DNA of 63,139 nucleotides, counting the filler, from Aduncisulcus paluster (lineage: Eukaryota), in the NCBI GenBank assembly GCA_024181965.1. It is 30 parts of 30 records of this genome, joined end to end, with 100 filler letters (N's around TTAATTAATTAA, not from the genome) between each part and the next. Parts side by side here need not be neighbours in the genome. Positions count along the whole stretch, not along the records: positions 41,694 to 59,006 come from BQXS01002465.1; 29 more parts are not named here. The stretch is one strand, 5' to 3'. The position numbers were made by a program, and so were the translations under genes. Shown piece by piece: positions 1-63,139 of this stretch. How positions within the stretch are numbered: position 1 is the stretch's first letter; each line of letters opens with the position of its first letter. The notes beneath the pieces are model-generated. The model did no database searches and was not told the DNA's origin. It saw nothing but the letters and a program-made list of their open reading frames with translations.

Positions 1-1
1 G

Positions 2-1470
2 TTATTTTTCTAATGCCATAAGCTGATTTTTTAATTTAATGATAAATTCAGCACCTCTATATTTTTTCTTCTCATACTCATATTCTTTATTTGATACAGT
101 GATTGTACCTCCAGATTTTTCAATTATGAGCTTTGACATATAAAGTCCTACTCCACTCCCGTTTTTATGTGATTTTGTTGTAAATTTATAGTCAAATAAT
201 TTATCTATTATTTTTTCATCTATTCCATTTCCATTGTCATAAAAAGAGATTTGGATACCATCTTCTATTTTACTGATACCTATAAAAATTAATTTTTTCT
301 CTAGATTTGATTCTTTTAAAACATCTCTTGCATTACTCAAAATATTCATAAAAACCTGTATAAGTTCATTTTGCAAACCAAGATATTCTATTTCTGAATT
401 TTCCATTACTAATTCTATATTGTGTTTTTTAAATTTAGAATGCAAAAGACTTATTGTTTTTTCAATAGTTTGTGAAACATTAAATAGTTTTTTAATTTTA
501 TCTTTTTTATAAAAATTACGAAAATCATCAATTGTTGTAGAAAGATAATCTACAGATTTACTTATATTATCAAGACCATTTCGTAAAATNNNNNNNNNNN
601 NNNNNNNNNNNNNNNNNNNNNNNNNNNNNNNNNNNNNNNNNNNNTTTAAACCACTTGAAACTGTACTAATAATAGATAAAGGTTGTCGCCATTGATGTGC
701 AATATTTTCTATCATCTCACCCATTGCTGCCATTTTTGATTGTTGGGCTAATAGCTGATCTTTCTCTTCAACTCTTCTTTTATAATGTTCAAATCTTCTT
801 TCTATCATATATGACATCATAAAAGAAAAAATAATAACAATCACAAGTAAAAGAAAAAACACCATAATAATATTGATAGTATTTTCATGATTTTTTTTTG
901 TCAATTCTTCCTTTTTCTTTTGAACAATACTATTTAAATCATTAGTATAAAAACCAGAACCAATAGTCCACTCCCATTTTTTATGTGGAAGTAAATAGGA
1001 AACTTTATTTATATCTTTTCCTGTTTTTGAATACAAATATTGATAAAACATTCCGTCATCTTCTTGCATTTTGAATAAATCACTTAAGAATTCATCTTTT
1101 ATGACTCCATTATATACGACACTTTGTGTCCCTATAAGATTTGTATTTTGGTGAGAGATTAGAGTTCCATTTTTGTCGAATATAAAAAGATAATAATTTT
1201 TACCGTAAGTATATAAAGAGAGTCTTTTTGTAATTGATCTTTTAATAGACTCTTCGTAATCTTCAAAATACTCCCCTGTTCCTATAAAACAATTCAATGG
1301 AGCAAAATATTTTGCAAAACCTATTTTTTTTGATTGTTGTTGTTTTTCATTTGGTTTATACCACCACCAAGTATAAAATCCTTCACCATTTTGAAGAGTT
1401 AAGTCTCGCATATCTCTAACGGTAAAAGCACCTTTAACATCTTGAAAGTTTAAAAAACTAGTACCTTCTA
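2..1470 (-). CDS. Cache-domain sensor histidine kinase, 5'-partial (Campylobacterota-like)
   Basis: Cache-like periplasmic region (WEWTIGSG), TM helix, H-box ENIAHQWRQPL, N-box NILSNARD, DNGNG and GSGVGLYMS boxes; internal N gap. Confidence 0.9.
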
Positions 1471-1570
1471 NNNNNNNNNNNNNNNNNNNNNNNNNNNNNN
1501 NNNNNNNNNNNNNNTTAATTAATTAANNNNNNNNNNNNNNNNNNNNNNNNNNNNNNNNNNNNNNNNNNNN
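1471..1570. other. Artificial contig spacer N-TTAATTAATTAA-N (first of 29 copies)
   Basis: Identical 12-mer flanked by N runs starting at about 1515, 4008, 5493, 6966, 8313, 10907, 12286, 13405, 14791, 15926, 18520, 19703, 20917, 22276, 23569, 24715, 25917, 27587, 28719, 29909, 31414, 33390, 34663, 36907, 38680, 40039, 41638, 59051, 61458; base composition and gene content usually change abruptly across them. Confidence 0.98.
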
Positions 1571-3963
1571 ATGATGAACGTCAACGGCAGGATCAGCCAG
1601 TGCAGGGGTAACCCCACGAGATGCTGCCAGATGAGCACCGAGAGGCCGAACGCCCCCGCGAAGGAGAAGGCCACCGTTCCGATAATGACGAAGGGGGCCA
1701 CCAGACTTCGCGTGATGACCATCATGATCAAGAAGATCAGGGTAAAGGCCGCGATAGCCGCGATGAGCAGATCCGAGGCGGCGTACTCCTTGATGTCCTT
1801 GTTGTTCGACCCGGCGCCACCGATGTAGACCTTGGACCCGGCCAACGAGGTCTCTTTGAGCGCCGTCGTGATGGCGTCCGGGAAATCGTTGACGTGCTCA
1901 ATACCTTCCGGCCCCATGGCATTACCCATATGGGTGACGATGAACCGGGCCGCCTTGCCATCCGGTGACATCATCAGAGTCATACCGGTTTTGATGTCTT
2001 CGTTGTCGAACGCCTCGTGCGGTATGTAGAAGAAGTCGTCGCTACGCGAGGCATCGAAGTCATTACCGACGTTGATCAAGTCGTCGAAGGTCTGGTCCGT
2101 CGCCGTGGCTTGCAGATTCGTCTGGCCATACGTGTTGACGATGAGCGCCTGCAAGGCATCCTGGTCATTGGCGGTGAGCTTCAGCAGCGCCACCATCTGT
2201 GGCAGCAGCCGGTCCACGACTTCCAGGGAGCCCACCGCGTCCTTGATGTCGGCGGCCAGCTTGTCGATGCTGTCNNNNNNNNNNNNNNNNNNNNNNNNNN
2301 NNNNNNNNNNNNNNNNNNNNNNNNNNNNNNNNNNNNNNNNNNNNNNNNNNNNNNNNNNNNNNNNNNNNNNNNNNNNNNNNNNNNNNNNNNNNNNNNNNNN
2401 NNNNNNNNNNNNNNNNNNNNNNNNNNNNNNNNNNNGATGTCGAAGCAGTGCGGTTCCCAGTAGAAGTAGTTGCGCAGTGGACGCATGAAATCGTCGAGGT
2501 TCGAGACCTTCTCATTCATGTCCTGGGTGACCTGCTGCATGTCCTCCATCGTCACGACGGTGTTGTGCATTTCGTCCGCGAGTTTCTGCGTCAGGTCGGT
2601 GGTCTGTCGCAGGACGGCGACGGAGTGCGCCATGATCTTGGCTTGCTGATCGGTATTGGCGTTCTGCGCCTTGGTAAACGGAAGTTGCTGACCGTTTCCG
2701 CTTCCCTGGGTCGTGAACAGGTACGGCAGGGAAGCATGTTCGAGCGCACGCCCCATGGGCCGGGTGATGCTCTGCACCATCGCGACACCGGGAAGCCGTA
2801 CCAGGCTCTTGGACACTCGGTCCAGGGAGATGAAGTCGGCTGAGTTGCGCATATCGTGGTCCGACTCGACCATGAGCATCTCGGTGAATAGCTTGCTCGG
2901 CGGGAAGTGTCTGTCCGCCGCCGCGAATCCTTCCTTGGCGGGAGCATCCGACGGCTGATAGGCGCGGTCGTCATAGCTCACTTGGTAGGTCGGCACGAAG
3001 ACCGCACCCACCAACACGGCTGCGGAGCTCGCCACCAAAATCGGTTTGGGCCAACGCACTACGCTCGCCCCGATGCGCCGGTACAGGTGTGCCCTGGCTC
3101 TCTGCTTGGGATCGAAGAGGCCGAACAGGCTGCCCAGGTGCAGCATCGCCGGCCCGAGAGTGAGCGCTGCCGCGATGGTCAACAACATGCCGATCGCGAC
3201 CGCCGGGCCCATGGTGTGGAAGTAGTTGAGCCGTGCGAAGCTCAGGCACAGGCCGGCTCCCGCGATGGTCAGGCCCGAGCCGATGATGACGTGCGAGACG
3301 CCGCGGTAGGCCGCGTAGAAGGCGTCCTCGCGATCCAATCCCGAGTTCCGTGCCTCGTGATACCGCCCGAGTAGGAAGATTCCGTAGTCGGTTCCGGCAC
3401 CGAGTGTCAGCGAGATGACGATGTTCACGGCGAACGAGGACAGCTCGATATATCCGAAGTGTCCGAGAGTGGCGACAACTCCTCGCGCCACCAGCATTTC
3501 GACCAGAACTCCGAACAACGGCNNNNNNNNNNNNNNNNNNNNNNNNNNNNNNNNNNNNNNNNNNNNNNNNNNNNNNNNNNNNNNNNNNNNNNNNNNNNNN
3601 NNNNNNNCCATCAGCAGCATGAAGATGATGAGGAAGATCGTCACGATGGTGATGTTGTTCAGGCTGGAGTTCGCGACACTCAAGGTGTCCGAGGCGAGCG
3701 GCGCCGCGCCGCTGACATAAACCTTCAGTCCTGCTGGCGGCGTGTCGTTGTCGATCATGTCCTTGACCGCTTCGACGGACTTGTTCGCCTCCATCTGGCC
3801 GATATCACCGGCCAAGCGCAACAACACGAACGCGGACTTACCGTCGAGACTCTGCGCGCCGGCCGCGGTGATCGGCTTGCCCCACGTATCCATGACGTAC
3901 TGGATGTGTGCGGTGTCGTTCTTCAGCCTGCGCACCAGTCCGTCGTAGTACTGGTGGTCGGCC
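1571..3963 (-). CDS. mmpL: MmpL-family RND transporter, partial at both ends (Mycobacterium)
   Basis: GAGTDYGIFLLGRYHE, VRWPKPIL, DMRNSADF, QSITRPMG, YFYWEPHCFDI and SPDGKAARFI motifs; frame changes only across N gaps. Confidence 0.93.
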
Positions 3964-4063
3964 NNNNNNNNNNNNNNNNNNNNNNNNNNNNNNNNNNNNN
4001 NNNNNNNTTAATTAATTAANNNNNNNNNNNNNNNNNNNNNNNNNNNNNNNNNNNNNNNNNNNN

Positions 4064-4151
4064 CTACTAAGGGAATCTCTGTTGATTTCTTTTCCTCCCC
4101 TTATTAATATGCTTAAATTCAGGGGGTAACCTTCCTTGATTTCAGGTCCAA
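4064..4151 (-). rRNA. Eukaryotic LSU (28S) rRNA, 5' end, partial
   Basis: Minus strand reads GACCTGAAATCAAG...ACCCCCTGAATTTAAGCATATTAATAAGGGGAGGAAAAGAAA, the conserved LSU 5' region. Confidence 0.93.
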
Positions 4152-4396
4152 TAAGTGAAATAAAAGTGAAATGGCGTAGAAAAGAGACTTACGATTACTT
4201 CTGTATGAAAAGTAATCTCTCTACTCAGAATGTAAACAAACTGAACAAAGAGAAGATTTTCTAAAAGCAAAAATAGACTCTATGATTTTCCACAGTATTT
4301 CGTTTTCATTAGATGATTGAATAGTTGGATTTAAGGATAAGCTAATAAATTAACTAAGATCCCATGGCCACAAAAGATTTTGTGATTTTTCAACCA
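4152..4396 (-). other. ITS2 (approximate boundaries)
   Basis: AT-rich spacer between 5.8S and 28S. Confidence 0.8.
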
Positions 4397-4553
4397 GACT
4401 CTGAAACAAAGATGCTCGCAAGCCCCCGAGGAGACTCACGGCAGAAATACGTTCGAGAACACGATGACTCACGCTTTGCATATCGCATCACCTTTCGCGT
4501 TGTGCTGCGCTCTTCATCGATGTGTGAGCCGAGACATCCACCGCTATGACTTA
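4397..4553 (-). rRNA. 5.8S rRNA
   Basis: Minus strand AGCGGTGGATGTCTCGGCTC..CATCGATGAAGAGCGCAGC..TCGAACG, conserved 5.8S motifs; ends approximate. Confidence 0.93.
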
Positions 4554-4790
4554 TAAAAAGTTATAGTATAATAAGTGAAAATATCTCAGATATAATTACT
4601 TGTTTTGTGTTAGGTTTACTGAAGCAAACTTAAACATAATTTTTCCTCTTATTTAAGATAAAACCCCAGAGAAAATATAAAAGGGCTACGAATTATAAAT
4701 GCTTTAAAATTCAGCTGAACTTCATATTGCTACAAAGCTCATACAACATGTTTTATGTGGAGGATTTTGATTTAAAATTCTCCAACTTTG

Positions 4791-4793
<3 letters not shown>
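4554..4793 (-). other. ITS1 (approximate boundaries)
   Basis: AT-rich spacer between 18S and 5.8S. Confidence 0.8.
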
Positions 4794-4855
<62 letters not shown>

Positions 4856-4966
4856 TCAAGGCTCGCGGAACTTCCCACACAGTGACTACAAGCAAGCAAG
4901 TAATCACAAGCCCCGTATTACGCAAGCATAACACTAAGGGCGCGCAGTCCAGACAACTCACCGGAA

Positions 4967-5002
<36 letters not shown>

Positions 5003-5448
5003 GATCCAGGGACGTATTCAGCGCACGTTGATGACGTGCACTTACGAGGTATTCCTGGTTCATGAGGGAAAATTACAAACCTCAATCCCCAGCGCGGACG
5101 GTTTTCACAAGATTACCCCAAACGCACAGCATACAAAGACAAAAGCCAATGTTTACCGCACATACCCCTTCGGGCTAGGAGACAACGGATGCCAGCACTG
5201 CAAGTAGGACTTACCAACCACCGAAGTGACCAGTAAGTGAATCCAACTCCGTTACCAACTCGTTAATCAGAGCTCGTTGAACCGTCCATTGTATTACGCG
5301 TGCAGCCCAAGACCATCTAAAGGGCATCCCTGACCTGTTGTTGCCAATAACTTCCCCTCGCTTGCGCAAGTAGTCCCTCTAAGAAGCGAAGAAGATGGAA
5401 TCCCCGAAGGGTACACCTCCCAATTACGACACTTTCGCCAGCCGAGTT
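4794..5448 (-). rRNA. Eukaryotic SSU (18S) rRNA, 3' part, divergent
   Basis: TTGTACACACCGCCCGTCGCTCC, AAGTCGTAACAAGGTTTCCGTAGGTGAACCTGCGGAAGGATCATTA on minus strand. Confidence 0.97.
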
Positions 5449-5548
5449 NNNNNNNNNNNNNNNNNNNNNNNNNNNNNNNNNNNNNNNNNNNNTTAATTAA
5501 TTAANNNNNNNNNNNNNNNNNNNNNNNNNNNNNNNNNNNNNNNNNNNN

Positions 5549-6725
5549 AAGTTCCAATTTTTGTTCTTCCTATACTACTTAAATAAGCATGCTCTGGACC
5601 AATAGAAGGGTAATCAATCCCACTAGCAATAGAGTGTACTGGTGCTGGTTCGCCATTTTCATCTGTTAGCATAATCGAATTAAATCCATGCATAACACCT
5701 TCTTTTCCATAAGTTAAACTAGCACTATGATCACCTACTTTATCACTTTTACCCATAGGTTCAACTCCATATAAATCTACAGCATCATCTATAAATCCAC
5801 TAAAAATACCCATAGCATTAGAACCACCTCCTACACAAGCAGCAACAACATCAGGAAGATTTCCTGTCATTTCATGAAACTGCTCTTTTGCTTCTATTCC
5901 TACAATAGATTGAAAATCTCTCACCATCAAAGGGAAAGGGTGTGGTCCAACAACAGAACCAATTGCAAACATTTGTGTATCTGTATCTNNNNNNNNNNNN
6001 NNNNNNNNNNNNNNNNNNNNNNNNNNNNNNNNNNNNNNNNNNNNNNNNNNNNNNNNNNNNNNNNNNNNNNNNNNNNNNNNNNNNNNNNNNNNNNNNNNNN
6101 NNNNNNNNNNNNNNNNNNNNNNNNNNNNNNNNNNNNNNNNNNNNNNNNNNNNNNNNNNNNNNNNNNNNNNNNNNNNNNNNNNNNNNNNNNNNNCTTCTTT
6201 TAAAGTTTTCAGTCCATGAGTTGCTGGAACTACTTTAGCTCCAAGTATTTGCATTCGCACTACATTTGGATACTCTTTTTGTATATCAACTTCTCCCATA
6301 TGTATCTCACACTCCAAGCCAAAATATGCAGCAGCAGTTGCAAGAGCAACACCATGCTGCCCTGCTCCTGTTTCAGCAATCAGTTTTTTCTTTCCTAAAT
6401 ATTTTGCAAGTAACCCTTCTGCCATACAGTGATTTAACTTATGTGCACCTGTATGATTTAAATCTTCTCTTTTAAGATAAATTTGTCCACCACCAATAAA
6501 GTCACTTAAATTTTTTGCATGATAAAGTGGTGTCGGTCTACCTTGATAATGTTTTCTTATTTTTCGGAGTTCACTAATATAATGGTGAGACTTTGATAGT
6601 CTCATATAAGCATCTTTTATCTCTTGAAATGGTTTTTCTAATTCAGGAGGAAGATAAGCCCCTCCAAATTTCCCAAAATAGCCATTTTCATCTGGCATCG
6701 TATCTAAATATGGTCTTTTATTCAT
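5549..6725 (-). CDS. trpB: Tryptophan synthase beta chain, 3'-partial
   Basis: [14 protein letters not shown] (PLP lysine), [42 protein letters not shown]. Confidence 0.96.
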
Positions 6726-6777
6726 CTATATATCCTCTTGAAATATTATAGCGAATTATTTATTATGTATTTTTTAT

Positions 6778-6921
6778 TTAAAGGGATAATTGTTCTGGTT
6801 TTCCTAAATGATACCCTTGAGAATAATCAACTCCCATAACTTTCAAAATTTCCAATATCTCCTCTTTATAAACAAACTCACCAATAGTTTCAATTTTTAA
6901 CCTTTTTGCAAAACTTACAAT
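6778..6921 (-). CDS. EAL-domain phosphodiesterase, C-terminal fragment
   Basis: Manual translation IVSFAKRLKIETIGEFVYKEEILEILKVMGVDYSQGYHLGKPEQLSL*. Confidence 0.85.
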   Translation of the reverse strand: MVSFAKRLKIETIGEFVYKEEILEILKVMGVDYSQGYHLGKPEQLSL

Positions 6922-7021
6922 NNNNNNNNNNNNNNNNNNNNNNNNNNNNNNNNNNNNNNNNNNNNTTAATTAATTAANNNNNNNNNNNNNNNNNNNNNNN
7001 NNNNNNNNNNNNNNNNNNNNN

Positions 7022-7245
7022 CCGATCGCGATGCCCAACACGAACCATCGCAACACCGGGCGCTCCCGCCAGCTCCATAATGTTGGCGAAAGACCACCCA
7101 CGGCAACGATATTGAGCAGAATCGCCCAGAGCGGATGCACATGGACCAGGCCAAGACTCAGCACCACCACACCCACCGCGACCACGACGGCCACACACAT
7201 CGACGAGACGATGCCCTCTACCCACGGGGTGTCGGAGTCGGTCAT
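7022..7245 (-). CDS. Small mycobacterial membrane protein (DUF2537/Rv0882-like), 3'-partial
   Basis: TPW..G, hydrophobic helices, GLSPTLWSWRERPVLRW; overlaps the upstream methyltransferase stop (ATGA). Confidence 0.7.
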
Positions 7246-8082
7246 GGCGCGAGCCTAGCGCGCTCATAGAACGCCAACGCCGCGGCGGTGGCGACGTTCA
7301 ACGAGTCGGTGCCATTGGCCATGGGGATGCGCACGCGCACATCGCTGGCACGCAACGCGACATCGGTCAGCCCCGGCCCCTCGGCACCCACCATCAGCGC
7401 CACCTTCTCGTCCCGCAATGACGGGATCGCATCGGCCAGGGCCTGCGAGTCGCCGGCGGGAGTCATGGCCAGTAGCCGGAATCCGTTGTCCCGCAGCCTG
7501 TACAACGACTTCGGCCATTCCGGAAGACGCGCGAAGGGCACCAGTAGCGCATGTCCCATGGACACCCGTACCGCCNNNNNNNNNNNNNNNNNNNNGTACC
7601 GCCCTGCGATAGAGCGGGTCGGCGCAGCCGCTGCCGAAAAGGACGGCATCGACCCCCATTCCGGCAGCGTTACGAAAGATCGAACCCAGATTCTCGTGAT
7701 CGTTGACGCCCTCGAGCACCGCCACGGTGCGAGCGCTCTGCATCAGTTCGGCCGCCGACAGCTCCTCGGGGCGACGCGACGCCGCGAGCACCCCACGATT
7801 GAGATGGAAGCCAACGACTTCCGCCATGACTTCGGCGCTGGCCCGGTAGTACGGAACGTCAACCGGTTTGAGATCGGCTGCCAACTCGGCCAGGCGACGA
7901 TCGGTGCCCAGGAGCGCGAAGGGCTGGAAGCGCGAGGCCAGCATGCGCTGCGCCACCAATACACCCTCGGCGATCACCAGACCCTTGCCGCTGGGCAGAT
8001 CGGGCCGGCGGTCGACGCTGTTGAGATCGCGGAAACTGTCCAAACGCGGATCGGCGGCATTGTCGACGTCGATGACCAACAT
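7242..8082 (-). CDS. TrmH/SpoU-family RNA methyltransferase (Rv0881-like)
   Basis: LEGVNDHENLGSIFRNAA, RVSMG, GAEGPGL, IPMANGTDSLNVATAAA; frame change at a 20-N gap with duplicated flanks. Confidence 0.93.
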
Positions 8083-8268
8083 CTAGGCCCGCCTGCCCAG
8101 CGGGGTCGGTTCACATACCGGGGTTGCGGCGGGAGCGGGTGGGACAACACCGCTGCCTTCCGGAACCTCTTCGGCGACAACCGGACACGGATGCCGGCGC
8201 AGATACACCGCACACGCCAGACCCGCGGCCAACGACACCAGCCCACCAACCAACAGCGGCATGCGGCC
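8083..8268 (-). CDS. Membrane protein C-terminal fragment (possibly MFS transporter)
   Basis: Manual translation GRMPLLVGGLVSLAAGLACAVYLRRHP...LGRRA*, stop abuts the methyltransferase ATG. Confidence 0.5.
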   Translation of the reverse strand, partial: GRMPLLVGGLVSLAAGLACAVYLRRHPCPVVAEEVPEGSGVVPPAPAATPVCEPTPLGRRA

Positions 8269-8368
8269 NNNNNNNNNNNNNNNNNNNNNNNNNNNNNNNN
8301 NNNNNNNNNNNNTTAATTAATTAANNNNNNNNNNNNNNNNNNNNNNNNNNNNNNNNNNNNNNNNNNNN

Positions 8369-10862
8369 GCGCTGCCAGGAATCACCGCGAGGACCCGGTC
8401 GCCATCGCGCTCGGCATCACTCAACCGCTTGAGCACCAGAATTCCGCAGCCTTCGCTACGCACGTAGCCGTCGGCGGAGGAGTCAAAGGTCTTGCAGCGC
8501 CCGACGGGCGACAACATCCTGGCGCGTGAAGCGGCGATGGTCGTCACCGGACTCAGCAGCACGTTCACACCGCCGGCCAGCGCCAAATCGCAGTCACCGG
8601 AATGCAGGGCCTGGACGGCCTGATGCACGGCCACCAACGCCGAGCTGCACGCGGTATCGACCGCGACCGCCGGTCCCTCGAATCCCATCGCGAAGGCAAC
8701 GCGCCCGGAGATCGCGTTGAGCGCATTGCCGGTGATGAAGTAGGGCTCGATCTTGTCGATCGACTCCGACGAGAGCAGGTGGGCGTACTCGTTGGCGCCC
8801 ACCCCGGCGAAGATGCCGGTTCGGCTGCCGCGCAACGCGGCCGGCGAGTATCCGGCTCTTTCCAGGCCCTCCCATACGGTTTCGAGCATCAGTCGCTGCT
8901 GCGGCTCGATCCAGACGGCTTCACGTGGGGAGATGCCGAAGAACTCCGGATCGAATCCGTCAATGCCGTCGAGGAATCCGCCGAAACGCGTGTACGTCTT
9001 ACCGGCGACCTCCGGATCCGGGTCGTAGAACTCGTCGATATCGAAGCGGTCCTCGGGGACTTCCCTGATCACATCGACGCCGCCGGACAGCACCTCCCAG
9101 AAGGCCTCCGGATCGGGTGCACCGGGGAACCGGCACGACACCNNNNNNNNNNNNNNNNNNNNNNNNNNNNNNNNNNNNNNNNNNNNNNNNNNNNNNNNNN
9201 NNNNNNNNNNNNNNNNNNNNNNNNNNNNNNNNNNNNNNNNNNNNNNNNNNNNNNNNNNNNNNNNNNNNNNNNNNNNNNNNNNNNNNNNNNNTGCGTGTTG
9301 TCGCTGCCGTCCGTTGCGGCGCCGACTTGGCCTGCTCGTTGAGGCCGAGCACATCGCCGAGCAGATAGTCGGCAACATCGGAGATGCGGGGATGATCCAT
9401 CACCAGGGTGACCGGAATCTCCTTGCCCACACCCTGTTCCATGCGACGCCGCAGTTCGACGGCCATCAGCGAATCCATGCCGAGGTCGAAGAATCCCGCA
9501 TCCTCGCGGATCTCGGACACGTCCACGCGGGTCACCTCGGCGACCGAGTCGCGCAAGTAGTCGGTCAGCAGCTTCTTGCGCTGCTGAACGGGGGCGTTCG
9601 TGAGCCGCTCGACCAACTGCGTCGTGCCCGACTGCGTACCCGTGACCGACGCTGCGAGATGCGACGGCACCTCGCGCTCCAACTCGGCCAGGAATGCTCG
9701 TCTCCCCGCCTGCTGGTAGAGCGGCAGGAAGCGGGCCCAGTCGATACGTGCGACGACACCCTGTGCCCCACCGTTCGATGAAGAAGCCGCGACGACNNNN
9801 NNNNNNNNNNNNNNNNNNNNNNNNNNNNNNNNNNNNNNNNNNNNNNNNNNNNNNNNNNNNNNNNNNNNNNNNNNNNNNNNNNNNNNNNNNNNNNNNNNNN
9901 NNNNNNNNNNNNNNNNNNNNNNNNNNNNNNNNNNNNNNNNNNNNNNNNNNNNNNNNNNNNNNNNNNNNNNNNNNNNNNNNNNNNNNNNNNNNNNNNGACG
10001 TCGGCCATACCGGCCAGCGCATCGGCAGGCGACAACGTCTTGATCCCGCGCTGCTCCAGTCGCGCACGGGATTCCGCGTCGGCCATGCCCGCCGACCAAG
10101 GACCGAAGTTGACGCTGGTTCCGGCAATACCCTGCTCGCGCAGGCGCCAGGCCAGCCCGTCGAGGAAGGCATTGGCCGCGCTGTAGGCGGTCTGACCGTA
10201 GCCACCCCACACCGAGGCGATGGAGGAGGTGTTGATGAAGAAGTCAAGCTTCAGGCCAGCCGCGGCTTCGCTCAAATGCCAAGCGCCCCAGACTTTACCG
10301 GCGAATACGCGGTCCAGTTCGGCTTGCGCAGACGGACCATCGAGGTCGCTCAGCGGCGTGGTGCCGATCTCGCCCGCAGCGTGAACGATGCCCGCCAGTG
10401 GCGGTAACTCGGCCTGCACACCCGCCAACAGGCGTGCCACATCGTGCGCGTCGGCGACATCGGCGGTGACGACCCGGACATCGCAGCCGTGCTGCGCGCC
10501 GAGGGCGTCGATGCGCTGCTGCGCGGACTCGCTGGGTTCGCGCCGGCTCGTCAGCACCAGATGCTTGGCACCACGACCGGCCAGATACCCGGCGATCTCA
10601 AGCCCGATGGAACCCAGCCCGCCGGTTACCAAATATGTTGCGTCACTGCGCACTTCCAGCGGCGTGCCGCTTGGGGCTTCCTCCCGCCGAACCAGTCGGG
10701 GAACGTAGACCCCTTGACCGCGCAGTGCGATCTGGTCTTCCCTGGCGGCCGCGTCGCCCCATACGGAGACCCGGCTGATGAACTGCGACCACTCGTCGGC
10801 ACTGGCATCGGACAGGTCGGCGAGTCCGCCCCATACCTGTGGAAGTTCCAGTGCCGCAGCGC
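8369..10862 (-). CDS. pks: Type I modular polyketide synthase fragment (KR-ACP-KS), Mycobacterium
   Basis: KR GGLGSIG...YSAAN, ACP FFDLGMDSLMAVELR, KS DTACSS and DGYVRSEGCG. Confidence 0.95.
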
Positions 10863-11117
10863 NNNNNNNNNNNNNNNNNNNNNNNNNNNNNNNNNNNNNN
10901 NNNNNNTTAATTAATTAANNNNNNNNNNNNNNNNNNNNNNNNNNNNNNNNNNNNNNNNNNNNGCTTGGATAGAGATTCCATTATTTTTGGCATACATGTA
11001 TTTTTCAATTCCAATCTTGAAAATAAGAAACGAAAAGTTCTTTCTTAAATAATTTTCAAAAAAAAAGCTGAGCCACAGCCCAAGCTTAAATATACTTTAA
11101 TCAACAATTAATTTTGT

Positions 11118-11495
11118 TTATTCTACACACCATTTTTTAGCATCTTCAACATCCTCAAACATCCTACAAATCCAATTAGTATTCTGCATTTTCTTTTCGT
11201 AAGCTCGAACCAAAGTTTGTAAAAAACTATCTTTGGTAACATGAGCCACTTTTACTCTTCTATTCCATCTTGTTGCATGCTCTTCTAAACTCGATATCAC
11301 AAATACTTCACCCTCGGTTAAATTTATACATGAAACATCTGTAAAATCAGCTATTTGATAATTCATATGATTAAATTTTGAGTTACCATAAATCATACCA
11401 TTAACCTCTCTAAAATCGTTAAAAGTCAATTCCCCATAAAACCTCACATGTGCATCATTCTCTCTCCACTCAATCTCAAAACTCATAACTTCCAA
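11118..11495 (-). CDS. Hypothetical protein (possibly STAS/SpoIIAA-like fold)
   Basis: Complete 125-aa ORF ending FEDVEDAKKW, resembling SpoIIAA-like small proteins. Confidence 0.55.
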   Translation of the reverse strand: MEVMSFEIEWRENDAHVRFYGELTFNDFREVNGMIYGNSKFNHMNYQIADFTDVSCINLTEGEVFVISSLEEHATRWNRRVKVAHVTKDSFLQTLVRAYEKKMQNTNWICRMFEDVEDAKKWCVE

Positions 11496-11891
11496 ACTTA
11501 TTAACTCACAAAAATTTAAATTCTCAAAAATATCAACTTTATAATAATTTACAAGTTCGGATATTTTCTAGAAATTTTCATAGAATAATTAACACAAACT
11601 CCAATAACTGCAAACTCCCACAAAAAATGTGAGAGTCTATTTTATTTATAATCGCTTTTATCCGTAAAATCNNNNNNNNNNNNNNNNNNNNNNNNNNNNN
11701 NNNNNNNNNNNNNNNNNNNNNNNNNNNNNNNNNNNNNNNNNNNNNNNNNNNNNNNNNNNNNNNNNNNNNNNNNNNNNNNNNNNNNNNNNNNNNNNNNNNN
11801 NNNNNNNNNNNNNNNNNNNNNNNNNNNNNNNNNNNNNNNNNNNNNNNNNNNNNNNNNNNNNNNNNNNNNNNNNNNNNNNNNNNNNNNNNNN

Positions 11892-12241
11892 NTCTTCTTT
11901 CAACTGGTAAAAGACACCTCTTTCCTGTTCTAATTTAAGAATTTGATTTTTGCCATTTAAAACTTCTAAACACTTACTTACCTCCTCGTTACACATTCCT
12001 AAAATAGTACTTAAATATTCAAGCGTACAAGGTCGACGCGATATGGTTTCCAAAATTGCATTTTCTATATCTTTTCGATAAGATTGTTCCTTATTTGCTT
12101 GTTTAGGTTTAGCAATAATTTCAACATTTTTCAGCTGCCAAAAATCAATCACTCCTTGCAATTCCTTTTGAGTAGCACCTCTTAAATTAGCTACAGTTCC
12201 AGGTCTATCCAAAGTATTTAACTGAACTGAATCATGCTTAA
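11892..12241 (-). CDS. Radical SAM Fe-S oxidoreductase, C-terminal fragment
   Basis: VQLNTLDRPG...ILETISRRPCT wHTH-like tail typical of this radical SAM subfamily; catalytic motif outside contig. Confidence 0.65.
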
Positions 12242-12341
12242 NNNNNNNNNNNNNNNNNNNNNNNNNNNNNNNNNNNNNNNNNNNNTTAATTAATTAANNN
12301 NNNNNNNNNNNNNNNNNNNNNNNNNNNNNNNNNNNNNNNNN

Positions 12342-13359
12342 TAATCACTTCAAAAGACATCATTTGGACTGACATTCACCAACAATGTTTCGATAGATTG
12401 ATGGATTTACTCGAAAATAATATGAGTTTATATACATACGATAATGCATTACCACTAATTCTGAGGACAGACGCGTCCTCGTATGGTTTAGGCGGCATGC
12501 TCGTTATGGTGAAGGACGGAAAGGAGTTACCTATTAATTTCTTCGCCAAGAAATTCTCGAAACAAGAACAGAATTGGACCACTATTGAACAGGAGGCGTT
12601 CGCAGTAATATATGGTCTGAGAAAGAACAGGCAGTTTTGCTTGGGCAGGCATTTCCGAATTGAGACCGATCATAGGAATTTGACGTTTGTATTGAAAAGC
12701 GAGTCAGCAAAGTTAATGAGATGGAGACTAGAGCTTGCAGAATACACGTTTGAAATTGCTCACGTATCCGGAGTGGATAACAAGATGGCCGATTATTTAT
12801 CTAGAAAACATCAGCCAGTTAAAGAAACGGTCACCGCAAAATCATTTATTTCACCGAAGATTGAACCCTCGATTCGGGAAAAAGTTATCTCTGAACAAAA
12901 GAAGTTAACGGAAAATCCCGAGAAACTCATCAGAATTGGTGAGTTCCTGTACGATCAAGAAGGACGAATCGTCATCCCTGATGATTCGGAAGATCTACAG
13001 AAAGAGATCATACATCTGTTCCATGCTCATGTTTTGGAAGGCCATTACAGTGCTACATATACAGCGGAAAGGATCATAGAAGCTGGGTTTTATTGGAGAA
13101 ACATACGCGTAATGGTCAAAACAGAGGTCGACAAATGTCCGATTTGTCAGAAAAACAAACCTCTGCCTCCACCCCCGATCATGGGAACGATAATGAAAAG
13201 AGGAATATTTGAAGAGGTGAGCATTGATTCTTTGGGTCCAATTACTACTGATGAAGAAAACCCAATCAAATATATTATTGTGATAATCGACAATTTTTCG
13301 AGATTCGTGGAGCTAATACCATCAGAATCTACAACTGCAAAAGAAGCTGTTGATGCTTT
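12342..13359 (+). mobile_element. Ty3/Gypsy LTR-retrotransposon pol fragment (RNase H - integrase)
   Basis: RNase H TDAS..GLGG, EQEAFAV, ETDHRNL, MADYLSR followed by integrase zinc finger H..GH...CPIC and core IDSLGP..IDNFSRF; open frame throughout. Confidence 0.93.
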
Positions 13360-13460
13360 ANNNNNNNNNNNNNNNNNNNNNNNNNNNNNNNNNNNNNNNN
13401 NNNNTTAATTAATTAANNNNNNNNNNNNNNNNNNNNNNNNNNNNNNNNNNNNNNNNNNNN

Positions 13461-14746
13461 CTTTTATTTCTCCTGGATACTTTACTTTATCTTCAATCTC
13501 TTTTGCTATCTCATTTGCCATTAAAATCGATTCATCGTCATTTACAAGTTTTGCATTAACAATCACTCTAAGTTCTCTTCCTGCATTTATAGCATAAGTA
13601 TTTATTACACCTTCTTTACTTGTGGCAATAGATTCTATCTCTTCAACTCTATTTAAAAAACTTTCAAGAACTTCTCTTCTAGCCCCTGGTCGTGCTGCAC
13701 TTAATGCATCAGCAGCGCAAACAGCAGCTGATTCGATACTAGAAGCTTCTTCATGTCCATGATGCGCATAAATTGAATTGATAACCTCTTCTGGTTCTCC
13801 TAATTTTTTACATAAATCAGCACCAATATCAACATGACTTCCAGGAACATCATGTGTTAAAGCTTTTCCAATATCATGTAAAAGCCCTGCTCTTCGTGCT
13901 AAAACAGTATCTCCACCAAGCTGAGCAGCTATTAAACCTGCAAGATTTGCAACTTCCAAGGTATGCGCTAAAGCATTTTGTCCATAACTTGCACGATATC
14001 GTAATCTTCCTATTAAATAAACAAGTTCTTTATGCATATTCTTGATTCCAAGGGCAGCTATTGTTTCCTCACCCTCTTTGTCAATATTTTTATCAAACTC
14101 ATTTTTAACAGTATTGTGAACCTCTTCTATTTTTGCAGGATGTATTCGCCCATCTTTTAAAAGTAATTCAATCGTCTTAGTAGAAATTGCTCTTCTATAA
14201 AGATTAAAACTACTTACAGTTATGGTATTTGGAATATCTCCTATAATGATATCAACACCCAAACAAAACTCTAANNNNNNNNNNNNNNNNNNNNAATGAT
14301 TTTTCCTTTTGCTTCATCATCAGGAAGAGGAATATGATTTATCAATCTTTCAGCTGCAAATTCACCTGCATATCGACTTACTGCAACTGATAAAATATTG
14401 TTAATCTCTTTTGTTGACTCTTCTTTTGCAAGTTTATATTCTTTTCGAAATAAAGAAGCTATCTCAGCTCTATTATCTTCTTTTACTTGATCAAGCATAA
14501 AAGTAGTCGCTTCTGCTTTTGTTAAGCCACTCGCATTTTCTAGTATCTTTTCAACTTTTTTTATTTTAGATTCATACATCTTTTTTTGTGATTCTAAACC
14601 TACTTTTAAAGATTGTACTTCAGTTTTTGCATTTGATATTATTTGAGTATCTTTTTTATTTTGATTGAGTTGTTGATCGATAAATAACTCTAATTCATTC
14701 TGTTTTGATTCTAAATCTTTTTTTAACTTTTTAAACTCTTTTTCAT
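13461..14746 (-). CDS. rny: Ribonuclease Y, partial
   Basis: N-terminal coiled coil, KH region (KGKII..GVDII), HD domain LLHDIGK, AADALSAARPGARRE. Confidence 0.95.
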
Positions 14747-14874
14747 NNNNNNNNNNNNNNNNNNNNNNNNNNNNNNNNNNNNNNNNNNNNTTAATTAATT
14801 AANNNNNNNNNNNNNNNNNNNNNNNNNNNNNNNNNNNNNNNNNNNNCTGAACATTCGTGCCATTAGAGGACGCT

Positions 14875-15881
14875 TCAACTCACCCACTCTTGCGCTACGG
14901 CGGCCTGGTGTCTGCAGCGCTCGGGAGCCCCGAGAAGCTGCCGGTTGAACGCAATGCGCTTGAACCAGTAATGAAGGCCGAGCAGGTCCGTAAATCCGAT
15001 GCCGCCGTGAATCTCGGTCGCCAGACGGGAGATTTCGCGGCCGGCATCACCTAGATGCGCCTTTGCCTGCAGCGCGGCAACGCGAGCTTCCTCAGGAGAC
15101 CCATCCTGAGCGTGAGCCGCGTACCACACCAGCGAGCGGCACGGCTCGAGCATGGTGATGATGTCGGCGAGCGTATGCTTGACGGCTTGAAACGAGCCGA
15201 TCACGCGGTCGAATTGCACCCGCTCCTTGGAATAGAGCAGCGCCTTGTCAAACATGGACTGCGCCGCCCCTAGCGTGTCGGCCGCGAGCATGACGCGGCC
15301 AGCGTCGAGCACGGCGGTCGCCGCTGCCTTCGGATCGTTGGCGGCGCCAAGGATCTCAACCCCCGCATCATGCAGTACCAAAGCCGTCAACGGTCGTGTG
15401 CGATCAAGACTGCGATGCGTGNNNNNNNNNNNNNNNNNNNNGACCGCGGCGAACAGGCCGGCACGGCCGTCATCAAGGTAGACAATGAAATGCGTCGCGT
15501 TTCCGCCATCGAGCACACCCGTTACGCATCCGGACAGCATATTTCCGGCGAGGCGGACAGCCGCCTCGCCGGTCTGCCCCGACATGCCGGCGAACCCGAC
15601 CCCGATCCGGACTTCGCCGCTTGCGATCCGCGGCAGCCATGCTTTCTGCTGGGCGCGGTCGCCACTGGCAATCAGGGCGAGGGGGGCCATGACCAGCGCA
15701 GCCGCGAATGGCGTCGGTGTCGCGTGATATCCAAGCGCCTCCGCGGCAACAGCCGCATCAAGCAGCGAGAGGCCCAGACCCCCAAAGTCCTCGGGGACCA
15801 TGATGCCCATGATGCCCTGTTCCGTGAGGCCCGACCATAGTTCACCATCGAAGCCCAAGCCGCCCTCCGCGATCTTGCGCA
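14875..15881 (-). CDS. Acyl-CoA dehydrogenase family protein, 5'-partial (Alphaproteobacteria-like)
   Basis: VPEDFGGLG, YSKERVQFDRVIGSFQAVKH, HGGIGFT motifs. Confidence 0.92.
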
Positions 15882-15981
15882 NNNNNNNNNNNNNNNNNNN
15901 NNNNNNNNNNNNNNNNNNNNNNNNNTTAATTAATTAANNNNNNNNNNNNNNNNNNNNNNNNNNNNNNNNNNNNNNNNNNNN

Positions 15982-16215
<234 letters not shown>

Positions 16216-16223
16216 TTTTACTT

Positions 16224-16260
16224 AATATACTTCCTGAAAGATTCAGGAAGTATATTTTTT
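16224..16260 (+). terminator. Rho-independent terminator after ilvC
   Basis: AATATACTTCCTGAA-aga-TTCAGGAAGTATATT followed by T run. Confidence 0.85.
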
Positions 16261-16278
16261 GAAATAAATTTATAATTT

Positions 16279-17490
16279 ATGAAAAAACATATTAAAAAAA
16301 GAACTCCTAAAAAATTAAAAAATTCTTTACCAAAAAAATCATACAACAAACTATTTACAACTATCATTATTATTACTTTAAGTATTTTATTTGGATTACT
16401 AGTCGGCAGCTATTATGGAACAGAGATTGATAATGTTGCACATGAAATAAAAGAGATTGCAACAGTAGATGTAGAAAAAAAAGAAGAACATAAAATCACT
16501 TATGAAGAGAAAACTAAGGCTTTAGAGATTGCCTATACTAATCACATTGATAACAATATATATATAGAAAAAGCAAAAAAAATAAAAGAACCTGAACCTG
16601 TTTTTCATTTTGAAGAACCGAATCTAGAAGAGATTGATAAAAAAATCGAAGTGCATACTGAAGAATCAAGTATATTTTCACCTCAAACNNNNNNNNNNNN
16701 NNNNNNNNCTCAAACTAATAAAGAACAAAAAAAACTAATAACAAAAAAAGAACCAATTGTAGAAAAAACGAAAAAACCTAAAAGCAATAGACCAAAACTA
16801 GCAATCATTATAGATGATATGACAACTCAAAAACAAATAAACCATGTTTTAAATTTAGGTTATATTGTGAATATGGCTTTTCTCCCTCCTACTACAGGAC
16901 ATAAAAACTCCGCAAAAATAACACAATCATTAAAAAATATATATTTAATACATCTACCTTTACAAGCAAGTAGTTTTCGATATGAAGAGGAAAATACTCT
17001 CCATATAGATGATAATTTAGAAACAATAGAAAACAGAATAAAATATTTAAAAAAAATATATNNNNNNNNNNNNNNNNNNNNATCCAAATACAAAATATTT
17101 AAATAATCATACAGGAAGTAAATTTACATCAAATCAGCAAGCAATGGATAAACTATTTCAAGTATTAAAAAAATATGATTATACTTTTTTAGATAGTAGA
17201 ACAACTGCAAAATCTGTAGCTGCAAAATCTGCAAAAAAATATGGTGTGAAAATGTTTACGCGAAATATTTTTTTAGACAATAAAAAAGATAAGAAATATA
17301 TTCAAAATCAACTTAAAAANNNNNNNNNNNNNNNNNNNNNNNNNNNNNNNNNNNNNNNNNNNNNNNNNNNNNNNNNNNNNNNNNNNNNNNNNNNNNNNNN
17401 NNNNNNNNNNNNNNNNNNNNNNNNNNNNNNNNNNNNNNNNNNNNNNNNNNNNNNNNNGATTTAGACCTAGTGTATATTGACGAATTATGA
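16279..17490 (+). CDS. Divergent polysaccharide deacetylase family protein
   Basis: N-terminal TM, PKLAIIIDD, HLPLQ, NNHTGSKFT, FLDSRTT, RNIFLDN across gaps; stop overlaps dprA start (ATGA). Confidence 0.88.
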
Positions 17491-18263
17491 TAAAAGAGGT
17501 AAATTTTCATATTGATAAACTTGATACAATGAAAAAGTATCCTAAAAGTATACATTATATCGGTAATCTTGATTTACTAAATAAACGAACAATCTCTATT
17601 GTTGGAACGAGAAAGCCAAATAATTATACGAAGCAATATACTCATGAACTAGCAAAAGCGTTAACTAAACATAATATTTGTGTGGTTAGTGGGGCGGCTA
17701 TGGGAGTTGACGCTATTGCACATAATGCAGCGACACCTCAAAATACTATTGCTGTAGCAGGAACAGGTTTAGATATAAGATATCCTGCTGTTAATAAAAA
17801 ATTGATAGAGGATATTGAAAATAATGGACTTATGTTAAGTCAATTTCCTATTAAAACACCTTCTCAAAGATATAATTTTCCTATTAGAAATGAACTAGTT
17901 GTTTCTTTAGGTGAATGTTTGATTGTTGCTCAAGCAGATGAAAATAGTGGTACTATGAGAAGTGTTGAGTTTGCCTTGAAAATGAATAAGCCTATTTTTG
18001 TATTGGCACATCGTATTGGTGAAAGTGTTGGAACAAATAAACTTTTAGAACAAAATTTAGCAACGGCTATTTATGATATTGATAAATTTATAGAAGATTT
18101 TGTTGGGTTTAAAAATGAAATAAAACATAGTGATGATTTTTTAGAGTATTGTAAAACAACACCAACTTATGATGATGTTATGCAGAAGTTTCCAGAAAAA
18201 ATTTTTGAGTATGAACTAAGTGGAAAAATACAAGTCACCAATGGACTTGTATTTGTTGTATAA
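17487..18263 (+). CDS. dprA: DNA-processing protein DprA
   Basis: IVGTRK, VSGAAMGVDAIAH, FPIRNELV, SGTMRS. Confidence 0.94.
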   Translation: MIKEVNFHIDKLDTMKKYPKSIHYIGNLDLLNKRTISIVGTRKPNNYTKQYTHELAKALTKHNICVVSGAAMGVDAIAHNAATPQNTIAVAGTGLDIRYPAVNKKLIEDIENNGLMLSQFPIKTPSQRYNFPIRNELVVSLGECLIVAQADENSGTMRSVEFALKMNKPIFVLAHRIGESVGTNKLLEQNLATAIYDIDKFIEDFVGFKNEIKHSDDFLEYCKTTPTYDDVMQKFPEKIFEYELSGKIQVTNGLVFVV

Positions 18264-18279
18264 TTAATCTCTTCAAATA

Positions 18280-18475
18280 TTATTGAAAATCGATAATTTT
18301 AAATCTACTATTTTTATATTTAGGCATACTAGTACCTGCATTTGCATTTATATAAGTTGCATCAGCAATAGTGTATTGAGTGTTTTTATAGTTAAAACTA
18401 TCTCCACTTATTTTAGAAGACAAAGCAACAGCAGTTGCTAGATGGTCACTATATTTAACCGCAACTACATCAAGT
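18280..18475 (-). CDS. Hypothetical protein C-terminal fragment (transglutaminase-like family tail)
   Basis: Manual translation ...KYSDHLATAVAL...YTIADATYINANAGTSMPKY...DFQ*. Confidence 0.55.
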
Positions 18476-18593
18476 NNNNNNNNNNNNNNNNNNNNNNNNN
18501 NNNNNNNNNNNNNNNNNNNTTAATTAATTAANNNNNNNNNNNNNNNNNNNNNNNNNNNNNNNNNNNNNNNNNNNNTGATATAATCCTTGCTTT

Positions 18594-18713
18594 GTCATTG
18601 CGAGGAGCGAAGCGACGAAGCGATCCACCGCTCCGCCTATGCGGTGGCACGGATTGCTTCGCGGAGCCTGTCATCCGGCGGCGCTTCGCGCCGACCGGGT
18701 GGCTCGCAACGAC
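18594..18713. repeat. Rhizobial (Bradyrhizobium-type) intergenic palindromic repeat, REP/RIME-like, with nested hairpin
   Basis: GTCATTGCGAG...GCGACGAAGCGATCC pairs with GGATTGCTTCGC...CTCGCAACGAC; inner CCGG..GGCGCTTCGCGCC..CCGG hairpin. Confidence 0.75.
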
Positions 18714-18741
18714 GGTGGATAGGTTCTGGAGTAAACACGTC

Positions 18742-19658
18742 TTGGAACTGCACCAGCTTCGCTGCTTCGTGGCGGCTGCCGAGGAACTGCATTTCGGCCG
18801 CGCCGCGCAACGCCTGCAGATGATGCCGTCGGCGCTCGGCCGTCACATCAAGCTGCTGGAAGAGGACCTCGGCGCGCGGTTGTTCGCGCGCACCACGCGT
18901 GCGGTGTCGCTGACCGAGGACGGCGCAACGTTGCTGCGCGAGGGGCGTGCGCTGCTCAGCCGCGCCGAGGCGATCGAGGATGGCTTTCGCCGCTGGCTGC
19001 GCAAGCCGCAGGCGCGGCGCTTCCGGATCGGCGCGATCGACAGCGCCGCGGCCGGCTTGCTGCCGCCGCTGCTGCGCGACGTCCGCGCCGCCCATCCCGA
19101 CGTTGCCGTGCAATTGCTCGAGGAGAAGACGATCCGGCTGCTGCCGAAGCTATTGTCCGGTGCGCTCGATCTCGCGTTCGTGCGCCCGCCGGAGCNNNNN
19201 NNNNNNNNNNNNNNNATCGAGTTTTTTCCTCTGCTGCAGGAGACCGCCGTGGTGGCGCTGTCGCACAAGCATGGACTGGCGCGGCGCAAGCAGATCGTGT
19301 TGCCCGATATCGCCGATCAGCCGTTGATCGTGCCCGAGCGCCGCTCGCGGCCGCACAGCCACGACCTCACGACCAAGCTGTTCGACGAGGCCGGGTTGAC
19401 GCCGAACATCCAGGAGATCGCCGACGAAAAGCAGACCATCGTCAACATGGTCGCGGCACGGCTTGGCGTTGCCATCGTGCCGCGCTGGACCGCGCGGATG
19501 GCGATCCCGGGCGTGCGTTTCGTTCCCCTCAGGCTCAAACGCGGCAGCGCCGCCGGCCGCCTGCCGCTCGCCGCCGCCTGGCTGAAAGGCTCCCGCGATC
19601 CGGTCCGCGACCAGGTGATCGCGGTGCTGGAGGCAAGGTTGAAGAGTTACGCGAGGGA
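18742..19658 (+). CDS. LysR-family transcriptional regulator (Bradyrhizobium-like), near complete
   Basis: TTG start, [39 protein letters not shown]2 substrate domain. Confidence 0.93.
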
Positions 19659-19757
19659 NNNNNNNNNNNNNNNNNNNNNNNNNNNNNNNNNNNNNNNNNN
19701 NNTTAATTAATTAANNNNNNNNNNNNNNNNNNNNNNNNNNNNNNNNNNNNNNNNNNN

Positions 19758-20073
19758 NGCCAAGGACATTATGTTCCAGTATACAGACACGGAAAAATCG
19801 CCTTGGTATGTCATTGAGTCAGATTTTAAAAGAAATGCCAGAATAAACTGTATCAGCCACCTCTTAAGTCAGTTTGACTATGAGTATACGGAACCTAAAA
19901 AACTTAAGCTTCCAGAACGCCAGGATGAAACGGGATACGTCCGCCCACCTATTACCGACCAGAAATTTGTACCGGATGTTGCAACAGATCTCATGGAAAA
20001 AATGAAAAAATCCGGAGACGACGGACATAAAAAGAAATCCAAAAAAGATAAGGATAAAAAGAAAGACAAGTAG
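19758..20073 (+). CDS. ppk2: Polyphosphate kinase 2, C-terminal fragment with Lys-rich tail
   Basis: MFQYTDTEKSPWYVIESDFKRNARINCISHLLSQFDY. Confidence 0.88.
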
Positions 20074-20094
20074 ACTAAAGCTAATTTAAAGGCA

Positions 20095-20130
20095 AAAGGC
20101 CCCAAAAGAACAAAATCTTTTGGGGCCTTT
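20095..20130. terminator. Bidirectional terminator between convergent ppk2 and MerR genes
   Basis: AAAGGCCCCAAAAGA-acaaaa-TCTTTTGGGGCCTTT perfect 15-bp stem. Confidence 0.85.
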
Positions 20131-20142
20131 CATCTTTGCAGT

Positions 20143-20872
20143 TTAACTGTTTTCTGTTGAGTAGGCCATTGCCTTAGCCAGGAACTCAGGAAGACCTGTT
20201 CCAAACTTGCTGATGTTTTTATGAAAGCGTTCATCTTCCACATACATCTGTCCAAGTCCGCGGAACATTTCATCTGAGCAGTCGTAAAACTGATTCATAT
20301 AAGACCTTAACTCTTCCATAAGCTTTTGAACGGCTTTGTCCTCTACCTTCCTGTCCATCACNNNNNNNNNNNNNNNNNNNNNNNNNNNNNNNNNNNNNNN
20401 NNNNNNNNNNNNNNNNNNNNNNNNNNNNNNNNNNNNNNNNNNNNNNNNNNNNNNNNNNNNNNNNNTGTCCATCACTGCCGCTGTTCTGGTAAAAATATCT
20501 TCCAGCTGTTCTTGTAAAACTTCCGGGTTATCAAGCCCCTTGTCCCTTAATCTTTTTTCTGAGGCTTCTACAATCTGCACGCCCCATTTTGCCTTAGCTT
20601 CTTCTTTATAAGCTTCCAGCTCCGCTTTGCTAAGTCCGTCAAATTTATCTTTCATAATAACCATGTCTCCTCCTTGCGCTTCGTCAATGCAACGGTCTAT
20701 TGTTTTCAAGAGTCTTGCAAGTCTCCTTTTTTCTTTTTCGAGCAGAGTCCGATGCATTTGCAAGGCTTCCAGTCGGTTATACTCCGGACTGTCAAGAATA
20801 CGCTTAATATCGTCAAGGCTGAAATCCAGCTCCTTGAAAAATAGTATCTGCTGTAATATTTCCAGCTCCTTC
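20143..20872 (-). CDS. MerR-family regulator with TipAS domain, 5'-partial
   Basis: LQQILFFKELDFSLDDIK (manual), EAKAKWG, FRGLGQMYVEDERF...GLPEFLAKAM. Confidence 0.9.
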
Positions 20873-20972
20873 NNNNNNNNNNNNNNNNNNNNNNNNNNNN
20901 NNNNNNNNNNNNNNNNTTAATTAATTAANNNNNNNNNNNNNNNNNNNNNNNNNNNNNNNNNNNNNNNNNNNN

Positions 20973-21345
20973 CGATCGCGGCCATGATCGGGGCCAGCTC
21001 GCGGGTGTTCACCAGTGAGGAAATGATGCCGGTCGCCGGACCGAGTCCCAGCAGGTCCAGGAAGTTGTAGCCCTCGATGGCCACCAATCCACCGGCGATG
21101 ATGCCGAGGACGATCATGACGCCGGCGGTGCCGCCGCCGACCACCAGGGAACCGTTGCCCCAGGCGATATCGGACAGGTGCCGCAGGAACTCTTTCCAAT
21201 AGTGGCGGAACACGATGGGGACGCCGGAGATGGCGCGGAAGAAGAAGGCGACCATATGGCCCAGCCGGGTGATCGGCTTCTGGGCCCTGTTGTAGATGCC
21301 GACGAACGGTCGCGCAATCGGGGGTACATAAGTTGATGCGGTCAT
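20973..21345 (-). CDS. yrbEB: Mce-associated ABC permease YrbEB, 3'-partial (Mycobacterium)
   Basis: LSDIAWGNGSLVVGGGT, NTRELAP. Confidence 0.9.
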
Positions 21346-21346
21346 G

Positions 21347-22231
21347 TCACAGCCCCGTCCGCGGGAACATCATGATGTAGAGCTGACTGATGGCGAGGTT
21401 CACCGTCATCAGCAGCAGGATCGATTCGACGACGGCCGCGTTCACCGAGTTGGCGACGCCGATCGGGCCGCCCTTGGTGGACAGGCCCTTCTGGCAGGCG
21501 ACCACCGCCACGATCGCTCCGTAGATGACGGCCTTGATGANNNNNNNNNNNNNNNNNNNNNNNNNNNNNNNNNNNNNNNNNNNNNNNNNNNNNNNNNNNN
21601 NNNNNNNNNNNNNNNNNNNNNNNNNNNNNNNNNNNNNNNNNNNNNNNNNNNNNNNNNNNNNNNNNNNNNNNNNNNNNNNNNNNNNNNNNNNNNNNNNNNN
21701 NNNNNNNNNNCATGTCGCCGGGGGTCGCGAAGGCGGAGAAGGTAGTGACGAAGCTGCCGGGGGCACCGTTCTGCCAATACACATTGAAGAGGTATGCGCC
21801 GAGGAAGCCGACGAAGCAGACGACCCCGGTCAGTGCGATACCGATCATGATGGCGGCGGCGAAGCGGGGGACGACGAGCCGCCGGATCACCGAGACACCC
21901 ATGACCTCCATGGCATCGGTCTCTTCGCGCATGGTCCGTGAGCCGAGGTCGGCCGTGATGGCCGAACCCACCGCGGCGGACATCAACAGGGCGGCCACGA
22001 GGGAGGCGGCCTGCCGGATGATCGCGATACCGCTGGCGGCACCGGCCAGCGAGGTGGCACCCACCTGGCCCGCGAGCAGTGCGAACTGGATGGAGAGCGT
22101 GACACCGATGGGCAGGGTGACCAGGATGACGGGGATGACGGCGGTGCCGGCTTGGAAGGCGCCCTGTCTGACGAACTCCTGCCACTGGAACTGTCCGGTG
22201 AACAGATCGACGAAGAACCATTGGATGGTGC
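21347..22231 (-). CDS. yrbEA: Mce-associated ABC permease YrbEA, 5'-partial (Mycobacterium)
   Basis: GSAITADLGSRTMREETDAMEVMG, KGGPIGVANSVNAAVV. Confidence 0.92.
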
Positions 22232-22331
22232 NNNNNNNNNNNNNNNNNNNNNNNNNNNNNNNNNNNNNNNNNNNNTTAATTAATTAANNNNNNNNNNNNN
22301 NNNNNNNNNNNNNNNNNNNNNNNNNNNNNNN

Positions 22332-22722
22332 TATCTTGCATTATATTTAAAAGGATTTTTTTGTCAGTACCAAAACTTTTAACAAACTCATAATATTTAT
22401 CTAAATTTTGTATATCATTTAATGGGATTCTAATGATTAACGACTTTACTCCAAGCTCTTCTATAAGCTCTTGTTGAAACTCACCTTGATCTAAGTTTAC
22501 ACCCAAACCATAGAACTCCTCTTTCGAAAAATCTTTGGACTGTTTTTTAGTGAATATTTTCATCAATGAAACAGATAATGGAAACATAAAAAGTGTCGTT
22601 CCTAACATTTTTAAAAAGTCATTTTTATATCTTTTTCTCATTGTTTTTTTGTATGATTTATCTCTAATAACATGCGGTTGATCTGAATATTCATCCCATA
22701 CAAATGGTGTTTTTTGTTCCAT
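22332..22722 (-). CDS. Putative glycosyl hydrolase, 3'-partial (Campylobacterota)
   Basis: WDEYSDQP N-terminus, GLGVNLD..ELGVKSLIIRIPL TIM-barrel-like start. Confidence 0.55.
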
Positions 22723-22723
22723 A

Positions 22724-23524
22724 TTATTGCTCTCTTATTCTTAAATATATAGGAAATCTAGGCTTCCCATACTTGGTGATATTTTGGTATTTGAAGGTGA
22801 TTATTGTTCCTATTTTTGGTGGATTATTTCTAAATTTATCACTCAATCCACTNNNNNNNNNNNNNNNNNNNNNNNNNNNNNNNNNNNNNNNNNNNNNNNN
22901 NNNNNNNNNTTGACTAGGAAGTTGACAAATAATAGCCCCTACTTTATCAAAATATTTACCTTTCCCTTCTGTATATCCAATAATTTTACACTCAGTATCT
23001 TTGAATTTTTTTATCTTCAAAGCTTTGTTTGTTCGCTTATTTATATACAAAGTATTAGGGTCACGAACAACAATTCCCTCACCTTTTTTCACTTCAATTT
23101 CGTCTAAAAAATCATTTTGATGTTGTTTATTTTTTATAATTATTTGTGGCAATATCTTAATATATTCATTTTCATAAGGCTTTACTTTTGCTAATCTTTG
23201 AAATAACATCCCTTTTGCATTTGGAACTTCATAAATATAATGTTTGATTTCATCCCAATTTTTTGATGGAACTTTATCTCTAACAATGGAAGAGATATTT
23301 TCAAAATCATCTCTTTTACTCCAAAGTTCACCATCTATCTCAAAGTTTGGATAGTCTTTTGTGAACCATTTTGGGGCATATATTTTTTTACCGCTTCTAG
23401 TTAATAAGTGCTTGCCATCCCAATATGCTCTTATACCATCGAGTTTTTCACTCATCACCCAACCTGTAGTATTTTGATCTTTATATGTTTTTAGAAGAAA
23501 AAGTTCAGGTTTTGAAGCCAATAA
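22724..23524 (-). CDS. Minimal ATP-dependent DNA ligase (LigE-type), 5'-partial
   Basis: SEKLDGIRAYW, IDGELW, GEGIVVR, ALKIK, OB-fold ending GKPRFP. Confidence 0.93.
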   Translation of the reverse strand, partial: LLASKPELFLLKTYKDQNTTGWVMSEKLDGIRAYWDGKHLLTRSGKKIYAPKWFTKDYPNFEIDGELWSKRDDFENISSIVRDKVPSKNWDEIKHYIYEVPNAKGMLFQRLAKVKPYENEYIKILPQIIIKNKQHQNDFLDEIEVKKGEGIVVRDPNTLYINKRTNKALKIKKFKDTECKIIGYTEGKGKYFDKVGAIICQLPSQXXXXXXXXXXXXXXXXXXXSGLSDKFRNNPPKIGTIITFKYQNITKYGKPRFPIYLRIREQ

Positions 23525-23623
23525 NNNNNNNNNNNNNNNNNNNNNNNNNNNNNNNNNNNNNNNNNNNNTTAATTAATTAANNNNNNNNNNNNNNNNNNNN
23601 NNNNNNNNNNNNNNNNNNNNNNN

Positions 23624-24670
23624 NCCCCTTCAATAATGCTGTCGATCCGTTCAGGCGTCATCTTTTCGGTTCTGGCGTCATCACTTTTGGCAGTCACTGC
23701 TTTCACTTCCACCTTGGCGTCATCATCTGCCTCGTCTGTTACTTCCTCTTCAGCAAACCTCACAACAGTTTCACACTCTGCATCTCTATATTCCTCTATT
23801 GGCGTCAATGTATTATAGCACCTTCTTAGTCTCTTATGTTCCCAATGTTCACCGAACGCGAATACCTTGCGTCTGTCGGCTTCTTTCTCTGGGACATAAT
23901 CTGGCGTCATTCTTCCCCATTTCAATTTCTTCACAGCTGGCGTTGTGGCATCAGTTTTCTTATCCTGCACATGGCGTGTTTTCTCTATCACCTCACAGAA
24001 TTCATCAAGGGTTTCCCCATCTTCAGGTGGGAGTTTCCCTACCTTTGACACATCATGTTGCAACCAATAATCATGGCTTCTTTTCAGACGTTTCCATCTT
24101 TTCTTCCACTCAGCTTCAGCATATGGCGTCAATTTCCTGTTTTTAATCACTTCATCCGTCTCACGACGTTCCCAAAAGACTTCATAGACTCGTTTTTCTT
24201 GTGGCTTCCTCTCTTTATCAAACACATCATCATAGGCCGAACCTTCCTTATCCTTATGGCATACTGTTATCATGCTATCAATTATCGCACAATATCTCAG
24301 CATGGCGCTCCGCAGTCTCTCATCATGATCGACTTTGGTGTCCAAGCTTCTCCCGTTCAATTTCACTCCCAAATTAGCAAGATCATGGCGTCCAATCAGC
24401 AGTGGCAAATCAACTGGCAAAGCATCAACCAAATAATATTTAATTAAGCAACAATGTGGCGTATATTTAGCTCTTTTTCCACAAGTCATAACAATAGTCT
24501 TCATAAAAATGGCTTCATGAGCAGTTTCACTTGCTCCACTCACAGTTTTGAAAATCAAAGGTGGCTTCACAGGTATCACAGGATATTCTTCCTGTTGCTT
24601 CTCCAAAAATAAATCTTCTCTCCAAATTCTGGCTTTGTCCCTTAACCATTCACGAGAAATCAACGAAATG
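23624..24670 (-). mobile_element. Probable retroelement polyprotein fragment (retropepsin-like protease plus long linker)
   Basis: Starts ISLISREWL (segment that follows D[S/T]G in retropepsins), flap-like KTVSG, and LLIGRHDLANLG motif; catalytic DTG would lie just outside the contig. Confidence 0.55.
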
Positions 24671-24770
24671 NNNNNNNNNNNNNNNNNNNNNNNNNNNNNN
24701 NNNNNNNNNNNNNNTTAATTAATTAANNNNNNNNNNNNNNNNNNNNNNNNNNNNNNNNNNNNNNNNNNNN

Positions 24771-25795
24771 TGGACGGCATGCTGGTGAACATGGACAAAG
24801 TCGATGTCCTGATGCCCCGCATGCTCGCCGAATTTCCACCCATGATCGCGATCATGAAGTCCATGCACGGCACGCTGCTGACCATGCACAGCACCATGTC
24901 CGGGATCATGAACCAGATGGATGAGAGCACCAAGAACTCCACCCTGATAGGCAAGTACTTCGACCAGGCCAAGAACGACGACTCGTTCTATCTGCCACCA
25001 GAGGTGTTCGACAACCCCGACTTCAAGCGTGGTCTGAAGATGTTCCTCTCCCCGGACGGGAAGGCCGTCCGGATGACCGTCTCGCATCAGGGCAACCCCG
25101 CCTCGGTGGAGGGAATCGCAACCGTCGGCAATATCAAAGAGGCAGTGGCGGATTCGATCAAAGGCACACCGCTGGAGAACGCCAAGATCTTTCTGGGCGG
25201 CACCGCCGCGACAAACAGAGATCTACAGGAAGGGGCCAAGTACGACCTCATCCTCGCGGGCATCGCGTCCCTCTGCCTGATCTTCATCATCATGCTGCTG
25301 GTCACCGGCAGTGTCGTCGCGGCCCTTGTCANNNNNNNNNNNNNNNNNNNNGGCACCGTCGCGGTGTCGCTCGGCGCGTCCGTCGGTGTCTCGGTACTGA
25401 TTTGGCAGGACCTATTGGGCATGGACCTGCATTGGTTCGTGGTCCCGCTATCGGTGATCATCCTGCTGGCCGTGGGCTCGGACTACAACCTGCTGCTCAT
25501 CGCCCGCTTCAAAGAAGAACTCCACGGCGGACTGAAGACCGGCTTCATCCGGGCCATGGGCGGCAGCGGCAAGGTGGTCACCAATGCCGGCCTGGTGTTC
25601 GCATTCACCATGTGCGCCATGGTCGTCAGTGATCTGCGCATCGTCGGGCAGCTCGGCACCACGATCGGGCTGGGTCTGCTCTTCGACACCCTGATCGTGC
25701 GGTCGTTCATGATGCCGTCCATCGCCGCCCTCCTGGGCCGTTGGTTCTGGTGGCCGCTGCAAATCCGCACGCACGGAACGGCGCGGGTTCGATGA
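24771..25795 (+). CDS. mmpL: MmpL-family transporter, C-terminal part (Mycobacterium)
   Basis: [55 protein letters not shown]. Confidence 0.95.
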
Positions 25796-25972
25796 CGAAA
25801 AACTCGGCGATTCAACGACAACGGACATCCGGGCGTCTCAACAGATCACTGGACGTCGCAATCCTGGAGGCCNNNNNNNNNNNNNNNNNNNNNNNNNNNN
25901 NNNNNNNNNNNNNNNNTTAATTAATTAANNNNNNNNNNNNNNNNNNNNNNNNNNNNNNNNNNNNNNNNNNNN

Positions 25973-26821
25973 AATATCAGGGTGAAGCTCGATAATCATA
26001 TTTAAGCTAGAATACCCTTCACCTACATCATCAAGTGCTATTTTAAAACCCTTTGAACGATAATACTCTAAAATTTTTTTAAGATGAACTTGATCTTTTA
26101 CTAGTTCTGTTTCAACAACTTCGAAAACTATTTGACTTGGATCAAACTCTAACTGTTTTGCCCATTTTACAGTAGAATTTAGACAAAATTCTGGATCATA
26201 AATAGAAGTTGGTATAAAGTTAATAAAAACTTTTTGATGTACTTTTTTAGTTGCTGCTGTTTTTAAAGCACTTTCTCTACAAAGTCTATCGAGTTTAAAG
26301 TTATAATCATTTCTTTTAGATTTCTCAAAAAGTATATCTGGATACATTAAACTTCCATCTTCGTTAACCCCTCGTGCAAGTGTTTCATAACCATAAATTT
26401 TATCNNNNNNNNNNNNNNNNNNNNTATCTATAATTGGCTGAAAATGCACAGTTAAAGATTCGTTGTTTACTACATCAAAAAAATCTTGATCATCAAAAAG
26501 GTTTATGTACATTTGTAATGTTTTTGCTTTTAGTACAGTTAAATAGTTAAATGAATTTTCATCATCTGCTGTAAATATTTTTATATTTTCTCTTTCTAAC
26601 TCGTTAAAATATTCTTTAAATCTATTTATATTTTCAGAAAAAAATGCTTTTACATTAGTTACATTTATCATGAGTAGACCATTTTTATTAGAATAATCTA
26701 TTGATAGTTTTTGAAGAAAACTAGTTGATTTGATGAGAAGTTCTTCTACTTCACTTATTATAAAAATAACACCTTTATCATTTTTTAGAATAAATTTTTC
26801 ACTACATTTTTGACAAGACAT
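25973..26821 (-). CDS. EAL-domain c-di-GMP phosphodiesterase, 3'-partial
   Basis: HFQPII, YETLARG, FINFIP, FEVVETE, IALDDVGEGYSSL. Confidence 0.92.
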
Positions 26822-26919
26822 CTTTTCCCTTTTAATTTTTATAGATTATATTTGAAAATTTTAGTTATTTGTACTCTAATTATGTAAGTTTAAAGAAGAT
26901 TAATAACAATTTGCTATAA

Positions 26920-27165
26920 TTGGAGATAAAATTATATGGAAGCAGAGTTCTTTATTTGATGAATGTATTTAACACCCCTTGGCAATTAAGTAATGATGGA
27001 TATTATAGAATTGAAAATGGTAAGTTATTATTTGCACCTGCAAATAATGTAGAATACAAAATTGAAGAGTCTATGGAAGTTGAAATTGTAACTCCAGAAG
27101 AGTTAGAAAATATAAATCGTATTTTAGGTACTCATTATACTATTGATGAAATTAATTCACTATAA
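26920..27165 (+). CDS. Hypothetical protein
   Basis: Short ORF, divergent from the EAL gene, followed by a hairpin; start uncertain. Confidence 0.55.
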   Translation: MEIKLYGSRVLYLMNVFNTPWQLSNDGYYRIENGKLLFAPANNVEYKIEESMEVEIVTPEELENINRILGTHYTIDEINSL

Positions 27166-27190
27166 TTTGCCGAACAAATATTCGGCGAAA
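27166..27190. terminator. Putative bidirectional terminator
   Basis: TTTGCCGAA-caaata-TTCGGCGAA between convergent genes. Confidence 0.6.
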
Positions 27191-27200
27191 TCATTTTATA

Positions 27201-27542
27201 TTAAGCTCTACCTCTAGAGTTTCTACTATTATTTCGAGTAGATTGTCCGCTGTTTCTTCTTCCTTGACCGCCACCGTTTCCACGACCACCTCGTCCTCTG
27301 TTTCCACCTTGCTTTTTCTTTGGCTCAGGCTTGATAGTAGGATCTACTTCATATCCAGGAATAACAACTTTCTCTATATCTTTTTTAATTAGTTTTTCAA
27401 TATCTCTTAAAAATTCATGTTCATCAACACATACTAAAGATAAAGCAACTCCATCATTTCCAGCTCGTCCTGTTCGCCCGATTCTATGTACATAATCTTC
27501 AGGTACATTTGGAAGCTCGAAGTTGATTACATGTGGAAGTTG
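27201..27542 (-). CDS. DEAD-box RNA helicase (RhlE-like), C-terminal fragment
   Basis: Manual translation [27 protein letters not shown] (motif VI) plus G/R/N-rich tail. Confidence 0.92.
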
Positions 27543-28774
27543 NNNNNNNNNNNNNNNNNNNNNNNNNNNNNNNNNNNNNNNNNNNNTTAATTAATTAANN
27601 NNNNNNNNNNNNNNNNNNNNNNNNNNNNNNNNNNNNNNNNNNCGGACCCCCGGATACCATATATATGAGAGGGGGTGAAAAAAAAAAAAAGTCACTTCAG
27701 CTGGTGAAAAATTCCAGTCTGAAATGTCACATTTTTTTTTGATCATCGCTTCTCACTAGGATTTCAATTATGCTTTTTGTCTTTCGGGTGTAAATCCGCA
27801 AAAATTTTTTTTTTGTCTCAGAAAGGCGACTTCAAGATTTTTTTGGCCTGTGCATTGTGAAAAGTGAGTAATAGCTTTTACACAGTGGGACGCCTCCAAA
27901 TAAAGATGTGTGAGTGTGTTTTTGTGTCTTCACGAAATGCGCTTGCATGTAAACAAAATCCATTTTATTGTGATGAACTCTTTGAGTTTAGCATACTTTT
28001 GTAGCTCTCTGTGTAAGATGAATTATTTTTACGAGGCTTTGGCAACAAAGTAGTAGTCTGAATACTTTTCATTGTGTCCGCAAGGACGCAGAGAAATCAT
28101 AACATAAATGATTTTACCCTTCTGTAGAAAATATTCGTTATCCTTTCTGCCTATTTTTAAGGTGGTGAAGGACTCATGAAGTACTATAAGGTCGGCTTAA
28201 ACCTGTATTCAATGTGCCTGGGATGCCCAGGGGTTGGGGTTTGGGGAAGTGTATATATGTAAGAACCTGTACTAATCATGAATTGTCTCTGGTATATTTG
28301 TATAGCCATCCTCTTCTGATGTTCAGGTGATTGGGAACTATTGTTGGGTTTATAAATGACTCGACTTTATTCTCTTTTGTCTATTGTTTGGCTATTCAAA
28401 TGACATTTCGAGTTTGCAGTGTTTGAATGGAATTTATTTCATTTTGGCTCTGTGAAACACACGATGTGTTAATTTAGATCATACTGGAAAAGAGTCGGGG
28501 ATTGAGTTTACTTCTGTTGTTATTTAACTTCGGATGTATGCAATATGATCTCCCTCTTTAATCTTTCAACTTATGGTGAATATCGATTGTACATTGAATC
28601 TTAATTTATTATTTTTCTAATACATCGAGTTTCCGTTCATATGGAATTGAAATACAGTGTGGAATATTTCATACNNNNNNNNNNNNNNNNNNNNNNNNNN
28701 NNNNNNNNNNNNNNNNNNTTAATTAATTAANNNNNNNNNNNNNNNNNNNNNNNNNNNNNNNNNNNNNNNNNNNN

Positions 28775-29160
28775 TCTGAAGTGGTTGAACTTAAAAATTC
28801 TATTGTAAAAAGTTTGTAGTTTAAGTCAGAATCATCTTGCAAACTTTCTAATAAAACAGGCATAAGTTTTGAGATGTCATCACTTACAATACTACAGCGA
28901 TTTATAATCAAAGGGCGTTTTTCGATGTCATTCATCGCATAGTCCAAAATATAGTCATTATTTTCATCAAATGTTTTCCATATTCTAAATTCTGCTCTAT
29001 TTCTAAATGCTCCATCTTTACTTTTTATGATATCGATATCGTTATTCCATAAATTTTTGAATCTATCTTTTTCAATATCAACTTTTTTCGATAATTGCTC
29101 ATCATAAGTTAGCCCTCCAAGATTACAGCTACCACACACTCCGAAATATTCACAAGTCAT
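28775..29160 (-). CDS. trmA: tRNA (uracil-5)-methyltransferase TrmA, N-terminal part
   Basis: CEYFGVCGSC, FRNRAEFRIW, LDYAM, IEFLSST. Confidence 0.88.
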
Positions 29161-29205
29161 TTACTATCCTACATTTTTATTATATTTTATATGCTATTAT
29201 ACCGA

Positions 29206-29864
29206 ATGATAAATAAAAATTTTAAAGAACAACTAAGCGACTTACTCAACTGTGATATTAAAGCACTCTACCCTCTAGCAAGAGAACTCAAAAGAAAACT
29301 CTATTTTTATGTAGGACCNNNNNNNNNNNNNNNNNNNNNNNNNNNNNNNNNNNNNNNNNNNNNNNNNNNNNNNNNNNCTTCTTGCATTAGAAAACTACGA
29401 ATCCCTAAAAAACAACAATGTACCAGCTTCACTCATTACAGGAGAAGAGGAGATTTTTGATGAAGATGCGGGGCATATTTGTTCAACAATTGAGATGATA
29501 AATTTTAACCTTGAAGTAGATGTTTGTGTGATTGATGAAGTACAAATGCTTGATGATGAAGATAGAGGTTGGGCATGGGTAAATGCTATTTTAGGATCAC
29601 CTGCTAAAAAAGTAATTATGACAGGAAGTGTAAATGCACTTGATATTATTAAAAAAATTGCATTGTATTTAGATGAAGAACTTGAAGTTGTAAAGTTTAA
29701 AAGAAAAAATCCTTTAAAAGTAGATGAAAAACACACCACACTAAAAGATATACAACCAGCAACCGCTCTTATAGCTTTTAGTAGAAAAGAGGTTTTAGGA
29801 CTCAAAGCAAAACTCAGCAAATATCACAAAGTTTCAGTTTTATATGGAAACCTCAGTCCAGAAG
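29206..29864 (+). CDS. SUV3-like SF2 helicase, partial
   Basis: YPLARELKRKLYFYVG, SLITGEE, CSTIEM, IDEVQML.DEDRGWAW, IAFSRK, YGNLSPE. Confidence 0.9.
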
Positions 29865-29964
29865 NNNNNNNNNNNNNNNNNNNNNNNNNNNNNNNNNNNN
29901 NNNNNNNNTTAATTAATTAANNNNNNNNNNNNNNNNNNNNNNNNNNNNNNNNNNNNNNNNNNNN

Positions 29965-30096
29965 CTGACCGAGATTGCGGTGGTATGCAAGGGTGAGGAT
30001 GGGATCGCGCGGGTGATACCCGCATGGAACATTGGCGGCGGGCAGTGCCCGGGCGCGGAGCAGCTGGACGCGTTGATCGCCCGGAGCGCGGCATGA
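29965..30096 (+). CDS. tadA: TadA/CpaF ATPase C-terminal fragment (inferred from position)
   Basis: Manual translation LTEIAVVCKGEDGIARVIPAW...RSAA*, stop overlaps TadB ATG. Confidence 0.55.
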   Translation: MTEIAVVCKGEDGIARVIPAWNIGGGQCPGAEQLDALIARSAA

Positions 30097-30938
30097 CAAC
30101 AGCGGCCCTACTGCTGCTCTCCGCGGCGCTACTCGTTGCCCCGCAAAGGCGCTCGCGCCTGGGGCGGTGCGGAAAGAGTCCGATGCGGTGGAACTGGAAA
30201 CTTGCAGCGGCACCATTGGGCGGCCTGGTGCTGGCGGCCCTATGGCTGTTGCCCCTCTCCGTGGTGACGGCAGTGGGTGTAGTAGTCGCGACCATGGGCA
30301 TGCGCTGGCGCCGCCGTCGTCGATCGATCCTCGGATCGGAGGAACTGGCCAGTACGGAGTCCGGGCTCGATGTGATCGTCGGTGAACTCAGGGTCGGGGC
30401 ACATCCGGTGCGGGCGTTCGAGATCGCCGCGGCCGAGGTCGGCGGGCCGGTCGGCGACGTATTCGCTGCCATCGCCGCCCGGGCCCGCTTGGGGGTGAAT
30501 CTGGATCCGGCCGTGCCGAGGGCAGGGCCGGTGGTATCGCAATGGGATCGGATCAGCCGTGGCTGGACACTGNNNNNNNNNNNNNNNNNNNNNNNNNNNN
30601 NNNNNNNNNNNNNNNNNNNNNNNNNNNNNNNNNNNNNNNNNNNNNNNNNNNNNNNNNNNNNNNNNNNNNNNNNNNNNNNNNNNNNNNNGACGGATTTGCA
30701 AGAACAACAACGGTTTACCGCGCGGGTGAACGCCGGCCTTGCCGGTCCGCGCGCGACAGCGGCCGTACTGACTGGTCTTCCCGTTGCCGGAATCGGGCTC
30801 GGGCAGATGATCGGTGCCACACCGCTCAGCGTGCTGTGTTCGGACGGTGCGGGTGGAGCACTGCTGGTCGTCGGCGTGATGCTGGCCTGCACCGGGCTGT
30901 TGTGGTGCGACGGGATCACCGGGAAGGCGTTGCGATGA
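30093..30938 (+). CDS. tadB: TadB / T2SS-F family protein (Mycobacterium)
   Basis: LDVIVGELRVGAHP, AGLAGPRATAAVLTGLP, IGATPL. Confidence 0.85.
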   Translation: MTTAALLLLSAALLVAPQRRSRLGRCGKSPMRWNWKLAAAPLGGLVLAALWLLPLSVVTAVGVVVATMGMRWRRRRRSILGSEELASTESGLDVIVGELRVGAHPVRAFEIAAAEVGGPVGDVFAAIAARARLGVNLDPAVPRAGPVVSQWDRISRGWTLXXXXXXXXXXXXXXXXXXXXXXXXXXXXXXXXXXXXXXXTDLQEQQRFTARVNAGLAGPRATAAVLTGLPVAGIGLGQMIGATPLSVLCSDGAGGALLVVGVMLACTGLLWCDGITGKALR

Positions 30939-31369
30939 TCGCGGCCCTGCTGATGCTTGCGGCGGCGATATTGACCGCACCCGGGACATTGCGGGCACGA
31001 GCAGTGACACCACGTGGCAGACGGCCCCCGCCCAGGGATCGTGACGTCACCGAAAAGGGACTGTTGGGAATGGCATTCAGCCTCGACATGCTCAGTGTGT
31101 GTCTGCGATCCGGGATGCCGGTTGCGGCTGCGGCGCTGGTGGTGGCATCGTCGGCGCCGATTCAGCTGGCCCGGATTCTGAATCGCGCAGGAGAGATGCT
31201 TGCCCTGGGCGCACCGGCGTCGGCGGCCTGGACCGATACCGGCACACCGGATGATCCGGGATACGAACAGCGGCAAGCACTGACCAGATTGGCGCGGCGA
31301 TCGGCTGATTCCGGGGCGATGATGGCCGACGGTATTGCCTCGTTGGCCGTGCAGTGCCGTCGGGATGCA
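30935..31369 (+). CDS. tadC: TadC / T2SS-F family protein, 3'-partial
   Basis: SLDMLSVCLRSGMPV, LALGA...AW, LARRSADSGA; ATGA overlap with tadB. Confidence 0.82.
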
Positions 31370-31469
31370 NNNNNNNNNNNNNNNNNNNNNNNNNNNNNNN
31401 NNNNNNNNNNNNNTTAATTAATTAANNNNNNNNNNNNNNNNNNNNNNNNNNNNNNNNNNNNNNNNNNNN

Positions 31470-31647
31470 CGATGCGCACGGCGTGCTCACCGGGGCTGAG
31501 CATCGTGGTGATCTTCTGCTTGCGTTCGCCGGGCAGCTCCACGAGGAGCGAGGGCTTGCCGTCGGGCCCGTGGTGCTCGGTGAACACGACTTCCCGCTCG
31601 ACGAGCGTCCGCACGATGGTGGCGTAGGCCTCGTCGGCCGTCGTCAT
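31470..31647 (-). CDS. YbjN-domain protein (Rv0487-like), 3'-partial
   Basis: MTTADEAY...VELPGERKQKITTML; follows mshA as in mycobacteria. Confidence 0.8.
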
Positions 31648-33073
31648 CGCCGCAGCCCCGACAGCCGGCGCGCCCGGAAACGCGAACGAGGTGCTCGCTG
31701 CGTGGAGGGCCTTTGTGGCGCACGGTAATCGGCGATGGCACGGCTGTAGCTCGACAGCAATGAGTCCGCGGTGCTGGACCAGGAGAAGCCCTCGGCATGT
31801 TGTACGGCCGCCCGGCTGAGGCCGGATCCCGTACGCGCCAACAAGCTCCCGATCGCATCCGCCCAGTCCTCGGTGCGATGNNNNNNNNNNNNNNNNNNNN
31901 NNNNNNNNNNNNNNNNNNNNNNNNNNNNNNNNNNNNNNNNNNNGTGCGATGAGTCGGCACCAGCAGACCGGTGCGTTCGTCGGCAACCGCAACCGGCAGA
32001 CCGCCCACCGCAGCCGCCACCACCGGGGTACCGCACGCCTGCGCCTCGATGGCCACCAGCCCGAAGGACTCCGAATGACTCGGCACCGCAACGATATCGG
32101 CCGCCCGATAGACCTGGGCGAGCCTTTCTCGCGTCTGCGGAGGCAGGAAGGTGACTCGGTCGGCGATCCCGAGGTCCGCGGCGAGATCCTGCAGCGCCGT
32201 CGGCTCGTCGAGACCACTGCCCGACGGCCCGCCGACAATCAGAACGCGAACCCCGGGCAGCCGCTCGGCGGCGCGGACCAACAGATCGGGAGCCTTCAGC
32301 GGCTGGATGCGCCCGACGAAGGCCACCACCTGCTCATCGGCCCGCAGGCCGAATTCGGCGCGGGCGGCAGCCTTGTCGCCGGGAGTGAACACATCCAGGT
32401 CGACGCCGGGATGGACAATATCGATGCGCGCAGGGTCCGCGTTGTGTATCGNNNNNNNNNNNNNNNNNNNNTGTATCGAAACCAGTTGCTTGGCCTCATC
32501 TTTGGTGTTGACGATGAGCCGGTCGGCCTCGTCGACCACCTGCTGCTCACCCACGGCACGCAACGCGGGCTCCGGGCGGTCCCCCTCGGCCAGGGTCTGG
32601 TTCTTGACGGCGGCCAGCGTGTGCGCGGTGTGCACCAGCGGAACACCCCAGCGATCGCGGGCCAGCCAGCCTGCCTGACCCGAGAGCCAGTAGTGCGAGT
32701 GAACCAGGTTGTAGTAGCCGGGCTCGTGGATCGCCTCGGCCCGCAGCACCCCGGCGGTGAATGCGCACAGCTGGGTGGGCAGGTCGTACTTGTCCAAGCC
32801 CTCGAAGGGGCCGGCGACGATATTGCGCACCGTCACCCCATCGGCGACGGCCACCACCGGCTCGTCGGACGACGCGGTGGCACGGGTGAAGATGTCGACG
32901 GCGACACCCCGACGGGCCAGCTGAAGCGCCGTCTGCAGCACGTAGACGTTCATACCGCCGGCGTCGCCGGTACCCGGCTGAGCCAGTGGTGAGGTGTGTA
33001 CGGATAGGACGGCGATGCGGCGCGGCTTCAGCGCCGCAACCGCCCGGCGCGCGAACTCATCGCCACTAAGCAC
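31644..33073 (-). CDS. mshA: D-inositol-3-phosphate glycosyltransferase MshA
   Basis: [53 protein letters not shown]. Confidence 0.96.
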
Positions 33074-33137
33074 ACAGCCATCTTGTCACTTACCCACAGA
33101 CGGTCGACGCGCAGCCTCGCTACCAGCGGTTTGAGTG

Positions 33138-33345
33138 TCAGCGTGACCTGATCTCCTGCCGGTAGCCCTCTTCGAGGATCTTGCGCAGCTTCTCGTCCGA
33201 ATGCGTGATGGCCAGCGAGATGAACGGCGAAATGACCTTGCCGAGCGCGCGCCCGGCAAGCCCACCGGGCAGCCGGTAGTCGATGTTGATCTCCAGCTCG
33301 GTTTCGTCGTCGGAGGTGGGCCGGAAGCGACACTCGATCTGGTTG
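33138..33345 (-). CDS. SRPBCC/polyketide cyclase family protein, C-terminal fragment
   Basis: Manual translation ...IDYRLPGGLAGRALGKVISPF...KLRKILEE*. Confidence 0.7.
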
Positions 33346-33445
33346 NNNNNNNNNNNNNNNNNNNNNNNNNNNNNNNNNNNNNNNNNNNNTTAATTAATTA
33401 ANNNNNNNNNNNNNNNNNNNNNNNNNNNNNNNNNNNNNNNNNNNN

Positions 33446-33542
33446 TATTATACCTTTAGTTGCTGCATTATCTATGAGCTTAAGTTCATTATTGGTAGTT
33501 GGAAATAGTTTAAGAATAAAAAATAGGAAAATAGATGAATAG
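33446..33542 (+). CDS. ccoI: P1B-type ATPase CcoI/FixI, C-terminal fragment
   Basis: PLVAALSMSLSSLLVVGNSLRI, overlapping ccoS start. Confidence 0.85.
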
Positions 33543-33759
33543 TATTTTATGGATTGAATTAGTTGTTGGTATTATTGTCAGTTTTACTCTTTTGGGTATA
33601 TTTATTTGGGGTGTAAAACAGGGACAATTTGATGATGGTAAAAAGATGATGAATGGTCTTTTAAATGATAGTACAGAAGAGTTACAAGATGCGATAAAAA
33701 AAGATGAAAAAGTAAAAGAGCTAAAAGCAAATAAAAAAGAGAGACTAAAAAATAGTTAA
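33535..33759 (+). CDS. ccoS: cbb3-type oxidase maturation protein CcoS
   Basis: TM helix followed by FIWGVKQGQFDD. Confidence 0.92.
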   Translation: MNSILWIELVVGIIVSFTLLGIFIWGVKQGQFDDGKKMMNGLLNDSTEELQDAIKKDEKVKELKANKKERLKNS

Positions 33760-33795
33760 AAAAAAGATCAACTATATAATTAGTTGACCTTTTTT
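33760..33795. terminator. Putative bidirectional terminator
   Basis: AAAAAGATCAACTA...TAGTTGACCTTTTT imperfect hairpin between convergent genes. Confidence 0.6.
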
Positions 33796-33818
33796 CATAA
33801 TTTTAGTAGAAAATAAAA

Positions 33819-34091
33819 TTATTTACCAAGACCTGTTGATGATAAATCAGCTTCGCTATATTTAGCAACTTGACCTTTCATAACACCTTTCATAGGTCCA
33901 CCATAAGTACCGTTTTTGTATCCAACTAATGATGCAGTTACTTCAGCTTTAGTCATATCTTTAACAATTTTAGATTTGCCTAAAGCTTTCTTTTCAAAGT
34001 TTTGTCCATGACATGCTTTACATGCACCTAAATTTACTGCTGCAAATGCTGCTACACTTAATACTAATGTTCCTAATACGATTTTTTTCAT
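33819..34091 (-). CDS. Cytochrome c553-like periplasmic cytochrome
   Basis: Signal peptide, CKACH heme motif, GPMKGVM axial Met. Confidence 0.92.
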   Translation of the reverse strand: MKKIVLGTLVLSVAAFAAVNLGACKACHGQNFEKKALGKSKIVKDMTKAEVTASLVGYKNGTYGGPMKGVMKGQVAKYSEADLSSTGLGK

Positions 34092-34175
34092 ATTATTGTC
34101 CTTTATTTAATTTTGCTAAATAATACTNNNNNNNNNNNNNNNNNNNNCTTATATAAATTAAGATAAAATATATTT

Positions 34176-34618
34176 ATGAATGAAAATTGTGTATTAAAAA
34201 TAGATAACTTATCTTTTGGTTATAATAAGAATGAATTGCTTTATGATAATTTTAATTTGTCATTAAATAAAAACGAAATTGTTTCTATTGTTGGGGCAAG
34301 TGGAAGTGGTAAATCAACTTTATTTGAACTAATTACTTCTAACCTAACCCCTCTATCAGGAACGATAAAAGTGAAAAAAATAGCTTTTATTTTTCAAGAC
34401 CCCTACAGTTCATTTCATCCTTCATATACAATTATTGAACAGATTGATGATGTAGTAGAACACTATACAGAAACAAAGCTATTAAATCTTTTAAATAAGT
34501 TAGACTTACAAAAAAGTTTAGTTTATGAAAAACCTCATAAATTAAGTGGGGGACAATTACAAAGATGTAGCATATTAAGAGCTATTCTTATGAAACCAGA
34601 TATCCTACTTGCTGATGA
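34176..34618 (+). CDS. ABC transporter ATP-binding protein, 3'-partial
   Basis: GASGSGKST, FQDP, LSGGQLQR, ILLAD. Confidence 0.92.
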
Positions 34619-34718
34619 NNNNNNNNNNNNNNNNNNNNNNNNNNNNNNNNNNNNNNNNNNNNTTAATTAATTAANNNNNNNNNNNNNNNNNNNNNNNNNN
34701 NNNNNNNNNNNNNNNNNN

Positions 34719-35649
34719 CATCTCAATATCACTATTGAAAATATGCTCATCTTTTGAAACATAAGCAACAGTTCCTCCACCTGCGAAAGTAGGTGATATA
34801 TCATTGTCAATTAGTGATTTTCTAATTGCTAAAAGACCACAAGTACCAGGACCACCTAATAATTTATGTGGAGATAAAAAGATTGCATCAAATAGTTCAC
34901 TTTTCGGGCTCATACATGGAGATGAAGCTGCACTATCAAATGCAATAATTGCATTATATTTTCTTAAAAGTTTCGATATTTTTTCAAAAGGTGAAACGAT
35001 TCCTGTAACATTTGATGCTGTAGAAAATGCACCTATGAGTTGACGATCTTTATTTTCTTCAAGAGCATTTGCTAAAAATTCTAAATCTACATTTCCTGTA
35101 GTATCAAGTGGTATTCTTAAAATATCACATAATGCTTCTCTATAACTTATCTCATTTGAGTGNNNNNNNNNNNNNNNNNNNNNNNNNNNNNNNNNNNNNN
35201 NNNNNNNNNNNNNNNNNNNNNNNNNNNNNNNNNNNNNNNNNNNNNNNNNNTTTTTCTAAATCATCTACATTGATATTAAATCTTGCTTTTGTAGCAGGTG
35301 GAATATATAGTCCAAGTAACTCTTGAAATTTCTTAATAGCACCAGTTGCTCCTGATCCACATGGGAACACAACAAAATCGTTTGTTAATCCAAGGTATTT
35401 TTTTAAATTTTCTCTTGCTATATCGTAGTTAAATGATGTAGCTTTTGCATTACCTGCAAATTCTGAATGTGTATTTGCATAAGTATTTAGAACCTCTTGC
35501 AATCTCTCTTCGATAGGTCTATAAGCTAATCCTGATGCTGTATAATCAAAATAGCTATCTTTGTTCTTACCAATTATACCTTCACTAATCTCTTCAAAAG
35601 TAGTATTTTCTGTTATAAATGGTCTAAATATTTCGTTGTTTTTTGTCAT
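34719..35649 (-). CDS. Aminotransferase class V / cysteine desulfurase-like protein, 3'-partial
   Basis: YFDYTASG, YANTHSE, GSGATGAI, SNVTG, SPHKLLGGPG, GGGTV. Confidence 0.88.
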
Positions 35650-35679
35650 TGTTTACCTTTAAATGAAAGACAACTCTTC

Positions 35680-36609
35680 TTATGAATAAAGAGTTGTACT
35701 TAAATATCTTTCCCCTGTATCACAAAGAATAGTAACTATTGTTTTCCCTTTGTTTTGGGCTCTTGATGCTACTTGAGTAGCTGCGTATAAATTTGCACCA
35801 GCAGAGATACCTACTAGAAGACCTTCTGTTTTTGCAATTGCTTTTGATGTTGCAAAAGCATCTTCATCAGATACTTGAATCACTTCATCAAAAATCTTTT
35901 CATTAAGAACTGTAGGTACAAATCCTGCTCCGATCCCTTGAATCTTATGTGGTCCTGGAGTTCCTCCTGATAGAACTGGCGAACTTTCGGGTTCAACAGC
36001 AATAACTTGAATATCAGGGTTGTGTTCTTTTAGTACTTCTGAAATACCTGTTAGTGAACCACCTGTACCAACAGCAGCAATGATTATGTCAACTTTCCCA
36101 TCTGTATCTTTTAAAATCTCTTGAGATGTTGTTTGTCTGTGTGCTTCTGGGTTTGCTGGGTTATTGAACTGCTGAGGCATAAAACTATTTTGCATTGTAC
36201 TATCAATCTCTGCTGCTCTATCTATAGCACCTTTCATCCCTAAAGCTGCTGGAGTTAAGTCTAAAGTTGCACCTAATGCAGAAAGTAGTTGTCTTCTTTC
36301 TAAACTCATAGACTCAGGCATTGTAAGAATAAGTTCTAATCCCTTAGCTGCACAAACCATTGCTAATGCAATACCTGTATTCCNNNNNNNNNNNNNNNNN
36401 NNNNNNNNNNNNNNNNNNNNNNNNNNNNTTTTTCCCTCTTTAATCGCTGTTTCAATCATAGCAAGAGCAATTCTATCTTTTACTGAACTTGTAGGATTCA
36501 TAAATTCACATTTTCCTAACACTTCTGTGTTTGTGTCATTTGAAAGTTTGTTTATTCTAACTAATGGCGTATTTCCAACTAATTGTGTAGCGTCTTTTGC
36601 AATATTCAT
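35680..36609 (-). CDS. cysK: Cysteine synthase A
   Basis: [41 protein letters not shown]. Confidence 0.97.
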
Positions 36610-36622
36610 ATTTAATTCCTTT

Positions 36623-36862
36623 TTATATATAGTATACTAGATTATTAGACTTTTTATCTAAAAATTCTTCCAGCTCTTTAATGGTAAGCATGAAAATTTT
36701 TTCTATTTTCGTTTGTATATCTTCCCAAAATGGTTGAAGTAAATCAGTTTTTGTTTTGCTATCTGTATTAGCTAAACAACACTCAAGTGTACTTAAAACT
36801 TCAAAGACTGTTATTTTATTAACATCTTTTATGAGTCTGTACCCTCCATTTGCTCCTCTAAT
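36623..36862 (-). CDS. Rrf2-family regulator, C-terminal part
   Basis: Manual translation IRGANGGYRL...LVYYI*, directly upstream of cysK. Confidence 0.85.
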   Translation of the reverse strand: MRGANGGYRLIKDVNKITVFEVLSTLECCLANTDSKTKTDLLQPFWEDIQTKIEKIFMLTIKELEEFLDKKSNNLVYYI

Positions 36863-36962
36863 NNNNNNNNNNNNNNNNNNNNNNNNNNNNNNNNNNNNNN
36901 NNNNNNTTAATTAATTAANNNNNNNNNNNNNNNNNNNNNNNNNNNNNNNNNNNNNNNNNNNN

Positions 36963-38262
36963 AGCAGAAATTAAACTATTGGAAACTAACTGATGATGAA
37001 ATCAACCAAATAAAAGAGAGTGGAAAGCCAAGCGAATATTTCAAAATTAAAGCAGATGTTTCCGGTTATGTGATCAAACGAAATGTGGCAGAAGGTGCGT
37101 ATGCTAAAGCAGGTAGTATTCTGTTTGAAATAGCTGACCTGAATAGAGTTTGGATTGAATTTGATGCCTACGAAAAAGATCTTGGATTCATAAAGAAAGG
37201 TGATGAAATTGAGTTCACCGTTTCATCTTTCCCTTCTCAGGTCTTCAATTCTACTATCACTTATATCGATCCGATAATTGATCCTAAAAAACGTGTGGTA
37301 AAGCTGAGAACTGAAGCAAATAACGCAAAAAATTTGCTTAAGCCTGAGATGTTTGCATCTGGAATTATTTATGCCGACATGCAAGATACTCACGAGTCNN
37401 NNNNNNNNNNNNNNNNNNNNNNNNNNNNNNNNNNNNNNNNNNNNNCTTGTAATTCCTAGATCTGCCGTAATGTGGACAGGGAAGCGATCGGTTGCCTATG
37501 TAAAAGTAGATGGTGGATTTGAAATGCGCGAAGTTGAACTGAGTGAGTCCTTAGGTGAATCTTACATCTTAAAAGAAGGAATTGAAGAGGGCGAAGAAGT
37601 GGTTAGTAAAGGTACATTTACCATTGATGCAGCTGCCCAATTGAACAACAAATACAGCATGATGAATCGTCCGGGAAGTGAGCCTGGAGTACCAAAATTA
37701 CAACAGTATGTTACCGAGGATTTCTCTGCTAAATTGAAGGCTTTGCTGCATTCCTACCTAAAAATGAAAGACATTATGGTAGAAACCAAGGCAAAGGAAA
37801 GTAATAATGCAGCCAAACTGGTTATGAAGGCATTAATGCAAATGGAACCATCAAAGGTGAATGTTAAAGGGAAAACACTCAANNNNNNNNNNNNNNNNNN
37901 NNAAAACACTCAAATTTTGGAAGGTAAAGTACGAAATGCTTCATGTTCACCTTGCTGACATTGTAAAAAACAGTAATATGGAATTGCAGAGAAAAGCATT
38001 TAAACCCTTTAATGAAACTTTAATTTCCAGTATGAAATCGTTGGGAACAGGAGAAGANNNNNNNNNNNNNNNNNNNNGAGAAGAGAAGGTATTTATACAG
38101 TATTGTCCAATGGCTGACAATGATACTGGAGGCTATTGGCTAAGTTTAGAAGATAAAATCATGAATCCTTATTTCGGAGATATGATGCTTCATTGCGGTG
38201 AAGTTACGGACACCTTAGTCAAAGTAGAACCAAAATCAGTACATCAGGGGCATCAACATTAA
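36963..38262 (+). CDS. CusB-like RND efflux adaptor with C-terminal DUF3347 (Bacteroidota-like), 5'-partial
   Basis: LFEIADLNRVW, LKPEMF, LVIPRSAVMWTGKRS, then YCPMA..GGYWLS..IMNPYFGDMMLHCG. Confidence 0.9.
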
Positions 38263-38297
38263 AACATATAAACAAGTCGAAATTAAATTAAAACAAA

Positions 38298-38635
38298 ATG
38301 AAAAAGAAATTGTTATTACTAGTAGGAATCGTATCAATGCTAAGTCTTTCATACTCTGCTCAAGCAGAAACTAAAAAGGCAAGTTTTAAAGTTTTCGGAA
38401 ACTGTGGTATGTGTGAAAAGAAAATAGAAACTGCAGCTAAATCTGTTGAAGGCGTAACATTGGCAGATTGGGACAAAAAAACCAAAGCCATGAAAGTAAG
38501 TTTTGACACTGAAAAAACTAGCTTGGATGCAATTCATAAAGCTATTGCCAAAGTTGGTTATGACACTGAAAAGGTAAAAGCTAGTGATGAAGTATACAAC
38601 AAGCTGCATTCATGTTGTAAATACGAAAGAAAATA
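38298..38635 (+). CDS. Exported heavy-metal-associated (HMA) domain protein
   Basis: Signal peptide, GNCGMC, YNKLHSCCKYER. Confidence 0.9.
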
Positions 38636-38735
38636 NNNNNNNNNNNNNNNNNNNNNNNNNNNNNNNNNNNNNNNNNNNNTTAATTAATTAANNNNNNNNN
38701 NNNNNNNNNNNNNNNNNNNNNNNNNNNNNNNNNNN

Positions 38736-38994
38736 GGCAGAACTTTGTGTAAATTATTTGGAAAAACAAATTACAATAGGTGGTCCTGACATAATTATTA
38801 CAATAGGAGATGCTTTTGATTATATGATTAAATCTAAGGATAAAGTATCTGATGTATCTGGGAAATTATTTAGTTATAATGGCACAGATTTAATTCCTTT
38901 GATGGACCCAGAGTTTATATATAAAAATCCATCTTATAAAGAAAAAATGTATCAAGATTTAAAAAAAATAAAAATTAGAATGGATGAAAAATGA
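38736..38994 (+). CDS. Uracil-DNA glycosylase family 4-like protein, C-terminal fragment
   Basis: C..YLEKQI....PDIIITIG..AF...K.KMYQDLKKI pattern. Confidence 0.6.
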
Positions 38995-39994
38995 ATATCA
39001 TAATTAAAACTTTATTGCTTGTGTTTATATTTACAGGTTGTTCTCAAACAAAATATTCGGGTCAATCATATAATGTATCAAATAACTCATCAAATAGTTA
39101 TAATACAATAATTGAAAAAGATGAAGAACCAACTCTTTTTATCAAAAAAGAAGTTAAATTAAAAACAAAAATAGCAATTGTTTTTCCCTCATACACGATT
39201 GGTAAGTATGCGCTAGAAGCAACAAATAGTATTAACACTTATCTGATAAGTAGAGATGAACCATTTGAACNNNNNNNNNNNNNNNNNNNNNNNNNNNNNN
39301 NNNNNNNNNNNNNNNNNNNNNNNNNNNNNNNNNNNNNNNNNNNNNNNNNNNNNNNNNNNNNNNNNNNNNNNNNNNNNNNNNNNNAATATTTTAAATGTAA
39401 TGGAAGAGATAAAAAAAGATAATATAACAAAAGTAATTGCAATGATTACTAAAGAAGATGTTAAGTATCTAAAAGATGTTTTTAATATTGCAAATATTCA
39501 ATTTTATTTACCTTTAGTAAATAAAGGAGATATCATAAATGTAGAACAATTAAATAATTTAAATTTAACATTTGGTGCTATAGATTATAAAAAACAATTT
39601 GAAAAGCTTTTAGAATATGCTAATGGAAATCCTCTTGTAGAACTATATGGAAACTCAGGTATTGGAAGGACATTACATCAGTATTTGAAGAATGAAAATA
39701 TTAGATATAGTAAAAAAATAGACGATAATAATGGGAGATATAAATTTTTTCTTCGAAATAATAAAAAGTTAGATTATAGTTATGTTTTTCTTAATACACC
39801 AATTGTCAAAAGTTCTATTTTATTATCTGCGATTAATTCACAAGAGTTGCTTATCTCTAAAATCATGTCTACTCAATTGAACTATACTCCATTACTATTT
39901 TCACTAACACAAACAAGAGATAGAAAAAAATTAGTAATAGCAAATTCTATTGGAAAAATTCCAGAAGATTTAGAGGAGTACAATAATTTAATAG
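38991..39994 (+). CDS. Putative lipoprotein (periplasmic-binding-fold-like), 3'-partial
   Basis: Lipobox FTGC; KIAIVFPSYTIGKYA; STQLNYTP. Confidence 0.7.
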
Positions 39995-40094
39995 NNNNNN
40001 NNNNNNNNNNNNNNNNNNNNNNNNNNNNNNNNNNNNNNTTAATTAATTAANNNNNNNNNNNNNNNNNNNNNNNNNNNNNNNNNNNNNNNNNNNN

Positions 40095-40966
40095 TTAAGC
40101 GCACAAAACGAACAAATTAAAATAGCCAATCAAAATTTAAAGGAGTCGGAAAAAAATTTAAGAGAATTGGTAGATACAAAAAACAAGTTCTTTAGAATTA
40201 TATCACACGATTTGAAAAATCCTTTTACCAGTTTACTATCTATTAGCGAAATGATACATGAAAACTATGAATTGGTGGATGACGATGAGAAACAAACTGG
40301 AATTCGAAAAATTCATGAATCGGTTAAGCACATTTTCACATTACTGGAGAATTTATTAACCTGGTCCCGATCACAAACCGGTAAAATTCAATTCATTCCT
40401 GAAGTGTTTAATTTGTCCGATTTAATAAGCGAATCGGTGAATTTGTATAAAACATCTGCAGATAAAAAACAGATTAAACTAGTAAATGAATGTTGTGAAG
40501 AATTGTCTGTAATTGCAGACAGAAACATGTGCAGTTCAGTTTTAAGAAATTTATTGAATAATGCACTAAAATTCTCTTATGCCGAAAGCCAAATTNNNNN
40601 NNNNNNNNNNNNNNNNNNNNNNNNNNNNNNNNNNNNNNNNNNNNNNNNNNNNNNNNNNNNNNNNNNNNNNNNNNNNNNNNNNNNNNNNNNNNNNNNNNNN
40701 NNNNNNNNNCGATTAGAGTAAATCCAAAAGAGAATTTTCATGAGATACAAGTTATAGATCAGGGAATTGGAATTGAAAAAGAGAATCTGGAAAAACTTTT
40801 CAGAGTAGATTTAAAATTTAAGTCAACAGGTACTTCCGGAGAAAAAGGCACCGGTTTGGGCTTACTCTTGTGCAAGGAATTTGTTGAAATTAACGGAGGA
40901 CAAATTAAAGTTGAGAGCGAAATAAATAAAGGAAGTATTTTTTCATTTACACTTTCAAGTTCTTAA
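40095..40966 (+). CDS. Sensor histidine kinase, 5'-partial (Bacteroidota-like)
   Basis: IISHDLKNPF, LENLLTWSRSQ, NLLNNALKF, DQGIG, GEKGTGLGL across a gap. Confidence 0.92.
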
Positions 40967-41285
40967 ATGTTTTAGAATCTCTCAAAACATGGGTGTTTGA
41001 TTTGAATTTCTCAATAATTTAAGGATATTTGCATCTGTATTTATCCAANNNNNNNNNNNNNNNNNNNNNNNNNNNNNNNNNNNNNNNNNNNNNNNNNNNN
41101 NNNNNNNNNNNNNNNNNNNNNNNNNNNNNNNNNNNNNNNNNNNNNNNNNNNNNNNNNNNNNNNNNNNNNNNNNNNNNNNNNNNNNNNNNNNNNNNNNNNN
41201 NNNNNNNNNNNNNNNNNNNNNNNNNNNNNNNNNNNNNNNNNNNNNNNNNNNNNNNNNNNNNNNNNNNNNNNNNNNNNNNNNNNNN

Positions 41286-41592
41286 TTGATGAGAGATAAA
41301 GTTCTTCAACTGGCGAAAGAGAAAAATGCTGTAATTTTAGCACACTATTATCAAACACCAGATATTCAGGAGATAGCGGATTTCAAAGGTGATAGTTTGG
41401 CACTAGCTCAGAAAGCAACTGAAGTGGATGCCGATATTATTTTATTTGCAGGCGTTCATTTTATGGCGGAAACTGCAAAAATATTAAATCCAAATACCAA
41501 AGTGCTCCTACCCGATTTGGAAGCAGGTTGTTCCTTAGCAGAATCTTGTCCAGCGGAGGATTTTGCAAAATTCAAGGCTAAATATCCAGATC
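41286..41592 (+). CDS. nadA: Quinolinate synthase NadA, partial
   Basis: [37 protein letters not shown]. Confidence 0.95.
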
Positions 41593-41693
41593 ANNNNNNN
41601 NNNNNNNNNNNNNNNNNNNNNNNNNNNNNNNNNNNNNTTAATTAATTAANNNNNNNNNNNNNNNNNNNNNNNNNNNNNNNNNNNNNNNNNNNN

Positions 41694-42384
41694 GGGAAAC
41701 AAGGTAGTTAAGGTCACCGTAGGAAGGAGTGGTGAGCTTGAGAGTACGGAAACAGATGTCGTACAAGGCCTCGTTGTCGATACAGTAGGTCATCTCAGAG
41801 TTCTCAACCAACTGGTGGATGGAGAGGGTAGCGTTGTAAGGCTCAACAACGACATCAGACACCTTGGGGGAGGGAACGACAGAGTAGGAGCTCATGACAC
41901 GGTCGGGGTATTCCTCACGGATCTTGGCCATAAGAAGGGTACCCATACCGGAACCAGTACCTCCTCCGAGAGAGTGGCAGAGTTGGAAACCTTGGAGGCA
42001 ATCACAGCTCTCAGCTTCCTTACGGATAACATCGAGGACGGCATCAACGAGCTCAGCACCTTCAGTGTAGTGACCCTTGGCCCAGTTGTTACCAGCTCCA
42101 GTCTGACCGAAGACGAAGTTGTCAGGACGGAAAAGTTGACCGAAAGGACCAGCACGAACAGAGTCCATGGTTCCGGGCTCAAGATCAACAAGAACGGCAC
42201 GGGGAACGTAACGACCACCAGTGGCCTCGTTGTAGTAAACGTTGATACGCTCAAGTTGGAGATCAGAGTCACCATCGTAGGCACCAGCGGGGTCGACACC
42301 ATGTTCGTCGGAAATAACTTCCCAGAACTTGGCACCAATCTGGTTACCACATTGACCGGCTTGGATGTGAACGATTTCTCTCAT
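41694..42384 (-). CDS. TUBB: Beta-tubulin, 3'-partial (eukaryote)
   Basis: [36 protein letters not shown]-ending codon bias typical of highly expressed genes. Confidence 0.99.
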
Positions 42385-42466
42385 CTAAGAACAATAAAAA
42401 TATTAATAAGTCACATATTTGACCTAAAATGTGGCAAATATTGCTAAATATTGTAAGAAAACATAC
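42385..42466 (-). other. Predicted 82-nt spliceosomal intron in the beta-tubulin 5'UTR
   Basis: Minus strand GTATGT...TTTTTATTGTTCTTAG immediately followed by ATG. Confidence 0.65.
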
Positions 42467-42687
42467 TTTTTATCCTTGTTACGAATAGAATGTAAACAAA
42501 ACTAAAAAATTCAAAAAAAACAAAATCTTCTTGAAATTTTGATGCTTTTGACTTGTAAAAATCAATATTCCAGACTAAATAAAGCATGTCTAACAATTAA
42601 TAATTATAAAATATAATTAATTTTTAATTTTGCTTTGCTGTCAACTACGTAGGTTGTTTTTCTCATGTATACACGGAATTAGTATCC

Positions 42688-44535
42688 ATGAAAACAAGAG
42701 GAAATGGAACAATTCGGAAAATTAACCCAAATCCATCGGCTTTAAAAGAATTTCCATCTGTTTCTCCCCTAGCTTCCTCTCCATCCTCTTTAAAAAGAGA
42801 ATCTCTCAAAAAATCAATGAATATAACGGAATTATCAAAAAAATCTTCTCGTTACAAAAACATTTCTACAAAAAAACAACCATATTCCGTGACTCCTCTC
42901 AAAGTAATTCGATCTTCCCAATTTGTGGATCAACCTCGGGTCATCCAAAGTTTATCCCAGCATATTTCAACGCGAAAACAATACCAAATGACCCATGATA
43001 TTCCGCCATCCGTATCTGGGCTTTATTACGACCTTAAATATGGGAGTGGAAAAGAACTTTGGTGTCGGATCCGTGAGGTCAGTCCACAATTCCAAAAAGT
43101 GCAACAAAGACAATTAAAGGAGATGCTAATGCTCAAACAAAAACGATCACAGACTCAATCACAATCATGTTATCAGCTTCTCAAACTTTCAACTTTGGGA
43201 ATCCCAACCACCAAAGAAGAAACCAGTTCATTAGCTAAAACTCGTAAAAGGGATAAAAAACGATGTCCTGAAAGTCTTTTATTTCGTAAACGGCGAGAAA
43301 AGGGGCCATCTCACTCAATATTACAATATCCATTATCTACACCTTTTTTACCGGCAGAGCTTCAAATTACCAGTCGTCCGATCGATCTTTCGCCGTCTCG
43401 TCCTCTAACCACTGTTTCTAGCAGCACATCTTCCAGTTCTTCTCACGATTATCTTGTTCAATCGTCTTTCCCGAAGTCCATAGAAGAGCCTGGAAAGACC
43501 TCTTCTTCTCAAAAACTTTTGTCTAAACTTCCGTCGACACAATTTATTGATCTTTGGCCAGAGTCTCATTCAGAGGAGGATAAATATGCATCATCTTCAG
43601 ACAATTCATCTTTTTCAATTGATCTCGATCAAAAACATGTTGACTCTCCAAGCCATGATAAAGAAAAACGGTCAACCAACGTTTCAATACAACCAAAAAG
43701 TATTACTTTCTTGCAAAGTGAAGAAAAGAGAATTTTTATTGAGAGTCGCCAAGAAGAAGAAGAAGAAGAAGAGAAGAGAGAGAGACGGGGCCAATATGTT
43801 GAATATGACATCCATGGAAGAGACATTGATGATAAATTTGAACCTAAAGAAGGACAAGAACCCTTGGAGAGTCTTGACGAAAGTGAACCTCAAATTATCG
43901 ACCAAAGTGAAAGCGAAGAAAAATTGAGTGATTTAAATCATCCAAAATTTGAATCATCTGTTTCTTCTCAAGAGCTATTTATAGATATTAATGAATTTTC
44001 TAAACATATTTCAACTATTGACCATGAACAAGATCATATTTCAGACCAAGATGATTCTCTGTCGCATCATCGAATATCTATTATTATTGGACCTGATCCA
44101 AAAATAGATCACAAAGAATCACTTACTTCTGGAAAAAGCGCAACCATTTTTGAATCTCCTTCCGCTATAAAAATGCCTATTTGTATCGAGAAAACTCCAA
44201 TGGTCGACTCTTCGCCCAAATTTGAATCTCGAATGAAAGAATTTTCGATAAAATCAGATTCTTTAAGAAATGATTGTGATCCTATTCTTGCTTCAGATCC
44301 CATTGAGAGAATTGCCCATGATATGAGAGAAAAAACCGATTGTGTTTCGATAAATTCTCATCTAGATTATGTTAGTGGTTGGAAAACTGAATTAACAGCC
44401 ACAAAACGATCTGATGATCATCTAGATTCACTTTTGAGGGATCAAAACAAAAGATTGCGGGAAAATGGTCACAAAGCTGGAATTTTCTCACAATCGATTC
44501 GTACTTCTCGAAACCATTGTAAAAAATTATTGTAA
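42688..44535 (+). CDS. Hypothetical low-complexity Ser/Glu-rich protein
   Basis: 615-aa ATG-to-TAA ORF, no motif recognised. Confidence 0.7.
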   Translation: MKTRGNGTIRKINPNPSALKEFPSVSPLASSPSSLKRESLKKSMNITELSKKSSRYKNISTKKQPYSVTPLKVIRSSQFVDQPRVIQSLSQHISTRKQYQMTHDIPPSVSGLYYDLKYGSGKELWCRIREVSPQFQKVQQRQLKEMLMLKQKRSQTQSQSCYQLLKLSTLGIPTTKEETSSLAKTRKRDKKRCPESLLFRKRREKGPSHSILQYPLSTPFLPAELQITSRPIDLSPSRPLTTVSSSTSSSSSHDYLVQSSFPKSIEEPGKTSSSQKLLSKLPSTQFIDLWPESHSEEDKYASSSDNSSFSIDLDQKHVDSPSHDKEKRSTNVSIQPKSITFLQSEEKRIFIESRQEEEEEEEKRERRGQYVEYDIHGRDIDDKFEPKEGQEPLESLDESEPQIIDQSESEEKLSDLNHPKFESSVSSQELFIDINEFSKHISTIDHEQDHISDQDDSLSHHRISIIIGPDPKIDHKESLTSGKSATIFESPSAIKMPICIEKTPMVDSSPKFESRMKEFSIKSDSLRNDCDPILASDPIERIAHDMREKTDCVSINSHLDYVSGWKTELTATKRSDDHLDSLLRDQNKRLRENGHKAGIFSQSIRTSRNHCKKLL

Positions 44536-45173
44536 TAATATTTTGTGATTTAATATCTCTTTATCTTATCATCTTTTTTGAATACAACCTGATCCTGAGG
44601 ATTCATCCATCAATACACAGTATTCCATTAAATAGTCTGAGTCTCAATGAGTCATTAATCCAATTAAATGTAAATATAATGTATTAAGTTGTTTTACTCT
44701 GTGTGAATTGAACCACCGTGGTTGAACTAGACTTGTAAAATTGTTACAAGTTGGCTGTTTGTTGAAATGACACAAATATAACTTATCATTTAATATAACT
44801 TTCTTATGATGATCATATATTAGAATGGGCATCACTGTTCAACGGCATGGCAGAACGGCATGGCCAATAAGGCCGTGAAGATGTTTCGTCTTTGATTGAG
44901 TGACCTTCTTTTGAGGTGATTCTGACTAGTACAGACTTTGATCACCATCACCACCATGATTTTCTCAACTTTAATTCTTGCCATAATTTCCACTCAAGGG
45001 TACCAAGAGTTAACAGCAAAAGTAATAAATTTTAAAGAACTATGACCATCTGAACAATGTCATGGAAGGAGGATGGGTGTTTAAGTTAAGCAAGGTCGTA
45101 GATCCAGGAAACTGCTAATAACCAGAGTTTTGAACCCATCCACAACATATAAGACGAAAACAAGAAATTATTT

Positions 45174-46073
45174 ATGAAAATAGCAGTGTGTTATGTTTCA
45201 TTTACAGGAAATACGCAATATGTCGCTCATTCCATCAAATCTTTGCTTGAAGAACGTCACCACTCTGTTGACCTTATTTTAATGAATTGTGCCCTAAAAT
45301 CTACTGCTGAAGCTAAATTGTTTTCCTCTGGACAATACGATGGCATTTATTTCGGATCTCCTACTTGGGCATGGAGAACTCCTTCGATCTTTTCGAGAAT
45401 TCTCAATCATCCAGACATAATTCCAGATATTTCTGGTGTCCCATGCGTATTTTTTGCAACAAGTCAATCAAGTAGTTGCATTATAACTTATGAATGTGCC
45501 CCAATGCTCGAAAAGAAAGGAGCTATAGTTGTTGATTATTTCCTCACTAACGCCCCTTTTATGATGGGTAAACCATCAAAATTTGAGAAGAAAAAAGGCC
45601 ATTGGGCAATGGATAAGCGGGGTCCTATGGAAACTTCCATCATTTCTTCAATTACAAAAATTGTTTCTAAAACTCCGATTCCTGCAAAATTACGAAAGAA
45701 ACCAGGAGTTGTTGTTCGTTTAGGAGCTAAAATACCAGATAAAACCGTTTCCAAGATGTTTCATATGCCTCCTATTATTGAATCTGATTTGTGTATTGGA
45801 TGTGGGTTATGTGTGAAGAAATGTCCCGTAGATGTTCTTCAATTGGTTACTCGTGATCTTTCTGACGAGGAAGAGATTGTTTCAACCATTTCTTCTTCAA
45901 AATCACGAACAGATAAGATTGTGAAAGTTGTCAACAACGATGCTTGTATTGGATGTTTTTCTTGTCAGTTGGTGTGTCCAAAGCATGCCATTCATAACAA
46001 AAAGAGAACTCAAATCCATAAATTCACAAAAGAAATGTTGACTTCAGCAGGGAAGACAGGTTATTATAAATAA
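45174..46073 (+). CDS. Flavodoxin-like + 2x[4Fe-4S] ferredoxin fusion (EFR1-type ferrodoxin)
   Basis: SFTGNT FMN-phosphate loop, FGSPTW; CIGCGLCVKKCP and CIGCFSCQLVCP. Confidence 0.9.
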   Translation: MKIAVCYVSFTGNTQYVAHSIKSLLEERHHSVDLILMNCALKSTAEAKLFSSGQYDGIYFGSPTWAWRTPSIFSRILNHPDIIPDISGVPCVFFATSQSSSCIITYECAPMLEKKGAIVVDYFLTNAPFMMGKPSKFEKKKGHWAMDKRGPMETSIISSITKIVSKTPIPAKLRKKPGVVVRLGAKIPDKTVSKMFHMPPIIESDLCIGCGLCVKKCPVDVLQLVTRDLSDEEEIVSTISSSKSRTDKIVKVVNNDACIGCFSCQLVCPKHAIHNKKRTQIHKFTKEMLTSAGKTGYYK

Positions 46074-46253
46074 ATAAAATTTGTTCATAAATAGGTCATT
46101 CTTTCACTTATCTATTAAATCTAACGAACGTATTTTAGAATTAAAACATCTTTTTGGTTTATTTCCATTATTAAATAATGATTATTTAAACTTTTAAATA
46201 AAGCCAGAATTTGACATTGCTGAGAAAGTGTCTGTCAACCCTTACACAAATAT

Positions 46254-47395
46254 CTATTCCTCTCCTTCTTCTTCCTCTTCATCTTCTTCTTCTTCTTCAT
46301 ACTCTTCGACTTCATACTCCACCTCATATTCAACTTCTCCTTGGTTGGAATTCATCCATTCAACAAAAGGAAGAGCGTATTGGACACAAACTCCATGATG
46401 CTCCTCTCCAAGGAAGAATGGACCTTCTTTGGACTCGGACCACACCTTAAGACCATCGTATTCAAGAGCACCGCATTCATACAATTGTTGGAAAAATCCA
46501 CTGAGAGATCCTTTCGAGGCAAGCAGTTCTGAATGACGATGGACAAGAATTTCACAACATCTAAGCATCAGAGCTTGATCAAGAGGTTTGTCTGACAATA
46601 ACTCACCAAGGATTGGCAAATGAGTGGTCTTCCGGATGTCTTCTGAGGATGTGAAGGAAGCAGCGATTAGACATGGGATTCTCTCTCTCTTTTTAAGGAT
46701 TCCTTCCTCGCGGAACTCATGTAACATGGTACTAATTGTTGAGGCGTCTTTTGAATCGAGGAGAGCCTTCGAAATCTCCTCAACAGGATCAACGACCTTC
46801 ATACTAGACTTATCTTTTCCCTTCTTCCGCTTATGGGACTCTGTCTTGCCGCTGCTCCTTAACTGTTTCTCAATAATAGCAACAATACGATGGGCACCAG
46901 TAAAAATGTCATTATAACCACAAGCTTTGCAATGGCATTCTGTCTTGTCTCCGTCGGGTACAAAAACAGTTTCTGGAAGTCCACATTTTGGACACATAAC
47001 ATAATGATCAATAAAAACTTTCAGATGAGCATTCAAATCCTTCAAGGAATGAACACCAGCAATTCGAGCAAATCCAGTTGTTTTATCGTATTTAGTGTAA
47101 GAACCAACCTCAAATCCAAACCATTTTGTGACAACTGTTGTGAAAAAAGAAGCATAGAAGAAGAAAAATTAGCTATCCAAAGAAAAACAGGGAAAACAAA
47201 AATAATAAACAAAAAACTGGGTAATATGAACATACTTTCAGTTGGACGGTTTAACGCTGTTGCCAAATCTCTCATATTTTCAATAATAGTTCTAATACCA
47301 TTTCCTCTTCCTTCCTTTCTAAGAGCCATTTCTGGCATCCTATAACGGTATCCTGGCGTGGAAGAAAAGTCAATATTAATTAATTTTGGTCCCAT
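46254..47395 (-). CDS. EIF5: Translation initiation factor eIF5; exons 47395-47236 and 47134-46254
   Basis: YRYRMP..KEGRGNGIRT; splicing the GTATGT..CAG intron (47235-47135) restores LNRPTEIVTKWFGFEVG; CPKC..CKACG zinc finger; W2-type acidic C-terminus. Confidence 0.93.
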
Positions 47396-47610
47396 ATCGC
47401 GAACTACTTCGAGACTTCTCGACAAAAACAGTGATTTGATTTTCTGATTCCATATTTGCTCAAATGTGATGAACTTGAAATAAAAGAAATACGATTTAGT
47501 ATTTATCTCAACCATTCATCCGATTTTGATACATTCTATATAATTGTCCTTTCTATTTTTGGAAAAGTACCCATCAATCAGCTTTGTAGCGATAATTCAC
47601 AAACGATAAT

Positions 47611-50442
47611 ATGGCTACGCATATATTTGGAGGAAGTATAACCAAATTTAATGGCTTCTTGCCCAAAAATGAATTTGTTTCTCTTTCTCGAGATGGTTTA
47701 GTGATCGCTGATGTCAGAGCTACTAAAATCCGAAAAGTCATATCCATACCAAAGAAATTTTTATCCAATATTATTGATGGAGCTCTTATTTCAGAATCTA
47801 CCCATATTGTATTAATATCTCATTCTGAGCTCCGTATATTTCATATTCCATCGGGAAAAGAGGTGTATAAAATTAGAACTAAGAAATATTCTGTTGAAAA
47901 AATTGTTAATAATGCATATTCATCAAGTTTTATTGTTGCTACCTCTTCAACCAGACACCGAAAGATTGTTTTGTTTCGATTTGATTATTCATCCTCTGAC
48001 AAAACATTAAATATTTCTAATCCGATTCCTTTTGTATCGTACATTGTGTCTTCTCGTTCAAATGCTATATTATCCCTTGCGTCTTGCCCCGATAATTCAG
48101 TTCTTCTAACTCATGGAAATATTGTTTCCACCATTCCTTTGTCAGCTTCTAGCCTTCAAACTGGTGTTATCATGGCTGATATGGATCCAACTCTATTTTA
48201 TTCCTCTTCTTCCATTACTTGCTGCTGTTCCTCCCCGTCCTTGCATTCACAGATAAGTGGAAATGGATGTAAAAATGCTATTGGGCTAACAAGTGGTGAA
48301 ATTCTTCTCTTTTCTTCCCATTCGTCTCTTTCTCGCGTTGGGAGTTCACGTCTACTTCCAATGACAGCTGTGGAGGATATTTCTGAAGGATGGGACAGTT
48401 CAGGGTGTAAAAAACACGATATTAAACAATATGACACTGTCCATGTCCACACTAACGTTTATTCTCATTATAAGGCCCGTTTGCATTGGCATAGTGCAGC
48501 CGTTAATACTTTATGTTTCCATGATGGTGGTGACACTCTCTTAAGTGGGGGAAGTGAAAACTCTCTTGTTTGTTGGGATATGATGAATGTTCAACCATCT
48601 TTTGTCCGATTACTTGTTCATCCGATTGCCATTCACTTGCCTCCTGCTTCATCGACTCTCCCTTGTATTGCTGTTGTTCAGAGAAATAACGCCGTTGTTT
48701 TCATTAGATTACACTCTCGAACATACCACTCCGATACTCTCATTGCTGTTTTGCAAGGAATTCACTCAAAAACACCCCAAGAATCTATTTTTGGATCACA
48801 GTGTGACATTGATTCTATTTCTGGCGATCTTTTGATACCAAGTATTCATGGGTGTTGTCAGATGGTTCCGATTTTAAACCGAAAGAAGCCATCCAAAACT
48901 ATTAAGAAAATGATTTTGGACAAGGCTGACTCTGAAAGGTTTGATGGAGAACGAAAACTTCGGAAAAAACAAGGTGCATGTTTAAAATGTAATGGTCCGG
49001 TCTCATTTTTCTCAGCACTTGATAAAACATTAATTGGAATGCATGGTTCAATTGTTCTTGAACATGTTCCTCCAGTCCAAACCAAATCAGTTAACCCTCA
49101 ACTCCAAGCCAAAGCTGGGTTATCTGCAACGCTTGATTATCCAAGAATAATATCATTATCTGTTAATTCCGATATCTTGGCGGCAATCGTCTCGACTTCT
49201 TTAGGCGTATATCTTCATTTCTTCTCACTGACATATCCAACCTGTTCTATTTTTGGATCTACTCATTTGGGTGATTCTATTTTTGGATGTGTGAAAGTGA
49301 GAGCTGATGGTAAGCGTGTTGTGTGTGCTTATAGTGGGGAAATTAGAGAGTATGACACGAGTGGAGATGAAGTCAAAGTCTTAGGAATTAAAGAAAAAAC
49401 ATCTTCAGGAAATGTTATTTCCATGGAATACTCTGGAGATACGTTGTATTTCTGTTGTTTGAGTGATGACAACTCACTCACATTCAATGTTTCTCATCCT
49501 TCTGGAGCTATTTTTAGTCAAATTATTGACGATGGAGATCTTTATGGAGATGAAGATTCTGATTTCAAGGAGGTTTCTTCTTTGTCACGTAAATTACCTT
49601 CTCATCTTCTTCCTGCTTCGGTAAGTCAAGAAATACGGACCACTCACAAGATATCAAAACCAAAAAGAAAGAAAGAAATATCGTCATTTTTTTCTAAGGT
49701 GAAAATTAGCGTGTCAACTGAAAATGATCTCGTTTCTGATATTTTAGATAGGTCAAGCATTGTGGCTGTCCTGGTTGATGATAGAATATGTTCTATATTT
49801 AGGATCATTGAGAAAGTGGTTGTTCCAAGTGGAAAAGAAAAGAAAGAGGAAGAAGAGATTGATGTTGTTAACTATGACGGTCTTGAAACAGATTCAGACG
49901 TTTATTTGTCTTTGGAAACTGTTTTGTCTCATGACGATATCAAACAATGTATTGGAGTTTCTCAAAATAGTGCTCCAAAAATAGATATTCTTGATGTTAT
50001 CTCGTGTAACCACCATATTTATATCGCTATTCGTGGACCTTCTTCTATTTCGCTCCTTTCTTGTCTCTTTAAACGTTTGTCAAAGAAGAGATTCAATGTT
50101 ATTCAAGATCTTGGTAGTGTTTCTCAAAATATATCTATTTTTGGAGCTCAACAAGGCATTGTTTGTGTTTGTGAAGGTGACGAAACGAATGTCATTTCCA
50201 TTTTCCACGATCGAGCTAAAGATATTGTGAAGGAAGAGGAGGAAGAAGAAGATGTCAAGATCCATCCAGATGCTCACATCATGAAAAATGCTGGATTATT
50301 GGATGCGGACAAGTCTAAACAAATTGGACAAGCAAAACACAGTGTTATTGTTAAAGAATTAAGTCTTCCAACTAAAATACATTCCTTGGCCGAAATTTAT
50401 AACGATATTACAAAACAAATCATTTCTTGGGAATCATTTTAG
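47611..50442 (+). CDS. WDR75: WD40 protein, WDR75/Utp17-like SSU processome component
   Basis: LHWHSAAVNTLCF..GDTLLSGGSENSLVCW resembles the WDR75/Nan1 signature; 943 aa. Confidence 0.7.
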   Translation: MATHIFGGSITKFNGFLPKNEFVSLSRDGLVIADVRATKIRKVISIPKKFLSNIIDGALISESTHIVLISHSELRIFHIPSGKEVYKIRTKKYSVEKIVNNAYSSSFIVATSSTRHRKIVLFRFDYSSSDKTLNISNPIPFVSYIVSSRSNAILSLASCPDNSVLLTHGNIVSTIPLSASSLQTGVIMADMDPTLFYSSSSITCCCSSPSLHSQISGNGCKNAIGLTSGEILLFSSHSSLSRVGSSRLLPMTAVEDISEGWDSSGCKKHDIKQYDTVHVHTNVYSHYKARLHWHSAAVNTLCFHDGGDTLLSGGSENSLVCWDMMNVQPSFVRLLVHPIAIHLPPASSTLPCIAVVQRNNAVVFIRLHSRTYHSDTLIAVLQGIHSKTPQESIFGSQCDIDSISGDLLIPSIHGCCQMVPILNRKKPSKTIKKMILDKADSERFDGERKLRKKQGACLKCNGPVSFFSALDKTLIGMHGSIVLEHVPPVQTKSVNPQLQAKAGLSATLDYPRIISLSVNSDILAAIVSTSLGVYLHFFSLTYPTCSIFGSTHLGDSIFGCVKVRADGKRVVCAYSGEIREYDTSGDEVKVLGIKEKTSSGNVISMEYSGDTLYFCCLSDDNSLTFNVSHPSGAIFSQIIDDGDLYGDEDSDFKEVSSLSRKLPSHLLPASVSQEIRTTHKISKPKRKKEISSFFSKVKISVSTENDLVSDILDRSSIVAVLVDDRICSIFRIIEKVVVPSGKEKKEEEEIDVVNYDGLETDSDVYLSLETVLSHDDIKQCIGVSQNSAPKIDILDVISCNHHIYIAIRGPSSISLLSCLFKRLSKKRFNVIQDLGSVSQNISIFGAQQGIVCVCEGDETNVISIFHDRAKDIVKEEEEEEDVKIHPDAHIMKNAGLLDADKSKQIGQAKHSVIVKELSLPTKIHSLAEIYNDITKQIISWESF

Positions 50443-50899
50443 TTTTATTCTCTTTGCATATTCAAATAAAACCTCTAAACTATGGACTTTTTCATCTAGT
50501 AATAGCAATTTCTCATTTAATTGCTTTTCTAGAAGATCAAGAATGAAAAACGATTTGATAGTAAAATAAACATTCTACACACATAAAAAAAACAGACATA
50601 TGATGTACAACATACCATTTTCCATAATTTTCTCCTTTATAACTAGTATTTCATGTAAACTCTGAGATATTATTGATTTTGTCGTGGTCGCATTAAAGGA
50701 AGCTTTTTCTGGCGGTTTTCTGCCTCTTTTGCTCAAAGGGTTGGCTTTAAACATTTATATTGTATTAATAAAATTTCTATTGTTTGTCAAATTAGAATTG
50801 GGCAAGTATGATGTAGGAACATTATGTATGATATCAATTGTATAAAAAGTATAAAATGGGGCAAAAATTTTTTTATTATTATTTCATATTATGCAGGAC

Positions 50900-50973
50900 G
50901 AGTATTCTTCATCTCAGAGAAGAGAGGCATCGAATCATGTTTGTCCCTTCCCTTTCACAGATAAAGTATGCTC
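50900..50973 (-). promoter_or_regulatory. Candidate eukaryotic SECIS element (GUGA type, form 2)
   Basis: GAGCAUACUUUAUCU-GUGAA-AGGGAAGGGAC-AAA-CAUGAUUCGAUG-CCUCUCUUCUCU-GA-GAUGAAGAAUACUC: helix I, UGA/GA core, 10-bp helix II, apical AAA, mini-stem. Confidence 0.7.
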
Positions 50974-51004
50974 AATCCAGATAAACCAGAGAGAAAATAT
51001 GTCA

Positions 51005-51041
51005 TGCAGAGAGAATGGACTTTATCCTAGAACTCTCTGCA
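51005..51041 (-). promoter_or_regulatory. Stem-loop 7 nt downstream of the UGA (SRE-like)
   Basis: UGCAGAGAG-uucua-GGAU-aaa-GUCC-auu-CUCUCUGCA. Confidence 0.5.
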
Positions 51042-51042
51042 A

Positions 51043-51540
51043 TTATCCTCACTTAGAACAGCCATCAATATCTCCTTGTTGAACAACTGTTTTTTTGGAA
51101 CGTGTGATGCCACCAAATTCAAGTAAGTCGAGCTGAGTTTCATCGATGTCACCAACGTTTCCTGATATAAATAAAGTTAAATTATGAACTTTAAAGAATT
51201 TTGAAGGGTCTAATTCTATTTTTGTTGGTCCTTCAGCAACCCACGCATCTTCAGACAATGTTATCTCCTGAACAGGATCTTCCTCCTCAACATCATCAAA
51301 GTCGAGAGGTGTAGAATTGATAAAAAGCTTAATGGTTGAAGGAAAAGCTTCTTTTATAGGGGAATGTATTTGAAAAGATAATAAACGAACTGTACTTTGA
51401 AATACAATCCGAAATAGAAGAGTTTCATCACATTCACTTTTCATGATGACATCTCTTGATATTAGTCTTTGAAGAGTTGTTGAACCATTTTGAACACCTG
51501 ATTGTTCAATTTCAATTTCTTCAATTAAATTCACTTCCAT
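51043..51540 (-). CDS. PITH-domain protein with C-terminal C-S-K-U-G (candidate selenoprotein); start at 51540, alternatively 51573
   Basis: PITH motifs SECDETLLFRIVF, PSTIKLFIN..LDFDD, KFFKVHNLTLFISGN, ETQL..LEFGG; 3' end TGT TCT AAG TGA GGA TAA. Confidence 0.8.
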
Positions 51541-51872
51541 CTGATTCAAAAATGAATCGGACAAACCTAGCATACATTTCCAGAAAAATCTCTAAAAATA
51601 GATTTTTATTTATATTATTTCTAAATATATTTTTATATTAATCTATTATATTTACTAATGATAATTTTATTAAAATAAATTTCTTTATAATCTATTTTTA
51701 GGTAATTTAGAATGGATGCACATGACTTGAAAATTCAAAAATCATATGCTTGAAAAAAAGCTCCTTATAGATATTTATGAATAAAATAACAAAATATTAG
51801 TGATTTGCTTCTGTTCTGAACGAGATGCTCTCCAGCCTCTATCCGTCAAGTTTTTCTTGTATTACCACTTTA

Positions 51873-53007
51873 ATGAAGGATATCAGAATTGGAGATACCA
51901 TTAGAATACCTGCTAATGTAGAAAAGGTATGTGTTTTTGTATTTTGCTCATTGTTTCTTCTAGTTTTGTTTCACTCTCACCACCGTTTTATTTCTCTAGG
52001 GATTCCCTGAATTATCCATAACCCCTGAAAGAGTTATCGGTTCTGGTTCATTTGGTGTTGTTTTTTTGGGAAGAACGGTGCCAGAAGGTCAAACAGTTGC
52101 TATAAAAAAGGTTCTTCAGGATAAGCGCTATAAAAACAGAGAATTGCAAATATCTTCTTCGTTATCTCATCCAAATGTTGTGAGATTTCGGCAATGCTTC
52201 TATTCTCCTGGTTCAAAGCCTGAAGAAGTATACCTAAATCTCATTATGGATTATTACCCTGAAACTGTTTATTCAATATGTAAGCAATATAATAGACTTA
52301 GACAATCAATGCCAATGATCCTTGTTCGCCTTTTTTCTTATCAACTTTTCCGTTCCCTTGCCTATATTCACAGCAAGCATCATACATGTCATAGAGATAT
52401 CAAACCCCAGAATTTACTTGTTGATCCGGGCACTGGCCACCTTGTTCTATGTGATTTTGGGAGTGCCAAGCAGTTAAGACCTGGGGAACCCAATGTTTCA
52501 TACATTTGCTCAAGGTATTATCGCGCCCCTGAATTAATCTTCGGTGCAACATTATATACTTCTGCTATTGACGTGTGGAGTGCCGGATGTGTTGTTGCAG
52601 AGTTATTACTTGGTCAACCGATCTTCCCTGGTGAGACAAGTGTCGATCAGCTTGTTGAGATCATTAGAACTATTGGAAGCCCAAACAAAGATGATATCCG
52701 TGCAATGAATGAACAATACACAGAATTCAAGTTTCCTTCAATTCGTGCTCATCCATGGGAAAAAGTTTTCCGTGGCAGAACACCAAGTTCAGCTATTGAG
52801 CTTATTTCTCAATTATTAGTGTATAACCCCAAGAAAAGATTGACAGCTATCGAGGCTTTGGCTCATCCTTTCTTTGATCCCCTCCGTGAACCCGGGGTAA
52901 GATTGCCAAATGGGAAAACTTTGCCAAATCTATTCGATTTTTCTCCCTCTGAACTTTCTTTGATGTCAATGGAACTTAGAGAAAAAATTCTTCCTAAAAA
53001 GAAATAA
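51873..53007 (+). CDS. GSK3: GSK3/shaggy-like kinase; exons 51873-51926 and 52000-53007
   Basis: GTATGT..TAG intron 51927-51999 restores [55 protein letters not shown]. Confidence 0.96.
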
Positions 53008-53128
53008 TAATTTCATTTTTTTTTTTCTGTTTTTATCTTTGCAACTTGGTCTAATAAATCTATAATCTGAGTTTTCGTTCATTTCAGAACAAGTTTGTTG
53101 GAAGTCTCTTTTTGGCCCCGTTAAATGA

Positions 53129-53825
53129 ATGTATGATATCGAAATTGTTATATTATTGAACAACATTGATGAACCGATTGAATCTGCTGTTATTTTAATG
53201 GACAGCTTCTTTGCAGAATCGTATTCATATTCGATTTGTATTTTTGACATTCGAAAATCAAGGCAAAGGGATTATTATAGTTTTGATCCGCTTCTTGATA
53301 ATCTAAGAACGAATTATAGGCATATAAAACGAATTTTTAGGGGAGATTTCTCTTATTGTTTTCAGCAATTGAATGTCACTCCAGCTTTTTCTTCTTTCAT
53401 TTCATTCTTTCCTGCCGATTTCGGATTCAGTGTATGTTTATTTTTGTTTATTTTTTCTTATTAATTATATATATATTCCTTACAAACAATTCAAGCTTGG
53501 TGATTTGAAAAGAGCTGTCATTTTTGCCTTGAGTTCATGTCGTTGCGTCTTATCTGAAGATTCAAGATGTAGAAAAGGACTTTGGAGATTTACAATGGGT
53601 TATCTACCCTCTTTTATTATTTGCTGTCCAAGTGAAATAATTGCTTCAATTTCTCATTCAACTTTTTCAAACTCAAATAGGAGTTTGGTGGAACTTGGGA
53701 TTTTAATTTATTTCTTCTGTCTTAATAGTGATATTGAATTAAGAATTTTGTCATATAATTGTAAATTGTCAAAGAAATATCGATTTAATAGGTTTATTTC
53801 TGGTTTTAAAACGATATTTCTGTAA
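53129..53825 (+). CDS. Hypothetical protein; exons 53129-53431 and 53496-53825
   Basis: Two ORFs joined in frame by a phase-0 64-nt GTATGT..AAG intron. Confidence 0.6.
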
Positions 53826-54309
53826 GTTTTTGTTTGTTTGTTTGTTTTTTTATGTTTTGTTTTTTTGCCTTCTTTACAATTGAAATCAAATGATTATTTA
53901 TTGATAAATCTATAGTTTATCGATAATAGAATGAATGTGAGTTGCAATCCCGGCATCAAGTGTCTTCATTTTGTGATGAGAGGAGAGAGAAGACCGTACG
54001 AATCTATAAACTTGGCCAATCTCCTCAGAAATGCTNNNNNNNNNNNNNNNNNNNNGATTTAATAGGTTTATTTCTGGTTTTAAAACGATATTTCTGTAAG
54101 TTTTTGTTTGTTTGTTTGTTTTTTTATGTTTTGTTTTTTTGCCTTCTTTACAATTGAAATCAAATGATTATTTATTGATAAATCTATAGTTTATCGATAA
54201 TAGAATGAATGTGAGTTGCAATCCCGGCATCAAGTGTCTTCATTTTGTGATGAGAGGAGAGAGAAGACCGTACGAATCTATAAACTTGGCCAATCTCCTC
54301 AGAAATGCT
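53782..54309. repeat. 254-nt direct duplication (53782-54035 = 54056-54309) across a 20-N gap; assembly artefact
   Basis: Apparently identical copies either side of the scaffold gap. Confidence 0.9.
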
Positions 54310-55677
54310 ATTTCTGGCCACAAGAGATGTCAATATTGATGGCATTTGTGGAAATAAACTTGAGCTTGCCACCCTAATTTCTGGAGATATCAAAACTCCA
54401 TTAAATCGTTTAATTTGTGGACACAATTGGGCAATGAAAACCAATAGCATCGTTGGAGATATCTCTTTAAGCAATGGAACGTGGGATAGGTTTAATTCGG
54501 CCATGGATGAGAGGTGAGAAAAAATCACCAATTCGGAAATATTCGAACAAGTAGATCGGTCGATTTTAACAGATTTTATCTTGCTAATAACCAACGATTG
54601 GATACATTTCACAGCATTTTCCCATGTACAACCACATATCTGAACAGAATTAAATGTTTTTCGACTTTGTCCATGTGAATGCAAAAACTTCTCGACTCCG
54701 AGTCCCCCACATACAAGAGACTCCCTTTCTATCTTAAGAATCGTTGGCATAGTAAGTTCTTTCTTATCCCAAACATCACAGACATCACCAAGGGTCGGAA
54801 CAGATGGAACGGACGAAGATGACGCAATGGGAGTGCCAGGGACAACATCTTGGCGAGATCCAAGAGCTGCGTGCAATACTTTATCAATAGGAAGATATTG
54901 AAGCCTCGAGGCCATCGATTTGAAGTCATCCTCAAAGGAAGAGGAGAGAGTAACAGGGTTTGAACGAATTGAAAAATTTCGAAGACTTTGGATACTAAAT
55001 ATACTTACTATATCAGACAACTGTGCAATATTATTATTGGATATATATAATCTCATTAAAGCCGGTAAAGTTGAGATGGAAGGGCCAATCTTCTGAATCT
55101 TATTCCTCCGAACATTTAACTCTGTCAAGGCATGTAATCCTGATAAATTATCTAAAGAAGAGATTCTATTGTCAGATATATTTAATATTCTAAGCCTATG
55201 CATTGTGTGGAGATTCTCAACAACTTCAATAACATTCCCACGGAGATCAAGGACATCTAATTCAGAGAGGGAAGCAATACATGGTTCAATACACGACAAT
55301 CTATTATATCCAGCCATAAGCACTCTCAATCTTGGGGCTTCTTCAACCCCACGGAGACTTTCTAGCATATTTCCTGACAAATCAAGAAAAACAAGAGATT
55401 GATAATAATTTAAGTTTGTAATGCATGTTATTGCATTATCTTTAAGATTTAATAAACGAATAGCAGGGTCTACATGAGCAGGAATCGAAGATAATCCTTG
55501 TTTTTCAAGAATTAATCTTTCATCTTGCCTTTTGTCCTTTTTCAATGATGTTGGCGGTGCACCTCTACTTGCTAAACGAAATGAAGTGGGACCTTTTTCC
55601 ATTCTTGACCGGGAATATATAGAAGTGGAAGGTCGCTTCGATTGTGGAGGATTTGGTCTAATAGAAAAATAATCCAT
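54184..55677 (-). CDS. LRRC49: Leucine-rich repeat protein, LRRC49-like
   Basis: SDS22-type LRR array (IRLLNL..N, LDVLDLRGN, LTELNVRRN, NPV cap) in an order resembling LRRC49. Confidence 0.7.
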   Translation of the reverse strand: MDYFSIRPNPPQSKRPSTSIYSRSRMEKGPTSFRLASRGAPPTSLKKDKRQDERLILEKQGLSSIPAHVDPAIRLLNLKDNAITCITNLNYYQSLVFLDLSGNMLESLRGVEEAPRLRVLMAGYNRLSCIEPCIASLSELDVLDLRGNVIEVVENLHTMHRLRILNISDNRISSLDNLSGLHALTELNVRRNKIQKIGPSISTLPALMRLYISNNNIAQLSDIVSIFSIQSLRNFSIRSNPVTLSSSFEDDFKSMASRLQYLPIDKVLHAALGSRQDVVPGTPIASSSSVPSVPTLGDVCDVWDKKELTMPTILKIERESLVCGGLGVEKFLHSHGQSRKTFNSVQICGCTWENAVKCIQSLVISKIKSVKIDRSTCSNISELVIFSHLSSMAELNLSHVPLLKEISPTMLLVFIAQLCPQIKRFNGVLISPEIRVASSSLFPQMPSILTSLVARNSISEEIGQVYRFVRSSLSSHHKMKTLDAGIATHIHSIIDKL

Positions 55678-55753
55678 TAAATGTTTGTTAAAAAAAGTTA
55701 TATATTGAAATTATAAAGATGATTGGTATTGAATTGTTTAGAATCGTCACAAA

Positions 55754-57674
55754 ATGACGAAAAAAAATCTGAGAGCAACATCCTCCAATTTCTTGAAGGT
55801 CCGAAGGTATCCACGTTTTTTTTGTTTAAATTACAACTTACAGTTTGCATTTATTTATGAGTGCCGACTTTTATCATTCTTTTACCCCACAAGAACAATT
55901 TAGTTCATGCTTTTCCTCTATTGCCACTAGTAGCACTGTACCTCCCGTTTATCATGTCCAAGAGAGGAATCCTTCCCCTTACACGTTTTATTTACCCAAT
56001 TTCACTTCTCAATTGTTGATGGATTCCTCTTTGTCAAAATGGGTTTCTCGCCACTGTTCCAAGTTCCCTATCCATCGGTCTTACACATCCTTTCCCCATA
56101 TCCCTGTTCTTATGGATCTATCTACGCATGCTATTGCCATAAGATGTCCTGGATTAGGTTCTTCTGTATCTCCTCGGGAAATTCTAAGGTTACTACATGG
56201 TCGTGCACCCTCCTTTTCATTGAGTTGTGAAGAGACGAGATGTTTCGCTGAACCAAGCCATCCTTCAGACGGTCAGTACTCCCAAAGTTCTTTGCCGCCT
56301 TGGTTTGCTCCCGAGCATCCTGTTCCATACACAATCTATGAGCAAACTTCGAATTCTCTCCCGTTCACAAGCCCTTCTCAACTCTTATCGTGTCGTTGCG
56401 GAGGATGTGGCCTTCCCCCGTTCTGTGTCACTTCTGTTATCCATCATTTTGTGTCTGATGACGTGTTGATTATTGTTTTTCACGCCAAACACTTTGCTGA
56501 GAAAGCATGTGCATGGCTACGATCCCATTTTGCCCAGAGATGCATCCATTTCCCATTCATGTCCCGCTCTACACTCTCTTCCACAGTGCCTGTTTCTCCA
56601 AGTCCTGCATCAGTCCAAATTGGTTATGTTTTGCCCATTTTTTACGATGATATCTTCAAAAACCCTTATGCCGTCAAGAGAAATCCTTCTTCCGACAAGA
56701 TTATTGAATATGTGGCCGGTTACTCTTCATTTGGCGGTATAGATGGCTGTGGGAAGCTTCCCCTCCCAAGCCCTGAGTGTTTTCCCTTAAAATCTCCCCA
56801 ATATGATGCCTTAGAAGACGATTCTTCAATTCCTATGTCTGGTAAATCATGGATTTCAACCCCTTCTCTCCCATCTAGCACCGGTTCATCTCCTTTCTCT
56901 TCGGCCAGAACCGAGATATCGGCACATTCATCGGCACATTCATCGGCTAGATCCCAACTATCCATCGACTCAAGCTCTTCCCCTATCCTCTCCCCTCCAT
57001 CCACAGGCTTTGTTTTTCCGAGATCTTCGATGCTTATTCCCCAAGATTCTTCTCATTTTCCCGCACCTTTCCTCTCTCTTTCTCACCGTGTTGTCCGATT
57101 TCCTGGACCTATATCCTTGCTAAGTCGTGCCTTTCTTGCTCTTTCGAGGTCTGGTCGTGATGGGTTCTCTCTGTGTAACATGTCCCGTCTTGTGATGTTC
57201 GATGTGCGACAATCAATCGTTCTCTCTGATCTAGAGGGTGTGCTTAGCGTCTATAACATATTAGGTCTCCGTGAGAGTAGATTAAAATACTCAAAAACTC
57301 TGAAGGAAAAAGTTCGCTGTGTATTTGTCGAATTTAAAGATCGTAGGTCTCTATTGAAATGTATCCTTGACTTGGATAATCCGGTGTCCGAAGCATATAA
57401 ATTGAAGGGATATATAGGGGGCATTGACTTTGGAGCTCCTGGTGGTAAATTAGCTCATTCGTTCCTTTACATTCCATCCAGACCACCTTCTGTTGGACCC
57501 TTTTATAATGAATGGCTTGTCCCATCTTTAAAACCATATTTAAGTTGTTATGATAATGCTAGCATAGGAATTATGGATAAAAGGAGAGAATTTGTATCTG
57601 ATGTGGCTTCTGATTCCTTGAAACAGTTTTACGTTCCTTTATTTTTACAATGGTTCGGTGGATCTTTGGCTTGA
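55754..57674 (+). CDS. Hypothetical protein with Ser-rich region and RRM-like C-terminal segment; possible exon 55754-55806 plus 55844-57674
   Basis: 37-nt GTATCC..CAG intron joins ATG 55754 in frame; RCVFVEF resembles RNP1. Confidence 0.6.
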
Positions 57675-57693
57675 TTTCGTTCTTTGCAATATG

Positions 57694-57733
57694 GTCAATC
57701 AAAGTCAATCAAAGTCAAACAAAGTCAAACAAA
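57694..57733. repeat. 10-bp tandem repeat AAAGTCAA(T/A)C, about 4 copies
   Basis: ggtcaatc aaagtcaatc aaagtcaaac aaagtcaaac. Confidence 0.8.
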
Positions 57734-58018
57734 AAAATTATTAGATTGATACAATCTAAACAAACAAAACCCAAAATGTAGAATATTAATTTCCTTCCTT
57801 CTCATATTATTTTTTTTATTATTATTTTATTATTATTATTATATTTGCTTCATGTTTTCTCTAATTCTAATTGATTATTTTCTTGAATAACCCTGCTTTG
57901 ACTTTTTTTTCTTCTTAATTTCATTGTAATGCTTATTTATAATGAAATAGTTTGCAATTCCTTTCCTTTAAATCGATCAAGAATCAAAAAAAAATATATA
58001 TCTTCAGTTTTTCTCTTC

Positions 58019-58054
<36 letters not shown>

Positions 58055-59106
58055 GTGATTGAATTTCTTTTATTAATGACACGTAATTAATGTTAATTCT
58101 TATTTTTTTATTTATTCATGATTATAACTCAATGTCTCCACGTTTGTCTTGTGTTGTCTGCAATGTGTATACTATCTAAATACTAATTTACTAGGTTTAT
58201 TTGCATACTTGCACACAATTGTGTGTAATCCACAATAATATTGCAGTTCAAAAAAAGGTGTCTCATATCCTTGATTTTAACGTTAATCGTTTTGATTCGT
58301 GAAAAAACAATGATATTTTTTTGTAATTCAAATAAAACATGAATTATTCACGGGTTTATTCTTTCTGAGAAAGTTTCTCGATGTCTATTTATAGGGTAGA
58401 GTCATGTTTTGATGCCTTTCAGAAAGCCGCTTTCTCTAAAACAGTTTGAAAAAAAAAAAATGTTATGTAGTCTCTCATGAAGAAGGTTAGAGTTTTTCAA
58501 ACTTTGAAATTTAAGTTGGTTTTCGAATCATGACATTTTCCAAAAAAAAATTTCCATTTCATTGTGTGATGTTATATAACTTATATATTGATTCGGAATA
58601 TTACTAATATTAACAACACAACGTGTTGAGCACATCTGTGGTGACCCCACCTGAAACTTTTATCGCATATATATTTCTATAACAATAATTCTTTCTATTA
58701 TTATTTATTTGGATTATGTTTATTTATGATATTTATTTTATATTTTATTTGACATGATTCGACATGTAATTGATTCTCACGGAATCAATCCGATCTTCTT
58801 CAAACTAATAAACTTGCTTCCTTCTATAGTTGGTTTCCGGTGTTTCTTACTTTTATTAGTACTTAACACCACAATTTGATCAAATTTAAAGGAAATTTTT
58901 TTTACTGTAAAGTAATTATTGGCGGTTTTTATTCCTCGTGCATTGGTAGCATTTGAGAAGAATCTTTGGTGATTTAAATGGGTAAATCTGGAAAAACTAA
59001 GACGGCNNNNNNNNNNNNNNNNNNNNNNNNNNNNNNNNNNNNNNNNNNNNTTAATTAATTAANNNNNNNNNNNNNNNNNNNNNNNNNNNNNNNNNNNNNN
59101 NNNNNN

Positions 59107-59396
59107 CTATAAATATTCCATTTACAAATTTTCAAACAAAAGAGAGTGCTATATCTTCAATGGAGTATGATTTAGGTATTGAAGTAGATGATGATGGAAT
59201 ATTAGACTTTACTAATGCAAAAACTATAGTAGCTTATTGTAATGGATATTGGTGTGGACAAACACCTGCAATGTTAAAAAATGTTAAATATTCATTATTA
59301 AATATGGGGTATCCAGTATCTAAAATAAAATACTACAGAGGTGGTATGCAAGCATGGACATCACTTGGATTTACTGTAGTTGGAACAGAAAAATAG
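59107..59396 (+). CDS. Rhodanese-domain protein, 5'-partial
   Basis: YCNGYWCGQT, KIKYYRGGMQAW. Confidence 0.9.
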
Positions 59397-59423
59397 AAAT
59401 TAATATAAAAAATAGGAAATAAT

Positions 59424-61187
59424 ATGAGTAAAATGGGAAGAAGAGAATTTGTATATATGATGGCAATGCTAGGAGCCGCGCCTGTATTTGCAAACTCTCA
59501 TACACGAATGGTAGAGTCAGGTAAAGCAGATGATTACTACAANNNNNNNNNNNNNNNNNNNNNNNNNNNNNNNNNNNNNNNNNNNNNNNNNNNNNNNNNT
59601 CATTCAAATTTTGGAAAAGTACCACATATTGTTGGAGATAAACTTCTTGATCATTATGGAATTAAAGGTGATAAAAGACTTGAATATGCATTTTCATGTG
59701 TAAACTTTGAAAAACATGCAGAAGTTATGGGAAGAGTTGGTGGATTTGCACAACTTAAAACTGTTATAGATTATTTGAAAAATAATTTTGGAGCTGAAAA
59801 AACTTTATTGCTTGATGGTGGAGATACTTGGCAAGGAAGCTGGACATCTTTACAAACACGAGGTAAAGATATGGTTGGTGCTATGAATAAACTTGGTGTT
59901 GATGTAGCTGTTGGACACTGGGAATTTACATATAAAGCTGAAGAAGTTTTAGAAAATGTAAAACTTTTAGATGCAGAATTTTTAGCTCAAAATATTCTAG
60001 TAAAAGAAGATTCAATGATGGAAGGTGTAGAAGCTTATGATGAAGATACTGGTCATGCTTTTAAACCATATACAATAAAAGAGATGAATGGTAATCGTAT
60101 TGCTATTGTAGGACAAGCTTTCCCATATACAACTATAGCAAATCCACAAAGAAATATTCCTGATTGGTCATTTGGAATCAATGAAGACTCTATGCAAGAA
60201 TTAGTTGATGAGATTAGAGAAGATGAAAAACCTGATGCTCTTATTGTTTTATCTCATAATGGTTTTGATGTTGATAAAAAAATGGCTGAAGTTTGTACAG
60301 GAATCGATTTTATTATGGGTGGACATACTCATGATGGTGTACCTGAAGCAGTACCAGTTAAAAATGAATCAGGTACTACTTATGTTTGTAATGCGGGATC
60401 TAATGGTAAGTTTTTAAATGTACTTGATATAGAATGCAAAAATGGGAAAGTAGTTGATCATAGATTTACATTACTTCCTATCTTCTCAGATTTAGTTCCA
60501 GAAGACAAAGAGATGAAAAAATATATCGAAAGTGTAAGAAAACCGTATCTTTCAGATTTAAATAGAGTATTAGCTACAACTGATGAAACACTATTTAGAA
60601 GAGGGAACTTTAACGGTTCTTGGGATCAAATTATTTGTGATAGTTTAATTGAAGTAAAAGGTGCAGATATTTCACTATCTCCAGGTTTTAGATGGGGAAC
60701 AACTATTATGCCAGGTCAAGCTATAACATTTGATGATTTAGCAACACAAACAGCACTTACTTATCCTGAAACTTATGTAAATGAATTTACAGGGGCTCAG
60801 GTACATGCAACTTTAGAAGATGTTGCTGATAACTTATTTCATAAAGATCCATTTAGACAATCAGGTGGAGATATGGTAAGAACAGGTGGTATCTCTTATA
60901 GAATTAATCCTATGGAAGAACTTGGAAAAAGAATTACTAATATAGTTTTAACAAAAACAGGAAAACCACTTGAAGCAAATAAAAAGTATAAAGTAGCTGG
61001 TTGGTCTACAGTAAATACAGTTTCTCCAGGAAAACCAATTTGGGAAGTTACTGAAGAGTATTTAAAAAATATGAAACATATCAGTAATCTTAAAGTTGAT
61101 ACTCCAGATATGGTTGGAGTTAAAGGTAATCCAGGTATTGATGATAAATATAATAAACATCAATATAAACCAGTAAAAAGAGGCTAG
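59424..61187 (+). CDS. soxB: Thiosulfohydrolase SoxB
   Basis: Tat signal GRREF, LLDGGDTWQGS, GHWEFT, GQAFPY, LSHNG, GGHTHD, RRGNFNG, SPGFRWG, QSGGDMVR. Confidence 0.96.
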   Translation: MSKMGRREFVYMMAMLGAAPVFANSHTRMVESGKADDYYXXXXXXXXXXXXXXXXXXXXHSNFGKVPHIVGDKLLDHYGIKGDKRLEYAFSCVNFEKHAEVMGRVGGFAQLKTVIDYLKNNFGAEKTLLLDGGDTWQGSWTSLQTRGKDMVGAMNKLGVDVAVGHWEFTYKAEEVLENVKLLDAEFLAQNILVKEDSMMEGVEAYDEDTGHAFKPYTIKEMNGNRIAIVGQAFPYTTIANPQRNIPDWSFGINEDSMQELVDEIREDEKPDALIVLSHNGFDVDKKMAEVCTGIDFIMGGHTHDGVPEAVPVKNESGTTYVCNAGSNGKFLNVLDIECKNGKVVDHRFTLLPIFSDLVPEDKEMKKYIESVRKPYLSDLNRVLATTDETLFRRGNFNGSWDQIICDSLIEVKGADISLSPGFRWGTTIMPGQAITFDDLATQTALTYPETYVNEFTGAQVHATLEDVADNLFHKDPFRQSGGDMVRTGGISYRINPMEELGKRITNIVLTKTGKPLEANKKYKVAGWSTVNTVSPGKPIWEVTEEYLKNMKHISNLKVDTPDMVGVKGNPGIDDKYNKHQYKPVKRG

Positions 61188-61205
61188 ATTTTCTAGCCTT
61201 TTTTT
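61181..61205 (+). terminator. Rho-independent terminator overlapping the soxB stop
   Basis: AGGCTAGA-ttt-TCTAGCCT followed by T run. Confidence 0.8.
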
Positions 61206-61232
61206 ATAAATAAAATATTAAAAGGAAATTGA

Positions 61233-61413
61233 ATGATAAAATATAATTCAAAGTTACTTTTAGCTTCAGTATTTTTTGGGCTATTAACTACCAATCTTTA
61301 TAGTAAAGATATAGTAACAGAAGCACAGTGTAATACAAAAGGTGATGAGTTTATCTTTGCTGGAAATGAGTGTATTCAGTACTATGTATCTGAAGGTGAC
61401 ACAGAATCAGAGA
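61233..61413 (+). CDS. Exported hypothetical protein, 3'-partial
   Basis: Signal-peptide-like N-terminus, AAGGA RBS. Confidence 0.65.
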
Positions 61414-61514
61414 NNNNNNNNNNNNNNNNNNNNNNNNNNNNNNNNNNNNNNNNNNNNTTAATTAATTAANNNNNNNNNNNNNNNNNNNNNNNNNNNNNNN
61501 NNNNNNNNNNNNNT

Positions 61515-61784
61515 ATGTTTAATAGTTTACTCTCTCTTCTCTTCACTTTTACTGATTGTTATGGCAAGAAGACATACAAGAAGTATGAATTCTCAGAGCC
61601 TAAACATTACTATGAATGGCATTTCCTTCCTATTGATTTGGATATTGTTGTTTTGTGTGAGATTGAAGGAAAAAGAACATGGGGTGAACAGAGTAGCCGA
61701 AGATTTTGCATCTTCTCCCTTATTTTTACGAGACAAGAGGAAATTGAAATTATTGAGCGATTATCTCTGCTTCCATGGAAATAA
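61515..61784 (+). CDS. Eukaryotic hypothetical protein fragment (probable lineage-expanded domain)
   Basis: LLFTFTDCYGKKTYKKYEF..EWHFLPIDL..VVLCEIEGK; resembles, from memory, repetitive Aduncisulcus hypothetical proteins (unverified). Confidence 0.5.
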   Translation: MFNSLLSLLFTFTDCYGKKTYKKYEFSEPKHYYEWHFLPIDLDIVVLCEIEGKRTWGEQSSRRFCIFSLIFTRQEEIEIIERLSLLPWK

Positions 61785-62809
61785 TTCAACGATAAATTAT
61801 CCATTTTCTGTAGAACAAAAGAAATGACAACACCCTTTTATTCCTGCCATGTCTTCTTGAATAAGGTTATGACAAGTAACTTGTCATAGTATGACTCATC
61901 TTCGTCTCTGGATAACCATTGGTTATATTCATGACTGAAGAGTCTGTCTCTCCGTTAGTCAATGTACAATATCACATTGTGTCACAATGATTGTGAATAG
62001 CATTGTTGTTAGAATAACACGGCTGTTGCCAAAAGCAGACGTTTTTATTATTTTCTTTAAGGAGTATTATTATTGAATATTTAATATATATTTTATAATA
62101 CGATTTTAATTAATATATTTATTTCGATATTAGAATGTTTATTACTATCTTATTACCGAAGATCATATTTGAAAGTTTTTGTTTTTCTTTACAGACTATA
62201 TTTTACCTTTCTTCGCGCATTCTTTTATTCTCAAACTAGTAAATTTGCTCCACCATCATTATAAAGGTTATTAAACCAACAATAATATTATTGTTATGCC
62301 AAGCCCCACGACCAATATTACCTCATCTCGTGTTTAGGGTGGCTAGCAAATTTATTATCGAGAATTAGAGCCGGTACATGCCGGTAACTACCGGTTATAC
62401 ATCAACATCGAAAATACTGGAAACACTGTTGTGATGGTATTGGCTCTCCTTCAACCTCCAGAGGATCTTTTCAAAAGATTAATATTTATTACCATTGTAT
62501 ATATATAAAAATTCGACATAATTACGAGAGGATGCATTTGTCTGTCGTCGCAACATTCCGAAATTTCCAAAAGCGCCCAAATTGTCAAACTCGAGATCTG
62601 AAGAACTAATAATAAAGAGAAAGGATAATATTTTTATCCCATAACATGAAGAAACAGAAGCATATAAGATCAAAAAAAAATAAGAATATATCGTGAGAAG
62701 TGAATCCAATGGAGAGTGTAAGCTGAATACACGGACAATTGTTTAAATAAATAAAACCTGAAAATAATAGAAAGTGATAATTATAATATGAAATATCATT
62801 TAAATATCA

Positions 62810-63139
62810 CTAAATGTTGTCCCTATTGAACAGCAAGGCAGGTGTTTGACCCGAGGAATCAGTGAACACATGCATGATAGACAGAGAAACAATATCAACC
62901 ATGTCAAGGAAATCACTGGAACTAGATTCAGAAACATTCCAAGTAATGCACATGGCAAGAGAGAAAGTGAATGTAGCATTGACTTCTCCAGTCTCATCGT
63001 CTTCTTTGACAAGAACAAACACGTCACCAGTTCGGCAACTCCCTCCAAGTTGCTTAATAATCTCATTCTTCATGCCACTATCATCATCATACTTATCATC
63101 GGCAGGGATATACACCACAGGCATTCCAAGAGCACCCTT
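62810..63139 (-). CDS. Hypothetical protein, 5'-partial
   Basis: Open frame to the window end; no motif recognised. Confidence 0.45.
   Translation of the reverse strand, partial: KGALGMPVVYIPADDKYDDDSGMKNEIIKQLGGSCRTGDVFVLVKEDDETGEVNATFTFSLAMCITWNVSESSSSDFLDMVDIVSLSIMHVFTDSSGQTPALLFNRDNI

Follow-up and report, generated by a model that had tools for sequence, protein, structure and literature searches.

A PITH-domain gene of the fornicate Aduncisulcus paluster with the layout of a probable selenoprotein gene

The PITH gene of Aduncisulcus paluster is probably a genuine selenoprotein gene and a member of the PITH selenoprotein family. It lies on the minus strand of the stretch of DNA analyzed here, which is 63,139 nucleotides long and is called the 63-kb window below. 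The layout of its mRNA is the same as that of metagenomic relatives: the coding sequence ends in TGA-GGA-TAA, a stem-loop follows the second stop, and a hairpin with SECIS geometry is located in the transcribed UTR. The UGA at codon 175 would be translated as selenocysteine (Sec), and the product would be a stand-alone PITH domain of 176 residues, with a flexible tail ending in Cys-Ser-Lys-Sec-Gly. The recoding would be directed by a kink-turn stem-loop 93 nucleotides downstream in the 192-nucleotide 3′UTR, a putative SECIS with a GUGA core, and would probably be assisted by another stem-loop positioned 8 nucleotides past the UGA. The features of the locus are as follows.

51046..51573, minus strand: PITH coding sequence read through TGA; translation with TGA as Sec (U) gives 176 residues ending in ...GDIDGCSK-U-G
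51049..51051, minus strand: in-frame TGA, the proposed codon of Sec175, followed by GGA for Gly176 (51046-51048)
51043..51045, minus strand: TAA, the true stop if TGA encodes Sec, read from the sequence; a second stop is also present in relatives
51005..51041, minus strand: hairpin 1, made up of a 9-bp stem and, inside it, a stem of 4 bp, 2 nucleotides after TAA and 8 nucleotides after TGA
50896..50978, minus strand: hairpin 2, a SECIS-like kink-turn stem-loop, with the span taken from an 89-nucleotide fold
50872..50877, minus strand: AATAAA poly(A) signal, read from the sequence, ending 15 nucleotides upstream of the poly(A) junction
50857..51042, minus strand: 3′UTR, 186 nucleotides after TAA or 192 nucleotides after TGA, ending at the poly(A) junction 50857

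With TGA counted as a stop, the open reading frame (51049..51573, minus strand) has 174 codons, of which residues 12–162 match the Pfam family PITH (PF06201) with an E-value of 1.3e-31. Domains other than PITH were not matched by Pfam in the 174-codon frame, which is without an N-terminal thioredoxin domain. The database model of the protein (P0001) is 100% identical and 163 amino acids long; it starts at Met12 (51540) and ends at the TGA. A word-indexed protein search with the Aduncisulcus PITH protein returned only the self-match, and phmmer aligned it to 1wwy with an E-value of 1.5e-14. The AF2 model has a mean pLDDT of 90.7, with values of about 51 for the last ~17 residues, and its closest fold matches in Foldseek are TXNL1 on the human proteasome (TM 0.77–0.89) and At3g04780. 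In this model, the PITH fold is of the TXNL1 type and the C-terminal tail is disordered. In the tree, the protein is positioned on a long branch with a length of 1.7; no phylogenetic placement was drawn, because the search was quick and most of the forks are open.

The minus-strand 3′ end of the frame reads GAT GGC TGT TCT AAG TGA GGA TAA, corresponding to D-G-C-S-K-TGA-G-stop. This context of the apparent stop, pointed out in the preliminary description together with two downstream stem-loops, is seen in the sequence and in the folds. The tail has the sequence TVVQQGDIDGCSK, followed by U-G, which places a Cys at position -3 relative to Sec (CxxU). The family tail motif T-N-M-x-[DE]-L-K-K that precedes Sec is absent from the Aduncisulcus tail. 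MAFFT positions T162-V-V of the Aduncisulcus protein under T-N-M of the relatives and leaves the remaining tail unaligned, and the alignment is ambiguous there. The equation of DIDGCSK-U-G with the family ending NMNELKKxG was withdrawn, because MAFFT aligns the tail differently and endings of the NMNELKKxG type are themselves truncations. No tRNA genes were found in the 63-kb window.

The evidence from relatives comes from 41 metagenomic PITH loci, forming 22 clusters at 85% identity, that were fetched using the peptide pattern [HA]xT[ND]Mx[DEN]LKK, which is blind to the stop codon. All 41 loci have TGA as their first in-frame stop. In 39 of them, a second stop, TAA or TAG, follows one or two codons past the TGA; in 38, the first of these codons is one for Cys or Gly. 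Over all 41 loci, the codon next to the TGA is GGN 29 times, TGC 11 times, and TCG once. The tails are of the types ...KK-C-U-G-x, ...KK-x-G-U-C, and ...KK-x-G-U-G, with KK-C-U-G the commonest, and Sec is 1–3 residues from the C-terminus. Seven of the 41 loci end in U-G(-S)-stop, and the TGA-Gly-stop ending of Aduncisulcus is shared by L012, L028, L029, L035, L036, and L037. The preliminary description had sought exchange between Cys and Sec; however, none of 260 homologues ends in CxxC plus 0–2 residues. The only one of the 260 that ends in CG is P0032, and its gene continues with TGA-TCG-TAA.

SECIS elements are positioned 75–280 nucleotides downstream in the relatives. Pairing in their helix II amounts to 84% across 21 distinct elements, and 9 of the 11 pairs show compensatory changes; none of 500 shuffles matched this. 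The covariance model R1, built here from the relatives' elements, finds a plus-strand element 3′ of the TGA in 32 of the 41 loci, of which 21 are training rows and most of the others are near copies. Rfam SECIS_1 scores two loci, L030 (22.8 bits) and L006 (23.8 bits). A search of 20 relatives' loci with Rfam at E ≤ 1 gave no hits to SECIS, owing to an overly large search space, and RNAalifold recovered only five pairs from the alignment A3 of the relatives' elements because four of its rows were misaligned. GUGA cores, as in Aduncisulcus, are present in eight of the relatives' loci. The earlier reading of the TGA as Sec is thus supported by the relatives, in which the TGA is conserved, Gly or Cys and then a stop come after it, and SECIS elements are located downstream.

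The extent of the 3′UTR was taken from a single contig of 469 nucleotides from the sequencing run X2, which is classed as RNA only through an automatic guess and from what its contigs contain. The contig spans 50857-51301 and carries 24 non-templated T (A on the gene strand) before 50857, where the plus strand of the genome reads AAAA. The poly(A) junction at 50857 depends on this one contig, and RNA ends are poorly supported by contigs. Since the RNA contig reaches the poly(A) tract at 50857, both hairpins are within the 3′UTR. The preliminary description had invoked a gap of about 600 nucleotides to the WDR75 gene. The number is correct; however, the gap is not one long UTR, because a further small spliced minus-strand gene occupies 50754-50434 inside it, toward the WDR75-like gene. 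The argument from the gap therefore fails, and the contig end together with this gene gives a 3′UTR of 186 nucleotides. The Sec reading has survived two of the four tests set beforehand in the preliminary description. Polyadenylation before 50973 was to speak against it, and the transcript in the X2 contig runs past 50973, to 50857. Homologues ending directly after the Lys, with no conserved TGA-GGN-stop, were also to speak against it, and the relatives carry the TGA in 41 of 41 loci and the second stop in 39.

Hairpin 1 resembles stem-loops of the Sec-redefinition type. Its fold has an energy of -17.3 kcal/mol (z -4.18), and none of 200 shuffles was as stable. In mononucleotide shuffles, the 62 nucleotides from the TGA of Aduncisulcus have a z-score of -3.65. 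Among the relatives, a similar stem-loop close behind the second stop gives z ≤ -2 in the 62-nucleotide segments of 17 out of 32 distinct sequences, compared with 4 out of 31 for the 62 nucleotides that come next, also in mononucleotide shuffles. A stem-loop right behind the second stop is a feature noticed in the relatives here rather than a published criterion, and Aduncisulcus has one.

Hairpin 2 consists of a long lower helix, GUGA at 50958-50955, a 10-bp helix II, AAA at 50942-50940, a mini-stem with a loop, and GA at 50915-50914. GUGA, 93 nucleotides after the TGA, is followed by 12 nucleotides, AAA, the 3-bp mini-stem, and UGAG. As a 76-nucleotide piece, the hairpin folds with -20.8 kcal/mol (z -2.55), and 2 of 200 shuffles were as stable. 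The core of eukaryotic SECIS elements is UGAN/KGAW (PMC3753652). Hairpin 2 has the corresponding geometry, with a 5′ UGA facing a 3′ GA and unpaired AA about 11–13 nucleotides past the core, and its overall architecture is that of the relatives L016, L024, L029, and L030. The base after the 3′ GA is G instead of W, which is also the case in 11 of 21 relatives' elements by our own count. Further departures are a bulged A beside the core and G, not A, before the UGA, and in the minimum-energy fold no bases are unpaired after the 3′ GA.

A flexible SECIS pattern, written by us with parameters set after the candidate was known, had hairpin 2 as its sole match when both strands of the full 63-kb window were scanned, and the hairpin is unique within the window. 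The chance rate of this pattern is 0.83 matches per 38 kb of shuffled sequence, or 56 in 20000 shuffles of the 3′UTR (~0.003 per UTR). By contrast, a strict pattern allowing no bulge missed hairpin 2, Rfam SECIS_1 (RF00031) left it unmatched at E ≤ 10 whether 1301, 201, or 83 nucleotides were searched, and R1, which is dominated by GC-rich sequence, gave at most 1.4 bits at the Aduncisulcus locus. Rfam SECIS_1 also misses the clear element of the relative L016. The putative SECIS of Aduncisulcus is AT-rich and has a GUGA core. We infer that the UGA is decoded in Aduncisulcus and that hairpin 2 is its SECIS.

Alternatively, the TGA may be a plain stop, so that the protein would end in ...GCSK, and GGA-TAA and the hairpins would be products of chance or relics left after the loss of Sec decoding. 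We consider this unlikely. It is in line with the blank scores of hairpin 2 in covariance models and with the use of TGA as a normal stop elsewhere in the Aduncisulcus genome, for example by the frame whose end is at 57674 and by the small spliced gene at 50434. It also agrees with the patchy distribution of Sec in metamonads, where it is absent in Giardia, Trichomonas, and S. vortens (PMC2874811, PMC6759080). Moreover, Cys172 itself could be the tail ligand, because exposed Cys residues engage Rpn11 (preprint PMC13648738). However, a rough estimate puts the chance occurrence of Gly and a stop straight after a TGA at far fewer than 1 in 100 genes, and the ending matches that of the relatives. 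A relic would be unlikely to retain a second stop, a post-stop stem-loop, and a hairpin with SECIS geometry in a UTR of 192 nucleotides. The loss of selenoproteins has been tied to leaving seawater and to parasitism (PMC7539508), whereas A. paluster is free-living and was grown in a seawater-based medium (PMC9933649).

The host is an anaerobic flagellate, a heterotrophic metamonad belonging to the fornicates. The BUSCO completeness of its predicted gene set is only 40%. Sec machinery has been reported in the metamonads Spironucleus (PMC2874811, PMC6397501), Monocercomonoides (PMC6759080), Paratrimastix, and Trimastix (PMC10703272). In the literature collection searched, no paper joined Aduncisulcus with selenium, none among the papers listed had selenocysteine and Kipferlia together, and nothing relevant was found for DUF1000 and selenoprotein.

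Instead, hairpin 1 could stimulate a programmed read-through in which a near-cognate tRNA for Trp, Cys, or Arg decodes the UGA, and the protein would gain two residues but no selenium. A stable stem-loop does begin 8 nucleotides past the UGA, a spacing that resembles that of known read-through stimulators. Nevertheless, this explanation is very improbable: SECIS elements are present in relatives that share the layout, PITH is a listed selenoprotein family (PMC7539508), and an extension by two residues would bring no obvious benefit if the inserted residue were an ordinary one. It is hardly credible that the TGA arose through faulty assembly or sequencing, or that it is a strain variant of a sense codon. 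Although the draft is fragmentary, with an N50 of 4.6 kb (PMC9933649), a DNA contig (X1) and the RNA-like contig (X2) have identical letters at the TGA with no variant listed; this agreement is not fully independent because both come from one sample.

The preliminary description had presented the gene as a new selenoprotein and knew of no Sec-containing PITH protein. Both statements have to be given up as regards the family, because PITH selenoproteins have been described in algae: "The algal selenoproteomes" (Jiang et al. 2020, PMC7539508) lists PITH among 42 algal selenoprotein families. PITH proteins are thus already known as selenoproteins, and this is not new here. The algal proteins described there and the Aduncisulcus protein have in common a PITH domain without a thioredoxin fold and, in Aduncisulcus on the Sec reading, a UGA for Sec. 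However, Aduncisulcus is a heterotrophic anaerobic metamonad and not an alga, and its putative SECIS is AT-rich, has a GUGA core, and is not scored by models. The tail types of PITH selenoproteins given above are those of the metagenomic relatives fetched here. The relatives, like Aduncisulcus with its TGA-GGA-TAA, have a UGA in the tail and a second stop one or two codons later, the first of these codons being for Gly or Cys. They differ in that Cys adjoins Sec in KK-C-U-G, whereas the Aduncisulcus Cys is at -3 and the TNMx[DE]LKK motif is missing.

The C-terminal redox centre of thioredoxin reductase is Gly-Cys-Sec-Gly. Like the Aduncisulcus gene as read here, thioredoxin reductase has a penultimate Sec, a Gly, a stop, and a SECIS in the 3′UTR, and the Cys-Sec-Gly sequence is shared by the KK-C-U-G tails of the relatives. 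However, its fold is unrelated, and the Aduncisulcus Cys is three residues before Sec, not adjacent to it. The ending UGA-Gly-UAA has been described for Acanthamoeba TrxR-L (PMC8038987).

The predicted PITH fold with a flexible C-terminal tail past the last strand is shared with TXNL1 (PDB 9e8g and related). Unlike the Aduncisulcus protein, TXNL1 has an N-terminal thioredoxin domain with CxxC, and its tail ends in His289, whereas the Aduncisulcus tail would end in Cys-x-x-Sec-Gly. The placement of the TXNL1 tail at the zinc site of Rpn11, mentioned in the preliminary description, is confirmed by PMC12700817: the tail sits in the Rpn11 groove, and the terminal His289 binds the catalytic zinc. 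Arabidopsis At3g04780 (PDB 1xoy) is likewise about 176 residues long and has PITH as its only domain. By contrast, plant PITH genes are without the UGA and their tails are of the form ...LKKIEDH, with the terminal His six residues past the conserved Leu; Sec is five residues past that Leu in the Sec-type relatives.

By analogy with TXNL1, the PITH domain may dock on the lid of the 19S proteasome (Rpn2/Rpn10/Rpn11) with its tail in the Rpn11 groove. There, we infer, Sec would either bind the catalytic zinc, as the terminal His does in TXNL1, or form a redox-active selenenylsulfide with Cys172. We tentatively put forward, as a possibility of less than even probability, that the penultimate Sec of PITH selenoproteins is a selenolate ligand of the Rpn11 zinc rather than a classical redox residue, a replacement of His and not of Cys, and that decoding in Aduncisulcus uses a minimal GUGA kink-turn SECIS missed by models. 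In such a replacement, Sec would take the job of the terminal His of TXNL1 and, by position, that of the His in plant PITH proteins.

If the UGA is decoded, the 2025 structures of TXNL1 on the proteasome give the Sec tail a testable target, the groove and zinc of Rpn11. The public 163-residue model and many database PITH proteins (...KKxG, ...KKC) would then end early, at the Sec codon, and the unusual hairpin 2 would help to gauge how well SECIS predictors perform on AT-rich protists. As far as searches show, Aduncisulcus paluster would be the first Carpediemonas-like fornicate with a selenoprotein, which would bear on how selenium use has been kept or lost among metamonads. If the reading of hairpin 2 as a minimal GUGA SECIS is true, the use of Sec would extend to Carpediemonas-like fornicates.

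The PITH gene lies on the minus strand within the contiguous stretch 41694–54035, next to a gene for a GSK3-like kinase whose sequence is 100% identical to that of an Aduncisulcus paluster protein. The product of its open reading frame matches Pfam PITH (PF06201) at residues 12–162 with an E-value of 1.3e-31, and the Pfam search identified no thioredoxin domain in it. The public model of the protein has 163 residues and starts at Met12; an in-frame ATG upstream, at 51573, would add 11 residues (51540–51573, minus strand). The closest solved structures by sequence are 1wwy (E 1.5e-14) and 1xoy. The AlphaFold2 model calculated from alignment A1 has a mean pLDDT of 90.7; the value of about 51 for the last ~17 residues indicates a flexible C-terminal tail. 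The frame ends in GAT GGC TGT TCT AAG TGA GGA TAA, and the sequence bears out the ending D-G-C-S-K-TGA-GGA-TAA given in the preliminary description.

Features of the PITH gene and its 3' flank
51573..51049, minus strand: PITH open reading frame, 174 codons
51051–51049, minus strand: in-frame TGA, the proposed selenocysteine (Sec) codon (from sequence)
51048–51046, minus strand: GGA (Gly) after the TGA (from sequence)
51045–51043, minus strand: TAA, the second stop (from sequence)
51041–51005, minus strand: hairpin 1, starting 2 nt after the TAA
50978–50896, minus strand: hairpin 2, the SECIS candidate (from folding)
50877–50872, minus strand: AATAAA poly(A) signal, 15 nt upstream of the proposed junction at 50857
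50754–50434, minus strand: small spliced gene between the PITH and WDR75-like genes (ATG 50754, intron 50615–50529, TGA 50436–50434)

The fornicate Aduncisulcus paluster is free-living and microaerophilic, with a draft genome of 29.4 Mb in 25,863 contigs and 39.1% GC (PMC9933649). Positions 1–41693 of the window are short pieces chained by 44-N runs and the linkers TTAATTAA or TTAATTAATTAA, with GC of up to 0.61, and 21% of the window 31-mers are common to a 2.4-Mb one-contig bacterial genome. The bacterial-like share of positions 1–41693 probably stems from bacteria of the culture that remained in the draft. The open reading frame 45153–46073 (plus strand) combines a flavodoxin-like N-terminal part, below the Pfam cut-off, with a pair of 4Fe-4S ferredoxin motifs, a type of protein that anaerobic protists typically have. 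The window contains no tRNA genes.

The PITH stretch is covered by two sequencing runs of one sample: X1, a DNA run from which the assembly may derive, and X2, whose RNA label is an automatic guess but whose contigs nevertheless behave RNA-like. One X2 contig joins 50528 to 50616 and skips 87 nt, with CT..AC on the plus strand corresponding, on the minus strand, to a GT..AG intron. Another, of 469 nt, spans 50857–51301; ahead of 50857 it has 24 loose T, a run that the genome lacks there. We read these T as the poly(A) tail of the PITH mRNA, from a single contig, contigs being weak evidence for RNA ends. On this reading of one contig, the 3'UTR extends 192 nt beyond the TGA and contains both hairpins; polyadenylation before 50973, named in the preliminary description as counter-evidence, is not what the contig displays, since it extends past that position to 50857. 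The same description drew an argument from the ~600-nt gap to the convergent WDR75-like gene. That argument falls, because the small spliced gene occupies the rest of the gap. This previously unlisted gene encodes ~77 residues, its 87-nt intron is spliced out in the X2 contig, and its 3' end abuts the TAG (50440–50442) of the WDR75-like gene.

The hairpin and SECIS-like structure proposed for the 3'UTR correspond to two stem-loops. Hairpin 1 has a folding energy of -17.3 kcal/mol (z -4.18), and none of 200 shuffles is equally stable. Hairpin 2 has a long lower helix and an internal loop in which GUGA (50958–50955) faces UGAG (GA 50915–50914). Its upper part is made up of helix II (10 bp), bulged AAA at 12 nt from the UGA, a mini-stem of 3 bp, and a loop of 6 nt. 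The strict SECIS pattern, which allows no bulge, does not match it. A flexible pattern ([AG]TGA, 10–14-nt arm, AA, 5–25-nt apex, 3' arm of the same length ±1 with at most one mismatch, GA, lower helix of at least 5 bp), the parameters of which were set only after hairpin 2 had been seen, matches hairpin 2 alone in the whole window on both strands. In dinucleotide shuffles the pattern matches by chance 0.83 times per 38 kb, and 56 of 20,000 shuffled UTRs contain a match; the rate of ~20 matches per Mb is within the false-positive range of the SECISearch3 paper (default pattern; Infernal at 10 bits) (PMC3753652).

The TGA might be an ordinary stop or the relic of a selenoprotein, a reading that we consider unlikely. 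The stops of neighbouring genes include TAA, TAG, and TGA; the standard code therefore holds, with TGA among the ordinary stops of this genome. The reading is also favoured by the scores of hairpin 2: Rfam SECIS_1, run over 1301, 201, and 83 nt of the region, stays without a match at E ≤ 10, and R1, a covariance model of the relatives' SECIS elements, gives at most 1.4 bits, with hairpin 2 absent from its top matches over the 21 kb of eukaryotic sequence. GC-rich sequence predominates in R1, whose AT-rich training rows themselves reach only 18–26 bits. As far as sequences can tell, it is the relatives that decide the reading of the window TGA, in favour of Sec.

A full HMMER scan identified 808 relatives, the nearest non-self one only 43% identical. 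Among the best 150 of these, 31 end in Gly, ~20 of them in ...[ND]Mx[DE][LF]KKxG; further relatives end in ...KKC. The peptide pattern [HA]xT[ND]Mx[DEN]LKK, derived from an alignment of 13 KKxG proteins (A2) and blind to anything after the last Lys, was used to scan metagenome contigs and led to 41 loci confirmed by tblastn. Conservation of TGA-GGN-stop in homologues had been proposed as a test, and the first in-frame stop is TGA in all 41 loci, which include many near copies and amount to roughly 22 independent observations (clusters at 85% identity). The next codon is GGN in 29, TGC in 11, and TCG in one, and TAA or TAG stands one or two codons past the TGA in 39.

Tail types of the metagenomic PITH loci (U, Sec)
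KK-C-U-G-x-stop: 20 loci
KK-C-U-G, frame continues past Gly: 2 loci
KK-x-G-U-C(-x)-stop: 11 loci
KK-C-G-U-S-stop: 1 locus
KK-x-G-U-G(-S)-stop: 7 loci

In L040 (669–1430) and L041 (1348–2109), the frame after KK-C-TGA-GGT runs on with no early stop, and an R1 SECIS match lies ~694 nt downstream; the letters past the Gly codon resemble a splice donor, and the tail may continue in another exon.

Most loci contain the element RUGA-CGR...AA...YGA downstream, mostly 75–280 nt from the TGA. When 21 distinct elements are aligned (A3), pairing in helix II amounts to 84%, and 9 of the 11 pairs show changes on both sides; no shuffle out of 500 attains the observed pairing, and slid controls stay at 31–49%. 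R1 detects a plus-strand element after the TGA in 32 of the 41 loci. Of these, 21 served to train the model and most of the remainder are near copies; L040 and L041 (26 bits) are new. Four of the nine loci lacking an R1 match have less than 200 nt of flank, and L036 and L037 pass the flexible pattern. Rfam SECIS_1, which is independent of R1, matches L030 (22.8 bits) and L006 (23.8 bits). It has no match in a 201-nt search of L016, the element of which is equally clear; Rfam is therefore insensitive to the relatives' SECIS elements, and little weight attaches to its lack of a match in the window. A GUGA core, as in hairpin 2, occurs in eight loci. Given the conserved TGA and the downstream SECIS elements, the database proteins ending in KKxG or KKC are, on sequence grounds, selenoprotein predictions cut short at the TGA; in the matching metagenome loci, the frame goes on with U-C, U-G, or U-G-x to TAA or TAG. 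Examples are P0003, P0006, P0022, P0023, P0048, P0064, and P0347.

Many relatives have a stem-loop that starts at most a few bases from the second stop. Against mononucleotide shuffles, 17 of the 32 distinct 62-nt segments that start at the TGA (~10 of 22 clusters) have z ≤ -2, compared with 4 of 31 for the next 62 nt; the window's own 62-nt segment has z -3.65. Window and relatives thus share the layout of UGA, Gly, stop, stem-loop, and SECIS-like hairpin. The stem-loop may represent an element of the Sec-redefinition type, for a UGA that adjoins the true stop. Loci with it in the first ~60 nt after the TGA are L001, L002, L005, L010, L011, L013–L023, L025, L029, L034, L035, and L039.

The window tail, TVVQQGDIDGCSK, lacks the motif TNMx[DE]LKK; MAFFT places T162-V-V under the relatives' T-N-M, and the rest of the tail is unaligned. 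In a quick, mostly unresolved tree, the window protein is on a long branch (1.7) beside P0006 and P0016, both with Sec-type endings, with non-significant support. Overall, the window PITH gene is probably a genuine selenoprotein gene. UGA read-through without selenium is very improbable, and a sequencing or assembly error still less probable, as the TGA is present without a variant in both X1 and X2, runs of one sample.

In the available text of PMC12700817, the PITH domain of human TXNL1 sits on Rpn2, Rpn10, and Rpn11, and its C-terminal tail reaches the zinc site of Rpn11, as the preliminary description states: M275 and F278 occupy the groove, and H289, at the terminus, is a ligand of the catalytic zinc. 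A 2026 preprint describes exposed cysteines engaging the Rpn11 active site (PMC13648738). In the Sec-type relatives, M275 and F278 have the Met and Leu of TNMxDLKK as their counterparts by position, and Sec follows the conserved Leu by five residues, where plant PITH proteins have the terminal His at six; from these tail positions, Sec would replace the His as a zinc ligand of Rpn11. Alternatively, Sec and the adjacent Cys might be joined in a selenenylsulfide, similar to the Gly-Cys-Sec-Gly redox centre of thioredoxin reductase; the partner in the window protein would be Cys172.

The available passages on metamonads report Sec machinery in Spironucleus salmonicida and S. barkhanus, where ERPIN found no canonical SECIS (PMC2874811, PMC6397501), in Monocercomonoides exilis (PMC6759080), and in Paratrimastix and Trimastix (PMC10703272), and its absence from Giardia, Trichomonas, and S. 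vortens. Our literature search found no paper linking Aduncisulcus to selenium. The preliminary description knew of no Sec-containing PITH protein; however, the accessible part of "The algal selenoproteomes" lists PITH among 42 algal selenoprotein families, outside its three novel ones, as a selenoprotein that has the proteasome-interacting thioredoxin domain but lacks a Trx fold (PMC7539508). A search for PITH or DUF1000 as a selenoprotein found no further description. The PITH selenoprotein family is therefore already known; what is new is a member from a metamonad, the tail of the form CxxU-G, and the stem-loop after the stop.
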